Assembly (NCBI GenBank): GCA_951406725.2
Contig: OX597827.1
Location: forward strand, 26,474,001-26,538,000
Origin: Octopus vulgaris
Lineage: Eukaryota
Length of the DNA: 64,000 nucleotides
Direction of reading: 5' to 3'
Shown: one piece after another, positions 1 to 64,000 of the stretch
How the letters are laid out: each line of letters opens with the position of its first letter
How positions within the stretch are numbered: position 1 is the stretch's first letter
Notes under the pieces: model-generated
Database searches by the model: none
Told to the model about the DNA's origin: nothing
The model's input: the letters and a program-made list of their open reading frames with translations, nothing else
Program-made: the position numbers and the translations under genes

Positions 1-70
1 CATACTAATACAATTGTTCGTTTGTTTTCCACCTGCCTTCGTCTTTTGTCTATTTTCATAAAGCTTCCCG

Positions 71-72
<2 letters not shown>
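1..72 (+). mobile_element. 3' end of a (TA)n-flanked hammerhead mini-element (same family as 42199-42390), truncated by window edge
   Basis: atactaataca..tgtt..tttgtttt..cacctgccttcgtcttttgt matches the reverse complement of 42200-42267; runs directly into (TA)n. Confidence 0.6.
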
Positions 73-106
<34 letters not shown>

Positions 107-786
107 GTATATTATTCTTCAGGTTCTTTCTATAAATATTCTATAGAAACTATAGCCAGCGCTGATTTTTTGCTATAACGATTCGTATCGAGACGTCAGA
201 TATAGACATACAAGGAAATTGGAGCCGAAAATGGATAATGAGATTATATGCCATATTTCGGGGGTTGTTGCCCCTTCATTAGCACCCATCTCAAACACTT
301 CTGTCTTCGAACACATTGCTTGTACAGCCACCAAATACAGCAGTGTTAAGTTACTGGATATAACAATTTACATATTAGACGCATTCCTCGAACTGGGATC
401 TGGTATGTAAATATTTTACGTACGTGACACTTCGGTATGCAAACACAACATACTATGAAGTACACTAAATGTTTTTATAAGTGCACAGCAAATTAATAGA
501 TACATGACCATTATTTATGCGTGTCTTGTATATCACTCTGTGTGAAAACCCGTATAACTGGAGCTACACCTTTGATTTACAATATTCAAAGGTGGTGAAC
601 TATAACCTCACAATCTGCCTCAACAATATCCGTAGTTCTTTACTAATATAAACAATACTGTCAGTCTGGTGTACTAATAAAGAGTTTTAAAGTAGTTTGC
701 CAGGATTGATAATCCCTCACTATGTATATAAATGCAGCTACTCACGTGTTGTTGCTGACTTTTTTTCCTTCTTGCATCCTTTTGCT

Positions 787-820
787 CTTGGACGAAGTGC
801 TATGCTCGAAACGTCAAAAG
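787..820 (+). ncRNA. degenerate type I hammerhead ribozyme motif (Penelope pLTR-like mini-element ~730-915)
   Basis: ggacga-A-gtgc-tat-gctc-GAAAC-GTC-aaaag; same architecture and downstream ctgagcgt motif as 26433-26467 and 42288-42323; core mutated. Confidence 0.5.
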
Positions 821-995
821 CTCTTTCACCTTACTGAGCGTCGAACTGATACATTCCGGTTGATGCTTGTTATTGTTATTTTTAATCTTTAATGTTTATT
901 TATTCGATTTGTCTGTATATATATATATATATATATATGCATACAAGCGCGCGCACACCAGTGCATATATATGTGTACTTATATATTTCAATTCA

Positions 996-996
<1 letters not shown>

Positions 997-1074
<78 letters not shown>
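997..1074. repeat. (TA)n microsatellite (representative of dozens in the window)
   Basis: direct inspection. Confidence 0.95.
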
Positions 1075-1077
<3 letters not shown>

Positions 1078-1301
1078 ATTGTATGCGTGTGTATATATAT
1101 ATACGTATGCAAACATATCTAAATATATATAAATATAAATTACTTTGTAGCTGCAGCAGCAGTTGTAGTAGTAGTTGTTATTGTAGTTACAGCTGCAGTA
1201 TTTAATCTACACACTGGTTGGTTGTATATATGTGTGTGTGTGATACAGTGTGCATTATTGTAACTGCAGAGAATGTGCATAGATAAAACGGAGAGCAGGA
1301 A

Positions 1302-1375
<74 letters not shown>

Positions 1376-1468
1376 TATTGTGTTACATACAATTTTTAAT
1401 CTTCGGATTTTTTCAATATGCTAAGACACTGGTTTTAATTGATTAATATCAATTTCTACCCTTATTTA

Positions 1469-1513
<45 letters not shown>

Positions 1514-1771
1514 TGCATACATACATATATAAGGCATATACATACATAGACACATGTATATGATATATATATATGCATATATGTGTGTTTATATGAGAGA
1601 GAGAGTGAGTACGTGAAGGTGAGAGAATGGAGACAGAGATTGTATTTACATACCTACATATCTGATAAGAACGACGATGATGATAATGACAATCTTGCCC
1701 AGGTATTTTCAATGAATTCTCCGTCTCTCCTCCTTCCCTGTTTGTCTGTGCGCCTGTCTTTCTCTCACTCA

Positions 1772-1809
<38 letters not shown>

Positions 1810-2969
1810 TTGTTTCTCCCTCTCATTTAATAACGAACATAAATAGATAAATGTAATCGCATTTGTTTAAAAACGAATTGAATGTTTTGAAACTGTGCCT
1901 GACTCATTGAAAAGGTCATTCGTACTCTTAAAATGAACGTGAATCGTTCTGCTTCTCTCTCTCTCTCGCTCTCTTTTTTTTATTTCTTTTGTCTGTACAA
2001 AATGTTAATCGTGACTAAACCAACTCGAACTCGTGATCTACCGAACTGGTGCATACTGTGCATAACATCTTCAGCATCGACTTATTGTTGATTGTATCAT
2101 TACTGCTGTTTTCCCCGTATTTATAATTAATTCTAGCACAGACACAAAAGTAACGAATTGGTAACAGTATCGTACAGAATGCCTTCCGGTATTTATTCCA
2201 TTCTCCGCGCCAATAGTTCCAATTCCACTGCAGTCGACTTATCACTTCATCGTTTCGAGGTCGATGAAGAATATACCAATTCCGAGCAGAGACTGATGGA
2301 ACTGTAAGAGTTTCCAACAGGATGCCGTGACTGTAAATCTTTCATTCTGACAGCAAATCTTGCTATGCCACTGGTACGAGAGTGTATTGGTCTTGCTTGG
2401 GACATCATTGGAGGCAAAAGGTATGGAAGGATTTTCATACTTAGACGGTTGCTAGTCTTCCAAAAATACCCTAGTAAGCCTACGTCACGGAGAGAAAATT
2501 TGGGAATTCAGAAATCCATCATCAACCCTCAATGCGGGCTGATATATGCACTCAAAGTCACGCACATGATAGAGAAGAGGCGGTATGTATATTTGATTAA
2601 ATTGATATCTAATGCTGATACAATAGCTTACATTTCGTGGGGTACGTAGAAATGAGGATCCCCGAACTTTAAACCTGAATTCAAATTTGAACCATTTACT
2701 GGTGATGTTTCTAGAAAACTTTATGAAATTATGTATTCCAAATTTAGCTCAGGTTCAACAGTTTTAGGTAACGGATCAGTCAAGTACATTTGATCGCAGT
2801 ATTTGACTGAGACTTTATTTTCTCGACTCCGAAAAGATGAAAGGCAAAGGGGACTGAACTTTGTAGTATCTGAATTCAGAGCATCGGGAACCGGAAGAAA
2901 TATCGCTATGCATTTTATCCGACACGCTAATGATTCTATCAACTCACCACCTTAAGTTTACTGAATAAC

Positions 2970-3180
2970 CTTTTCTACTCCAGGCCCAAGGCTTGAAAGT
3001 TTTAGGGGAAGGACTTAGTTGATTACATTGAACCCAGTACTTGACTGATATTTATGTAATAGATTCCAAAGATATGAAAGGCAAAGTCTAACTCGGTGGA
3101 ATTTCAACTCAGAACGTAAAGACAAACGAAATGCCGCTGGCCTTTTTCAAACGGTTCAGCTGACTCCTCGCCTCGCCTTG
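2970..3180 (-). mobile_element. SINE family A copy (tRNA-derived)
   Basis: reverse complement of the family consensus (gaaaggcaaagtc..ggaattt.aactcagaacg). Confidence 0.75.
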
Positions 3181-4994
3181 CTTTAATGAATACTAAATTC
3201 AGTTTATAGTGAAATACTTTGATGATGTCTACAAACAAATCAGGGCTATAAAAGTTTCATCACTATGAATTTGTAAACTTAAAGTTTTATAATATTCCTC
3301 GAGGAATGTGAAGTCACATTTTGTAGTCGAAGCCTGTTGGACACAGCGTTATCGTTAGGCCTAACACATCATAAAGTAAGTACCACCATGATCGATATCC
3401 AAACTACAGTGGAAAAGGCTGGGCACTAGATTTGGTTAAAAAAGAGACGACAAGCGATGGCTGGGAGAATATTGAGCTTTATTTTATAACCAGTTGATCT
3501 AGCAAGTGGGGCCTCATATCAGCATCAAATTATTGTTGATTGCATCCTTACAGCTCTTTTCCCCGTATTTATAATTAATTCTAGCACAGACACTAAAGTA
3601 ACGAATTGGTAACAGTGGGGCCCGGCGCACATTGATGCCGTAGAGTGGTATGCCTCGAAACGGCGCGCATTCTCTCCTGATGACCCCTTACACTTGCTGG
3701 CTTCTGGTATGTGGAGCTAGCACTTGAATGAGCAAGTTGTTTGCAAAACATCTCAGTTACGAATAGTTATGAACTCATAATTTACTCACGGAATTTAAAA
3801 GCTTCTTTACCCCCCCCTCCACCACTACCAGCACAAAGCATTCGATTAAGATCAATGATCAGTGATTATAACGTATTTCTGACATCAGAAAAAGACAGTA
3901 TAAATAATTGTGATCTTTATGGGATTTGAAATCAGAAAGTAAAGAAATGTAACTAAAATAACGCAGTGTATGACTGGTACAGGTTTTATCGACCTTGGAG
4001 GCTAGAAAATCAAGGTTGAATTTCGTTAAATTCGAAATCCAAACATAAAAGTATCTGATTCTAATACTACCAGGTATTTTGTCCTCCATTCCGTACAGTT
4101 GTATTGATTTCTGATACATACATGAGACGTCAAATTTAAAGGTACGGCTATGATCGATTACATCGAAAAGCCAATACTTAATTGATACTTATTTTATCGA
4201 TCCCACATAAAAAAATACACGATTGATTCCTGGGATCAATATATCGACTAAACTACTCCAGTAAAATTCATGACATTCTGCGAATATGAGAATTCTAAAT
4301 TTTACATAATTTTTCTTTAATGCAAAATTTACTGAATTACTATAAATATTCTGGCCCTATGCTTTCTGAGTTCAAATCCCGCCAAGATCAGTTTTGCATT
4401 TCTTCTTTTCGGGTTCGTTAAGATAAACTACTAGACCAAGGCGATGGATTGGCAGAGCTATTATAACATCAGGTGAAATCCCTCACAGTATTATTTTCGG
4501 TTCTCAGCTTTCCAAATTCTTAGATGTTATCCAATGAAACACCCTGTTTAACATCACCAGCTGGTATCCATGAGGCTTTAGCGGAGTCCACTGTGTTATA
4601 AGCAACCAAAACAGGTCTCCACTTTGAGAATAGTTTCATTCTTGTCTCCACCAGGCGACTCTGTAAAGGTAAAAGCCCACAGGCGCTTCCATTCTCTTCA
4701 TGACTAAATATTGTTTCTTTCGTATTTGATTTATGCTCCTTGCAATTTATTTACAATTGTACTTTCAATTGTAATTCAAATGTGTTGCTTAGCTATATGT
4801 TGACATTCTATCCATGACCACACAGTCTATTCTTTCTTCAAACCTCTCTACTCAGAATCACATTAGCTAATATATTCTACTTTTCTAAGGATGGCGAATA
4901 TGACTTAAAGTAGATTTAGTTGTTATTTCTAGCTGTTTGCTCAGAAAACTTACATTCATCCAATATTTTGGCGTTTCTGTCGAGGTGCTCAAAA

Positions 4995-5846
4995 TCATTT
5001 GTGAATTAAGGGTACCATTTGCCTTTGTTGCTGATTGAGAGCAAAATAAATCATTGTTTTTTTTTTCTCGGACAGTATTCTATGATCGACGACACTCTTC
5101 ATATCCCACCAAACGCAGCATAGCATATTTTTCGGTGGGGAATGTAGTCCTGGTTTTTGAATGAAGTCTCCTATTTTCATTCGGTGCAAACCATTGCTGT
5201 TTTCGCTGGATGCGATCACAGAACCCCTACTTTTCATAACTTGTGATAATTCTACTCAGGAAAAATTCGTTAGCAAGTCTTATTGTTAATGATGAGCAGA
5301 AGACAACTCTTTGATTAAGATGAAATGCAATCAGATGAGGAGGAACCGACAGACCAAGTATACACACATTTCCTGGTTCAAGAAGGACTTTTGACCAAAG
5401 TATACCTTGAATTGAAAAGTTTTGTTGATTTTCGTGCATTTTACTTAAGACTTTCTTTAACTACGGTTTTCAGAAGTTCACTATCGACAGAATTTGGCTG
5501 ACTAAATCGAGGGGAAATTTCGACAGAAAAATTTCCCGAGTGAAATTGATTAAGCCATCATTGGAATGTCCGGTAACTTAAAACTTCATTTCCAAAGGCT
5601 GCACGAATATTTCTTGTTATGTCCTTGGTTTGAAGTGGCCCTTCTAATTCTGTACAGAATACGGTGTCAGACATGAATCTCATCTAAACTCGTTTTAAAA
5701 GAGGGAATGCGATGCGAGTGTATAAAGTAATCTTCAAACACAAAAGATAATTTGAATAAAATAATTAATGCTTATTTTACGGAATTGAAAAAAGTACTCT
5801 CAAAATGACCATTTCAAAAATACGACAGGACCTGGTTTCCAACCTA
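4995..5846 (-). pseudogene. degenerate mariner transposon
   Basis: minus-strand KPGLHSPPKNMLCCVWWDMKSVV resembles mariner GLHPKKVMLCVWWD; mariner-like terminus ..ccaacctaa-TA at ~5838-5848. Confidence 0.7.
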
Positions 5847-7142
5847 ATATACATATGCTTAAGTATGTACGGACTTATACATAGATGTATAAAGCTTCTG
5901 GAAAGAAAAAAAAATTGACACGGTTTCGCTCTGACTTTGAAATATATTCCCTTATCTTCACAGCCTTCCTATAAAAATATAGTCTTCAAATGTGTGTGTG
6001 TGGGTGTTTATGTGCATTTGATGGTGTGTATGATGAGTATTTGTGTGTTTGTATGTGTTCGTGTGTGTGTGTGTGCGTGTGTGTGCGTGTGTATGCACGG
6101 TCCAGATAGGAACTAATATTTTCATGCATAAATATCTATTACTTTGAAGTGGAAAATCCCGCGTTATGTCTAATAAAGCCGTCGGTTATATTCAATGAAA
6201 TTGTAGTAACTATAAATTACAACAAGCCATTGTTATTAATTATTTCATGAAGACAAGCAACATTGGCAAGCTGTATTTAAGTATTTTTCCCTTATTTCTC
6301 CACGAACGTTAAGTGAAGTCAATATTCGGGTGAATAATATTTGAAGAAAATTAGATATCGGAACAAATTTTCAATGGTGAGAGTTATTGATATAATCCAG
6401 AGAAGCTTGTTTTTATTTGCTTTGTTTTACTTTACTCTATTTTTTTCTTTTTCGTTTTTCTATTCTATTTCATTTGCTGTGTTTCTTCCGAGGCGTTATT
6501 ACTTCTAATGCTTTATTATATTCATTTTGTTTCCCTACGAGCAAACTGTTATTTTCAAAGGCAAAAAGAGGAATTATCATGGCGAAAGCGATATGTAATA
6601 GAAATATTAATCTAAGAAGAATAGAACTGCAAACGCACACACACACACACACACACACGCACACACACACACACGCACACACACATACATACACACACAC
6701 ATGTTATGGGTATTATGATGATGACTAAAACAATTTTTTTTCTGGGACTATAAAATTATTGATTGTAGTTAATACTCAGAAGAATATGAGTTAATAATAA
6801 CACATATTGCAAAGATCTTATATAACTTACGCTTGTGCTTCTTAAATGTATCGTAGGTCCGTGCGTTTGTAAGTTTGCATGATTATACATATAAGGAGAT
6901 GTTTTTGTAAGGAGTGTACATGTGTGTGTCTGTGTGTCTAGGTGAAGTATGGCTGAATTTAAGAACTTCTCGAAAATACAAGGTTCCGAGTTCGAACGCA
7001 ATGCGTTGCAGCTTGACAAAATAACACTTTCTATAATTTTCTATACTGGACTCGTGGCACAATGGATAACGCAATCTGACAACGGCTCAGGAGCCTTCAA
7101 GTTCAGTTCCTGGCTTACTCGAACTCCTCAAATGATATTTAT

Positions 7143-7304
7143 AGGCCTAGGAGTAACTATGTGGTAAGTAGCTTGCTTACGAAACACATGGTTTCGGGTT
7201 CAGTCCCACTGCGTGGCACCTTGGGCAAGTGTCTTCTACTATAGCCTCGGGCCGACCAAAGCCTTGTGAGTGGATTTGGTAGACGGAAACCGAAAGAACC
7301 CCGT

Positions 7305-7371
<67 letters not shown>

Positions 7372-7612
7372 ATGTGTATGTGTGTATGTGTGTATGTTTG
7401 TGTGTCTGTGTTTGTCCTCCAGCATCGTTTAACAACCGATGCTGGTGTGTTTACGTCCCCGTCACTTATGTGGTTCGGCAAAAGAGATCGATAGAATAAG
7501 TACTAGGCTTACAAAGAATAAGTCCTGGGGTCGATTTGCTCGACTAAAAGGTGCTGCTCCAGCATGGCCACAGTCAAATGACTGAAACAAGTAAAAGAGT
7601 AAAAGAGTAAAA
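7143..7612 (+). mobile_element. SINE family B, full length, with internal (TA)n(TG)n microsatellite
   Basis: tRNA-like head (tggtaag..gggttcagtccc), CORE-like ccttgggcaagtg, internal microsatellite, conserved tail ending (gtaaaaga)n; repeated at 16745, 27681, 33365, 46053. Confidence 0.85.
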
Positions 7613-10130
7613 GTGTTTATGCGTGAAACTATGTGAAAGAAAATTGCATAGGACCCTATAATTGAAAGGACACAGTCTTGTCATATATACACGCTCAATG
7701 TCACGTTCATTCTCCATGAGAATACCGTTGATGTCATACGTGTCTGTAGAATACCTAACCATTTACATTTTAATTCAAGAGCAGATAATTCAGTTATCTA
7801 GTCACCTGAAATCTCGTCGTTGACAGCGTATCTCCATCATATATGTGCTTGCGTGCACAAATGTATAGGTGTTTGTGTGTGTTCATGCGAGCATGTTTGA
7901 GTGTGTATGTACGTGTGCATGATTGTGTGTGTTCGTGCGTGTATGTTTGTGTGTATGTGGCTTTCGCTGTGAATCTTTAAACAGATCGAAATACACTAAT
8001 CACAGTTCGTTGGTAACTCATCTTAAGCCATGCGATCCCCATCATCTTTCTACCAAACGAAATATCTATAACGAAATGCTACTTAAATCAAACACAGATT
8101 TAGTCTATAGTAACTCTACTAAATCTGTGTTCGACGTGGATGTGATTAAGCAATAAAAATCTATGTACGACACAGCGTATATTGGAACCAAACAGGAACT
8201 GAACGCAATTAGAATACAGTTTTTGTGTAGCGACCTTTGTGAAACTTTGATTATAATTACAACTAATTAGAATCAGCTATTGTTGATCGTAATGCACACG
8301 GAGAAACTGATATTTCTTGGAGAAGGTAGCGCTCTGTGTTCTTCGTGAAAAACAACAGGGATCGAATAAGCTACGAGAACTATTAAAAACGAATAGATAC
8401 ATTATTGTTTTGATTCTTGCTGATCTTTGAGTATCTCATGAATTATTATATATTTAGCGGACATCAGCACGCATCAGTCCATAGTTTGTTTACTGATTCT
8501 CCTAAACAAGAGCTGGTTCTCTTGTTAGATTCATCGGTCTGGCGGAGTAGCTTTGACTGAGGAAAAAAAAACAAATTAAAAATTTAAACTACGGTGTCTC
8601 AGCGTTCCCTCACACCGCTGAATTGCATGTGTTTTAAGCACACATTGTCTTACGAAAGGTAGGTTTTTCCGATGCCGAAAAGCGACAGAGATCAGGTATT
8701 CACGTTCAAATCTACCGGAATGTATTTAGAATGAATAGATACGCTATTGTTTTGCGTTCTCAATGTTCTGTGTTCACGTCATGAATTATACATTAAATAT
8801 CCAGCTTCTGACAAGTGAAAGGTTTTGTGGAATTTTTTGTAAAGAGACTGGTTTCCGTTAAGCCACTAATGATCTGCATGTGATACCCAGCATTACAACA
8901 CATTTGTCTGTTTTTAGTTTTTTTAAACTTGTGCATTACTGAGTGCAGGAAATGTCGTTTTTCAAAGTCGGTTCCCTTCATACATTGCAGAAAAAGCAAC
9001 TGATTAAAAGTAATAAGTCTAAAAAAAACTTTGTCTTGTGCTTAAATAAACTGTTACCCAAACTATTTCTTATTCGTGTGAAACAATTTTGTTATTACTT
9101 TCTAAAGTATTGCATACATCACTTTTAGTATAATTATTTCCATAATTTTATCGAGTGGTACCCCTAGGGAATAAGATATTGTTCAGCAAGCCGGGTGGTA
9201 GGAAAATATATTCAGAATCACTGATTGGGGTTTCTTTGAAAGATTATTGTATTTTGTAAGTAAATCTCAATATTATCGTGTATCAATTACCCCCTATGGA
9301 CCATCGATCAATTTTAGTTGATCAACCAGTGAGTAGTAAAAGTCAGACAACCATAGACACACTCAATCACACACCGAGTATGTTTCATTCATCGGAAAAT
9401 AATAATTTCAAACCTAGGCAAAAGGCCAGCATTCATAAGGAAGTGCTACAGACTACTAAGGAGCCATTCGACCCACTCCATCAAAGGTCATACTTTTTAC
9501 TGTCCCGTTACTTTGATGTTCATTGTAATACCTTATTTTACGATTTACGTAACAGAAATATTGGTTTCAAAATTTGGCACAAGGATAGGAATTTCAGAGG
9601 TGGGCGTCAGTAGATTAAATCGACCCCGGTTTCAAATCATACCCTATCGTTTAAAAGAATGAACAATGAAGTCGTTTATATTCAAAAATGTAAACGGCCA
9701 AGTCTGGGTTGCTTAATCCGATCTAATATGGACTCAAACAACAAGAATGTATATAGTTTGCATGAAGCATTTTCTGATATAAATTAATGTTTTAATTTTT
9801 TTTTCAAAAACCAAAATAATGCAAATAATAAGGAATAATCTTCGGAGTAAATGGTGCTGTGAGCTCACAACAGTATTTCGCTGCAGATTCCTTGAATGAG
9901 GGATCCTAACACGAAATATTGACTTGCACTGATTTGGCTTTAAAAAGTTAAAACAATTTAAGTTTAAGGAATTTGATTTCTAAACATTGACTTCCAGCTC
10001 AATACCACTGCGTGGCACCTTGGGAAGGTGTTCTCTGCTATAGCCCCAGGACGACCAAACGACCAAAGTCTTGCGAAGGGATTTTGTAGTCGTACACTGA
10101 AAGACGACCGTCGTATATGTAAATGTCTGT

Positions 10131-10192
<62 letters not shown>

Positions 10193-10484
10193 CGTGTGTG
10201 TGTATGTATATATACAAACTGGCACACACATGTGCTCACAAATGTTTCTGAACTGATAACAATTCACCACCAGCATAAAATCTTGGCGTGTAAGCCAGAT
10301 GTATATCTTATGCCACTTGAAGCATATTACCCCAGCTAATGTGGCTTCCTGCACTGTACGTTGCATCTGATGTCATTACATAGTCAAAGCAAATGAAACT
10401 CAACAGGCTTGATGTTGAGCAGCATAAGATTTATCTCTCCAAATATGAATGAGAAGTTCGAAGGTTTATGGATTCCATGAACGA

Positions 10485-11063
10485 TTTCACAAATGTTCAA
10501 TATGATACCACCTGAGACACGGCACACGTCAAGGCGGTAGTCCAGTTCCTCCAAAACACGCTGCAACATGTCTTGGGTAACAGTCTCCAGTGTGGCAGTG
10601 ATTCTCTGCTCGAGTTCCTCTAGGTTTGCAGGAAGGACGGGGACATAGACCAGGCCTTTCACATAGCCCCATGTTTGCGCTTTCGCTTGTCATCTGCCGT
10701 TATGGCCTGAACGAACTGAGGCTTATAGGGTTTCATTAGTAGGCGTTTCCTCAGGACACGCTAAACTGTCGTTGGAGGAATCTGAGTTTCCAGGCTTGTC
10801 CTTTGGATACACTTCCTGGTTCTTCGCAAAAATTTATGGCGAACCTGTTCGACCATCTCTTCCGATGTTACTGGTCATCCAGATACTTTTACTCTGCACA
10901 GACGGCCTTCCTCTTTGAATTTTTTGTGCCATGTCTAAACCTGTATTGCCTTTCGTGACGTTTTACAGAACTCTCTCACAAATGTACGCTGCACAGTCTT
11001 ATTCGCCTGTGTTCGAGCATACTCCAACACACAAAACGCCTTTTCTCTTCCAGGGAATGCCAT
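10485..11063 (-). pseudogene. internally deleted Tc1/mariner-superfamily transposase (DUF4817-like N-terminal HTH)
   Basis: MAFPGREKAFCVLEYARTQ..TVQRTF..WHKKFKEEG..RVLRKRLLMKPYK..VQAITADDKRKR joined directly to C-terminal WGYVKGLVYVP..LEELEQRI..VTQDMLQRVLEELDYRLDVCR; in-frame stops; catalytic core missing. Confidence 0.8.
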
Positions 11064-11187
11064 CGCTATACCTGAAAAATAAATACATCAAACATTAAAC
11101 ATAAAATGTTAAGCTCCTTCTAAACATGCTGTGAAAATTTGAAGTCATTTGAACAAGAACTGATAAATTATTTGATTCGAAATGATG

Positions 11188-11252
<65 letters not shown>

Positions 11253-11279
11253 CTCAATATATATATATACATATACGTA

Positions 11280-11485
11280 TATGGGTACAGGACGTCACAA
11301 ACAGTAAAACAACATGAAATACGAAAACAAATAAGGTGAATACGCAAACAGCGAGAGAAACAAATGGAAAACAGTACAAATAACATAAAGAATGACCCTT
11401 CATCAATTATTGGCTGTCTATTTACTCCTTTCGAACATTGAACGACAATGTGAGTCTTCAAAGGCAGTTGCTCCCACAAAAGGCA
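11280..11485 (-). mobile_element. (TA)n-flanked mini-element with degenerate hammerhead-like motif (11414-11467)
   Basis: minus strand: TTGAAGA-ctc-ACATTG-tcgtt-CAATGT-tc-GAAA-gga-GTA; discrete insert between TA tracts. Confidence 0.4.
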
Positions 11486-11533
11486 TATATATATATACGT
11501 ATGTATGGATGTATGTATATATATGCATACAAA

Positions 11534-11583
<50 letters not shown>

Positions 11584-12109
11584 CAAACGCATATATATAT
11601 ATGTGTGTGTATGTATATATATGTATATATATGCATATTTGTAGGTGTGTACGTGTGGTTGTCTTGCTTGCACCACCGCTTGAGAATAGTTGCTGATTTG
11701 TTTACGGCCCCATATTTCAGCAGCTTAGCACAAAATACTGATAGAACAAGTTCCAGGCTTTAAAAAATAAGTGCTAAGGTTATTCGTTCAGTAAAAAGAA
11801 AAAATCTCCGAGGTGTTGCCCCAGCATGGTTGGAGTCGGAAGACTGAAAGAGGTAAAATATAAACAGATATTCTGACATGACATCCACATCGAAAGAGAT
11901 GATGGTCTGGTAAGGTGCGAGTTAGACTTGAATACCCCACAAATTACTGCAACTCCCGGTATCTGGTGACATCAAATTCAGTTTTGACCGCCCATGCCTT
12001 CCAGGACGCTAAAAGGCACAATCCACTCCATTCGTGTTAACATCCACCAAAAGTCTTCCCGTACGAATTGGAAGTCAAAGGAATATATGATGTCGCGAGG
12101 GCGGGGTGA

Positions 12110-12322
12110 GGAGCTGGCTGAAACTTCAACACGCCGGCTTAGCGGTTTTCGTGTCATTACGTTCTGAGTTCAAATTCCACCGAGGTTGACTTTGCCTTTC
12201 ATCTTGTCGGATCGATAAATTAAGTACCAGTTGCGTACTACGATCGATCTAATCGACTGGCCCCACTCATCGATCTAAACGACTGGCTCCAGTGGCTTTG
12301 TGTCAAGGGTAGAAAAGATTAT
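12110..12322 (+). mobile_element. SINE family A copy
   Basis: gagctggc..gttctgagttcaaattcc (B-box)..gactttgcctttcatc..aagtaccagttgcgtact..gtagaaaagatt. Confidence 0.8.
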
Positions 12323-12839
12323 ATGATGTTGCGTAGTGATGGTCACGACCAGCGGTAAGTTTCTTTCACCTGGAGTATCTCAAAGTAAGCGTCAAGATTA
12401 ATGAACGCTAGTTGCATTAATCTTATAAGTAGCTGCAGTAGTATCTGCGGCGGTTGAAGATATGGTGATGGTGGTGGAGGTAGAACTGGAGACGGTGATG
12501 GTGGTTGGGGTAGAGGAGGAGATAGTGGCATTGATGATGGAAACACTACGCCATTAGTACGTTTGTGTCTCTCAAAGAAAGAAGGAAAATAAAAATACAT
12601 CAACATGCGCGCGCGCGCACTACACATACGCTCAGACACACAAAGATACACACAGACACACACATACAATGGAATGTCTAAGAGATAATGACTCTCAGCA
12701 GGAAGTTTAGATTTCTTAATTATTTTCAGTACAAAGACCTCGTAGAGAATCATGTCTTAGATATACACACATTTAGACCTGCATACATCTACGTTTATAT
12801 AAGTATATATACGCATATATATATATAGATATATATATA

Positions 12840-12870
<31 letters not shown>

Positions 12871-12969
12871 GATTTAAAGGGGGAGGTAGGAGAGAGAGGG
12901 AAGATAGGGGGACATAAAGAGAAAGATAAATACATACATATTAATACACATATATATGTATTTATGTAA

Positions 12970-13004
<35 letters not shown>

Positions 13005-13647
13005 TGTGTGTGTGTATGTGTGTGTATGTGTCTGTGTGTATGTATGTATATAAATATATATATATGCGGGTGTGTGTGTATATATATAAGTATTTATATA
13101 CATATATGTGTGTGTATAGATGTATATATATACATATACATACATACATATATTATATACATATATGTATATATACATATATTTATATATATATATATAT
13201 ATATTTATACGTATATATTATATATATAATGTATATATTATGTATATCATATATATTATAGATATATATATATTTATTATATGCATATGTATACATATAA
13301 ATATATATATATTTATGTATGTATATATATATTAAATGTATATGCATATGTATATGTATGTTTGTATGTATATATATGCGTGTGTGTGTATCTATGGAGA
13401 GAGAGGGAGAAAGAGAGAGAGAGCGATTCAATTATTTCTTGCGACTGAGTGATTACTTCCTCGAGTTTCGCCTTGAGAAGATGAAAATGGAGTAAGTAAT
13501 TAAGTTATTCAGTCATAATAAATATATTAAGTTCCAACTTCATATTCAGTTCACTTTTTAAATTCTAGCAATTTCTACTAACTCTCATAAACCTACTTTA
13601 TATATACATACATATACATACATATACATTCATACATGCATACATAC

Positions 13648-13699
<52 letters not shown>

Positions 13700-14210
13700 T
13701 AAACACGGATACATTTGTGTATTAACACATACGGATAAAAAAAGAACAAACACGAGCACACAAGATTTAGTATATGTGTGTGTGTATGTGACCAAAATAA
13801 AGGATAATAGTCACTTCGAAGTGCATTCGCCATGATTTTGAAAATTGATTTATCCTATATTAGTGTACGGAGTGCTCCTCAATACAAGATTGATTTTGTG
13901 CATAGATTTGCATAAATTAACACATTGATAAATATAACAATATTTGTCTATGTGTGTCTCTCTCTATCTCTCTGTCTCTCCCCCCTCTCTCTCTCTATCT
14001 ATCTATCTATTGTCTGTCTAACTGTATCCCGCTCTCGCTCGTTCTCTGTGTCTCTGTCTCTATTTCACTCACTCGCTCTTTCCTAACACACACACTATAT
14101 ATATATATATATCTGTGTGCGTCTGTATACATATAGCCACACACACATGTATATTAATATATATATATATATATACATTCATATATATATATACAAACAT
14201 TCATACATTC

Positions 14211-14245
<35 letters not shown>

Positions 14246-14829
14246 CACACACACGACTGGTTTCTTTTATCTTCCGTCTATCAAATCCATTCACAAGGCT
14301 TTGGCTGTATCGAAGTTATGGTATAAGACGCTTGCTCACAGTGTCACGCAGTGGGACTGAACACGGAACCATATGGTTGGGAAGTAATATATATATATAT
14401 ATATAATGTATGTATGTATGTGTGCGTGCGTGCGTGCGTGTGCATTTGCATATGTGTATTTGCAGATATCAATATGTTTTTGCGCATCTCAATGCGTTCG
14501 TGTTTGTCGTATTTGAAGTAGAGGTCACCAGTTTAATCTCGAGAAATTTCGATCACGTGGTGTTTTGTAGAATAAACAGTATTTTTCAATTTGCCATGAA
14601 AATGTTCCCGCTGAGAGTCAGAACGGAGAATGGAACAATAATTTCCGACTTTACTTAGTCACGTGATCAGTATTGATTAACATTCTGATTTTCACAATGT
14701 CTATTCTTGTTGTTCGCCTTGCTTTTGTTTGTTATTTTGTTGTTATTTGCAGGTTGTTGTTATTTTTCTTATTTCTGTTTCCTCTCTCTATTTTTGTCTC
14801 TCTCTCTTTCTCTCCATGTATGTATATGC

Positions 14830-14869
<40 letters not shown>

Positions 14870-14928
14870 GTGTGTGTAGGTATATACATGTATGTGTGTA
14901 TATATGCTTATATATATATTATTCATAA

Positions 14929-14963
<35 letters not shown>

Positions 14964-15093
14964 TATACATACATACATACACATATACTTACATATATAC
15001 ATATATACGTTAACATGTAAATGTATATATATATGTATGCATGTATGTATGTATATATGTATATATGTATATGTGTATATATATATATGTATG

Positions 15094-15158
<65 letters not shown>

Positions 15159-15544
15159 ATGAGAGAATATGCTACACAGCTGTGTCTCTATGTGACGATG
15201 AATGACTATTTTAGTACAGTTTTAGATCAGATCTCAGCAGGAATATTAAGTCAACACATTGCTAAACACACCATACATCACTGCCTTATGTGTGGCAATC
15301 TTTCAGAATCGAGTTAGAATGGATTATTTTCCAGCAAGGGGAAATAAATCTACACATGACAGATTTATCACAATTATAGCACATTTTTAGTTATCTTAGA
15401 AACGAAACAGATAAAAGTACAGTCATCAAAATGCGTCCCAAATCTGGTTTTTGAATTTAAATGTATAACACTGTCTTAGAGTAATTTTACCTCTCTTCAA
15501 CTCTAATGTTACCATAGTTTTTTATTATTTTTTTTTTAATGGAA

Positions 15545-15730
15545 AATGGCAGAATTGTTAGGACATTGTACAAAATGCTTAGCAGGATTTCTTCCAGTTT
15601 TACGTTCTAAGTTTAAATTCCGCCACGGTCGACTTAGCCTTTAAACTTTTCGGATCCAGGAAATAAGTACCAGTTAAGTACTGGTGTCGATGTAATCGAC
15701 CAGCTATTCTCCACAAAATTTCCAGCCATT
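15545..15730 (+). mobile_element. SINE family A copy
   Basis: similarity to family consensus. Confidence 0.7.
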
Positions 15731-15859
15731 ACCTCAATTAGATTTCAAGAAAGAAAAAAATCTAAATATTTTTCATATTTGCGTCTGTATGGCTGTGGGG
15801 TTAGGAAGGCTCATTTTTTAAGCGTGCGATTTCGAGTTCAGTTCCATTGCGCATCTCTT

Positions 15860-16193
15860 TAGTGCGGTACTAATTCTAATGGTATCTTTCGTCGAACCGC
15901 CTGATACGCGGCTGTAAACACACCAACACCGGTTGTCAAGAGGTAGTGAGGGACAAAGACAGACACAGAGAAACACAGAAACGCACACATATATGCGTGA
16001 ATTTTATATATATATATATATATATATGTACATACATATAAAAATGACGGACTTTTCTGTTTCCGTTCGTCATATCCCCTACAAAGCATTAGTCGCCTTG
16101 AGGCTAGGATAGAAGACCCTTGCCCAAGGTGCCACACTGTGGGACTGAACTCGGATTTGTGTTGCTAGGAAGCAAACTTCTTACCACACAGCC
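15860..16193 (-). mobile_element. SINE family B copy, diverged
   Basis: reverse complement of head, internal TA tract and partial tail. Confidence 0.75.
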
Positions 16194-16276
<83 letters not shown>

Positions 16277-16324
16277 CAATCATATATATAACACAAACAT
16301 GTATACATATATATACATACACAC

Positions 16325-16368
<44 letters not shown>

Positions 16369-16408
16369 CAATCATATATATAACACAAACATATACATAT
16401 ATATACAT

Positions 16409-16511
<103 letters not shown>

Positions 16512-16632
16512 TAAATTAGAGACAAAACCACTATTAAGCAAATCAAACAATGAAAGACTTAAGCCAATACATATGATCAATTTACATTATTTAAATATGT
16601 AACAAAATTATTAAAAAATATAATTAATATCA

Positions 16633-16693
16633 CACTACGATCGTTTCATGCCTGCTGTCTTCAAATTTTTGAGTCGCAGTCATTCATCAGGTG
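16633..16693 (-). ncRNA. type I hammerhead ribozyme, intact core, in a (TA)n-flanked insert (~16512-16732)
   Basis: minus: CAC-CUGAUGA-AUGaCUGC..(UCAAA-AA-UUUGA)..GCAGgCAU-GAAAC-GAUC-GUA-GUG; stems I, II and III all pair; GUA cleavage triplet. Confidence 0.8.
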
Positions 16694-16744
16694 GTTTAGA
16701 TATTTTTCTTGGCGAGGTTTAAACAATGAACTATATATATATAT

Positions 16745-16961
16745 TACTCTTTTACTCTTTTACTTGTTTCAGTCAAATGACTGCGGCCATGCTGGAGCAC
16801 CGCCTTTAGTCGAGCAAATCGACCCCGGGACTTATTCTTTGTAAGCCCAGTACTTATTCTATCGGTCTCTTTTGCCGAACCGCTATGTGACGGGGATGTA
16901 AACACACCAGCATCGGTTGTCAAGCAATGCTAGGGGGACAAACACAGACACACAAACACAC

Positions 16962-17018
<57 letters not shown>

Positions 17019-17169
17019 TACGACAGACTTCTTTCAGTTTCCGTCTACCAAATCCACTCACAAGGCATTGGTCGGCCCGAGGCTATAGCAGAATACACTT
17101 GCCCAAGATGCCACGCAGTGGAACTGAACCCGGGACCATGTGGTTGGTTAGCAAGCTACTTACCACACA

Positions 17170-17172
<3 letters not shown>
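16745..17172 (-). mobile_element. SINE family B, full length
   Basis: reverse complement of 7143-7612 including internal microsatellite. Confidence 0.9.
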
Positions 17173-17234
<62 letters not shown>

Positions 17235-17271
17235 ATACCTATATAAGTATTCACTCCTGAATATTTGCACC

Positions 17272-17830
17272 TGGTTATTCTATAAAGAATTATGTTGCAT
17301 TTTAACCCCAGGCAAACGTTTTTCCCAACTGGTTAATGACACACAACCTGTATCCGGTATATTGTAGGTAAAGCAGCGAATTATTTCTCTCCAGCTTATA
17401 GAACAGCCATGTTAGGGTAGCAAAAGCACCGTTACCGTCTAGTATTTTTACTACTTATATCTCGTTTAGAGATTTTAGAACTAGCCACTTTACTCATTAC
17501 GAGATCAGCGACTGTGTGTGGTTTCTCTGTTTATATATTGTGAGTATGGACGATTGGCTGCCAACTCAGGCAGGTGTCCGGTACCGATGAAGGGTAAAGA
17601 CCCAGAAAACATGGTCTATTGGTCCTGCCAAGCTGAAGGAAAGTGAATCTCTCACTTACCCTTAATATACCGGAAACATGTGGTGTGTCATTAACCAGCT
17701 GGAAAAGATGTTTTCCAATGGTTAAAAGGTAGTAATATAGTTCTTTATAGAACAGCCATGTTTTACTGGCAAAAAACGCTACCGTCTAATATTGTTACTA
17801 CTTATATCTCATTTAGAGAGTTCAGGACTG
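17272..17830. mobile_element. old foldback / pLTR-like element with diverged inverted (17272-17368 vs 17658-17756) and direct (17395-17483 vs 17743-17831) repeats
   Basis: ctggttaatgacacac..ccggtatatt vs aatataccgg..gtgtgtcattaaccag; tatagaacagccatgtt..ctacttatatctc occurs twice. Confidence 0.6.
17580..17620 (+). ncRNA. type I hammerhead-like motif, CCGAUGA core variant
   Basis: GGUA-CCGAUGA-A-GGGU-AAAG-ACCC-A-GAAAAC-AUG-GUC-UAUU; stem I GGUA/UAUU (2 wobble pairs), stem II 4 bp. Confidence 0.6.
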
Positions 17831-18107
17831 GTTACTTTGCTCATTTTTCTAAACGTTCTCTCATAAATTGTACAAACGATATAAGTGACGGAATGTCTAC
17901 AGGCTCAACCGACATGCTAAAAATGGTAAACAATTGCCATCAAATCAAAATGGGATTAACACAGTGGATGATGTCACAACTACACTATGAATGACAGTCG
18001 ATAGTCACGGTTGGTAAGCCATTCATTTCCAGTTTGCTCGACGAATTAGAAAATTACTATTTTTAAATCTCACATCGAGAGATATTCAGCAACAGCACTT
18101 TGGAGTA

Positions 18108-18341
18108 AAGATTGTTTGCCAACATAACATGGCAGTCCTGGTTTAGGACGAATGTTGCTGTAATTTAGCCCCAGGAGACATGGTCTTCAGCTGGCTACAG
18201 GACACGATCTGTTCCCTTGTTCGAAAATATAAGGACACAGATCATGTCGTATAGCCTGCTGGAGCCGATGTCTCCTCGGGCTAAATTACAGCAATATTCG
18301 TTCTAATCCAGGACTGCCCTGTTATGTTGGCAAACAATCTT
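18108..18341. mobile_element. palindromic foldback MITE flanked by TA
   Basis: aagattgtttgccaacataaca..ggcagtcctgg.. and its inverse span the whole element; TA on both sides. Confidence 0.8.
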
Positions 18342-18430
18342 TACTGCTCGACCAATGTTGACCAGCCTATGACTAAACAACAATAATAACAACTACAAAT
18401 GCACAAGAACCAAACGTGTAACCAATAGGT

Positions 18431-18688
18431 CAATGGTTCACACCCGGGTTCCGTAAGGCCCTCGAGAAGTCCATATACGGTTTTGTTGTTAAAATTTATC
18501 TTCAGTAAATTGGTTATATGTCTACAATGCATGGAAAATTTTAACAATTTTTTCTTAACGATCCCTTACAATAATTAATTATAAAAATGCAATAATTGGT
18601 TTTTAAACTTGGAATGGCTATGAGGGTCCATCCGGGTGAAATATGAATCAAGGAGATCCATAAGAAGAAAAAGGCCTGAGAACCATCG
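18431..18688. mobile_element. degenerate hAT (Charlie-like) MITE
   Basis: termini caatggttcacacc / ggcctgagaaccatcg resemble cagtggttctcaacc TIRs. Confidence 0.5.
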
Positions 18689-19116
18689 TTATAGACGTTT
18701 GCTCGCGCTGCTAGAAATAGTAACTAAAACTTCCTTAAACCACTCACACTCGTCTTAAAAAAGATGAAACAATTTTGGATGATGCAACCTTTGATATACT
18801 ATGTTTAATAAAATGACGGGACAACGGTAGTAGCTAGACATTTCAAATTATGCTTACTTGGAAAAATAGACCTTAATTAACCTTTAACAATGATTCTTTC
18901 ACCAATAGACACAAGGCCTAAATTGTGGAGTAAAAAAGCTGGTCTATTCGTCCATCCCCAGTGCTCAACTAATACTTACTTTATCGACCCCGAAAGGATG
19001 CAAAAGCACAGCTTAATATTTTCTCCCGTGTGTTAATAATACTTCATATTATAAGCACAAGGTCTAGAAATGGGTGGGTATTCGATTACATTGACCCTAT
19101 TATTCAACATTCATCT

Positions 19117-19211
<95 letters not shown>

Positions 19212-19224
19212 CATAATAATAATA

Positions 19225-19441
19225 ATCCTTTCTACTATGGGCAGAAAGCCTGAAATTTGGCGGAAGGGGGCCGGTCGATAACATCGGCTCCAGTGCGTGA
19301 CTGGTCCTAATATTCTGGACCCCGAAAGGATGAAAGGCAAAGTCGACCTCGGTGGAATTTGAACTCAGAACGTAACGGTAGGCGAAATATCGCTAAGCAT
19401 TTCGCCCGGCGTACTAACGATTCTGCCAGCTCGCCGTCTTA
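19225..19441 (-). mobile_element. SINE family A, full length, young
   Basis: complete reverse complement of head to tail, with (ATT)n tail. Confidence 0.9.
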
Positions 19442-19444
19442 ATA

Positions 19445-19520
<76 letters not shown>

Positions 19521-19522
19521 TG

Positions 19523-19610
<88 letters not shown>

Positions 19611-19620
19611 TAATAATAAC
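19441..19620. repeat. (GAT)n/(AAT)n microsatellite
   Basis: direct inspection. Confidence 0.95.
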
Positions 19621-19871
19621 ATCCTTAAACAATCCTTATTCAGGGACCTTTTGAGCAGGATGGGCTACTCGCCCTGAAGAAAATTCTAACTGGGCCCCAC
19701 CTGCAAGGTCATGTGCTGTTTATCCTGATATGACATCACTATGTCGCGCACATATGGTTGTGATGCATGTGCCTAGTGTACCCTTATCAGACGGGTAGTC
19801 ATGATGGGTGTACTGGGCTTCGTATATTTTACCCCAGTGTCACTTTGATGGCATGCACTGCTCTCTCACTC
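19621..19871 (+). mobile_element. non-coding insert in (AAT)n, probable 3' end of a microsatellite-associated retroelement
   Basis: discrete GC-richer block bounded on both sides by (AAT)n. Confidence 0.5.
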
Positions 19872-19890
19872 AATAATAATAATAATAATC

Positions 19891-19948
<58 letters not shown>

Positions 19949-19961
19949 TAATAATAAAAAT

Positions 19962-20425
19962 AAGATAGATGCAAATAGGCCAGATATCATATTGAAAGTC
20001 TGTCAAGTCCTACCAAAACCTGAGCAAATATAAAGATCTTGAAATAGAAATCAGCAAAATGTGGAACCTGAAGACTAAGACAATACCTGTAGTCATAGGT
20101 GCTCTGGGAATGATAGCAAAAGGGGCTGATTGCTACCTAACTCAGATACCAGGAAGCCCCAAAATGGCAGAAATTCAAAACTTAGTGCTCATGGGAACTG
20201 CTCAAATCCTACGCAAAATACTTTCTATGTAATCTCAAGTTTTTAAAAAAACATAATCTCCGTATGGTTTTTTTTTTTAGACATTCACTATTACAACACT
20301 AAATACAAAACCAAATATATGGCACACTAGACATAACAACAACACGAACTTCTAACCTGTTGTCTCTTGAGGTCTCTGGGTGGGACTTGGAGCCAAGTTG
20401 TACAAATATAAAGCAAAAGTGAAAC

Positions 20426-20428
<3 letters not shown>
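19962..20428 (+). pseudogene. 3' fragment of a second R4/Dong-type RLE retrotransposon family (endonuclease + 3' UTR)
   Basis: KIDANRPDIILK / LSKYKDLEIEISKMWNLKTKTIPVVIGALGMI..IQNLVLMGTAQILRKILSM* is homologous to the C-terminus of 20768-22480; internal deletion; bounded by (AAT)n. Confidence 0.85.
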
Positions 20429-20476
<48 letters not shown>

Positions 20477-20488
20477 TAATAATAATAA

Positions 20489-22583
20489 GGATGCCGCAAA
20501 GGATGCCGCAAAGGATGCCGCAAAGGCTCATATGGCTGTAAAGATAAACTAATGATTAATAAAGCCATAACTGAAGACAGCCACAGAAAGAAGAAAGGCC
20601 TCAGTATGGCCTGGATTGACTACAAAAAGGCGTTTGATAGCATCCCCCACACATGGATCCTCGAAACACTAGCCATTAACAAAGTAGCACCAACAATCAT
20701 AAAATTCATAGAGCACTCTATGAATAAATGGCAAACAGTCCTACACCTCTAAACAAAAGAGGGACTCATGAAAACCAAAGACATCCCCATTAGAAGAGGA
20801 ATATTCCAGGGAGATACGCTCTCTCCACTCCTTTTCTGCTTGGCACTGTCACCTCTATCTGATATGCTAAATAGAACTGGATGCGGATATAAATGTTACG
20901 GCAAAACGATCAGCCACCTTTTATATATGGATGACCTAAAACTATACGCTGCAAATGACAAACAGCTGGAAACACTATTAAAGACAGTTCATGGATTTAC
21001 CAAAGAAATAGATATGAAATTTGGATTAGAAAAATGCGCCAAAGTAACCATGAAAAGAGGAAAACTAGTTAAGAGTAACAACATCACACTAGATGAAGCA
21101 AATGAAATAAAAGAATTAGACCAAAGCCAAACTTACAAATACTTAGGAATCCATGAACTAGATAAGACACAACACACACAAATGAAAGAGAAAATAAAAA
21201 AAGAATATTATAGACGAGTTAGATCAATACTAAACACAGAGCTCAATGCTAAAAACAAGATAATAGGTATCAACACTTTAGCTGTCCCAGTTATAAGTTA
21301 CAGCTACAATATCCTTAACTGGACACGAAATGAACTGACCAAAATAGACAGGAAAACAAGAAAAATATTGACAGGATCTAGGATGCATCACCTAAAATCT
21401 GACATAGAAAGACTATATATACAACGTATAGAAGGTGGTAGAGGCCTTATACAGCTGGAAAATTACTATAAAATAACCACCATAGGACTGCAAAAATATC
21501 TACTTCAGAAGGAAGGAAAACTGATCCAGATAGCGGCAAAACACGAGCAAAACAAAAAACTGTTCTCAGTATTTAAGGAAGCTGACAAATACAAACAAGA
21601 AATCATACCACCTAATAAACATGAAGAAGAAGAAGATGAAGAAACAACAAAAGCTATAAAAAAAATGAAATCCAAACTAAAAATAGAACAGCAACGAACC
21701 ATGATAAAACGATGGCAAGAAAAGCCCCTTCATGGTAAATACTGGACTAAACTAAACGCAAAAGAAATAGACAAAGAAAAATCCCAGCAATGGTTGAGAA
21801 GCTCAGGACTCAAAGCAGAAACAGAGGGATTTTTAATTGCAGCACAAGACCAAAGCCTCCCCACCAGAAATTACCAAAAACATGTAATGAAAAGAAATAT
21901 TACAAGTAACTGCAGAATATGTGGAGATGGACAAGAAACAATAAATCATATTATCTCTAGCTGCCCAGTCTTGGCTAAGAAGGAATATATTCACAGACAT
22001 GACAGAGTTGGAACCTACATACATTGGAAGCTATGCCAACATTATGGAATAACAACAGAAAAAAGATGGTATAGGCACACACCAGAAAAGGTCACAGAAA
22101 ACGAGAAAGCAACCATACTCTGGGATATGCCGATACACACAGATAGAGAAATTAAGGCCAACAGACCAGATATAGTTGTCAGAGACCATGAAGATAAAAA
22201 ATGCTTTCTAATTGATGTATCAATACCGGCAGATGACAACGTGTCTCTAAAAGAAATGGAGAACCTCTCAAAATACAAAGACCTGGAAATAGAGGTAACT
22301 AGAATGTGGAATCTGAAAACAGAAACAATTCCTATCATAGTAGGTGCATTAGGCATGATAAAAAAATATTCAGACAAATACATAACAAAAACACCAGGAC
22401 TTACAAACACATATAACATACAGAAAATTGCACTACTAGGCACTGCACACATCCTACGCAGAACACTTTCCATACAATAACCATCAGAGCATCACAACAA
22501 ATCACAGCACATACCCAAGGCACACAGAGCTGCGCTCGGTAGTGAAGTGAAAGCACGCTATAAAAATAAAAATAAAACTACTG
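20489..22583 (+). mobile_element. R4/Dong-type non-LTR retrotransposon (RT + CCHC + restriction-like endonuclease), 5'-truncated, inserted in (AAT)n
   Basis: coding sequence starts mid-RT at GCRKGSYGCKD, ~100-nt 3' UTR, (AAT)n on both flanks; Dong-clade elements are known to target TAA repeats. Confidence 0.9.
20552..22480 (+). pseudogene. RT-RLE ORF remnant with one in-frame stop (20750-20752)
   Basis: ORFs 20552-20752 and 20768-22480 share a frame; motifs DYKKAFDSIPH, GIFQGDTLSPLLF, YMDDLK, CRICGDGQETINHIISSC, RHD, RPDIVV..IDVSIP..KYKDL. Confidence 0.92.
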
Positions 22584-22598
22584 AATAATAATAATAAC

Positions 22599-22649
<51 letters not shown>

Positions 22650-22650
<1 letters not shown>

Positions 22651-23075
22651 GTTTCCAATTTTTCCACAAGGGCAGCAATTTGTGGGAAAGGGATGAGTCG
22701 ATTATATCGACCCCAGTGTTCAACTGGTATTTATGCAATCGACCCCGAAAGGATGAAATGTAAAATCGATCCCGGCAGAACTTGAACTCACAACGTAGCG
22801 ATGTGCGAAATTCTGCTAAGCATTTCTTCCGGCTTGCTAACCATTCCACCAGACTTAATAATAAGTCTGGTGAGCTGACAGGATCGTTAGTACACCGGGC
22901 AAATACTTAGCGGTATTTCGTCCGTCTTCACGTTCTGAGTTCAAATTCCGCCGAGGTCGACTTTGCCTTTCATCATCCCAGGCTCGATAAAATAAATATC
23001 AGTTAAACACTGGGGTCGATTTAATGGACTTAGCCCAGCCTCAAAGCTGCTGGCCTGGCGCCGAAATTAAAAGCC
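22650..23075. mobile_element. two SINE family A copies head-to-head (minus 22650-22855, plus 22866-23075)
   Basis: both match family consensus in opposite orientation. Confidence 0.8.
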
Positions 23076-23741
23076 AATGATAATATCATCAATGAGAATA
23101 AAATTCCGCTTATATTCTGCTGATAATCAATCCTGAAACATAACGAGTGTCAGATCCCCAGGGCACTGCGACGAGGGGTTCGCTGTAGAAACGCTGGTTG
23201 TATATTATGGAAATAAAGTTACTCATTCCAGAACTAAATCGAAAGTCAATAAATCCAGTTTTAAAGAATCAATCAGAAGCACATCTCCACTCACAACTCG
23301 CAGATATATTTCTAAACTTCCATGAAGACTAATATTTTTTTAATGTATTTTCCAACGTTTTATAATCTCAGTTCTTTGTGAATTTGTGAGGAAGTTTTAT
23401 TTCTGCCATTCACAATGATTCCTGTTTCGAAACAACCACAAGCTTCGAGTTTTATTTCTGCGCGTCTTTTTTTTCTTCAAAATAATCTCACATCTACATA
23501 CATACATACAGACCCACCCACATTGTATGTAGATATATACACGCCCACATTACGTACACACGCGCATATATATATATACATATATATATGTGTGTGTGTG
23601 CGTGTGTATATGGTATAATATATTATATATATTATATATATTGTATGTTATATATATAAACATATAATATATATATATATATATACATATACATGCACAA
23701 TCACACACACACATACATATATGTGTATATATATAAACATA

Positions 23742-23794
<53 letters not shown>

Positions 23795-23986
23795 ACATAT
23801 ATGTATATTTATATTGTGTATATATTCTGTATGTATATACACGAATAAATATGGTCTTTAATAATAACATATAATAATACTATGATCATTACCATCATGA
23901 TGACAATGATGATGATGATAATGACGACAACGACGTGGACGAAAATAATAATAATAATAATAACAATAACAACAACAAAAACAATG

Positions 23987-24042
<56 letters not shown>

Positions 24043-24467
24043 CTCAAATCAAACTGCAACCAGAAATAATTTAATAACAACACCAGAATAGTGATATATC
24101 ACTTGGAGAATTTGATTTCGTATAGTTATTTTATTATTTATTCCTCCAAACATATTTTTTTGGTTCTTTTGTTTTCTTTTTTTTTTTTGGAATTGCTGCT
24201 CGATTCCCAGACCTAGCATGCTTCATATTTTCTTAGATGAATAGAATTTCAATTTGACAGATAACTTAAATCCCATATGAAAATAACGCTGAGGCTATCA
24301 CTAACTAAATTTGAATTATGTGTCTACTGCAAGATTTTTCTTGGCGGCTCTTCGCTCTGTTCCCCATTTATTTATTTACATATTTATTTTCTTCTTTTTA
24401 GTGCTGTTGTTTTTCGCTGGAAGATTTTGCCGTCGGTTGGATTTTGTCACATGTATGTCGGTATATA

Positions 24468-24544
<77 letters not shown>

Positions 24545-24546
24545 AC

Positions 24547-24583
<37 letters not shown>

Positions 24584-24643
24584 TAAATATATATACATAT
24601 ATGTATATTTATATCACATACGTATGTATGTGTAGATATATAC

Positions 24644-24701
<58 letters not shown>

Positions 24702-24773
24702 TTATACATATACATACATATGTATATATCATATACAGATGTATGTGTAGATACATATGTACGTGTATATATG

Positions 24774-24804
<31 letters not shown>

Positions 24805-24819
24805 GTATATTTATATATA

Positions 24820-24864
<45 letters not shown>

Positions 24865-25284
24865 TGACATTTAATCTTGGTATTATTACTTAATCTATAG
24901 AAACAGAACCGAAAAAAATATTTCAAGACGAGACATCAAAATAAACACATAAGAAAAATAAAATTATAAATAAATTGATAAATAAATAAATACATAAATA
25001 TGTAAAATGTTTACAATAACTTCAAAAATTTCAATGTATTATAACTATATATGGAAATAGTGAAATCTTTGTTATAGTTTGGAGAAGTGATAAATACATA
25101 TTTTTATAAGTATCGTATAAATGGTAAACAAAATGTTACATAAATACGTGCGAGTGTGTGAGGAGGTGGGTGTGTGTGGGTATGGGGGGTCAGTGTATGT
25201 TTGTGTATGCAGACGGATGGATAGACGCAGAGAGAGGGGGAGAGACAAACTGACAGACAGACATGCAGACAGTCTTTTAGACAG

Positions 25285-25366
25285 ACAGATAGATAGATAA
25301 ATAGATAGATAGATCGCCAGATAGAAATATAGACAAATAGATAGATACACAGATATATAGATAGGG

Positions 25367-25425
<59 letters not shown>

Positions 25426-25452
25426 CAAACAGACAGATAGATAGATAGATAG
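25285..25452. repeat. (ATAG)n microsatellite
   Basis: direct inspection. Confidence 0.9.
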
Positions 25453-25711
25453 GTACAATAAAGATAAATTGTTACGTCATTTTTTAAGTAATGTGACTGG
25501 GGGAATAAACTGGGGGAAGACACATTCTATGGCCTTTGTGTTGTTTGTTGTTTGTTATTTTATCTTTCTTTTTTTATTGTTATGTTTATTTGTATTGTTT
25601 ATTTGGTAAACTTCAGATGTGACACATTGAGATCTATTAGTTTTATCGATTTTCAAAGAAGGACAAAAGCGGCTCTATCTCTTTAACTCAACAAGGTTTA
25701 GTTGATTAATT

Positions 25712-25757
<46 letters not shown>

Positions 25758-26028
25758 CATACATGCACAGGCACATATGTACTCATACACGAACATACGG
25801 ACACATGCGCACGCGCTCACACACACGCACACAGACACACAGACACACAGACGCGCGCGTGCAAACATATATATAAGTCTGGAAACCAATGCCAGTGAGA
25901 AGTTAGACAAACATGTTGGTTGATGCCAATAAATATGTATACAACACACACACGCACACCTACACACACACACATATATATATATACACAGTCAAAAATT
26001 GTGAAGCATGACTGTCAACACTACTACA

Positions 26029-26073
26029 TGAACCCGAAGATTGCAGAATTCAATGCATGAAAGTACTAGTTCA
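26029..26073 (+). ncRNA. minimal type I hammerhead ribozyme, CCGAAGA core variant, palindromic stem III
   Basis: UGAAC-CCGAAGA-U-UGCA-GAAUUCAA-UGCA-U-GAAA-GUAC-UA-GUUCA; stem I 5 bp perfect; AGUACU palindrome; CUA triplet. Confidence 0.72.
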
Positions 26074-26432
26074 ATCAGAATGAATATTTAACATTCTACT
26101 ATTTCATTTTATTTTATTCAATTATAATATATTATCTTATAATATATCATTATAAGATTGTAAATAAAACGTGAAAATCAGACAAGGTTGGAATTCTTTT
26201 TATTAATATATTCTTCTATACACAATTACACACACCCATATATATATATATCTATATATATACATATATACATGTGTGAGAATATATTTATATATATACA
26301 TATATATGTACGTATGTATGCATATATACATATTTATGTGCATGTGTTCATATACATACACACACACACCGTGTGTACCGTTGGCGATTTTTTTCCTCTG
26401 TCTTCCCCTCTCTGGATCTTTCCTTCTCCTAT

Positions 26433-26467
26433 GTTTCCGACGAAGAGCTCCGCTCGAAACGTTAAAC
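26433..26467 (+). ncRNA. minimal type I hammerhead ribozyme, CCGACGA core variant, in microsatellite-flanked insert ~26369-26576
   Basis: GUUU-CCGACGA-A-GAGC-UCC-GCUC-GAAAC-GUU-AAAC; palindromic ACGU stem III typical of dimeric Penelope-associated hammerheads. Confidence 0.75.
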
Positions 26468-26572
26468 CCTCCTTCTTCTTTTCTTTCCTGAGCGTCCAAT
26501 AGTACTATATTTGTTCCATTTCCTCGCGTTGTTGTGTTTTTTTCCTGTTTTCTTGTTTGGATTAACTTTATA

Positions 26573-26631
<59 letters not shown>

Positions 26632-26642
26632 ATAATAAATCT

Positions 26643-26674
26643 CTGAGCGAGAGGCGACTACCTCGAAACCGGTC
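26643..26674 (+). ncRNA. hammerhead-like core with 1-nt insertion (CUGAGCGA)
   Basis: CUGAGCGA-GAGG-CGACUA-CCUC-GAAAC-CG-GUC; stem II and palindromic stem III (ACCGGU) are good, no stem I found. Confidence 0.45.
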
Positions 26675-26844
26675 CGTGTGTAGCATCCGTATCTTCGGGG
26701 GCTGATCTCCCTTTGCAGGCTAGCAAGGACACCGTGATGGTGTCGGCTCTTCTGGTGACGTCTATAGTCGCCTGGGACTAAATGCATCAGTAACACCCCC
26801 ACCATCCCGCCCTGTCCCTAGCCACATTCAGATGGCTGATCCCG

Positions 26845-26911
26845 CTTATAATATGCATCTGTATGCATCTGTATGCATCTGTATGCTTATAATATGCATC
26901 AGTATGCATCT
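26845..26911. repeat. 10-bp minisatellite (tgcatctgta)n
   Basis: direct inspection. Confidence 0.85.
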
Positions 26912-27426
26912 GGTACTTACTTTATCGACCCCGAAAGGGTGAAAGGCAAAGTCAACCTCGGCGTAATTTGAACTCAGCACGTAAAGCCAGACGAAATACC
27001 GCTAAACATTTTGCCCGGCGTACTAACGTTTCTTATTTCTTTATTGCCCACAAGGGGCTAAAAACAGAGAGGACAAACAAGGATAGACATAGGGATTAAG
27101 TCGATTACATCGAAACTAGTGCGTAACTGGTACTTAATTTATCGACCCCGAAAGGATGAAAGGCAAAGTCGGCCTCGGCGGAATTTGAACTCAGAACGTA
27201 GCGGCAGACGAAATACCTATTTCTTTACTACCCTCAAGGGGCTAAACATAGAGGGGACAAACAAGGACAGACAAACGGATTAAGTCGACCCAGTGCGTAA
27301 CTGGTACTTATCTAATCGACTCCGAAAGGTCGACCTTGGTGGAATTCAAACTCAGAGCGTAACGACAGACGAAATACCACTAAACATTTCGTCCGGGTGC
27401 TAACGTTTCTGCCAGCTCGTCGCCTT
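26910..27426 (-). mobile_element. tandem trimer of SINE family A with alternative tail
   Basis: three consecutive A bodies separated by tttcttta..cc.caaggggctaaa..agag..gacaaacaagga.agac segment. Confidence 0.8.
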
Positions 27427-27680
27427 TCAGTGACGTAAATATTGACTGCAAAGTTCAATAAAATTTTGCCAAAATGCAACACACGTTTACTTTGATGGCA
27501 GTTACGATTTACTCCGAATGAGGAAGGAGATCTAATACCAGGAATCAAGTATTGCTTCTGACTTCATAGCTCTCGATACGTGTTTCCATCGCAGTAATTG
27601 ATATTAGCACAGCTTTTGTCTTATCTTAATGCCAACGTGACATAATTCTTCGAAATACACGAAAGGAACAGAAAACATTT

Positions 27681-27856
27681 AGGAGTAGCTGTATGGTAAG
27701 TAACTTACTTACCAACCACATGATTTCGGGTTCAGTCCCGCTGCGTGGCACCTTGGGCAAGTTTCTTCTACTATATCCTCGGGCCGACCTAAGCCTTGTG
27801 AGTGGATTTGGTAGACGGAAACTGAAAGAAGCCCGTCGTATATATGCATATGTATG

Positions 27857-27927
<71 letters not shown>

Positions 27928-28129
27928 TTGTGTGTCTTTGATTGTACCCTCAACATCGTTTGACAACCGATGCTGTTTTGTTTACGTCCCCGTAACTTAT
28001 CGGTTCGGCAAAAAATCAACCGATAGAATAAGTACTATGCTTACAAAGAATAAGTCCTGGGGTCGATTTGCTCGACTAAAGGCGGTGCTCCGGCATGGCC
28101 GCAGTCAAATGAGTGAAACAAGTAAAAGA
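27681..28129 (+). mobile_element. SINE family B, full length
   Basis: matches 7143-7612. Confidence 0.9.
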
Positions 28130-28287
28130 CCTGGTGCAGTTTACAAAACAGAGATAAGAAAACCTACGCAAAATGGCCAGTGGTAATAATTTAACACAAT
28201 GGCAATAGTGATGGACCGAATAGCGTTCTATATTAACTGGCACTCTTAAAGAGACTAAGCTCTGTCATTGTCATTTTCGCAAACCCA

Positions 28288-28570
28288 GTTTCGGTTACGA
28301 CGACGAAGGGGTTTCCACCTGATCCAATCAACGGAACAGCCTTCTCGTGTAACTAACATGTATGTGGCTGAGCACTGCATAGTTACCCGTTCCCATAGCG
28401 CAGTTCTCAAGGAGATGCAACTGGTCGCATAGTGTGACAAGTCTGGCACTTTAAATTACAAGTACCACTCATTTTCGCCTGCTGAATGGACAGGAGGGAT
28501 GTGAAATAAAGTGTCATGCTCAGGAGATTACGATCTTGAGTCGAATGCCCTAACAACTTGGCCACAGGCC
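28288..28570 (-). mobile_element. SINE family C copy
   Basis: cggttacgacgacga..gatcc.atcaacggaacagcc..gtggctgagcact shared with 35670 and 48758. Confidence 0.75.
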
Positions 28571-28594
28571 TTATAAATTGTTGTTTGACTGTAA

Positions 28595-28943
28595 TTACAT
28601 CCGCATTCGCTACGCCGTGTTTGTTTGTTGGTCCGTAGACAAGATATCTCAAGAACGGCTGGATGGATTTGGAGGAAACTTTTAGGGATGTTTGGCCTCG
28701 TGACTGGCACAAACTGATTTGATTTGGGGATTGATCCAGTATCGGGACAAGGATTCTGGATTATTTTTCCTGTTTTTTTTACTTCATTTTTGAGAGCGAT
28801 CGGGTTCATTTTTAGTATTCTCGTTTGTGAGAGCACTGGTGTTTATTTCAGATATTTTCATTTTAAAAATCATCTCTGGCTAATTGTTGAGTGGACGTTG
28901 GTGTTGCCTTGGCGGAGGTTTGTGCTCTCGGAGTTCTCTTGTT
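28595..28943 (+). mobile_element. Helentron/DINE-1-like non-autonomous element (HINE)
   Basis: 5' ttacatccgc, subterminal inverse ccttggcggaggt, 3' small hairpin gctctcggagt, ends ..ttgtt. Confidence 0.6.
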
Positions 28944-29466
28944 ACATTTGCTTTGACACATAAACAAAGGCTTAAATGCTGTGCTTATGATGGTGATGGT
29001 GATTCAATAAGGAAGAGCGACTCCATTTACGATGGCATTTCGTTAACTATTCAACTTTAAGCTCATTAAAAGCTCCATCCCAATGTCTGAAATCGCAGGC
29101 ATGTGTATATTACCATAGGTTGTTGACTTTTATCTTCAGAGGGAAATTTGTAGATACTTATCGGGGCCCTCACCAAGATCCCATACTACCCTGTGTATCA
29201 CATTCACTGTTGCCAAATCGAGGTTTCAGTTCCAAGACCGAGCGATACCGGGCGACGTGACACTTACGTAAGTAATTTTGCGTGTTAATAGCGAATCTAG
29301 TTTATGATTAATCTGTATTCTGTTTCTTTTCATTTGTCTTACTCGCTTACGTTCTGGCGTTTGCTAAATTTTCTTGAGAACATTCCTTTCTTTGTGGTAA
29401 GACCATAGCGGATCTACTTCTAGCATAATGGATGTCCACGTAGTGGTCATCGCTTTTATATGTATG

Positions 29467-29514
<48 letters not shown>

Positions 29515-29689
29515 AGAGAGAAAGAGAGTGAGAGAGATACATACATACATGCAAATACACAGGTAAATACATAGATAGATATCGGCTTTTTTATGTATAT
29601 GTGGTCACATGTGAGTAATTTCTGCTTACAGAGAGGTGCGCGTGAGGCAATAAGTGAGACATCTCAGTGAGTGTCTGTTTGCGTATGTG

Positions 29690-29730
<41 letters not shown>

Positions 29731-32069
29731 GTTTGCATGTGTATGAGTGTGTGAGGGAGGGAGAAGAGAGAAAAAGTCAGAGAAAGAAAGAAAGAGAGTG
29801 AGCGTGAGAGTGAGAGAGAGAGAGAGTGGGGATGACATAGGAGAAAACATGCGTCCGATTCAAAATGTTGAAAGTATTTGTAAAACATATTGAGACAAGT
29901 GTATTTGGCTGATTTTGTTAAATTTCTCGACAGGGAAGCAGAAGAACAGAAGAACAGAAGACGAGGGAGGTAAAAAAGAAAAAAGAAAAAGAAAGAGAAC
30001 AGGGGACGAAATTGTTAGAAATTCTGTGTCCAGTAGGGATTTCTATGCGTTGTATCACTCAACAAGGCAGACAATCTGCTTTTGACAGTGTGCCTATTAC
30101 ATGGCGTGGATCTCTACTCACACACACTTCCCTCCCCTTGCAGATGTACATCCAGTGATGACTTCCGTTTTCTCGTTTCAAGGGAAAGACTGGATTTGGC
30201 AGGCTAGTAGTAGTAGTTGTAGTAGTATTGATTATGGTAATGCTAGTCGTGGTGGTGGTGGTTGTGGTTGTTGTGGTGGTAGTTTTAGTGATCATTTTTG
30301 ACAGTAGCAGCGGTAGTACTGGCAATAATTGTGATTGTAGTGGTGGAGGGAATTGATGGGTGATGTATGCATGTAAGAGTGGTTGTGGTGGTTGTTGTAG
30401 TGGTGGAAGCATAATGGTTGCGGTGGCGTGGTGGTGGTAGTGGTAGTGGTAGTACTAGTTGTGGTGGGGGTGCTGAGGTGATGATAGCACCGTGGTGATA
30501 GTGATAGGAGATTGATGAAAATTCCATTTTTGTGTATGTGTGTTTGCACGCAGGCGCAGTGAGGTTGCTGTTATATTTGACCCCAGCCATGATACAAAAG
30601 ACGGATTTATGAGCAAAGACCATTCCAACCATGTCTAAATCGTTTTTTCGGGTTTATGAACATTATATGCAACGTGTCATTTTAATGCTGGTAAAGTGGA
30701 ATGAATTTTAAAGGAGATTTGACTGCTATGTCTAGCACATCATCTGTTCCATGTGATACTCGATATGAGTAAAATTATAATCAAAGCCATTCCAGCCATA
30801 ACCATCTTGTCGTGTGTTCTTTGTCACAGCAAAGTTGCAAACCTGCTTTTATTGTAAAAATGAGCTTGCAAATATTGAATCCAGGTCAAATTGATTGACG
30901 CCCATTCAATGGATGCCTGGCTCGGATCTTTAACATTTTTCATCTATTCACTCGTGCATCCCTCCGGTTCCCTTCCTTCTGGAAAGTGAGAGCCGCTTTA
31001 TATTATTTCATTAAGCGGATCTCAATTTCTAGAAGAAAGAACCAAAGCTCTTAAAGCAATGGCAAAAGCAACTGAGAAGGAATCCGACTGGTTCTGGTCA
31101 AAGAGGAATCGAATTTCAAAAGGAGTAATTTACCCTACAGTCGATTAGCCTCACAGAACTGAACTGATTCCAAAACCCAAAGCCCCTTGGCTCTGGAACA
31201 TTAGCCACGTAGAGGGGTTGCAATGCAGGCAATAGTACAGAAAGTGGAGAAGTGGAGAAGTGTATCCAGTAGTCAGACCCTGGATGCGACTTGGTCCCTT
31301 TAGAGTGTAAGAAGTCAAGGGCTAAAATACTTGCATTAGGGATTGCTTCTCATCCAAAGACCTGCTGCTATTCAGATCTCTGTAGTTTCTTACTTGTCTA
31401 CGATGTAGTCCGCATCGAGTTATGGTAGCGGTAAAAATGCCTAAACATCTCCTGGGTCGTACTCTACACATTCCGCCATCTTCAGTACTCCTCAGAGCCG
31501 ACTGACGTGCATTGCGCTACGGTACCATGGTGCTATTGTTCAGACGTACTTCAGTTCACTGCAGTGGTTCTTAGTTGTCTTCCAACACAAATCTTCCCCA
31601 TTTTCTGGTTTTGCCTGCATGACTATACTGTTTATTCAGTGACATTTGTATTGATATCATTTTTCTTCGTCCCGAAAATTCACCTCCATCATTTTTCCCT
31701 CCGATAACTCCCTTAGACAGATGAAAGCATGGTCGGGTGGTTAAGAAAATCGCTTTGCAGTCACGTGGTTTCGCGTTCGGTCTCACGGCTCGGTACTTTG
31801 GTCAACTGCTACATCCCTGAGTCGGCCAATTCTATGTTAGCTCACTCATTAGACGGAAACAATGAGGAAGCCCGTCACATGTGAATACCTTTCTTTTATA
31901 AATGCCATTGCTTTTTCCTGTAACTTACCGATAGAATGATTGCAAATTTTAAAGAATGAGTACTGGGATCGATGTTTTCCACAAAACACAAGGTGATGCT
32001 CCAGCATGGCTGTAGCCCAACGTTTCAAACAAGTAAAAGGAAGATATGCATTACTTTTTACTGTTTCTA

Positions 32070-32290
32070 ACTCCTCCATAAACTTCATAAATCTAGATGA
32101 CCACCACAGCAGAACCGCCATCTTTTACAAGCCTACTGGAGCTCACAAATGTATAGATTTCTTGTCATCCTACTTCTTTCTAACAAAATCAACTCATTTC
32201 TACCCACGATTCAACTTCCTCTACCGACTCTCTCGATGGGACTCTACCTTAGAAGGTAAATCTGACCACCTTGTGCATTTCTTCGTCAAC
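32070..32290 (+). pseudogene. degenerate Penelope-like element reverse transcriptase fragment (thumb region)
   Basis: SINFINL..RTAIFYKPTGAHKCIDFLSSY..K..YPRFNFLYRLS..KS..LVHFF resembles the PLE motif FLD..TxVxYKPTxxHxYLxxxSSHP..K..SQFLRLRRxCS..FF. Confidence 0.6.
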
Positions 32291-33364
32291 GTTATCCTCC
32301 ACAACCATCCAGTGAAAGAGATCACCATAAACTGCTTTCTCTCCTCCTTTATCTTCCGTCAGGCCATCCAACCGTCTCGAGCAGTCATGGACAAACTGCG
32401 GCTCGCAGGAATCTCTGAATGGGACACCTAACGAAAAATTAAATTGAATTTCTTTAGCAGTGTGGCCAGCCTGTTGTTGAGCCAAGTCCCATGCAGCTTG
32501 CTACTCAAGTTAGGTTTCCCATGTCTGCTTTAGTACAGTGGTTTGGAACCATTTTGAGGTAATGGCTGGAATCACTGATGTTTCCGTGCGCCCGCGCGGT
32601 AGGCATTATTAATGAGAAAAGTACTTTAATTTTATGATAAATGTTAATAGCAGATACAAGTCACTTTTAAAACTATTAAATGTGAAAAAAAGAATAATGA
32701 AATTTTGAATATTGTTTTAAATTAGTTTAATTAAAGAGTAATTTATTCCTATGAATATTTAACAACTGATAATTGGAATGGCTTATGTTTTAATTGCTTT
32801 AGTAATAAGACTGTGGCTATGCTGGGGCACCACCTTAAAGGGTAGTAGTTGAATCGATCGACACCAGCTTAGGTTTTAAAGTATGTTACTTATTTTATCG
32901 GTGGAACTGACGAACTGCTATGCTTCTAAGACGTAAACAGACTAACAGCAGTTGTCAAGCGCTGGGGAAAAACTCTGATGCAGAGAGAGACACATATATA
33001 GATACATAAACATACATTACATAAATATATATGTATGGATGTATATATATATACGAAGAGCTTCCACGCAGTTTCTTTCACTCACAAAACATTAACCAGT
33101 TTTAAATTACTTCCCGATAATCTGAAATCGATTTCAAATTACCCCTGCACTGTTCACATCAGACCCTCTCTGGTTTGCATAAAGTGATAAATTCTAAGGG
33201 TCACAACTCATGATATTTTCATAGTATTAAACGTAAAACATTCCAGGTTGAAAATTAATCTTAAAATGTCGAGATATATATGAAACAAAATATTGGGTTT
33301 TTAAACATCCTCTAACACTCTTATGATGTCCTCAAGAAAACACTTTGAACACATTAAACACATG

Positions 33365-33522
33365 CGTGGCTGTTGTGATAAGAAGTTTGCTTCCCAACCA
33401 CATGGTTCCAGGTTCAGCTCCATGCGTGATACCTGGATTAAATGTATTTTATTATAGCCATGTGAGTGGATTTGATAGGCGGAGACTGAAAGAAGCCTGT
33501 CGTATAAATAGGACAGTGAGTG

Positions 33523-33560
<38 letters not shown>

Positions 33561-33777
33561 AGCTTATGCTTGGCCGCAACCATGCTTGACAACCGGTATT
33601 GGTATGCTTACGTCCCCATAACTTAGCGGTTCGGCAAGAGAGAACGATAAAATAAGTACCAGGCTTAAATAGAAAAAAGTTAATACTGGGGTCAATTCAT
33701 TTGACTAAAATTTCTTTATGATTATGCCCCAGCATGGCCGCAGTCTAATGATTGAAACAAGTAAGAGGTAAAAGATA
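33365..33777 (+). mobile_element. SINE family B copy
   Basis: head, (TG)n and tail present. Confidence 0.8.
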
Positions 33778-33799
33778 ACACATCCTCGTCACTGTAATA

Positions 33800-34104
33800 A
33801 TTTTGTGCCTTCAGACTATCAACTCTTCATGAAAGAGGGTTTGAGAGGCAAAAATCATTCCAGTGACGAGGAATTGAAAAATGTAGTGAAGAAGTGGCTC
33901 AAAGAACAGTCAACAGAATTTTACGGGGCAGGGATATATGCTCTCGTTTGAAGGTGGAACATTGCTATTGAGAGAAACGGTATATTGAGAAGTAGGGATG
34001 TGATCCACGGAGGACCAGCTTCATTTTGATGTATGATACATGTTTCTGTGTTGGTAATTATACCTGTCCTAAACAAAATGGCATTACTTTTTGACTCATC
34101 CCCG
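33800..34104 (+). pseudogene. mariner 3' fragment with right TIR
   Basis: PSDYQLFMKEGLRGKNHSSDEELKNVVKKWLKEQSTEFYGAGIYALV*RWNIAIERNG; ends ttactttttgactcatccccg-TA. Confidence 0.8.
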
Positions 34105-34779
34105 TATATATATGTATATTTATATTTGTAACAAAATGTAATTTTTTATATATATATAAACATATTTATGTTACAAAATGTAATTATATATATGTATATT
34201 TATGCATTCCAAAATGTGATCGAAATATTATACAAAACAAAATCTATTAATACACTTGTATTTAAAATCCAAACGAGAAGTATTTCTGTACAAAATGAGA
34301 TGAATTAATACACATTAAATGTTATCGAATTATATTTACATATAAAACAAAATATATTCGTACATTATAAATGCAAACGATATGTATTTCTATAAGAAAC
34401 AACGTTAAACACTTTTTGACGGGTATTATTCTAAGTTATCGAAAAATAAAATAATAAGAAGTTTGTGGCCCAACCACATGGTTCCGAGTTCATTCCCATT
34501 TCACGTCCGGCCCTTTGGTCAAGTGTCTTGCATAAAGACTATAACTCGCTCGACCAAAGCTTTGTGAGTGGATTTGGTCCACAGAAGGGGAAAAAGCAAA
34601 CCTTCTCTCTCTCTTTTCCTCCCTCTCTGTATTCTTTTATTCTATTATTTGTTTCAGCTATTTGACTGCGGCCATGTTGGATTACCACATTTAGTCGAAC
34701 AAATCGACCCCAGGACATTGGTTATCAAGTGATGATGAGGCGACAAACACAGAAAAAAAATACACACACGCACAAACAG

Positions 34780-34818
<39 letters not shown>

Positions 34819-34893
34819 CGCACACATACACAGACACACATATATATATACGACGGGCTTCTTGCAGAAGACACTGGCGAAGGAGCACATATG

Positions 34894-34980
<87 letters not shown>

Positions 34981-35669
34981 AGAAAATGAAGAAACTTACC
35001 TGATGACAGTTTATTCAAAGATATACGAATCATAGAAATAATAATAGAATTATACAGTACAGTACTGTTTCCACTTCGCAGATTTTCAACTATCGTATAT
35101 GTGTGTATATGTATATGTGTATGTCTGTGTGGGTGGCTCAGTGTGTCCCTCAACCCCATTTGACAACCAGTGCTGATGTTTTTGCGTCCCTGTAATCTGG
35201 CGGTTTGGCAAAAATAACCGATAGAATAAGTACCAGGCTTTAGAGCAAAAGTGTATTGAGGATCGATTCATTTGACTAAAATATTTGTCAAATCGGTGCC
35301 CCAGCATGGGCGCAGTTTAATATCTGCATCAAGTGAAAGATAAAAATTGGCAGTTGCAAAAATTATAATAATTCTTATATTTATCACCTGATTGGAGGAT
35401 TCGAGGTGGGTGGGGTAGGTGGGGGGTAATTATATGCGTCAGGAGGGAATCGAGCTCAAATGACTCCCCCCATCCCGATGATAACTAGAAATCATCTTAA
35501 TCTAATCCGATCTCCCGGTAAGTTGAACCCAGTTTCAAGATACCGGAAGTTACGTTGAATGGTAGCGAACCTGAAATCACTATACAGGGGTTTTTTTGGT
35601 TGAAGACACTTACCGAGTGCGCCATGCAGTAGAACTGAACTCGAAGCTATAAGATTCTTAACCATATAG

Positions 35670-36045
35670 TGGCACTCCGTCGGTTACGACGACGAGTATT
35701 CCAGTTGATCCGATCAACGGAACAGCCTGCTCATGAAATTAACGTGCAAGTGGCTGAGCACTCCACAGACACTGTACCCTTAACGCAGTGCACGGGGAGA
35801 TGGAGATTCAGCGTTACACAGAGTGTGACAAGTCTGGCCCTTTGAAATACAGGTACAACAGAATCAGTAAGAAAGAGTGAGAGAAAGTTGTGGTGAAAAA
35901 GTACAGCAGGGTTCACCCCCCCCCCCCCCTGCCGGAGCATCGCGGAGCTTTATATGCTTTCGCTCAATAAACACTCACAACGCCCAGTCTGGGAATCGAA
36001 ACCGCGATCCAACGACCGCGATTCCGCTACCCTAACCACTTTAAC
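35670..36045 (-). mobile_element. SINE family C copy with tRNA-like head
   Basis: minus-strand agtggttagggtagcgg..gcggtttcgattcccag (A/B boxes); body shared with 28288 and 48758. Confidence 0.8.
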
Positions 36046-39000
36046 CATATTTTCATACATGGAAACAGTTTAATTTTTGAACTAGAATTTATGATAATAA
36101 ACATTTTCAAAGTATTTTTTCAAAGGTAACTTCTTTTCTACTACTAACGTAATAAACTCCATTAAAATTTCTCTGTCTTTTAATTGCACATTTATTCGCT
36201 ATTATTCTGTTTCACAGAAACAGATATTTTGTGAATTCTATAAAACAAGCATTTATAATTATTATTTTTCCTACATCATATCTATAATCACACATTATAA
36301 AACACATAAATAAAAACTTTTATTGACACCCAGAAAAATTAATAACTTAAAATATTGTTACATTTTAAACATAAAAATGAAATCTTATTGCGGAATAAAA
36401 ATATTTATATATGCTTTTATTGAATTTATCCTGCGAGATCCTTGTGGTTGATGCAGTCTCACAAGTTTTTAAAATCCTGTACCATGTCCGTTACGGTCAA
36501 ATAAAGATCACCTATTTAGAAGTTCTAAGCGATTGTGTGCTAGTAGGAAACACAGTCAGTTAAAACCTGGTTTCAATAGATAAGAAGTAGAAAAAGCAAT
36601 GAAATATAACTTTACCTCCTACCAAAACAATTACAATTTCATAGCAGTTCCACCTACCTGTTCAGAAATTATTGGGAAGCCATGATTAAAGTTATCTCGA
36701 GCAATATGATTACAATAAAACGCATTTCGGCTTTCTTGTTGTCTGATATTAACATCTGCTGAATTTGTCTAAAAGGGGTCAACCGTCCACCTTAGAATGT
36801 TCATTTCTTTTAGCCTAATTTTTATATCATTGAGCAGTTTCTTCAAGTGCTCAATCAAACCCTAAAATACCATTCTCTTGCAGATCGTCCTCAATAGTAG
36901 CAAGAACTGAAACTGCATCATCTTACGCCCAATATTGATTCTAAATAAAGTTTTCCAAACAGAACATTAGGAGGCTCTTTGAAAATTAAAGGTTTTGTAT
37001 TTCTACCTTGTAGCTGTTTAGCAAATTTAGTTTTTCACATATATCTGTAAGGTAAAAAACGTCCCATTTGCTTGCTAGGAGTATCTTTTTTTACTCAGCT
37101 ATTTACTATTCAGAAACATTACAACACCGTCTCAAAGTTCAACAAAATGACGCAGGCAATTACCTTTAGAGATTGTTATCGGTTTTATGAACTTCAAAGC
37201 AGTAACATAATACTTAATCCATCCAAGACCTTCCAATGCCAATTTGAAACATGATTGATCAATAATGAATTATTATTGAAGCATCAAATCAATCTTTTTT
37301 CTTTTGCTCCCTCGATACTAAACTTAGGATATAGAAAGAGCGTATGTGTTCATATGTGAGCATACGTGTATGTGTCTGTATGTATGTTTTTGATTGTAAA
37401 TTTTAAAGAATTTCAATACTAGAATCATTTTTGGAAAAACAATGATAATGGTGTGCCCCGCATTCATTGAACCTGTATCCCTTAGTAATTACCAAATTTT
37501 TCTTTTTGTACTACTAAATTCTTTCTGGGGTCACTCTGAAGCCATATAGCTCGAGGGCACAAAGTTTTGTCTTCTCAATCCTGAAATCTTGCAGTACCGC
37601 TTTTAAATATTTTCTGATTTCTCTTAGACACAACCACAACTTTAGCGACATTTTGGGTCCACAGTTCCTTCACTCGTTGCAACCTTTAACTTGAATATTC
37701 TATCCTCTCTCTCCTGGGGTAACATTTATCCTTTTCTCTACTAAATTACCCTCATGCATGGTTCCAGCCCACATCTCATGTGAACATAGTCTACACCATC
37801 AAATAATCATTCTATGAGTAGAAACTGGTTAACCCATCGTTTTAAGGAGAATTTATTGGATGTCTAACGATATTGGAAACGGATCACATAAATCTGTTGC
37901 CTATCATTTCTCTGCTCCACCATCATCTTTCAGTGGATCTCTTGCATCCGACTTCTTCGCGAACAACGGTTCACTTTCTGCATAACTGTAGCGGCTCACC
38001 GAAGTGTCATGAATCGATTAGCTTCCACCTTCTCCCACTCATCTACACACATGTACATCCACTGATAAACGTTCACACATACACTTCATACGATTTATTT
38101 ACACCACCCCTTCCAAATCCACGCATAAATAATGCTCGTTTCTTAATTCTTACGAAGACATCTTGTTTTGCTAATATCACGTCCACTCACACATTCATGC
38201 CATTACGATGTTATTTCAAAGTCATTTCTGTCACAACTATTGTTACGACCATTTTGTCTACCACCACCTTCCTCTTCAGCATAAACATTCACCATTCTTG
38301 CACTCTACCACACAGCGCATGGCCGACATTAACCGATGACTTAACACAGTTTATTCTATTTCAGACCAATGTACCTGTTTGTTTCTGATTTGTTCAATGT
38401 GCACTTGTATCCATATGCTGGTTCTTTAAGTCTTATGCATACATTTATTCTCCAACAGTACATCCGTTTTTCTATTGCAGATGTGTGGCTTGACAAATAA
38501 CAATTTTCCGAAACGTAGACACCATGTATGTATGTATGTGTGTGTGTATGTATGTGCGTCTGTATGCACGTGTGTATATATGTATGTATGCATGTGCATA
38601 TGTATGTGTGTAAGTGTGTATGTATTTATGTATGTATGTGTGTATGTATGTATGTATGTATGTATGTATGTGTGAATGTATGTGCGTATGTAATGTATGT
38701 GTGTATGTATATGTGTATGTATGTATATGTATGTATGCATATATGTGTGTATGTATGCATGGACGCATGTATGTGTGTATATATGTGTGTGTCTATGTAT
38801 GCATTAGGCATGTATGTGTGTATGCGTGTATGTGTGTATAGGTGAGATGTTGTAATTATAGTATTTCAGTGACAGTGTCCATAACTGGTGCTGGTATACC
38901 AGAATATGATTGTACGGTAATAATAACAGCGGTGTGTAGTTTGTGGCATTTGTAACAGTAGTAGCAGTAGTAGTAGTTGTTGTTGCTGTTGTGAAAGGTT

Positions 39001-39799
39001 GAGAGATGTTCAAAGGTGCGTGCGGGTTAATGGTTGTAGTGATGGCGGTGATAGTGACGGTCGTGCGTGTGTGTGTGTGTGTGGGGGGGTCCCGTCAGGT
39101 GATTATGCTCATGGTGTTATAGTAAATAGTGTAAGGAAGTGTGAATGCGCGTGGCCTAGTGGTTAGTATGTTGCATCCGAAATCGGAAGAGCATCATTTC
39201 GATTCCCAGACGAGTGGTGCGTTGTGTTCTTGATGCATAAAAAAAAGACAACTTGTTAATTCATTTCATGTTCCTGCAATCCACTCGGCTAAAGGGACAC
39301 CCCCGCCCCGATGGATTGGCGTCTCCTCGTGGATGAAACACGACCTATCCACCAAGCTCAGTGGAATGCTATCATTTAAAGTCAACAACAAACAACAATG
39401 CGACGAAGCGCAACGTGACCAGCGGTGCATAACTACATTCGATAATCTGGTCGTTGTTGTGATACAGTGATAATAGAAGCATGCTCTCAACACTATGGAT
39501 GGTATAAGGTGGTGTGATAGTAGAAGCGTTAGCAAACGGAGGAAAGAATGCTAAGCAGCATTTCGCCCGTCTTACGTTTTGAGTTAAAATGCGACCGAGG
39601 CCTAACTTAACATATTTTTTTCTTTCCAAGTCGATTAAAGAAATACCATCTGAGTACTAAGCTCGATTTAATCGACATTCCCCTTTCCCGAAATTGCTGG
39701 CCTTGAGAGAAAATTAGAAACCAATAACTTGATAATACTGTAGACTTAGAATTTTGATGTAAGTGATAACAGTATGGTACTGGAGGTGGTACTATAGTG

Positions 39800-40570
39800 A
39801 CTGGTCACCTCCTCCAAAATTTCGGGCCTTGTATCTTGAGTAGAAAAGAATATAAAGGATTTATATTATTATCATTATTATTGTTGTTGTTGTTGTCCGC
39901 CGAGGTCGACTTTGCTTTCATCCTTTCGGACTCGATAAATTAAGTACCAGTTGTGTACTGGAGTCGACCAAATCGACTGGTCACCGCCTCCAAAATTTCT
40001 AGCCTTGTGCTTTGACTAGAAAAGAATATAAAGGATTTTTATTATTATCATTAATATTATTATTGTTGTTGTTGTTGTCCGCCAAGGTCGACTTTGCTTT
40101 TCATCCTTTCGAAGTCGATAAAATAAGTACCAGTTGTGTACTGGAGTCGACCAAATCGACTGGTCACCGCCTCCAAAATTTGAGCTTTGTGCTTTGACTA
40201 GAAAAGAATATAAAGGATTTTTATTATTATCATTAATATTATTATTGTTGTTGTTGTTGTCCGCCAAGGTCGACTTTGCTTTCATCCTTTCGAAGTCGAT
40301 AAAATAAGTACCAGTTGTGTACTGAAGTCAACCAAATCGACTGGTCACCGCCTCCAAAATTTCGAGCCTTGTGCTTTGACTAGAAAAGAATATAAAGGAT
40401 TTTTATTATTATCATTATTATTATTATTGTTGTTGTTGTTGTTGTTGTCCGCCAAGGTCGACTTTGCTTTTCATCCTTTCGAAGTCGATAAAATAAGTAG
40501 CATTTGTGTACTGGGGTCGATATAATCGATTTGTCCCCACCTCCCCAACCTGTCCTTGTATCAAAAATTT
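39800..40570 (+). repeat. tandem array, about 4 units of ~180 bp, derived from the headless 3' part of SINE family A
   Basis: unit ctggtcacc.cctccaaaattt..tagaaaagaatataaaggatt..(ttg)n tccgcc.aggtcgactttgc..aagtaccagttgtgtactg repeated. Confidence 0.9.
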
Positions 40571-40599
40571 GAAATAAAAATTATTATTATGATTGTCAA

Positions 40600-41050
40600 A
40601 GCGGTGAAGGCGGCAACCTGATGGAATGGCAAGCACACTGGTCGAAAAGCTTGGCAGTATTTCGCCCAACACTATGTTCTGAGTTCAAATTCCTCTGAGG
40701 ACAACTTTGCCTTTCATACATTCGCGGTCGATAAATTAAGCACCGGTGAAACACTGGGGAACAATGTAATTGCCCAGTCTCCGCCCCACAAATTTCAGGC
40801 CTTGTGCCTACAGTAGAAAGTATTATTGTCAAAGCGGCGATGTGGCAGAAATGTTAGCGCACCGGACAAGATTCTACGCGGCATTTCATCAGTCAATACA
40901 TTCTGAGTTCATATTCAGCCGAGGTCAACCTTGCCTTTAATCTTTTCGGGGTCGAAGAAATGAGTACCAGTTACGTACTGGAGTCAATGTAATCGACTTA
41001 ATACCTTCCTGAAAAAAATAACAGTGCATGTGCCAGTAGTAGAAAGGTTT
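40600..41050 (+). mobile_element. two tandem SINE family A copies
   Basis: family consensus occurs twice. Confidence 0.8.
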
Positions 41051-41280
41051 GTAATTGTTGTTATTGTTGGCCCACGTGGTGTCGGTGTTTGTCTTTCGTC
41101 TTTTCATTTATTTCAGTCATTGGACTGCGGCCATGCTGGGGCACGTCTTTGAAAAACATTAGTCGACCGAATCGACCCCTGTACTTATTTTTAAGCCAGA
41201 TACTTATTCTTTTGTCGTCTTTTAACGAAGCGCTAAGTCACAAGCTGCGGTGGGAGACAAACTCAGACACAAAGACACTC

Positions 41281-41320
<40 letters not shown>

Positions 41321-41341
41321 GTATATATGTATGTATGTGTA

Positions 41342-41421
<80 letters not shown>

Positions 41422-41424
<3 letters not shown>

Positions 41425-41549
41425 GGTGTCCCCAAAAAATGTATACACATAGTGGTTCGGCAAAAGAGAATGATAGAATAAGTAGGCTTACAAAGAATAA
41501 CAAATTTACAATTATTTAAGGTGTGTATACATTTTTGGGGGACACCCTG
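41422..41549. mobile_element. 128-bp Tc1/mariner MITE in (TA)n carrying a SINE-B fragment
   Basis: TA-cagggtgtccccaaaaaatgtatacaca ... tgtgtatacatttttgggggacaccctg-TA (28-bp TIR, one mismatch). Confidence 0.88.
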
Positions 41550-41568
41550 TATATATGTATATATGTAT

Positions 41569-41621
<53 letters not shown>

Positions 41622-41622
41622 C

Positions 41623-41681
<59 letters not shown>

Positions 41682-42287
41682 TTATAAGAACAAACAAGCA
41701 CACATACGCAAATGGAGACTGAAACATATGACCATATATATACACACACTTTACTTCACACAAGGGACACATATGGAGACAGGTCCACACATATAGAGAT
41801 GCACACACATACATGCATATATACATATGCATACACACACATGCATACATACATACACACATACATACGTACAATCATGCATGCATAGGTACACACACAC
41901 ACACACACACACTGACCCACTGACCCACGCACATGCGCACAAACAAACAAAAAGGAACGAAGTATAAATAAAGGACAGAGTCAAGACTATGGAAAAGGTT
42001 GCAAGACGCAACGAGAATTTTAGGAAAATAAAAATAAGAAGTAAGTGAAAATTTTACCGGTGAGTGTGTTAAAGTATACGACACAAAAAGAAAATGACTT
42101 TCCCCAGACAGAACAGAATATGCTTTAACAAACGAACTCATATCAGGAATCTTGCAAACCAAATTAAAAACGAAATATATTTATACATGTATATATATAG
42201 GGAGGGTTTACGAAAAAACAAAAGACGAAGGCAGGTGGTGTACAAAACAAACAGATGTATTAGTATAACGCTCAGGAATAGAAAAGT

Positions 42288-42323
42288 CTTTTATGTTTCG
42301 AGCCTACGCTCTTCTACAGAAAG
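42288..42323 (-). ncRNA. degenerate type I hammerhead in (TA)n-flanked insert 42199-42390
   Basis: minus: CUUU-CUGUAGA-A-GAGC-GUAG-GCUC-GAAAC-AUA-AAAG; stems I and II intact, two substitutions in core and stem III. Confidence 0.6.
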
Positions 42324-42441
42324 GGACACAGAAAAAACAAGGAGGGAAAAAAAATGTGTGTAGTGGTTAACGATCTATCATGGCGACTGTGTATATATAT
42401 ATATATATATATAAAGCAGGATTTATTCGCGTTCAGAGTTG

Positions 42442-42503
<62 letters not shown>

Positions 42504-42899
42504 TATGTATATATGTGTGCGTGTTTGTGCAAGTTTGTGTCTTTGTGTGTGTATGTCTTTGTGTGTGAGTTTCTGTGCGTTTTTGTGTGGGGGGGGGGAG
42601 GGTTGGTGGGTGTGTGTATGCATGTATCCGTAAGCATCCTACAGCGAATCCGAGCTTAAAATAGCTGCAAAATTGTCTACGAACAATGCTAACTCAGCAG
42701 TATTGTGGAAGGTCAGTTCTGCAGCCAACAGAAGCACCCCCTAGCCCTCCGTCTCTCGCCCTAAAACACAGGAAATGCACAGAGACTTCCGGTCTTGCAA
42801 AATACTGGAAGGAACATTAAGTCACTGGATTAATTGCAGTTAATTCTTCACTCGACTATGGTTCGCTAATGCAACGGTAGCCTCAGGTTTGCGTTGCTA

Positions 42900-42901
42900 C
42901 G

Positions 42902-42939
<38 letters not shown>

Positions 42940-43499
42940 GGTGATGTGGTTAGAGTAGTTGCTATTTTGGTGGGGTACAAGAGAAATGTTGGCAGTTGTA
43001 TAACCTTTGGTGATGGCAATAATGTTTTGTATTTGTAGCGGTGGTGGTGTTGCTGGTGTTGGTTGAGGAAGTTGTAGTAGAAGTAGCAGTGGTAGTGTTG
43101 CTGTTGGCGGTCGTGGTGGTGTTGGTGGTGATGCTAGTGTTGGATATAGTTGTAGTAGCGGTGCTAGTGATAGCGGTGGGGAGTTGTGTTTGCAATAGCT
43201 GTGGTGATGGAAGGTGGTATTGTAGTAGGAGTAGTTGTGATGGTGGTGGGGATGGGTGTTGTGATGGTAATATTAAGGGTGGTGGTGGTGGTGGTGCTAG
43301 TTGGTGCAGGTAGGGATAGTAGAATTAGCGTTGATCGTGGAAGGGTTGTGTGGGTTGTGGTGGTAGTAGTAGTAGTAGTAGTGGTGGTGATGATGGTGGT
43401 GGAGGTAGTGGTGGAACTAGTAGCGGTGATAGGGGAAGTGGTAATAGTAGGAGTGGTGGTACTTGTTGTCCTTGAAGCAGCAGCAGCAGTAGCAGTGGC

Positions 43500-43570
<71 letters not shown>

Positions 43571-43580
43571 CGGTGGTAGC
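42900..43580. repeat. (GTA)n/(GTG)n low-complexity tract
   Basis: direct inspection. Confidence 0.85.
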
Positions 43581-45124
43581 GAGAGTCGCATTGATGTTAG
43601 CATTATAGATATTGTTTTCACCATCCTTGCTTTCAGTTTAAGCACAAAAACAGCAGTTTTGAGGGGAGGGTTAGGACCTGTTCAGGATTAGGTTTGAGTT
43701 TAGTCAATACAATTGACCCCTGTTCTTCGACAAATGCTAAAAATCCATTCCAAGAAAACTAACCAAAATTTGACGCGGATGGAATTTGAACCCAGAACGT
43801 AAACAGCCAGAACTCTTTGTGTTCAAATCTACTTAGAACATTAACCCATTGATGGATACAGCTGATTTTTTTTAAAAACTGGAATATAGATTTTAATTAA
43901 TCCCTTTACCCCTTCTTAGCTGTCAGATCTTTCTCGGTAGCCTCCTCTTCCGATGTAGTCTTAGTTGACGTATAGCGTGGAGAATTTAAACCTGCGGGAG
44001 CAGCCCCTTTTCGAGGTCTGGTGCAACCGATTTCTTCCACAGAGAGATGGAAACGGGAGAAAAGGTGGTAGAAGGGAAGAATTGTCAACGCTTAAGGGAC
44101 ACTTTATCGGTCCCGAAAGCAGGAAAATTCGACATTCCTGGCATTCAGACCGCAGACAGCTGGAATAGATAACAAGAAGACTTGTATCCGATGCTTTAAC
44201 TAATCTTTCAATATGCTGTCTGTAAAAGTTCTAAAAATGGTTGTCCAAACGTGAGAACAAGGTGCCCTCTGAACTGTGCGCTTGTGCGCTCGCACACGTT
44301 TTACAAATTGCACACAAAAGGTTTTAAAGATGAATTAGAATTTATTTAATTGAAGATATTTTTCGTTTAATTTCATAATAAAATCGTAATTCACATTTAA
44401 AATTGCTTTGCAATTAGCTTAGAATGCCAGTATGGCATTTGAGCGACGGTTATTCAAATGGATGCGCTCATGTTTACAAAGAATGATAAAAACTACACAC
44501 AGCGGACACGTTTTTGTACACTTCTATAGCAAAAGTGAAGAAGGGACGTTACTTATGACCCTTCTAATGTAATGAGTTACCAACATTCATAAGTTCTTAT
44601 TAAAAATCGAAACCGTGGCAAAGAAATATGATTTGCATAGAGAATTGTTCAAAAGTATGTGAACACAAGATATTCACTTCATGTATTTCTATTAATTTCT
44701 TATAAATTCGAGAGATTTGGCTGTTATTTCTTGCTGGTCGAGTGACAGTGCAGAGGCTCTTTCACTGACTGGTTTAGCTGTGAGCATAATGGTTGGGTGG
44801 ATGGATGACTGTAAAATGGATGCTGCTTGAAGAAATGGACATTAATAATTCATAATTTGAGTTATTAGCTGACTTTTTTAAAATACATTCATCATTAATA
44901 TTCATTTTTAGCTGAAACTTAATCACCTATTAAATTATGCACACTGATATTCAGAATAAGTAAGAGAGTGCAAACGACCGTAGGAATGTAATGTGGTTAA
45001 GGAGCAACGTATGGGAAGTGTAGAATAGCGGTCAAAGCACTAGTGAACTGTACGTGTTTATGAGCTTGTGTGTGTATGTATGTATATGTACATATGTGTG
45101 TTTGTGCACACACACATACAAACG

Positions 45125-45162
<38 letters not shown>

Positions 45163-45584
45163 AACAAACAAGCAGAAACACGCATTTCAATTTTAATCCA
45201 CAATTAATTTCATTCTATTATCTGCGGGTTTTATAGAGATAACGGTTTTTAAGTCTTCAAAGCTTATGAAGCAGATAAATAATATAGAGGGAAATATATT
45301 CTATGTTCTTTAACGAATTCAACTTTATAGCAACCATAGCAGAGTGAATTTCTTAGCCAGAACACTTAATCTTCACATCAATAAATTCCAACATACGTCA
45401 AGCTAAAAGATTTAAAGCTACTCAGAGATCACAATATAAATCTAGATATACTTCAGAATGGAAGTCATAAGATTTAGTCGACAGGTGTACTGGCTTCGTC
45501 ATGGATAGAAAAACATACGGTGAGTACGAACAAGTATATACACACACACACACACACGCAAGCATGCACGCACGCACGCGCACG

Positions 45585-45662
<78 letters not shown>

Positions 45663-45984
45663 CCTTCAGATAATAATTTCTGTACAGCGATATGTAGAAA
45701 TACCAGATCGCCGTTGAATGTTCCCGAATTCCCTGCTGCGTACGAATATAACACGACTGGGTTTTAGTAGATTTATTTTTGTGCATATGTCTCTATGCGC
45801 ATGACAAGAAAACACCGAAAAATGTTTGTGAAACGGTTTGTAAAGTTTCATAAACTGCAGAGTGTTTCATGACTTTTATTTTTATCGTCACACATTTAAT
45901 ATTTCTTTGGTGATCTGCATAACAAAATGTTCCCTATGCTGACAGTGAGACAGTATAATGTTATATATTTTGTTAAACAAGCAA

Positions 45985-46052
<68 letters not shown>

Positions 46053-46053
<1 letters not shown>

Positions 46054-46204
46054 GGCGCAGGAGTGGATCTGTGGTAAGTAGCTTGCTTACCAACCACATG
46101 GTTCCGGGTTCAGTCCCACTGCGTGGTACCTTCGGCAAGTGTTTTCTACTATAGCCGCGGGCCGATTAAAGCCTTTGGTAGACGGAAACTGAAAGAAGCC
46201 CGTC

Positions 46205-46251
<47 letters not shown>

Positions 46252-46570
46252 ACATTATAAAAAAGGGCTTAGTAAAGAAAATTACTTTGCCACATACTGA
46301 ACTCATTAGAAATAAGCAAAAAAGTTTTTTAGCTATTTCTAATACTTGAAGAAAATTTCTCTGAGAGAAATTTTCTTTAAGTATTAGAAATAGCTAAAAA
46401 AACTTTTTTTGGCTGCTATTTCTAATGAGTTCAGTATGTGGCAAAGTAATTTTCTTTACTAAGCCCTTTTATATAATGTAATATTTTGAATTCGCCTTAA
46501 ATGGTCCTTTTACATACTGAATACTTGGTGAAATTGATTAATAACTAATTAATTTTACCCTCAATTGTTG

Positions 46571-46609
<39 letters not shown>

Positions 46610-46836
46610 GCATATAATTATATGTGTGTCTTTTGTCTGTGTTTGATTTCCCACTATTGCTTGACAACCGTTGTCGGGGTGTTTACATCTCTGTAACTTA
46701 GGTGTTCTGGTAAGGGATCGATAGAATAACTACTAGGCTTATAGAGAATAAACCCTAGAGTCGATTTATTCGACTAAAATCATTTAAGGCGGTGCTCCTG
46801 CATGGCCGCATTCAAATGACTGAAACAAGGAAAAGA
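46053..46836 (+). mobile_element. SINE family B split by an insertion into its internal (TA)n
   Basis: head 46053-46206, tail ~46625-46836, foreign block 46250-46576 between TA tracts. Confidence 0.85.
46252..46576. mobile_element. (TA)n-inserted foldback element: ~110-bp arms, ~3-nt loop at 46363, ~95-bp unpaired tail
   Basis: aaaagggcttagtaaagaaaattactttgccacatactgaactcattagaaata and its exact inverse. Confidence 0.85.
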
Positions 46837-48059
46837 ATATATATATATATATATATTCTTTTCCTTGTTTCAGTCATTTGAATGCGGCCATATATATATA
46901 TACATGTTTATGTACCTCACCGTGTTCTTATCTGTGCACACTCTACTATGACCTGTTGTAAAAATCTATGCTACCGTACCCTATTAAACTCCGCATCCTC
47001 CACCATATGTTTACATTATTTCAACACAAGGTTAACTTCCCGTAAAAGTACAGCACCGAAACTTAAAGACATTAATCTCTCACATATTAACCTTTCGCTA
47101 ATCTATCGACCTCCATCCTGAAACTAGAGACATCTAATCAGGCATCTTATTTGGATCAAAATACCAAACATTAAATCGGTGAATTTCAGTTCTTGTAACA
47201 ATATTTTGTTGTTTTACACAATGGCATCGTAAAAATAGGTTTATAAAAACCACCGGAAATATGATGTATATTTGATACGGCAAAGTACATATTGATATAT
47301 TTCTCAAAGATTGACTCTTAATACAGCTCACAATGTTGTCGGCGTTGTTGCTAAGCGTCGAACAGTCAAATGGGATTACATTGTCTTGTGACATATTGAT
47401 GTCCGACACTCGTGAGACGCTGCAGAAATTCCCCAGTGCCACTATGGGGTTTGTCATTCCAACATGCGTAGTTTTATGACGACCTATATTTCAATGCTTC
47501 TGTGTTAATTTCCCCAACACCACCACCAATACCACTCCTATTCCCACGCCGACGACTTCAATTGCTTCTTCATATAGTCATTATAACAATACTTGGTCGT
47601 GGATAGAATTATTGTGGCTGTGTCGATGTATGTTTGTGTACGTACATGGGTTAAGTCTATGTGCGCGTGTGTGTGTACGTACGTGTATGTGTGTGTGTTC
47701 AATTAATAATAGTCATGATCTTCACAAAATATTTTTTATTGGCCTACAATTATTATTACTTTTTCCCCTGTAGATTAAATTTCTTAATTACGGGTTGCAA
47801 AAAAAACGTTGATAATTGTATGTCGTACAATTGTAACTGTTGCGACGGCCCCATACTCCTCTTCCATCTCACACATTTATGCGAAACGTGTAAATTAGCC
47901 GAATGGATATAAAATTTAATAAAAATAAAAAATTGAAATACAGACGAAAAATATTTTTTTATATTTCTTCTTCCAAGAACTGCTTTCTAAATTCATTTTC
48001 AGTTCAATTTTACTAAAGAGTTTTTAATTCTTAGTGTGTATATTAGCAGTCCAGGAATG

Positions 48060-50605
48060 AAGAGTACTGGCGGAATCATTAGGCACTCGACAAAATGTTT
48101 AGGCGATATTTCTTCCAGCTCTCTAACCTCTGAATTCAATTACCAATGAGGTTGACTTTGTCTTTCTTTCTTTTGGGGTCGACGAGTTAAGTACAAATTC
48201 TAGTCCAAGTCCTGGGCTCCCTCCCCAAACAATTTCAGGACTAACGGCTATATTAGAAATAATTTGGCAGTGAGGAATGCAGAGATCTGACAGAATCGCT
48301 TGCACATCGGACAAAAATGCTTAAGTGACATTGTTTCCGGTTCTCTCAGCTCTGAATTCAACTATCAATGGGGTTGACTTTGACTCTCATCTTTTTTAGG
48401 TCGATAGTATAAACACCAGTTGAGTACTGGAATCGACATAGAAAATTGACCCCTTCCCCTCAAAATTTCAAGTCTCCTGCCTATATTAGAGCGAAGTTTA
48501 GCAGCGCAATAGGGCGGAAAGCTTACATAGTAGTGAGAACATTGAGAAAAAATATATAGTGGCGTATCTTCCGATCTTTTTGCATTCTAAGTACAAATCC
48601 AGCCAAAGCAAATTTTTCATTCATTCCTCCAGGGTCACTAAAATAAGATTCCAGCCTAGTACTCGGTCGATGGCATCGGGTAACCCTGCTCCTCTGAAAC
48701 TTCCGGGTCTCTTGCGCCTAAATTGGAAACAATATCAGTCACCCATTCACTTGCACTCAGTCGTTTACGACCACGACGAGGCTCCCATTTGATCCGATCA
48801 ACGGAACAGCTTGCAAGGTAAATTCACGTGCAAGTGGATGAGAACTCCACAGACATGCATACCTTGAATGTAATTCTCAGGGAGATTCAGCGTGACACAG
48901 AGTGTGACAAGGTTCTACTCATTTTTGCCAGCTGAGTGAACTGGAGCAACGTGAAATAAAGTGTCTTGCTGAAGGACACAACCATCTGCCAGGAATCGAA
49001 CTCACGACATTCAACCGAATATCATAACCAGTTAACTAATTGCTTACATATTTCTTTGCGTTCTGAGTTCAAATTCCACCGACATCGACTTTGCCTTTCA
49101 GAGTCGATACCAAAAGTACCAGTTGAACAGTGGGGTCGATGTAATCCTCCCAGAAGATTTCAGGCCTTGTGCCTATAGTAGAAATGGTTATATTATCATT
49201 TATCATTGAGGCAACGATCTGGAATTATCATTACCACTGTGGGTTAAATGCTCAGTGGAATTTCGTCCATTTTGCTATTTGATTTCTAATTCCACCGACG
49301 TCGACTAGGGCTTTCGCTGTTTCAGAGTCGATAAAATAAAAACCAGTCAGATACTGGGGTCCATGAAACTGACTAACCCCTCCTCGAAAATATCAGGCCT
49401 TGCGCCTATAGTAGAGAGGGCTATTATTAATTTTCTGAGTGAGTGTGAGTTTTTTTCGTATCTCAAGTGCATCCTGTAAATTACTGGGGTAAAAATCGAT
49501 AAAAGAGAGACAAAGAGACAAGGCCCGAAATTTTAGGGGTGGGGGCCAGCCGATTACATCGATCCCAGGACTTAAATTACCGTACTTAATTTATTGACCC
49601 CGAAAGGATGAAAGGCAAAGTCAACCTCGGCGGAATTTGAACTCAGAACGTAAAGACTGACGAAACAAAGAGACAAAGAGACAGCACTTTAATACCATGG
49701 ATCGGGTATCTAACAGCGACAATAAGAACATTAATTATCTTTCTACATTGATTAGATGTTACAAATATTAATTCCCAACGTAGGCACAAAACCTCAAGTT
49801 TACAGAATTGATACGGTCAATTATACCGACTCTATTGTATTACTGGATCTTATTTCAAATATTGGTTTCAAATTTTGGTCCTAGGCCAGCATTTTGGAGG
49901 TGGGTGCAAGTCAATTATATCGACCCCATTGTCCTACTGGTATTTATTTTATCAACACCGAGAGGCTTAAAGGCAAAATTGACCTCGGTGGTTTTTCAGC
50001 TCTAAACGCAGAGACGGACGAAAAGCCGTTAAGCATTTTGCCTGGCGCAGTAATGATTTTTTAAGCTCGCCGCCTTTAACATGTTTAATATTCTTTTCTA
50101 CTCTAGGCACAAGGACCGACATGTTTGGGAAGGCAGCCAGTAGATTAGATCGACCCCAGTACGCAACTGGTACTTAATTCGTCGACCCCGGAAGGATGAA
50201 AGGCGAAGTCGACCTCGCCAGAATTTGACCTCAGAACGTAAAGACAGACGAAATGCCGCTAAGCATGTCGCCCGGCATCTTAACGCTTCTGCCAGCTCGC
50301 CGCCTTAAAAAAAGAATGAAAGGCAAAGTCGACCTCGGTAGAATTTGAACTCAGGACGTTAAGACAGACGAAATACCTATTTCCTTACTACTCACAAGGG
50401 GTTAAGCACGGAGAGAACAAACAAGGACAGACAGATTAAGTCGATTATATCGACCCCAGTGCGTAACTGGTACTTATTTAATCGATCCTGAAAGGATGAA
50501 AGGCAAAGTCGACCTCGGCGGAAGTTGAACTAAGAACGTAGAGGCAAACGAAATACCGCTAAGCATTTCGCCCGGCGTGCTAAAGTTTCTGCCAGCTCGC
50601 CATCT
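48060..50605. mobile_element. dense SINE cluster (about 10 family A copies in both orientations, one family C copy at 48758-49040)
   Basis: repeated gaaaggcaaagtcgacctcgg / ccgaggtcgactttgcctttc cores. Confidence 0.8.
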
Positions 50606-50668
50606 TAATTATTACAAATATTGACAAGAAACATATACATTGCACCCTATCCAATACTTTTCTATGTA

Positions 50669-51950
50669 TTGGGTTGTCCGGAACGTTCGTGCCGATTTAT
50701 AGTAGCTTACCTTTCGATTTATTTTAGAACATGGTTGAATTCATAAAACAGGATTTGACTACACCTCCATTTAGAGCACAGTTTAAGCTATCTTTTCGTG
50801 GAAGAAGGTTTATGTTCCTCTAAACTGTGTTAGTTCTGTAACCCTTTAAAATGGAAGATAAAAAAGTTCATTTTCGGCACTTGATGCTTTTCTTTTTCCG
50901 TAAAGGGAAAAGTGCTTCAGAAGCAACCAAAGAAATAAGCGCAGTTTACGGTGATGTTTCTTTATCCGAAAGAAATATACGGAAGTGGTTCGCAACGTTC
51001 CGAGCTGGAGATTGTAGCCTTATTGATAAAGAGCGATCAGGCAGACCATCCACTACAGATGATGGCCAAATCAAGTCATTAATTGAGAATAACCCACATT
51101 GCACAACCCGAGAATTGGCAGAAAGCCTCAACCTATCAAAAATCCGTTGTTCATGAGCACCTGGTAAAGCTTGGGTACACAAATCGCTATGATGTTTGGG
51201 CACCACATGAGTTGAGTGAGAAGAACCTTTTGAATCTCATTTCCATCTGTGATTCGCTTTATAAACGGAATGAAACCGCGCCTGTTTAAAAGCAAATTGT
51301 GACAGGTGATGAGAAATGGATTATCTACCGAAATGTTCAGAGTAATCGATCCTGAAGTAAGCGACATGAGCCACCCATAGCCACCCCAAAAGCGGGTCTT
51401 CACCCTAAAAATGTCTTGCTTTGTGTCAGGTAGGATTAGAAAGGAATTCTGTACTATGAGCTTCTCCCATGTAACCAGACAATTAATTCTGAGAAATACT
51501 ATACACAACTGGACGAGTTAAAAGCAGCAATTCAAGAGAAACATCCAGAATTGGCCAACAGGAAGGGTGTTGTTTTCCAACATGATAATGCAAGACCGCA
51601 TGTTTCTTTGGAAACTAGACAAAAATTGCTGCAGCTCAGCTGGGATGTGTTACTCCGCCCTCCATATTCACCAGATATTGCTCCTTCGGATTTCCACTTA
51701 TTCAGATCTCTGCAGAATAGTCTTAATGATAAAAATTTCAATTTCAATGACGTAAAAAGATACCTTCATGAATTCTTTGCCATGAAACCCTCTCAATTCT
51801 AGGAAGAGGGTATTTTCAAGTTAAAGGAAAGATGGAGACGCATTGTGCAACAAAATGGTTCATATTTGTTTGATTATACATGTAATGGCAAGTATTTATT
51901 GACCTTTCTCTTTCCTTTAAAAATCGGCACGAACTTTCCGGACAACCTAA
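50669..51950 (+). mobile_element. full-length mariner transposon (DD34D), 1282 bp, with TIRs and TA target duplication
   Basis: TA-ttgggttgtccggaacgttcgtgccgattt ... aaatcggcacgaactttccggacaacctaa-TA. Confidence 0.95.
50851..51880 (+). pseudogene. mariner transposase, frameshifted and with stops
   Basis: MEDKKVHFRHLMLFFFRKGKSA..RSGRP; VWAPHEL; VTGDEKW; FQHDNARPH; PPYSPDIAPSDFHLF. Confidence 0.93.
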
Positions 51951-52393
51951 TACAAATAACAATGGAGATGCCAATGAGATGTTTTTCGCTTGCTAGAAAT
52001 AGCAAGCAAATTTCTTCTTAAATTTTATTCTAACGTTTAAAGCATCTGCGCTGTACCCCGCTCTGTAAGAAAAACTATCCCAAATATCCCTCAAACAACG
52101 CCTGACCCGACAATTTAAAATAAAGAACGGATGCACTGGAGTAACATAGTTGTATATATCTCCAAAATGATGGGATGGTCACCGATGGAATAATTTTAGA
52201 CAAAATGTCTACTCGACCAGGTTTGAAAAGCGGCTTAAAAACAAACTCTACAACAGCAGCAACAAAAAACAAAAACAAAAAAGAAACTAATGGAGAATTC
52301 ATATAATATTAACAAAAAATATAAAATGAAAGGAAAACCACTGTCTTGTCGCAAGACTAACTTTGCATCGAGGCTAAAATCGTTATTTCTTCA

Positions 52394-52455
<62 letters not shown>

Positions 52456-52935
52456 CTGATGTACAATCTACGGACATTTTAACTCTCGTAACTATCGCTT
52501 CTGCGTTATTATACGTGGTTTCAATATGTGTTAATGTAATATTTAATGTCCTGCTGTTTTGCCATTGTCCTTACGCTGATTGAATTATCGAACATGTTTC
52601 TATCCCCTGAACCGATCAGGTTTCTCTCAGGAATGCAGTTCAATGAATACTTTCTAATACGTTCACAATAAATTCATTCGACATCCAATGCCTACCGTCA
52701 ACCAATGTGTCTTCATGTTCATCCAACACAAAATCAGCGCATATTTTTTTTATTTTGGTCGTTCATGCGTGTATATATATATGTGTGCATGTGTGAAAAT
52801 GTATGTATATATGTATATATCTATGTATACATGCATATATGTAGACGTATATGTATACATACATACATGTAAGAATACATACACATATATATGTCGATGT
52901 GTATGTATAAGAATATATATTTGTGTGTGTACGTG

Positions 52936-52971
<36 letters not shown>

Positions 52972-53050
52972 CAGAAAGAGAGAAAGAGAGAGCGAGCAAG
53001 AGAGAGAGACAGACGTAGATAACTCTATACATGCCTATGCATATATAAAC

Positions 53051-53115
<65 letters not shown>

Positions 53116-54641
53116 AAAAAAGTATAGATAGATATACATGTAATCTATATGAAGAGGGAGAAGCAGGAGCGAGAGATGCTCATGTGACACGAGGATGGTA
53201 ACACCTGCTGGTACTTACACCATTAAACATTAACGCCGCTCTGTAAAAAGATGGCTATAAAGAGCGAGAAATCCGTGAAATTTGTTATAATCAAATTTAT
53301 CTCTTCTTGTAAAGCTAGTTTAGTAGACTTTGTTAACTTTTCTTTCTATAGTTTTTTTGTCTTTGCTTATTATATTTCTTATATTTTTGATAAACTTGAC
53401 TCTTGGATACTTTCAGGTTAATAGAAGCTTGTCATCGAAATGCGCGCATTATGTCAGCTGCTAGCAATTGCTCTATTCTCATTAGAGAATCAAAAACCGA
53501 AGTTCATGCAGAGGTTAGTGAAGCCATTTATAATGGCACATCATCCATAAAGGTTTGCTTTCAGGCGGCACACTGAAGAATTTCGAAGAAATTTAAGGGG
53601 CTATTCTTTGAAAAATTCCAGTTGCGGTAGCGTTTGTGGTGCTTCTGTACATGTGACTGTAAGTGCGTGAAAGTGTGTGTGCACACACGTGTGTGTGTGT
53701 GTGAGAGAGAGATAGAGACAGACAGATAGACAGAGACAGAGACAGAGAGAGAAAGAGAGAGAGAGAGGAAGGCTTTGGACGTGGTGTTAATTGGGCTTAC
53801 CGTGACAGGTTGAGGGTTATGTATAATGGCGTTATAATTTAAAGAAATTTATCACAGCTGCTAATAGCACTAGATAATATCATTGACGCGTGCATGTATG
53901 TACATACCTACGTATGTATATATGTATGTATGTATGTATGTACGTATGTATGTATGTATGTGTGTATGTATGTATGTACGTATGTATGTTTGTATGTATG
54001 TGTATGTATGTATGTGTGTATGTGTGTATATATGTACATACGCATGTATATACGTATGTATGTGTTTGAGTATGTGCATGTATGTGTGTTTGTATGCGTG
54101 CATGTATGTATGTATGTAGTATGTATGTATGAGCTGTATGTATGTGCATGTATGAGTGTGTACATGCGTGTATGTATGAATGCATGTATGTGTGGTTACG
54201 TATGTATGCATGTACGGATGCATGTATGTAAATGTGTATGTATGTATGCATGTATGTATGTGTGTGAATGTATGTATGCATGCATGTGTGCATGTATGTA
54301 TGCATTATGAATGCATGCATGAAGGTAGTTGGTAGGTAATTGTGTGTGTGTGCATGTGTGTATACATGCAGGCAAAATTATGTAGGCATCTGTTTAACTT
54401 TTACTTGTTTTCAGTCATTGGACGGCGGCCATGCTGGGGCACCGCCTTTAATAATTTTTTGTTGAACGATTCAAGTCCAGTGCTTAATTTTTTAAACCAT
54501 GGTACTTATTCTATCGGTCTTTTAGCCGAACAGCTAAGTTGCGTGGTTGTAAACAGACCAACACTAGCTGTCAAACGGTGGTACAGGGCAAACACACATA
54601 TCTATGTACATATATATAATATGCGTTTGTACACACACACA

Positions 54642-54695
<54 letters not shown>

Positions 54696-54720
54696 AAAAA
54701 GCAACAAGAATGGATTAAAA

Positions 54721-54808
54721 TCTCGGTACAATTGTTTCGTACGAGGACATCTTTAATAAGCTACAAAAAATGCAGTAAATACAGATGGCTCGTACTCGTC
54801 AGCCGAAA
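54721..54808 (-). ncRNA. type I hammerhead ribozyme, fully canonical
   Basis: minus: UUUCGG-CUGACGA-GUACGAG..CAUCU..AGAUG..CUCGUAC-GAAAC-AAUU-GUA-CCGAGA; 6-bp stem I, 7-bp stem II base, GUA triplet. Confidence 0.88.
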
Positions 54809-55337
54809 AAACATCAGAGAATTCCCAAACATCAAAAGGGGTAGATACAAATGAGGGTGTAAGATTAACTGCATTGAAGAAAGTTCGATTCCTGGAGATC
54901 CGATGAAAGGTCTTAAACTTACAGAATTTGTGCATGTCTATATATAGCTCATATTGGATTGTTAATCAAGTTATGTGAAGAAATTTCGGATACAGTCATG
55001 CGAAATTTCTGAAAATCCGAGTAAGAAGCAAAGTGACTGTCATATCGTGTAGAGGAAAATCCGAGTAAGAAGAAGCAAAGTGACTGTCATATCGTGTAGA
55101 GGAACAGATTGTTATTGAAATTTACAAGAATCACAGATAAGTTCGATTCCTGGAGATCCGATAAAAAGTCTTGAATTTACAGAATATGTGCATGTCCCTA
55201 TAGTTCATAGTGAATTATTAATCAAGTTATGTGAAGAAATTTTGGGTACAATCATGCGAAAATATCAGGGAATCCGAATGAGAAGCAAAATGACAGTCTT
55301 ATTCTGTAGAGGGGCAGATTGTTATTATCTGATGTTT

Positions 55338-55425
55338 TTTCGGCTGACGAGTACGAGCCATCTGTATTTACTGCATTTTTTGTAGCTTATTAAAGATGTC
55401 CTCGTACGAAACAATTGTACAGAGA
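55338..55425 (+). ncRNA. type I hammerhead ribozyme (inverted twin of 54721-54808; one stem I mismatch)
   Basis: tttcgg-CTGACGA-gtacgag..ctcgtac-GAAAC-aatt-GTA-cagaga. Confidence 0.82.
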
Positions 55426-55773
55426 TTTTAATCCATTCTTGTTGCTTTTTTCCTATTTGTAATCACCCCACTTGTCGTATGGTTAACACCATATAGATTT
55501 TCGGTGCATCCTAGTTAAGGACCATATTCATGTGAATTCATTAGCATTCACTTGAATCTCAATTACTTAAACCGTATATATATATATATATATATATATT
55601 GTATATAAGAAAAGGGACAGGCAAACAGGTTGCTTGACCGCATACCGAAAAAATAGAAATAGCAGTCAAGAATGCTTATTTCTATCAAAGTTGGACTCGG
55701 GCACGACAAACCCTGTAATTCACATATGCAAAACAGAAGGAATAGATAACGAAAACGAAGTCTGGTGGTTATC

Positions 55774-55884
55774 TGTGAACATCATGTTTCTGGATTATAA
55801 ACATATTGAATATATATTTCATATATATTTTTGATATATATTTCATATACATTGCATATATATTTCGCATCCTTCTTCAGCACA
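55774..55884 (-). ncRNA. type I hammerhead ribozyme with long AU-rich stem-loop II (left arm)
   Basis: inverse of 55986-56096. Confidence 0.65.
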
Positions 55885-55985
55885 CTTTTGCTCACTTTCT
55901 TCAAATATTTTGATGTCGCATGGTCAGAAGGTTTGAGGTACGTAGCATTTGATAAATCTATGATAAATCTTTTTCAATGGAAAGC

Positions 55986-56096
55986 TGTGCTGAAGAAGGA
56001 TGTGAAATATATATGCAATGTATATGAAATATATATCAAAAATATATATGAAATATATATTCAATATGTTTATAATCCAGAAACATGATGTTCACA
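55986..56096 (+). ncRNA. type I hammerhead ribozyme with long AU-rich stem-loop II (right arm)
   Basis: UGUG-CUGAAGA-A-GGAU..(AU-rich)..AUCC-A-GAAACA-UGA-UGUU-CACA; stem I UGUG/CACA, stem III ACA/UGU, GUU triplet. Confidence 0.68.
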
Positions 56097-56398
56097 GATA
56101 ACCACCAGACTTCGTTTTCGTTATCTATTCCTTCTGTTTTGCATATGTGAATTACAGGGTTTGTCGTGCCCGGAGTCCAACTTTGATAGAAATAAGCATT
56201 CTTGACTGCTATTTCTATTTTTTCGGTATGCGGTCAAGCAACCTGTTTGCCTGTCCCTTTTTCTTATATACAATATATATACTGAACTTCACAGAAGTTC
56301 CTGCCGGTAATCGGCTATATTTACATACCGAATTCTACCAGTAAATAATTGGGTTTTTTTTAAAAGCCTTTATAGAAATTATTTATTCTTCTTCTTAT

Positions 56399-56447
<49 letters not shown>

Positions 56448-57924
56448 AATATAAGGATAAAAATCATGTTAATGATTGTTATCACGTAGTCAGCATCCTA
56501 TAAAGATTTATAGGCAATTAATGCATTAAATTAATAATAATATTCGTATGTAAAGCTCCAGCTGGAGATTTTGGTAGTTTTTGAAGGTACCGGCACTTCA
56601 AGGATGCTGGAGAACGGTCGTTTCTGTCCGATCTCCATTGATATAATGTATGTGTGTGTGTGTGTGTGCGTGTGTGTGTGTGTGTATAGAACATGAAATA
56701 AATGAGAAATAATGAAAGCTTCTAAAATAATACATAAAGATTTACAAAACAAAAGACTTTTACATTGCAGGCGCAAAAGCAGTCAAAGATATGTGTATTT
56801 AGTAAGATTTAATTATTTTAAACAGCTTGGACTTTAAGCTAGCAACAGCTGCAAATCTTCAACTGTTGGTCGTAGTCGTTGAGACATATATTTACGTGGT
56901 AGTGGTGGTGGTGGTATATGTTAAGATGTATATATATATATCACAGTTTTAAATTCTCGAATAAATATCGCTCGAAGTGTTCGTAACAGTCCACTAATTC
57001 TGGTCTTTCATTTAGAATTCGGCAAAAAGTTAGTTTGTTATATTTCACTGACAAAGGTCACTCGTCCTGGCTCCATTGATATAAGGGGACTTCTGATGTT
57101 TTGTACAGCGATGGATTCTATAATTGTGCACGTTATTATCTTTCGAATTTCCTACATCTTTAGATAGTGACGTGCTGAATCATTTCTCTCAGTATCCCAA
57201 TACATACAAAAGTTGGGAAATGTTTTTTTAAAGATTTGTCAGTAAATTCCATATATATTTGTGTTTCACTGTTACTTGCAAGCAAGGTCTTAGCTCAGTA
57301 ATCCAGTGCTTTATAAAATCCTCTACCGTTGAAAAGTACACAGAGAGGGAAAGAGAAAAGTTTCAATGTCAGTCGTCAACGGAAAATGCTTTCCAGGTAA
57401 CATTCGCACGGACATTTCACTTACATGGCTGATTATAACATTTACCATTTCGTTTCGGATTTTGCGTTTAACTGTGTTGATATCGTTTCTTGGTGACATG
57501 TATTCTACATTAGAAGCTTCACTTCCTTGTTATAATGGGCAATAGATTAATACGTAATGTATTTCCTAACAATTTTTTTTTATCTGAGATTGCGAAGAAT
57601 AATTCGTATTTACATTAATGCAATTACTCGGTAGATATAAACCTACAGAGAAAATGCTGTGTATTTATTCAAATTTAAGATAGAATGATTAGTTCAGCAT
57701 TTGGGGAATTATAGATTTTTTCAATGACATCTATCTAAGACAATCAAAATTATGATCAAGGACGTGATATGAATGGTGGGATGAGGCGACATAACCTATG
57801 CGAGGCGAGAGAATCCTGCACATTAAGTATTAAAAAGATCACCAAAGTTCACCTCGGTTATGTATTCTCCTTCCATCAGAGTTAAATCGAATTAACTGTT
57901 GTTTAGCAAATAGCAACACACGCA

Positions 57925-57992
<68 letters not shown>

Positions 57993-58295
57993 TGTATACA
58001 GTGTGTGGATGAAAGGAATAACATTAGCATACATAGCAGAGAATATGGTTCAAACTGATGGAATTTAAATTCCAATCCCTTCATCATCGATCAGGGTCTT
58101 TGCATAGAATATAAGCTATAAGCACCCTCCTTACAGAGATGTTATGGAAGTAGAGAGGCAAATAAGCACAGGTAGGCTTTAGGCATATATTTACATGGAA
58201 CACAATATACAGATTTACAAAGAAGACAGACCAGAGTATGAGTGTATGAATGTGTGTATATATTAATGAACATATGTGTGTTTAAGCATATGTTT

Positions 58296-58330
<35 letters not shown>

Positions 58331-59048
58331 CATTATTATTTATCGCTACAAAATGGTCGTATGTTTCAATTTCTGGGGATTTTTCGTAGAAACCTCGTAG
58401 ACTGAAACTTGTGACTTCCTGTCACGAATCATTGCAAAAGAAGACAACATACAGTCAACCTCGTCAACATTCCTTTAATTGAAACTCGCTCCTAATCCTC
58501 GAACAGCTTTTTCATACATGTTTGTTCGTGTACGTATGTGTGCTTCAGTGTACATCAATGTGTGAGTGTGTGTGTTTGTTCCAAAGAAAAGTTACGACAG
58601 TGAGTGAAGGAAAGGCTGAAAGCTTCTTTCGTAGAACTCAACAAACTTTGATAAATATCTTGCATGAAACACTCAACCACGTTTATGACTTTTTTACTGG
58701 TTAATGTGTCTGTATATGTGCAAGTGTGTATATCCTGTGAATTTATGTGTATATATTTATAAATATATATATATAGGTGTGTGTATATATATATATACAT
58801 ACATATACATATATGTATGTATATATATGTATATATATATGTATATATATATACATATATACATATATGTATATATATGTGTGTGTTTGTGTGTGTGTGT
58901 GTGTGTGTTATAATTTAGAAAAAACTCCGAGTACTATAATGACAACTTCTTAACTGTTTGTTCTAAATTATAGCATATATAAATAATCATATATTTATCT
59001 AATATCTAATATCTCATTATTTTGTTGTTAGTTTTATTATTATTATTG

Positions 59049-59121
<73 letters not shown>

Positions 59122-60179
59122 CACTCATAATTGTGTATGGGGTATTATTTCTCTTTGTTCCACCAAAACTTTGGTTCCGTGTTTTCTTTTGTGTGTGTTT
59201 GTGCCTATTTATGCACGTTACTGAATACATAAGATGAACGGAAACGTATTTGAGTCTTAGAAACAGCAGTGTTTCTTTTCACGTGTGGGGAAAGTGTTGA
59301 ATCCCCTGACAGACTGTTTCACCGTTCGATGAACGCTCCTAACAAATGGCTTCATCCAATTTTCCTCCCCTACAGAGCATACTGCTGCTAATACAAATAT
59401 CATTAAGAACATTGAAGACAAAAGATATTGGTATGATAAGCTCAGGTCTGTACGACTATCACTCGAAAAGTGAGGCAAGATAACGAAAAACTGGCTAGAA
59501 ATGTAAAATTCAAATGTAATCCGCCATCCGCTTTTTGGTCGTCTGCGTTGACCTTCTTGAATTCCTAAACGATACATATGCAGATTATTCTGCCCATGTT
59601 GATTACAACCACAGAAGATTTCTGTTTCATTACGTTTCACATGATTATAAACAAAAGCATTAAAAATAAATCCAATCGATTCTGAATTATTAAAGTTTGT
59701 GGAATGATATTTTTAGGTCACGTGAATCCTATTCCTTTTTCTCTAAAATGGCTGGTTAATCACCATAATTGTATGATTTGGTCTTAGAAAGAAGTTTCTA
59801 GTGCACTTTAACCATTTTCGAAAATAATTTGTGTTCTTGCAGTCTGGTGTCTGAATTCATTCTAAAATAGTGAAATTAATACTTGGAAAATCAATAAAAT
59901 ATATAGACATCAGGTAATGATATATTTCGTCAAGTATTTTTTCTGATTAAAATTATTAGTTTATTGAAACGATAATGATATTTGCCACTTTCAGTCCAAT
60001 TATATGTGCGTGTGTATGTGTGCTGTGTGAATATGTGTCCATGTATTTGCGTGTATAAAAGCAGGTACGTATGTACATTTGCCTGCATGTATACAAACAC
60101 ACATACACACACACACACGCATATACGTATATATATAAGCACTCACATTTGTATGTATGTATACATGCACATACGAATA

Positions 60180-60228
<49 letters not shown>

Positions 60229-60369
60229 GTATGAATATACATGCATTGATTTATGCTTCTATGTGTGTCTGTATACATGCATCTATGTGTAATGTAAACG
60301 ATGAGACAGAAACACGAAGGAAACACATTCAATACAGTAAATAATATATATATTTTAGCATTTAGATTA

Positions 60370-60438
<69 letters not shown>

Positions 60439-60582
60439 CATTATTTTTATTTATTATATATATATACGTGCGAACATGGTCGTGTGTTTAAGAATTAGCT
60501 TTGCAATCATGTACTTTCGAGCGCAGTCCAAGTATGCTGCACGTGAGAGAAGGGTCAGATATATATGTATGCATAGCTATAG

Positions 60583-60679
<97 letters not shown>

Positions 60680-60839
60680 TGTGTATGTATATAATCCCAC
60701 CCCTTCCTTTTAACTGCTACCCCCATTAAACTCTATTCCTACCTGGTTTCTCATCTCTCATCTGATTTTTACTTACTTCTTTCATTCACCTCCACTTTTC
60801 TTTCACACCCTTCCTTAACTTTTCTATTGTACTTTTCTT

Positions 60840-60867
60840 CTGATGAAGGACTAGTGTCCGAAACGTT
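60840..60867 (+). ncRNA. hammerhead core in a microsatellite-adjacent pLTR-like insert (~60694-60975)
   Basis: CUGAUGA-A-GGAC-UAGU-GUCC-GAAAC-GUU; core and stem II perfect, stem I poorly paired. Confidence 0.65.
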
Positions 60868-62227
60868 GTTTAAAATACTTTTCCTTCTCTGGCAAGAATT
60901 AAATTAATGCAACATATGTTAAAAGTAGTCCCACTTAAATTGTCTTTTTTATTCTCGTTTATGTTTATTGTCTTCAGAATATTTTGAAATCAAACTTTAT
61001 CAGTCTTTTAGAGAACAAGGGTAGACAGTGTCTCTGATACTTTTACAGAGATTTTTTGATGGATACAAAGACGGAATGTATTCTTATCAGTAAACCTGGT
61101 TAAACAGAGAACTAAAGCATCGGTCGACCTGGCCATTGAATAAATCAACTTGCCACATTGAGATTTGGTCTCAGAACCCTCAAAAGCCGGACAGGAATAC
61201 TGCAAGATCTCTGGTCCAACGTTCTTAAAATTCAGTCAAGTCAGCTAATTAAAATTAAGCCATTTTCTCTTGGTACACAATGATCTAAGTAGGATATTGG
61301 ACTTGGACTCATGGCCTAGAGAGTCAGAGCAAACACCGAAATGGTGTTCGTCTGTCGTTCTAATGACTGCGAATTTGCAGACAACTTTTATAAAATACAT
61401 CCATCTGGTATGAAGCATCAACCGCTATTGATAAAAGCTGATCTATGCTATTGATCTGCAAAGAAAGTCAGAGTACGCTTTTTTTATCTAATCAGGATAT
61501 ACTTCACCTAATTCTACATTTCACTACTCACAGTTTTGAACTGCTAAACTTTATAATTGCACTTCCTTAATTTGAATCTTAAACATTAAAGACTTCATTC
61601 AAACATTTCTATACATACGTACTTTTTTGAATGCCCATTACTTCGACAATTCTGCAATTTTACAGTTACACTTTTTCCATGACAGTAGATAAATTTTTTA
61701 TTCCACAACGTATTTGTAGTGGCTTCATGCAGACATAGCGTGGATTTGATCCTCGATGGTCAAATTTCACTTAACACTTCAACAGCGCTTTTCTCACGGT
61801 AAAACAATAGCTTTTCTGTGAATTACAGAAATTATACATTCCCCAGATGCCATCGCTAAGCAGAATAATGTCGTTGCCACTTGGCCCTTCTAACCGCTTC
61901 TAGGCCACTAGGGGCTGGAATGGAGATAACAGACTTCCAACGAAATCATTTGTTCTCAATAATATGTCTATCCTTCTGGCTGTTTTTCGATAGTTGTAAA
62001 AACAAGAACTCCGTAAGCTAAAGGCAGTTATTAAGAGCAAACATCAGTGAGTGGGAACGTTATTAAACACTTCATTCATACATTTATATACATACAATCT
62101 CTCCCTCCTCCAGCTGACAGCTTTTTTTGTACTTTTTCGTGATGGAAAATACACCTTTTGTGGCAGTTATAACGAAATTGCTTTCTTATATCAGAGCAAT
62201 AAGACGTTTGAATAGAACATCTTTACC

Positions 62228-62362
<135 letters not shown>

Positions 62363-62644
62363 ATGTGTCTATATATTATTCTTCAATAACAATATTATTG
62401 AAAGTGACTAAGTAGTTTAGGCCAGCTAAGAAATCGTTAGATGATGGCTTAATGCCCGAAATTTCGAAGTCACTGGTGTTCATAGTATTCTACTTCACGA
62501 TTAATAAATTTATACTCTACAGAAGTAAAGAGTAACCCATCAGATTAATGTAAAATTGCTGTTATTATTATAGCTGATTACTAAAAAGGAAACAAACATT
62601 AAAATACTCACGCGCGTGCATATCCACATACCTACACACACACA

Positions 62645-62683
<39 letters not shown>

Positions 62684-62989
62684 ACACACACGCACACACG
62701 TATATATGACTATGTGTATGCACTTCAAAAGACAGACAGAGTGAAGTGAATGTTTTTTTTACTTTTGTTTTTAGTGTTTTTGCCTTTGGAAATATGGAAG
62801 GCCGGCTATTGACTTCCTTTGACCGAGCGAGCGTTAAATACGAAATGAGTGCTCTGTCTAGGACGTTGTTGTTCACGTGACTGCTTTTAGTTCCAACTAT
62901 CACAGTTGTTGCTGCTGTGGTTGTGATCATCATTATAATTATCACCATCATCATCATCATGACAATTGTTACTATTATTATTATTATCG

Positions 62990-63086
<97 letters not shown>

Positions 63087-63092
63087 TATTAC

Positions 63093-63298
63093 TGGCGGAA
63101 ACGTTAGCACACCGGGCGAAATGCTTAGCGGTATTTCGTCCGTCTTCATGTTCTAAGTTCAAATGCCACCGAGGTCGACTTTACTTTTCTTCCTTCCGAG
63201 GTCGACAAAATAAGTACCAATTGAACACTGGGGTCGATTACATCGACTCATCTTCTCCCCCAAGATTACTGCACTTGCGGCAAAATTTGAAACCATTA
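63093..63298 (+). mobile_element. SINE family A copy between (ATT)n tracts
   Basis: family consensus. Confidence 0.85.
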
Positions 63299-63385
63299 TT
63301 AGTATGATCATTATTTTCATAATTATCATTATTATTATTATTATCATTATTTTCATGATTATTATTATCATTATCATCATCATTG

Positions 63386-63458
<73 letters not shown>

Positions 63459-63557
63459 CATTATCATTAATATTATTATTATTACGTGAATGGTGAGGGG
63501 AAACATAGTTTTGCTACTTTATCTGCATTATTCATGAGTAATTTTTCAAATGACAGG

Positions 63558-63632
<75 letters not shown>

Positions 63633-63670
63633 CGATGATGATGATCATAACGATGATGATGATGATGATG
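63558..63670. repeat. (GAT)n microsatellite
   Basis: direct inspection. Confidence 0.95.
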
Positions 63671-64000
63671 AGAAAGAGGCAGATACAGATATTGTTGGCG
63701 ATGATGGTGACGAAGATTGTAATGATGTCGACCACGAGGAGAACGGTGCTGCAGGTGGAAGTGCTAATACTGACGAAACGAATACTGTCACGGTGGTGAT
63801 GGTGGTTTTCGGGAGGGTGGGATCGAGTGCAATGTGAAGCTAGTTTTGCTACTTTTGTTTCCAGCAGTTGTCAATGGTGGCGCTGACGATGATGACGACA
63901 CCGATGAGGCTACTGTGTGCGGGGTGGGGTTGGGTGTTTAAAACCAGGTAGACGTTCTCTGTTTTTTCACTATTTCTATGGTTCCAAAACTTCGCTCTTT

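Follow-up and report, generated by a model that had tools for sequence, protein, structure and literature searches.

The ribozyme and the breakpoint

Two repeats with one part inverted adjoin each other in the window, the whole stretch of 64,000 nucleotides of Octopus vulgaris DNA analysed here. Each carries a hammerhead motif and lies against TA microsatellite. In the second, element 2, the inner end of the inverted arm falls at stem I of the hammerhead. Is the point at which such a copy changes strand set by its ribozyme and, if not, where does the order in these insertions lie? The features are as follows (unit positions are those of family 2, the repeat family of element 2, counted from 0 in the natural unit L007:1829-2472).

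54691..55574, element 1, a head-to-head stub of a Penelope-like element (PLE): inverted arm 54691-55326 (636 bp), sense part 55324-55574
55575..55598, (TA)n tract common to elements 1 and 2; its last 8 nt match TATATATA at 56274-56281
55599..55884, minus strand, inverted 'short-end' arm, unit 227-514 (522 including the TA run)
55878..55890, head-to-head junction, AGCTTT, unit 124-129 against 222-227
55885..55985, plus strand, 'spacer', plain sense unit sequence, positions 126-226
55985..56097, plus strand, type I hammerhead motif: stems, core, predicted cut after GUU 56092
56098..56281, plus strand, 3′ module also conserved in family 3, with the internal ATATATATA at its end
56282..56402, plus strand, tail of about 119 nt from short end to long end, the latter running into the right (TA)n
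56403..56445, right (TA)n tract

The order of parts in the region of element 2 (55575-56445) is (TA)n, inverted arm, spacer, sense arm, tail, (TA)n, and the layout given for it in the first-pass annotation is real. Reverse-complemented, the left arm (55599-55884) matches 55986-56273 at 98.7% identity, the two differing by one substitution and two 1-nt indels, and 8 nt of TATATATA extend the match (55591-55598 against 56274-56281). At the left arm edge TATATATA is thus target microsatellite and the internal run 56274-56281 at once. Target-site duplications are unreadable inside (TA)n. The substitution, in the left arm, is private to the window copy when set against the loci examined, and the two left-arm indels, which lie in homopolymer runs, recur in 4 and 11 of those loci; as a sign of a second template these variants are therefore uninformative. 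Elements 1 and 2 had been called unrelated, and in sequence they are (alignment score 82 against 77±7 for shuffled sequence). Most likely they adjoin since both target (TA)n.

The strand switch itself is at CAGCACA|CTTTTG, on an inverted microhomology, AGCTTT (unit 124-129 and, inverted, 222-227), with one G lost. The first-pass annotation placed TGTG (55986-55989) and CACA (55881-55884) correctly, but stem I starts at 55985 and the arm, said to end exactly at the stem, cuts off its outermost pair. The coincidence arises in the window copy because the AGCTTT microhomology happens to lie there. Microhomology, not the ribozyme, best explains the breakpoint of element 2.

A young repeat with a predicted hammerhead

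Element 2, which lies in (TA)n, is a copy of family 2 truncated to less than one unit, with its halves head to head. The family forms tandem arrays of head-to-tail units, 644 bp long and also about 616 bp. It is young and abundant: there are 1525 candidates, the best 40 at 97-100% identity, and one 29-mer has 526 exact matches. The longest stop-free frame of the unit is 80 aa on the plus strand and 65 aa on the minus strand. The unit is covered by contigs from four runs tentatively taken as RNA, though they show neither ends nor strand and may hold DNA. One locus (L100, G000:C1:120154800-120164790) has as its short-end arm a 7.9-kb array of about 13 units of about 616 bp, opposite a 200-bp long-end part.

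The hammerhead of element 2 has a 5-bp stem I (CUGUG/CACAG, from 55985), CTGAAGA at 55990-55996, GAAA at 56081 and GTT at 56090-56092 followed by CACAG, and cleavage is predicted after GUU 56092. RNAfold of 55975-56110 gives a three-way junction (z −3.3). Loop II had been described as expanded and AU-rich. It is AU-rich, but the 83 nt between CUGAAGA and GAAA fold as a long extension of stem II. Stem III has 2-3 bp and there is an A.A apposition at the base of stem II, features which together may lower self-cleavage of a monomer. A mismatch at the base of helix II also occurs in axolotl HHR_Amex2, according to the relevant portions of PMC7229834 and 10.64898/2026.07.22.740005. The inverted arm holds a second hammerhead motif, on the minus strand, with a 4-bp stem I, and the motif was tabulated in 139 family 2 copies. 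Rfam searches of the window and of 54690-56410 returned no hammerhead match, giving only hairpin and microsatellite miRNA noise. Conservation of the fold is supported because family 3, a related repeat, changes two stem I pairs compensatorily (CCAUG/CAUGG).

A short tandem unit that is non-coding and carries one type I hammerhead, in young dispersed copies, is also what the retrozyme sections of Cervera & de la Pena 2020 (PMC7229834) and Li, Clavereau & Pollet 2026 (10.64898/2026.07.22.740005) describe for animal non-LTR retrozymes. By structure, family 2 is such a retrozyme, one with predicted self-cleavage. Mobilisation by PLEs is presumed in those sections for animal non-LTR retrozymes, and likewise here. 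Unlike the retrozymes described there, family 2 has a 644-bp unit and a helix II extended to a long AU-rich stem, and the majority of the copies sampled are truncated pairs, joined head to head, whose short and long ends are fixed. Word searches of the available text of the two papers returned no such pairs. For a retrozyme in cephalopods the literature search found PMC8557442 alone.

Inner ends are scattered

The expectation that inversion breakpoints are tied to the ribozyme or pLTR boundary across foldbacks was mapped in 182 family 2 loci, picked by sequence near the 3′ end and blind to 5′ structure (62 from the 29-mer list, covering contigs 1, 2 and the start of 3, 40 of the 58 in a second list, and two lots of 40 out of the 100 in a third). 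The 23 best-match loci, including the window copy, were kept outside these unbiased counts, and two two-armed copies cut by a locus edge and four complex or ambiguous groups were dropped. This left 113 copies in which two arms and both ends were visible, the joint being 5′ to 5′ in every one, and 72 single-segment groups; some of the latter include inverted pieces that are too short to be scored.

The inner arm end lies within 5 nt of the 5′ strand of stem I in one of the 113 copies, with 1.9 expected, and within 10 nt in two, with 3.7 expected. For family 1, the family of element 1, it is within 10 nt in 1 of 17 (30 loci picked by terminus). Inner ends are scattered, stem I does not set the breakpoint, and the coincidence in the window copy is chance.

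The junctions have a character of their own. Overlaps of at least 3 nt are present at 23/63 insert-free junctions against 7% for random joins, overlaps being somewhat inflated by the mismatch-tolerant ends with which they were measured. Inserts occur at 25/88. The two inner ends of a copy are within 35 nt of each other in 43/113, where 18.5 are expected (none of 20,000 permutations reached 43), and several of these near-coincident junctions sit on natural hairpins (unit 338/361-366 and 427-459).

Outer ends are nearly fixed

The order of these insertions lies at nearly fixed outer ends, not at the inner ends. In 72 of the 113 two-armed copies the outer end of an arm is at unit 488-522, the short end, of which the internal ATATATATA at 56273-56281 is the preferred site; the long end is at about 641. 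Most arms that end outside 488-522 do so at smaller TA words, and where the flank is pure TA, a TA run of at least 4 nt is present at the outer end in 38 of 58 arms against 7.5% of random ends. When copies were picked by the short end, all 24 two-armed ones had a long end (633-3) opposite. That set comprised 30 matches, three of them single-armed and another three, at one locus of short tandem bits (L284-L286), left out, and 13 of the 24 were also in the earlier sets. Among loci picked by the 3′ part, long apparently faces long only at L210. Tails are about 119 nt in family 2, 118 in family 1 and 99 in family 3. The outer end of family 1 is at 727-735 in 16/17 arms, and in family 3 the homologous site is the arm end in 18/21. 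The first-pass annotation had read a defined mechanism from the inner breakpoint; a defined mechanism is indicated, but by the fixed outer ends and the tail.

The family 2 insertions have the traits of PLE insertions: an inverted 5′-truncated copy, a tail and a (TA)n target. These traits are already described, in the pertinent parts of the text, for Hydra-clade EN+ PLEs (PMC8557442, Craig et al. 2021; PMC3846280), with which the present elements share head-to-head arms, a tail at one end, (TA)n and a canonical HHR. Unlike those PLEs element 2 encodes nothing, and the tails here, of 99-119 nt, compare with 30-40 nt in the EN+ PLEs described in the same parts. How PLEs make tandem and inverted copies is there called undefined (PMC8557442).

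Probable priming from both target strands

Element 2 was probably copied into (TA)n by a Penelope-like RT/GIY-YIG enzyme, with both target strands priming on one RNA. Such an enzyme would act in trans on family 2 RNA, and the two strands of the cut target would both serve as primers for cDNA on a single source RNA: one at the long site, unit about 641, and the other at the short site, unit about 511-522, aided by pairing of UA with the target. Both cDNAs would run towards the 5′ side of the RNA, through the hammerhead, here to unit about 126 and about 222-227, and would then be joined by microhomology, AGCTTT.

The family-wide geometry favours this reading. In 36 of the 113 copies (the junction being allowed to slide by the overlap plus 12 nt) arm sequence is absent from the other half, and these are therefore not simple self-copies. 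Yet similarity between the two arms of an insertion exceeds the family median in 52/56, and in 22/24 of the non-fold-back copies, from which one source follows. Both arms exceed 600 bp in 8/113; a multimeric or circular template is therefore likely. Family 1, by its sequence the 3′ terminus of a coding PLE, gives this same footprint next door to element 2. At one of its loci (L244) the short site is the end of an ORF-bearing arm of more than 2 kb, which faces a part of 0.8 kb, and in element 1 itself containment fails, a 636-bp arm facing a 250-bp sense part, by about 490 nt. Some observations stand against two-strand priming. The window copy is compatible with folding back, its arm lying inside the sense part with a 101-nt loop, and the near-coincident inner ends of 43/113 are as predicted for snap-back at hairpins. 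The lack of enrichment of L1-type junctions and the outcome of the helper search, both given below, also count against it.

In vitro, the PLE protein PAc cleaves both strands of the target and extends each of them, beginning at two internal sites of the RNA between which the tail lies; hammerhead cleavage is not required (PMC11167929). The insertions analysed here would be analogous in all three respects: extension of both strands, two internal starts bounding the tail, and dispensable HHR cleavage. The PAc start site is non-homologous to the target and the same for both strands, which alone gives no strict pairing of short with long; the ends of family 2 coincide with UA runs and pair strictly short with long, unlike those of PAc (PMC11167929). 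A bolder proposal is a polarised form of twin priming, in which a helper acts on a conserved two-site RNA module, each strand always using one site, on multimeric or circular RNA with some templates cut by the ribozyme. It is offered tentatively, being possible but rather doubtful. If true, it replaces the self-priming proposal, and the hammerhead has a measurable, non-essential footprint in vivo, cDNAs running out just 3′ of the cut.

In the twin priming of L1 two primers act on one RNA, giving a 5′ inversion with a microhomology join. Inversions of L1 involve no duplication of sequence, whereas the two cDNAs of family 2 often cover the same unit positions. An L1-type abutting junction, with the sense start at the outer end of the arm, was looked for and is not enriched (17/88 against 13.7, p=0.16). 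The literature search, with subscription papers and supplements outside it, found no paper tying inverted Penelope copies to twin priming.

A rival proposal: folding back of a single cDNA

Self-priming has been proposed, in general form, for head-to-head Penelope copies in the section of Arkhipova et al. 2013 (PMC3846280) on such copies, which supports it for them and was the only source of this proposal that the literature search found. In this scheme one cDNA, after stopping, turns back at a microhomology or hairpin, is extended on itself as far as an internal TA run and then anneals to the target (TA)n. The window copy fits, AAAGCT pairing with AGCTTT; its structure suits snap-back and two-strand priming alike. 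The geometry of 77 of the 113 copies is compatible, near-coincident inner ends in 43/113 are what it predicts, and the likeness of the arms of one insertion is as it expects. It meets its difficulty in the 36/113 copies where containment fails either way, so that the geometry of about a third of the copies contradicts the proposal in the form given in that section. Element 1 and L244 fail it by hundreds of bases. At near-coincident junctions the extra letters are on the arm side in 20 and on the sense side in 14. Further, the fixed short end of family 1 has a TA likeness of only about 3 nt, yet holds in 16/17 arms. Deletions at palindrome centres could turn fold-back products into seemingly incompatible ones, and snap-back may act in a subset of copies. 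As the route to these insertions in general it is unlikely, and priming from both target strands is preferred.

A possible softer role for the ribozyme

It is very unlikely that the place of inversion is determined by stem I or by its cleavage: one of 113 inner ends is within 5 nt of stem I, both arms of the window copy read through the hammerhead, and HHR mutants insert normally in vitro (PMC11167929). What survives is a softened form. In the first sample stops were commoner over the 90 nt on the 3′ side of the predicted cut than over the 90 nt on its 5′ side (82/15193 against 28/11041, p=2e-4), in a stretch chosen after looking at the data; the best step in a scan of stop density was at unit 334-338, the cut site. 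A replication with the stretch set beforehand gave 23/2922 against 8/1870 (p=0.09). Pooled, there are 5.8 against 2.8 stops per 1000 nt at risk. Of the 43 near-coincident junctions 30 are at unit 315-460. The two-fold excess is suggestive, and would be explained if some templates were linear after cutting by the ribozyme, or if synthesis stalled ahead of the folded motif. However, the zone is broad, with no sharp peak at the cut: a single stop is exactly there and six are at 338, the point at which stem I gives way to a local hairpin. Ends that belong to the same insertion are not independent, end positions are less certain in the repetitive stem II, and family 1 has no pile-up of stops at the cut.

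The least probable source of the head-to-head layout, highly improbable as such, is chimeric palindromic long reads: the exact junction is unbridged in four short-read contig sets (uninformative for a possibly private insertion), but artefact is unlikely since the layout recurs at more than 100 independent loci with fixed, family-specific, asymmetric ends and short-read contigs contain other strand-switch joints of family 2, while the arms of element 2 differ by a substitution and the layout is described for PLEs in the part of PMC8557442 devoted to it.

Element 1 and related elements

Element 1 has its own hammerhead and a tail of about 118 nt. Its arm was said to end about 10 nt from stem I, which holds for the self-complementary part only; the joint at 54818/54819 is normal sequence in family copies, and the inverted arm therefore extends over 54691-55326 (636 bp). 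Internal direct repeats of about 258 bp and 47 bp lie at 54881-55326, in the family 1 3′ UTR.

Judged by its sequence, family 1 represents the 3′ terminus of a coding PLE that is young and has endonuclease motifs of the Hydra type. Its open frames reach 1091 aa with two N-rich stretches (L244:7895-8686, minus strand; L249:2502-3479, plus strand; L438), and the N-rich frame ends about 1.2 kb upstream of the hammerhead. The frame has CxCX5C, GIY-YIG-like, CxxC and CxH motifs, the Pfam GIY-YIG match being just under the cut-off (E 3e-4). A C-terminal EN with a CxCX5C linker, CxxC and CxH is thus joined to a canonical HHR and (TA)n. CxCX5C, CxxC and CxH motifs with N-rich inserts are likewise given for the Hydra clade in the portion of PMC8557442 on its endonuclease. 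A 6.2-kb tandem-duplication stretch adjoining family 1 stubs contains an intronless dCMP deaminase frame (L240:3270-3935, G000:C1; Pfam PF00383, E 1e-27), which may be a retrocopy.

Family 3 (1795 candidates; L394:1290-1690 and L365:2497-2790) aligns to family 2 from the hammerhead to the 3′, long end (score 215 against 106±10 shuffled). It has the same short/long head-to-head layout, with one short tandem seen (L414), and no linked ORF was found in 30 of its loci.

A helper for family 2 was sought among 30 of 6136 GIY-YIG and 30 of 17523 Hydra-type candidate loci. None of these has a coding PLE with a family 2-like 3′ end. The family 2 unit was unmatched by blastn against their 3′ regions; the GIY-YIG loci lack any family 2 match, bar a stub of family 3 at an unrelated locus, and the Hydra-type loci match family 1 only. 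One short-pattern search also gave no match. The GIY-YIG loci represent another young PLE family, which has a 781-aa RT and GIY-YIG frame in many intact copies (L364, L369, L383), with no CUGAnGA core between the endonuclease and the next TA tract.

Element 2 itself is ordinary for this genome. Families 1-3 are a young, dense data set in which self-priming and two-strand priming are testable at base resolution, and the existing in vitro PLE assay could directly test both the weak step in stop density at the hammerhead cut and the pairing of short with long ends. Elsewhere in the window, at 46796-46898, two inverted SINE-like ends form a short near-perfect hairpin around a TA run.
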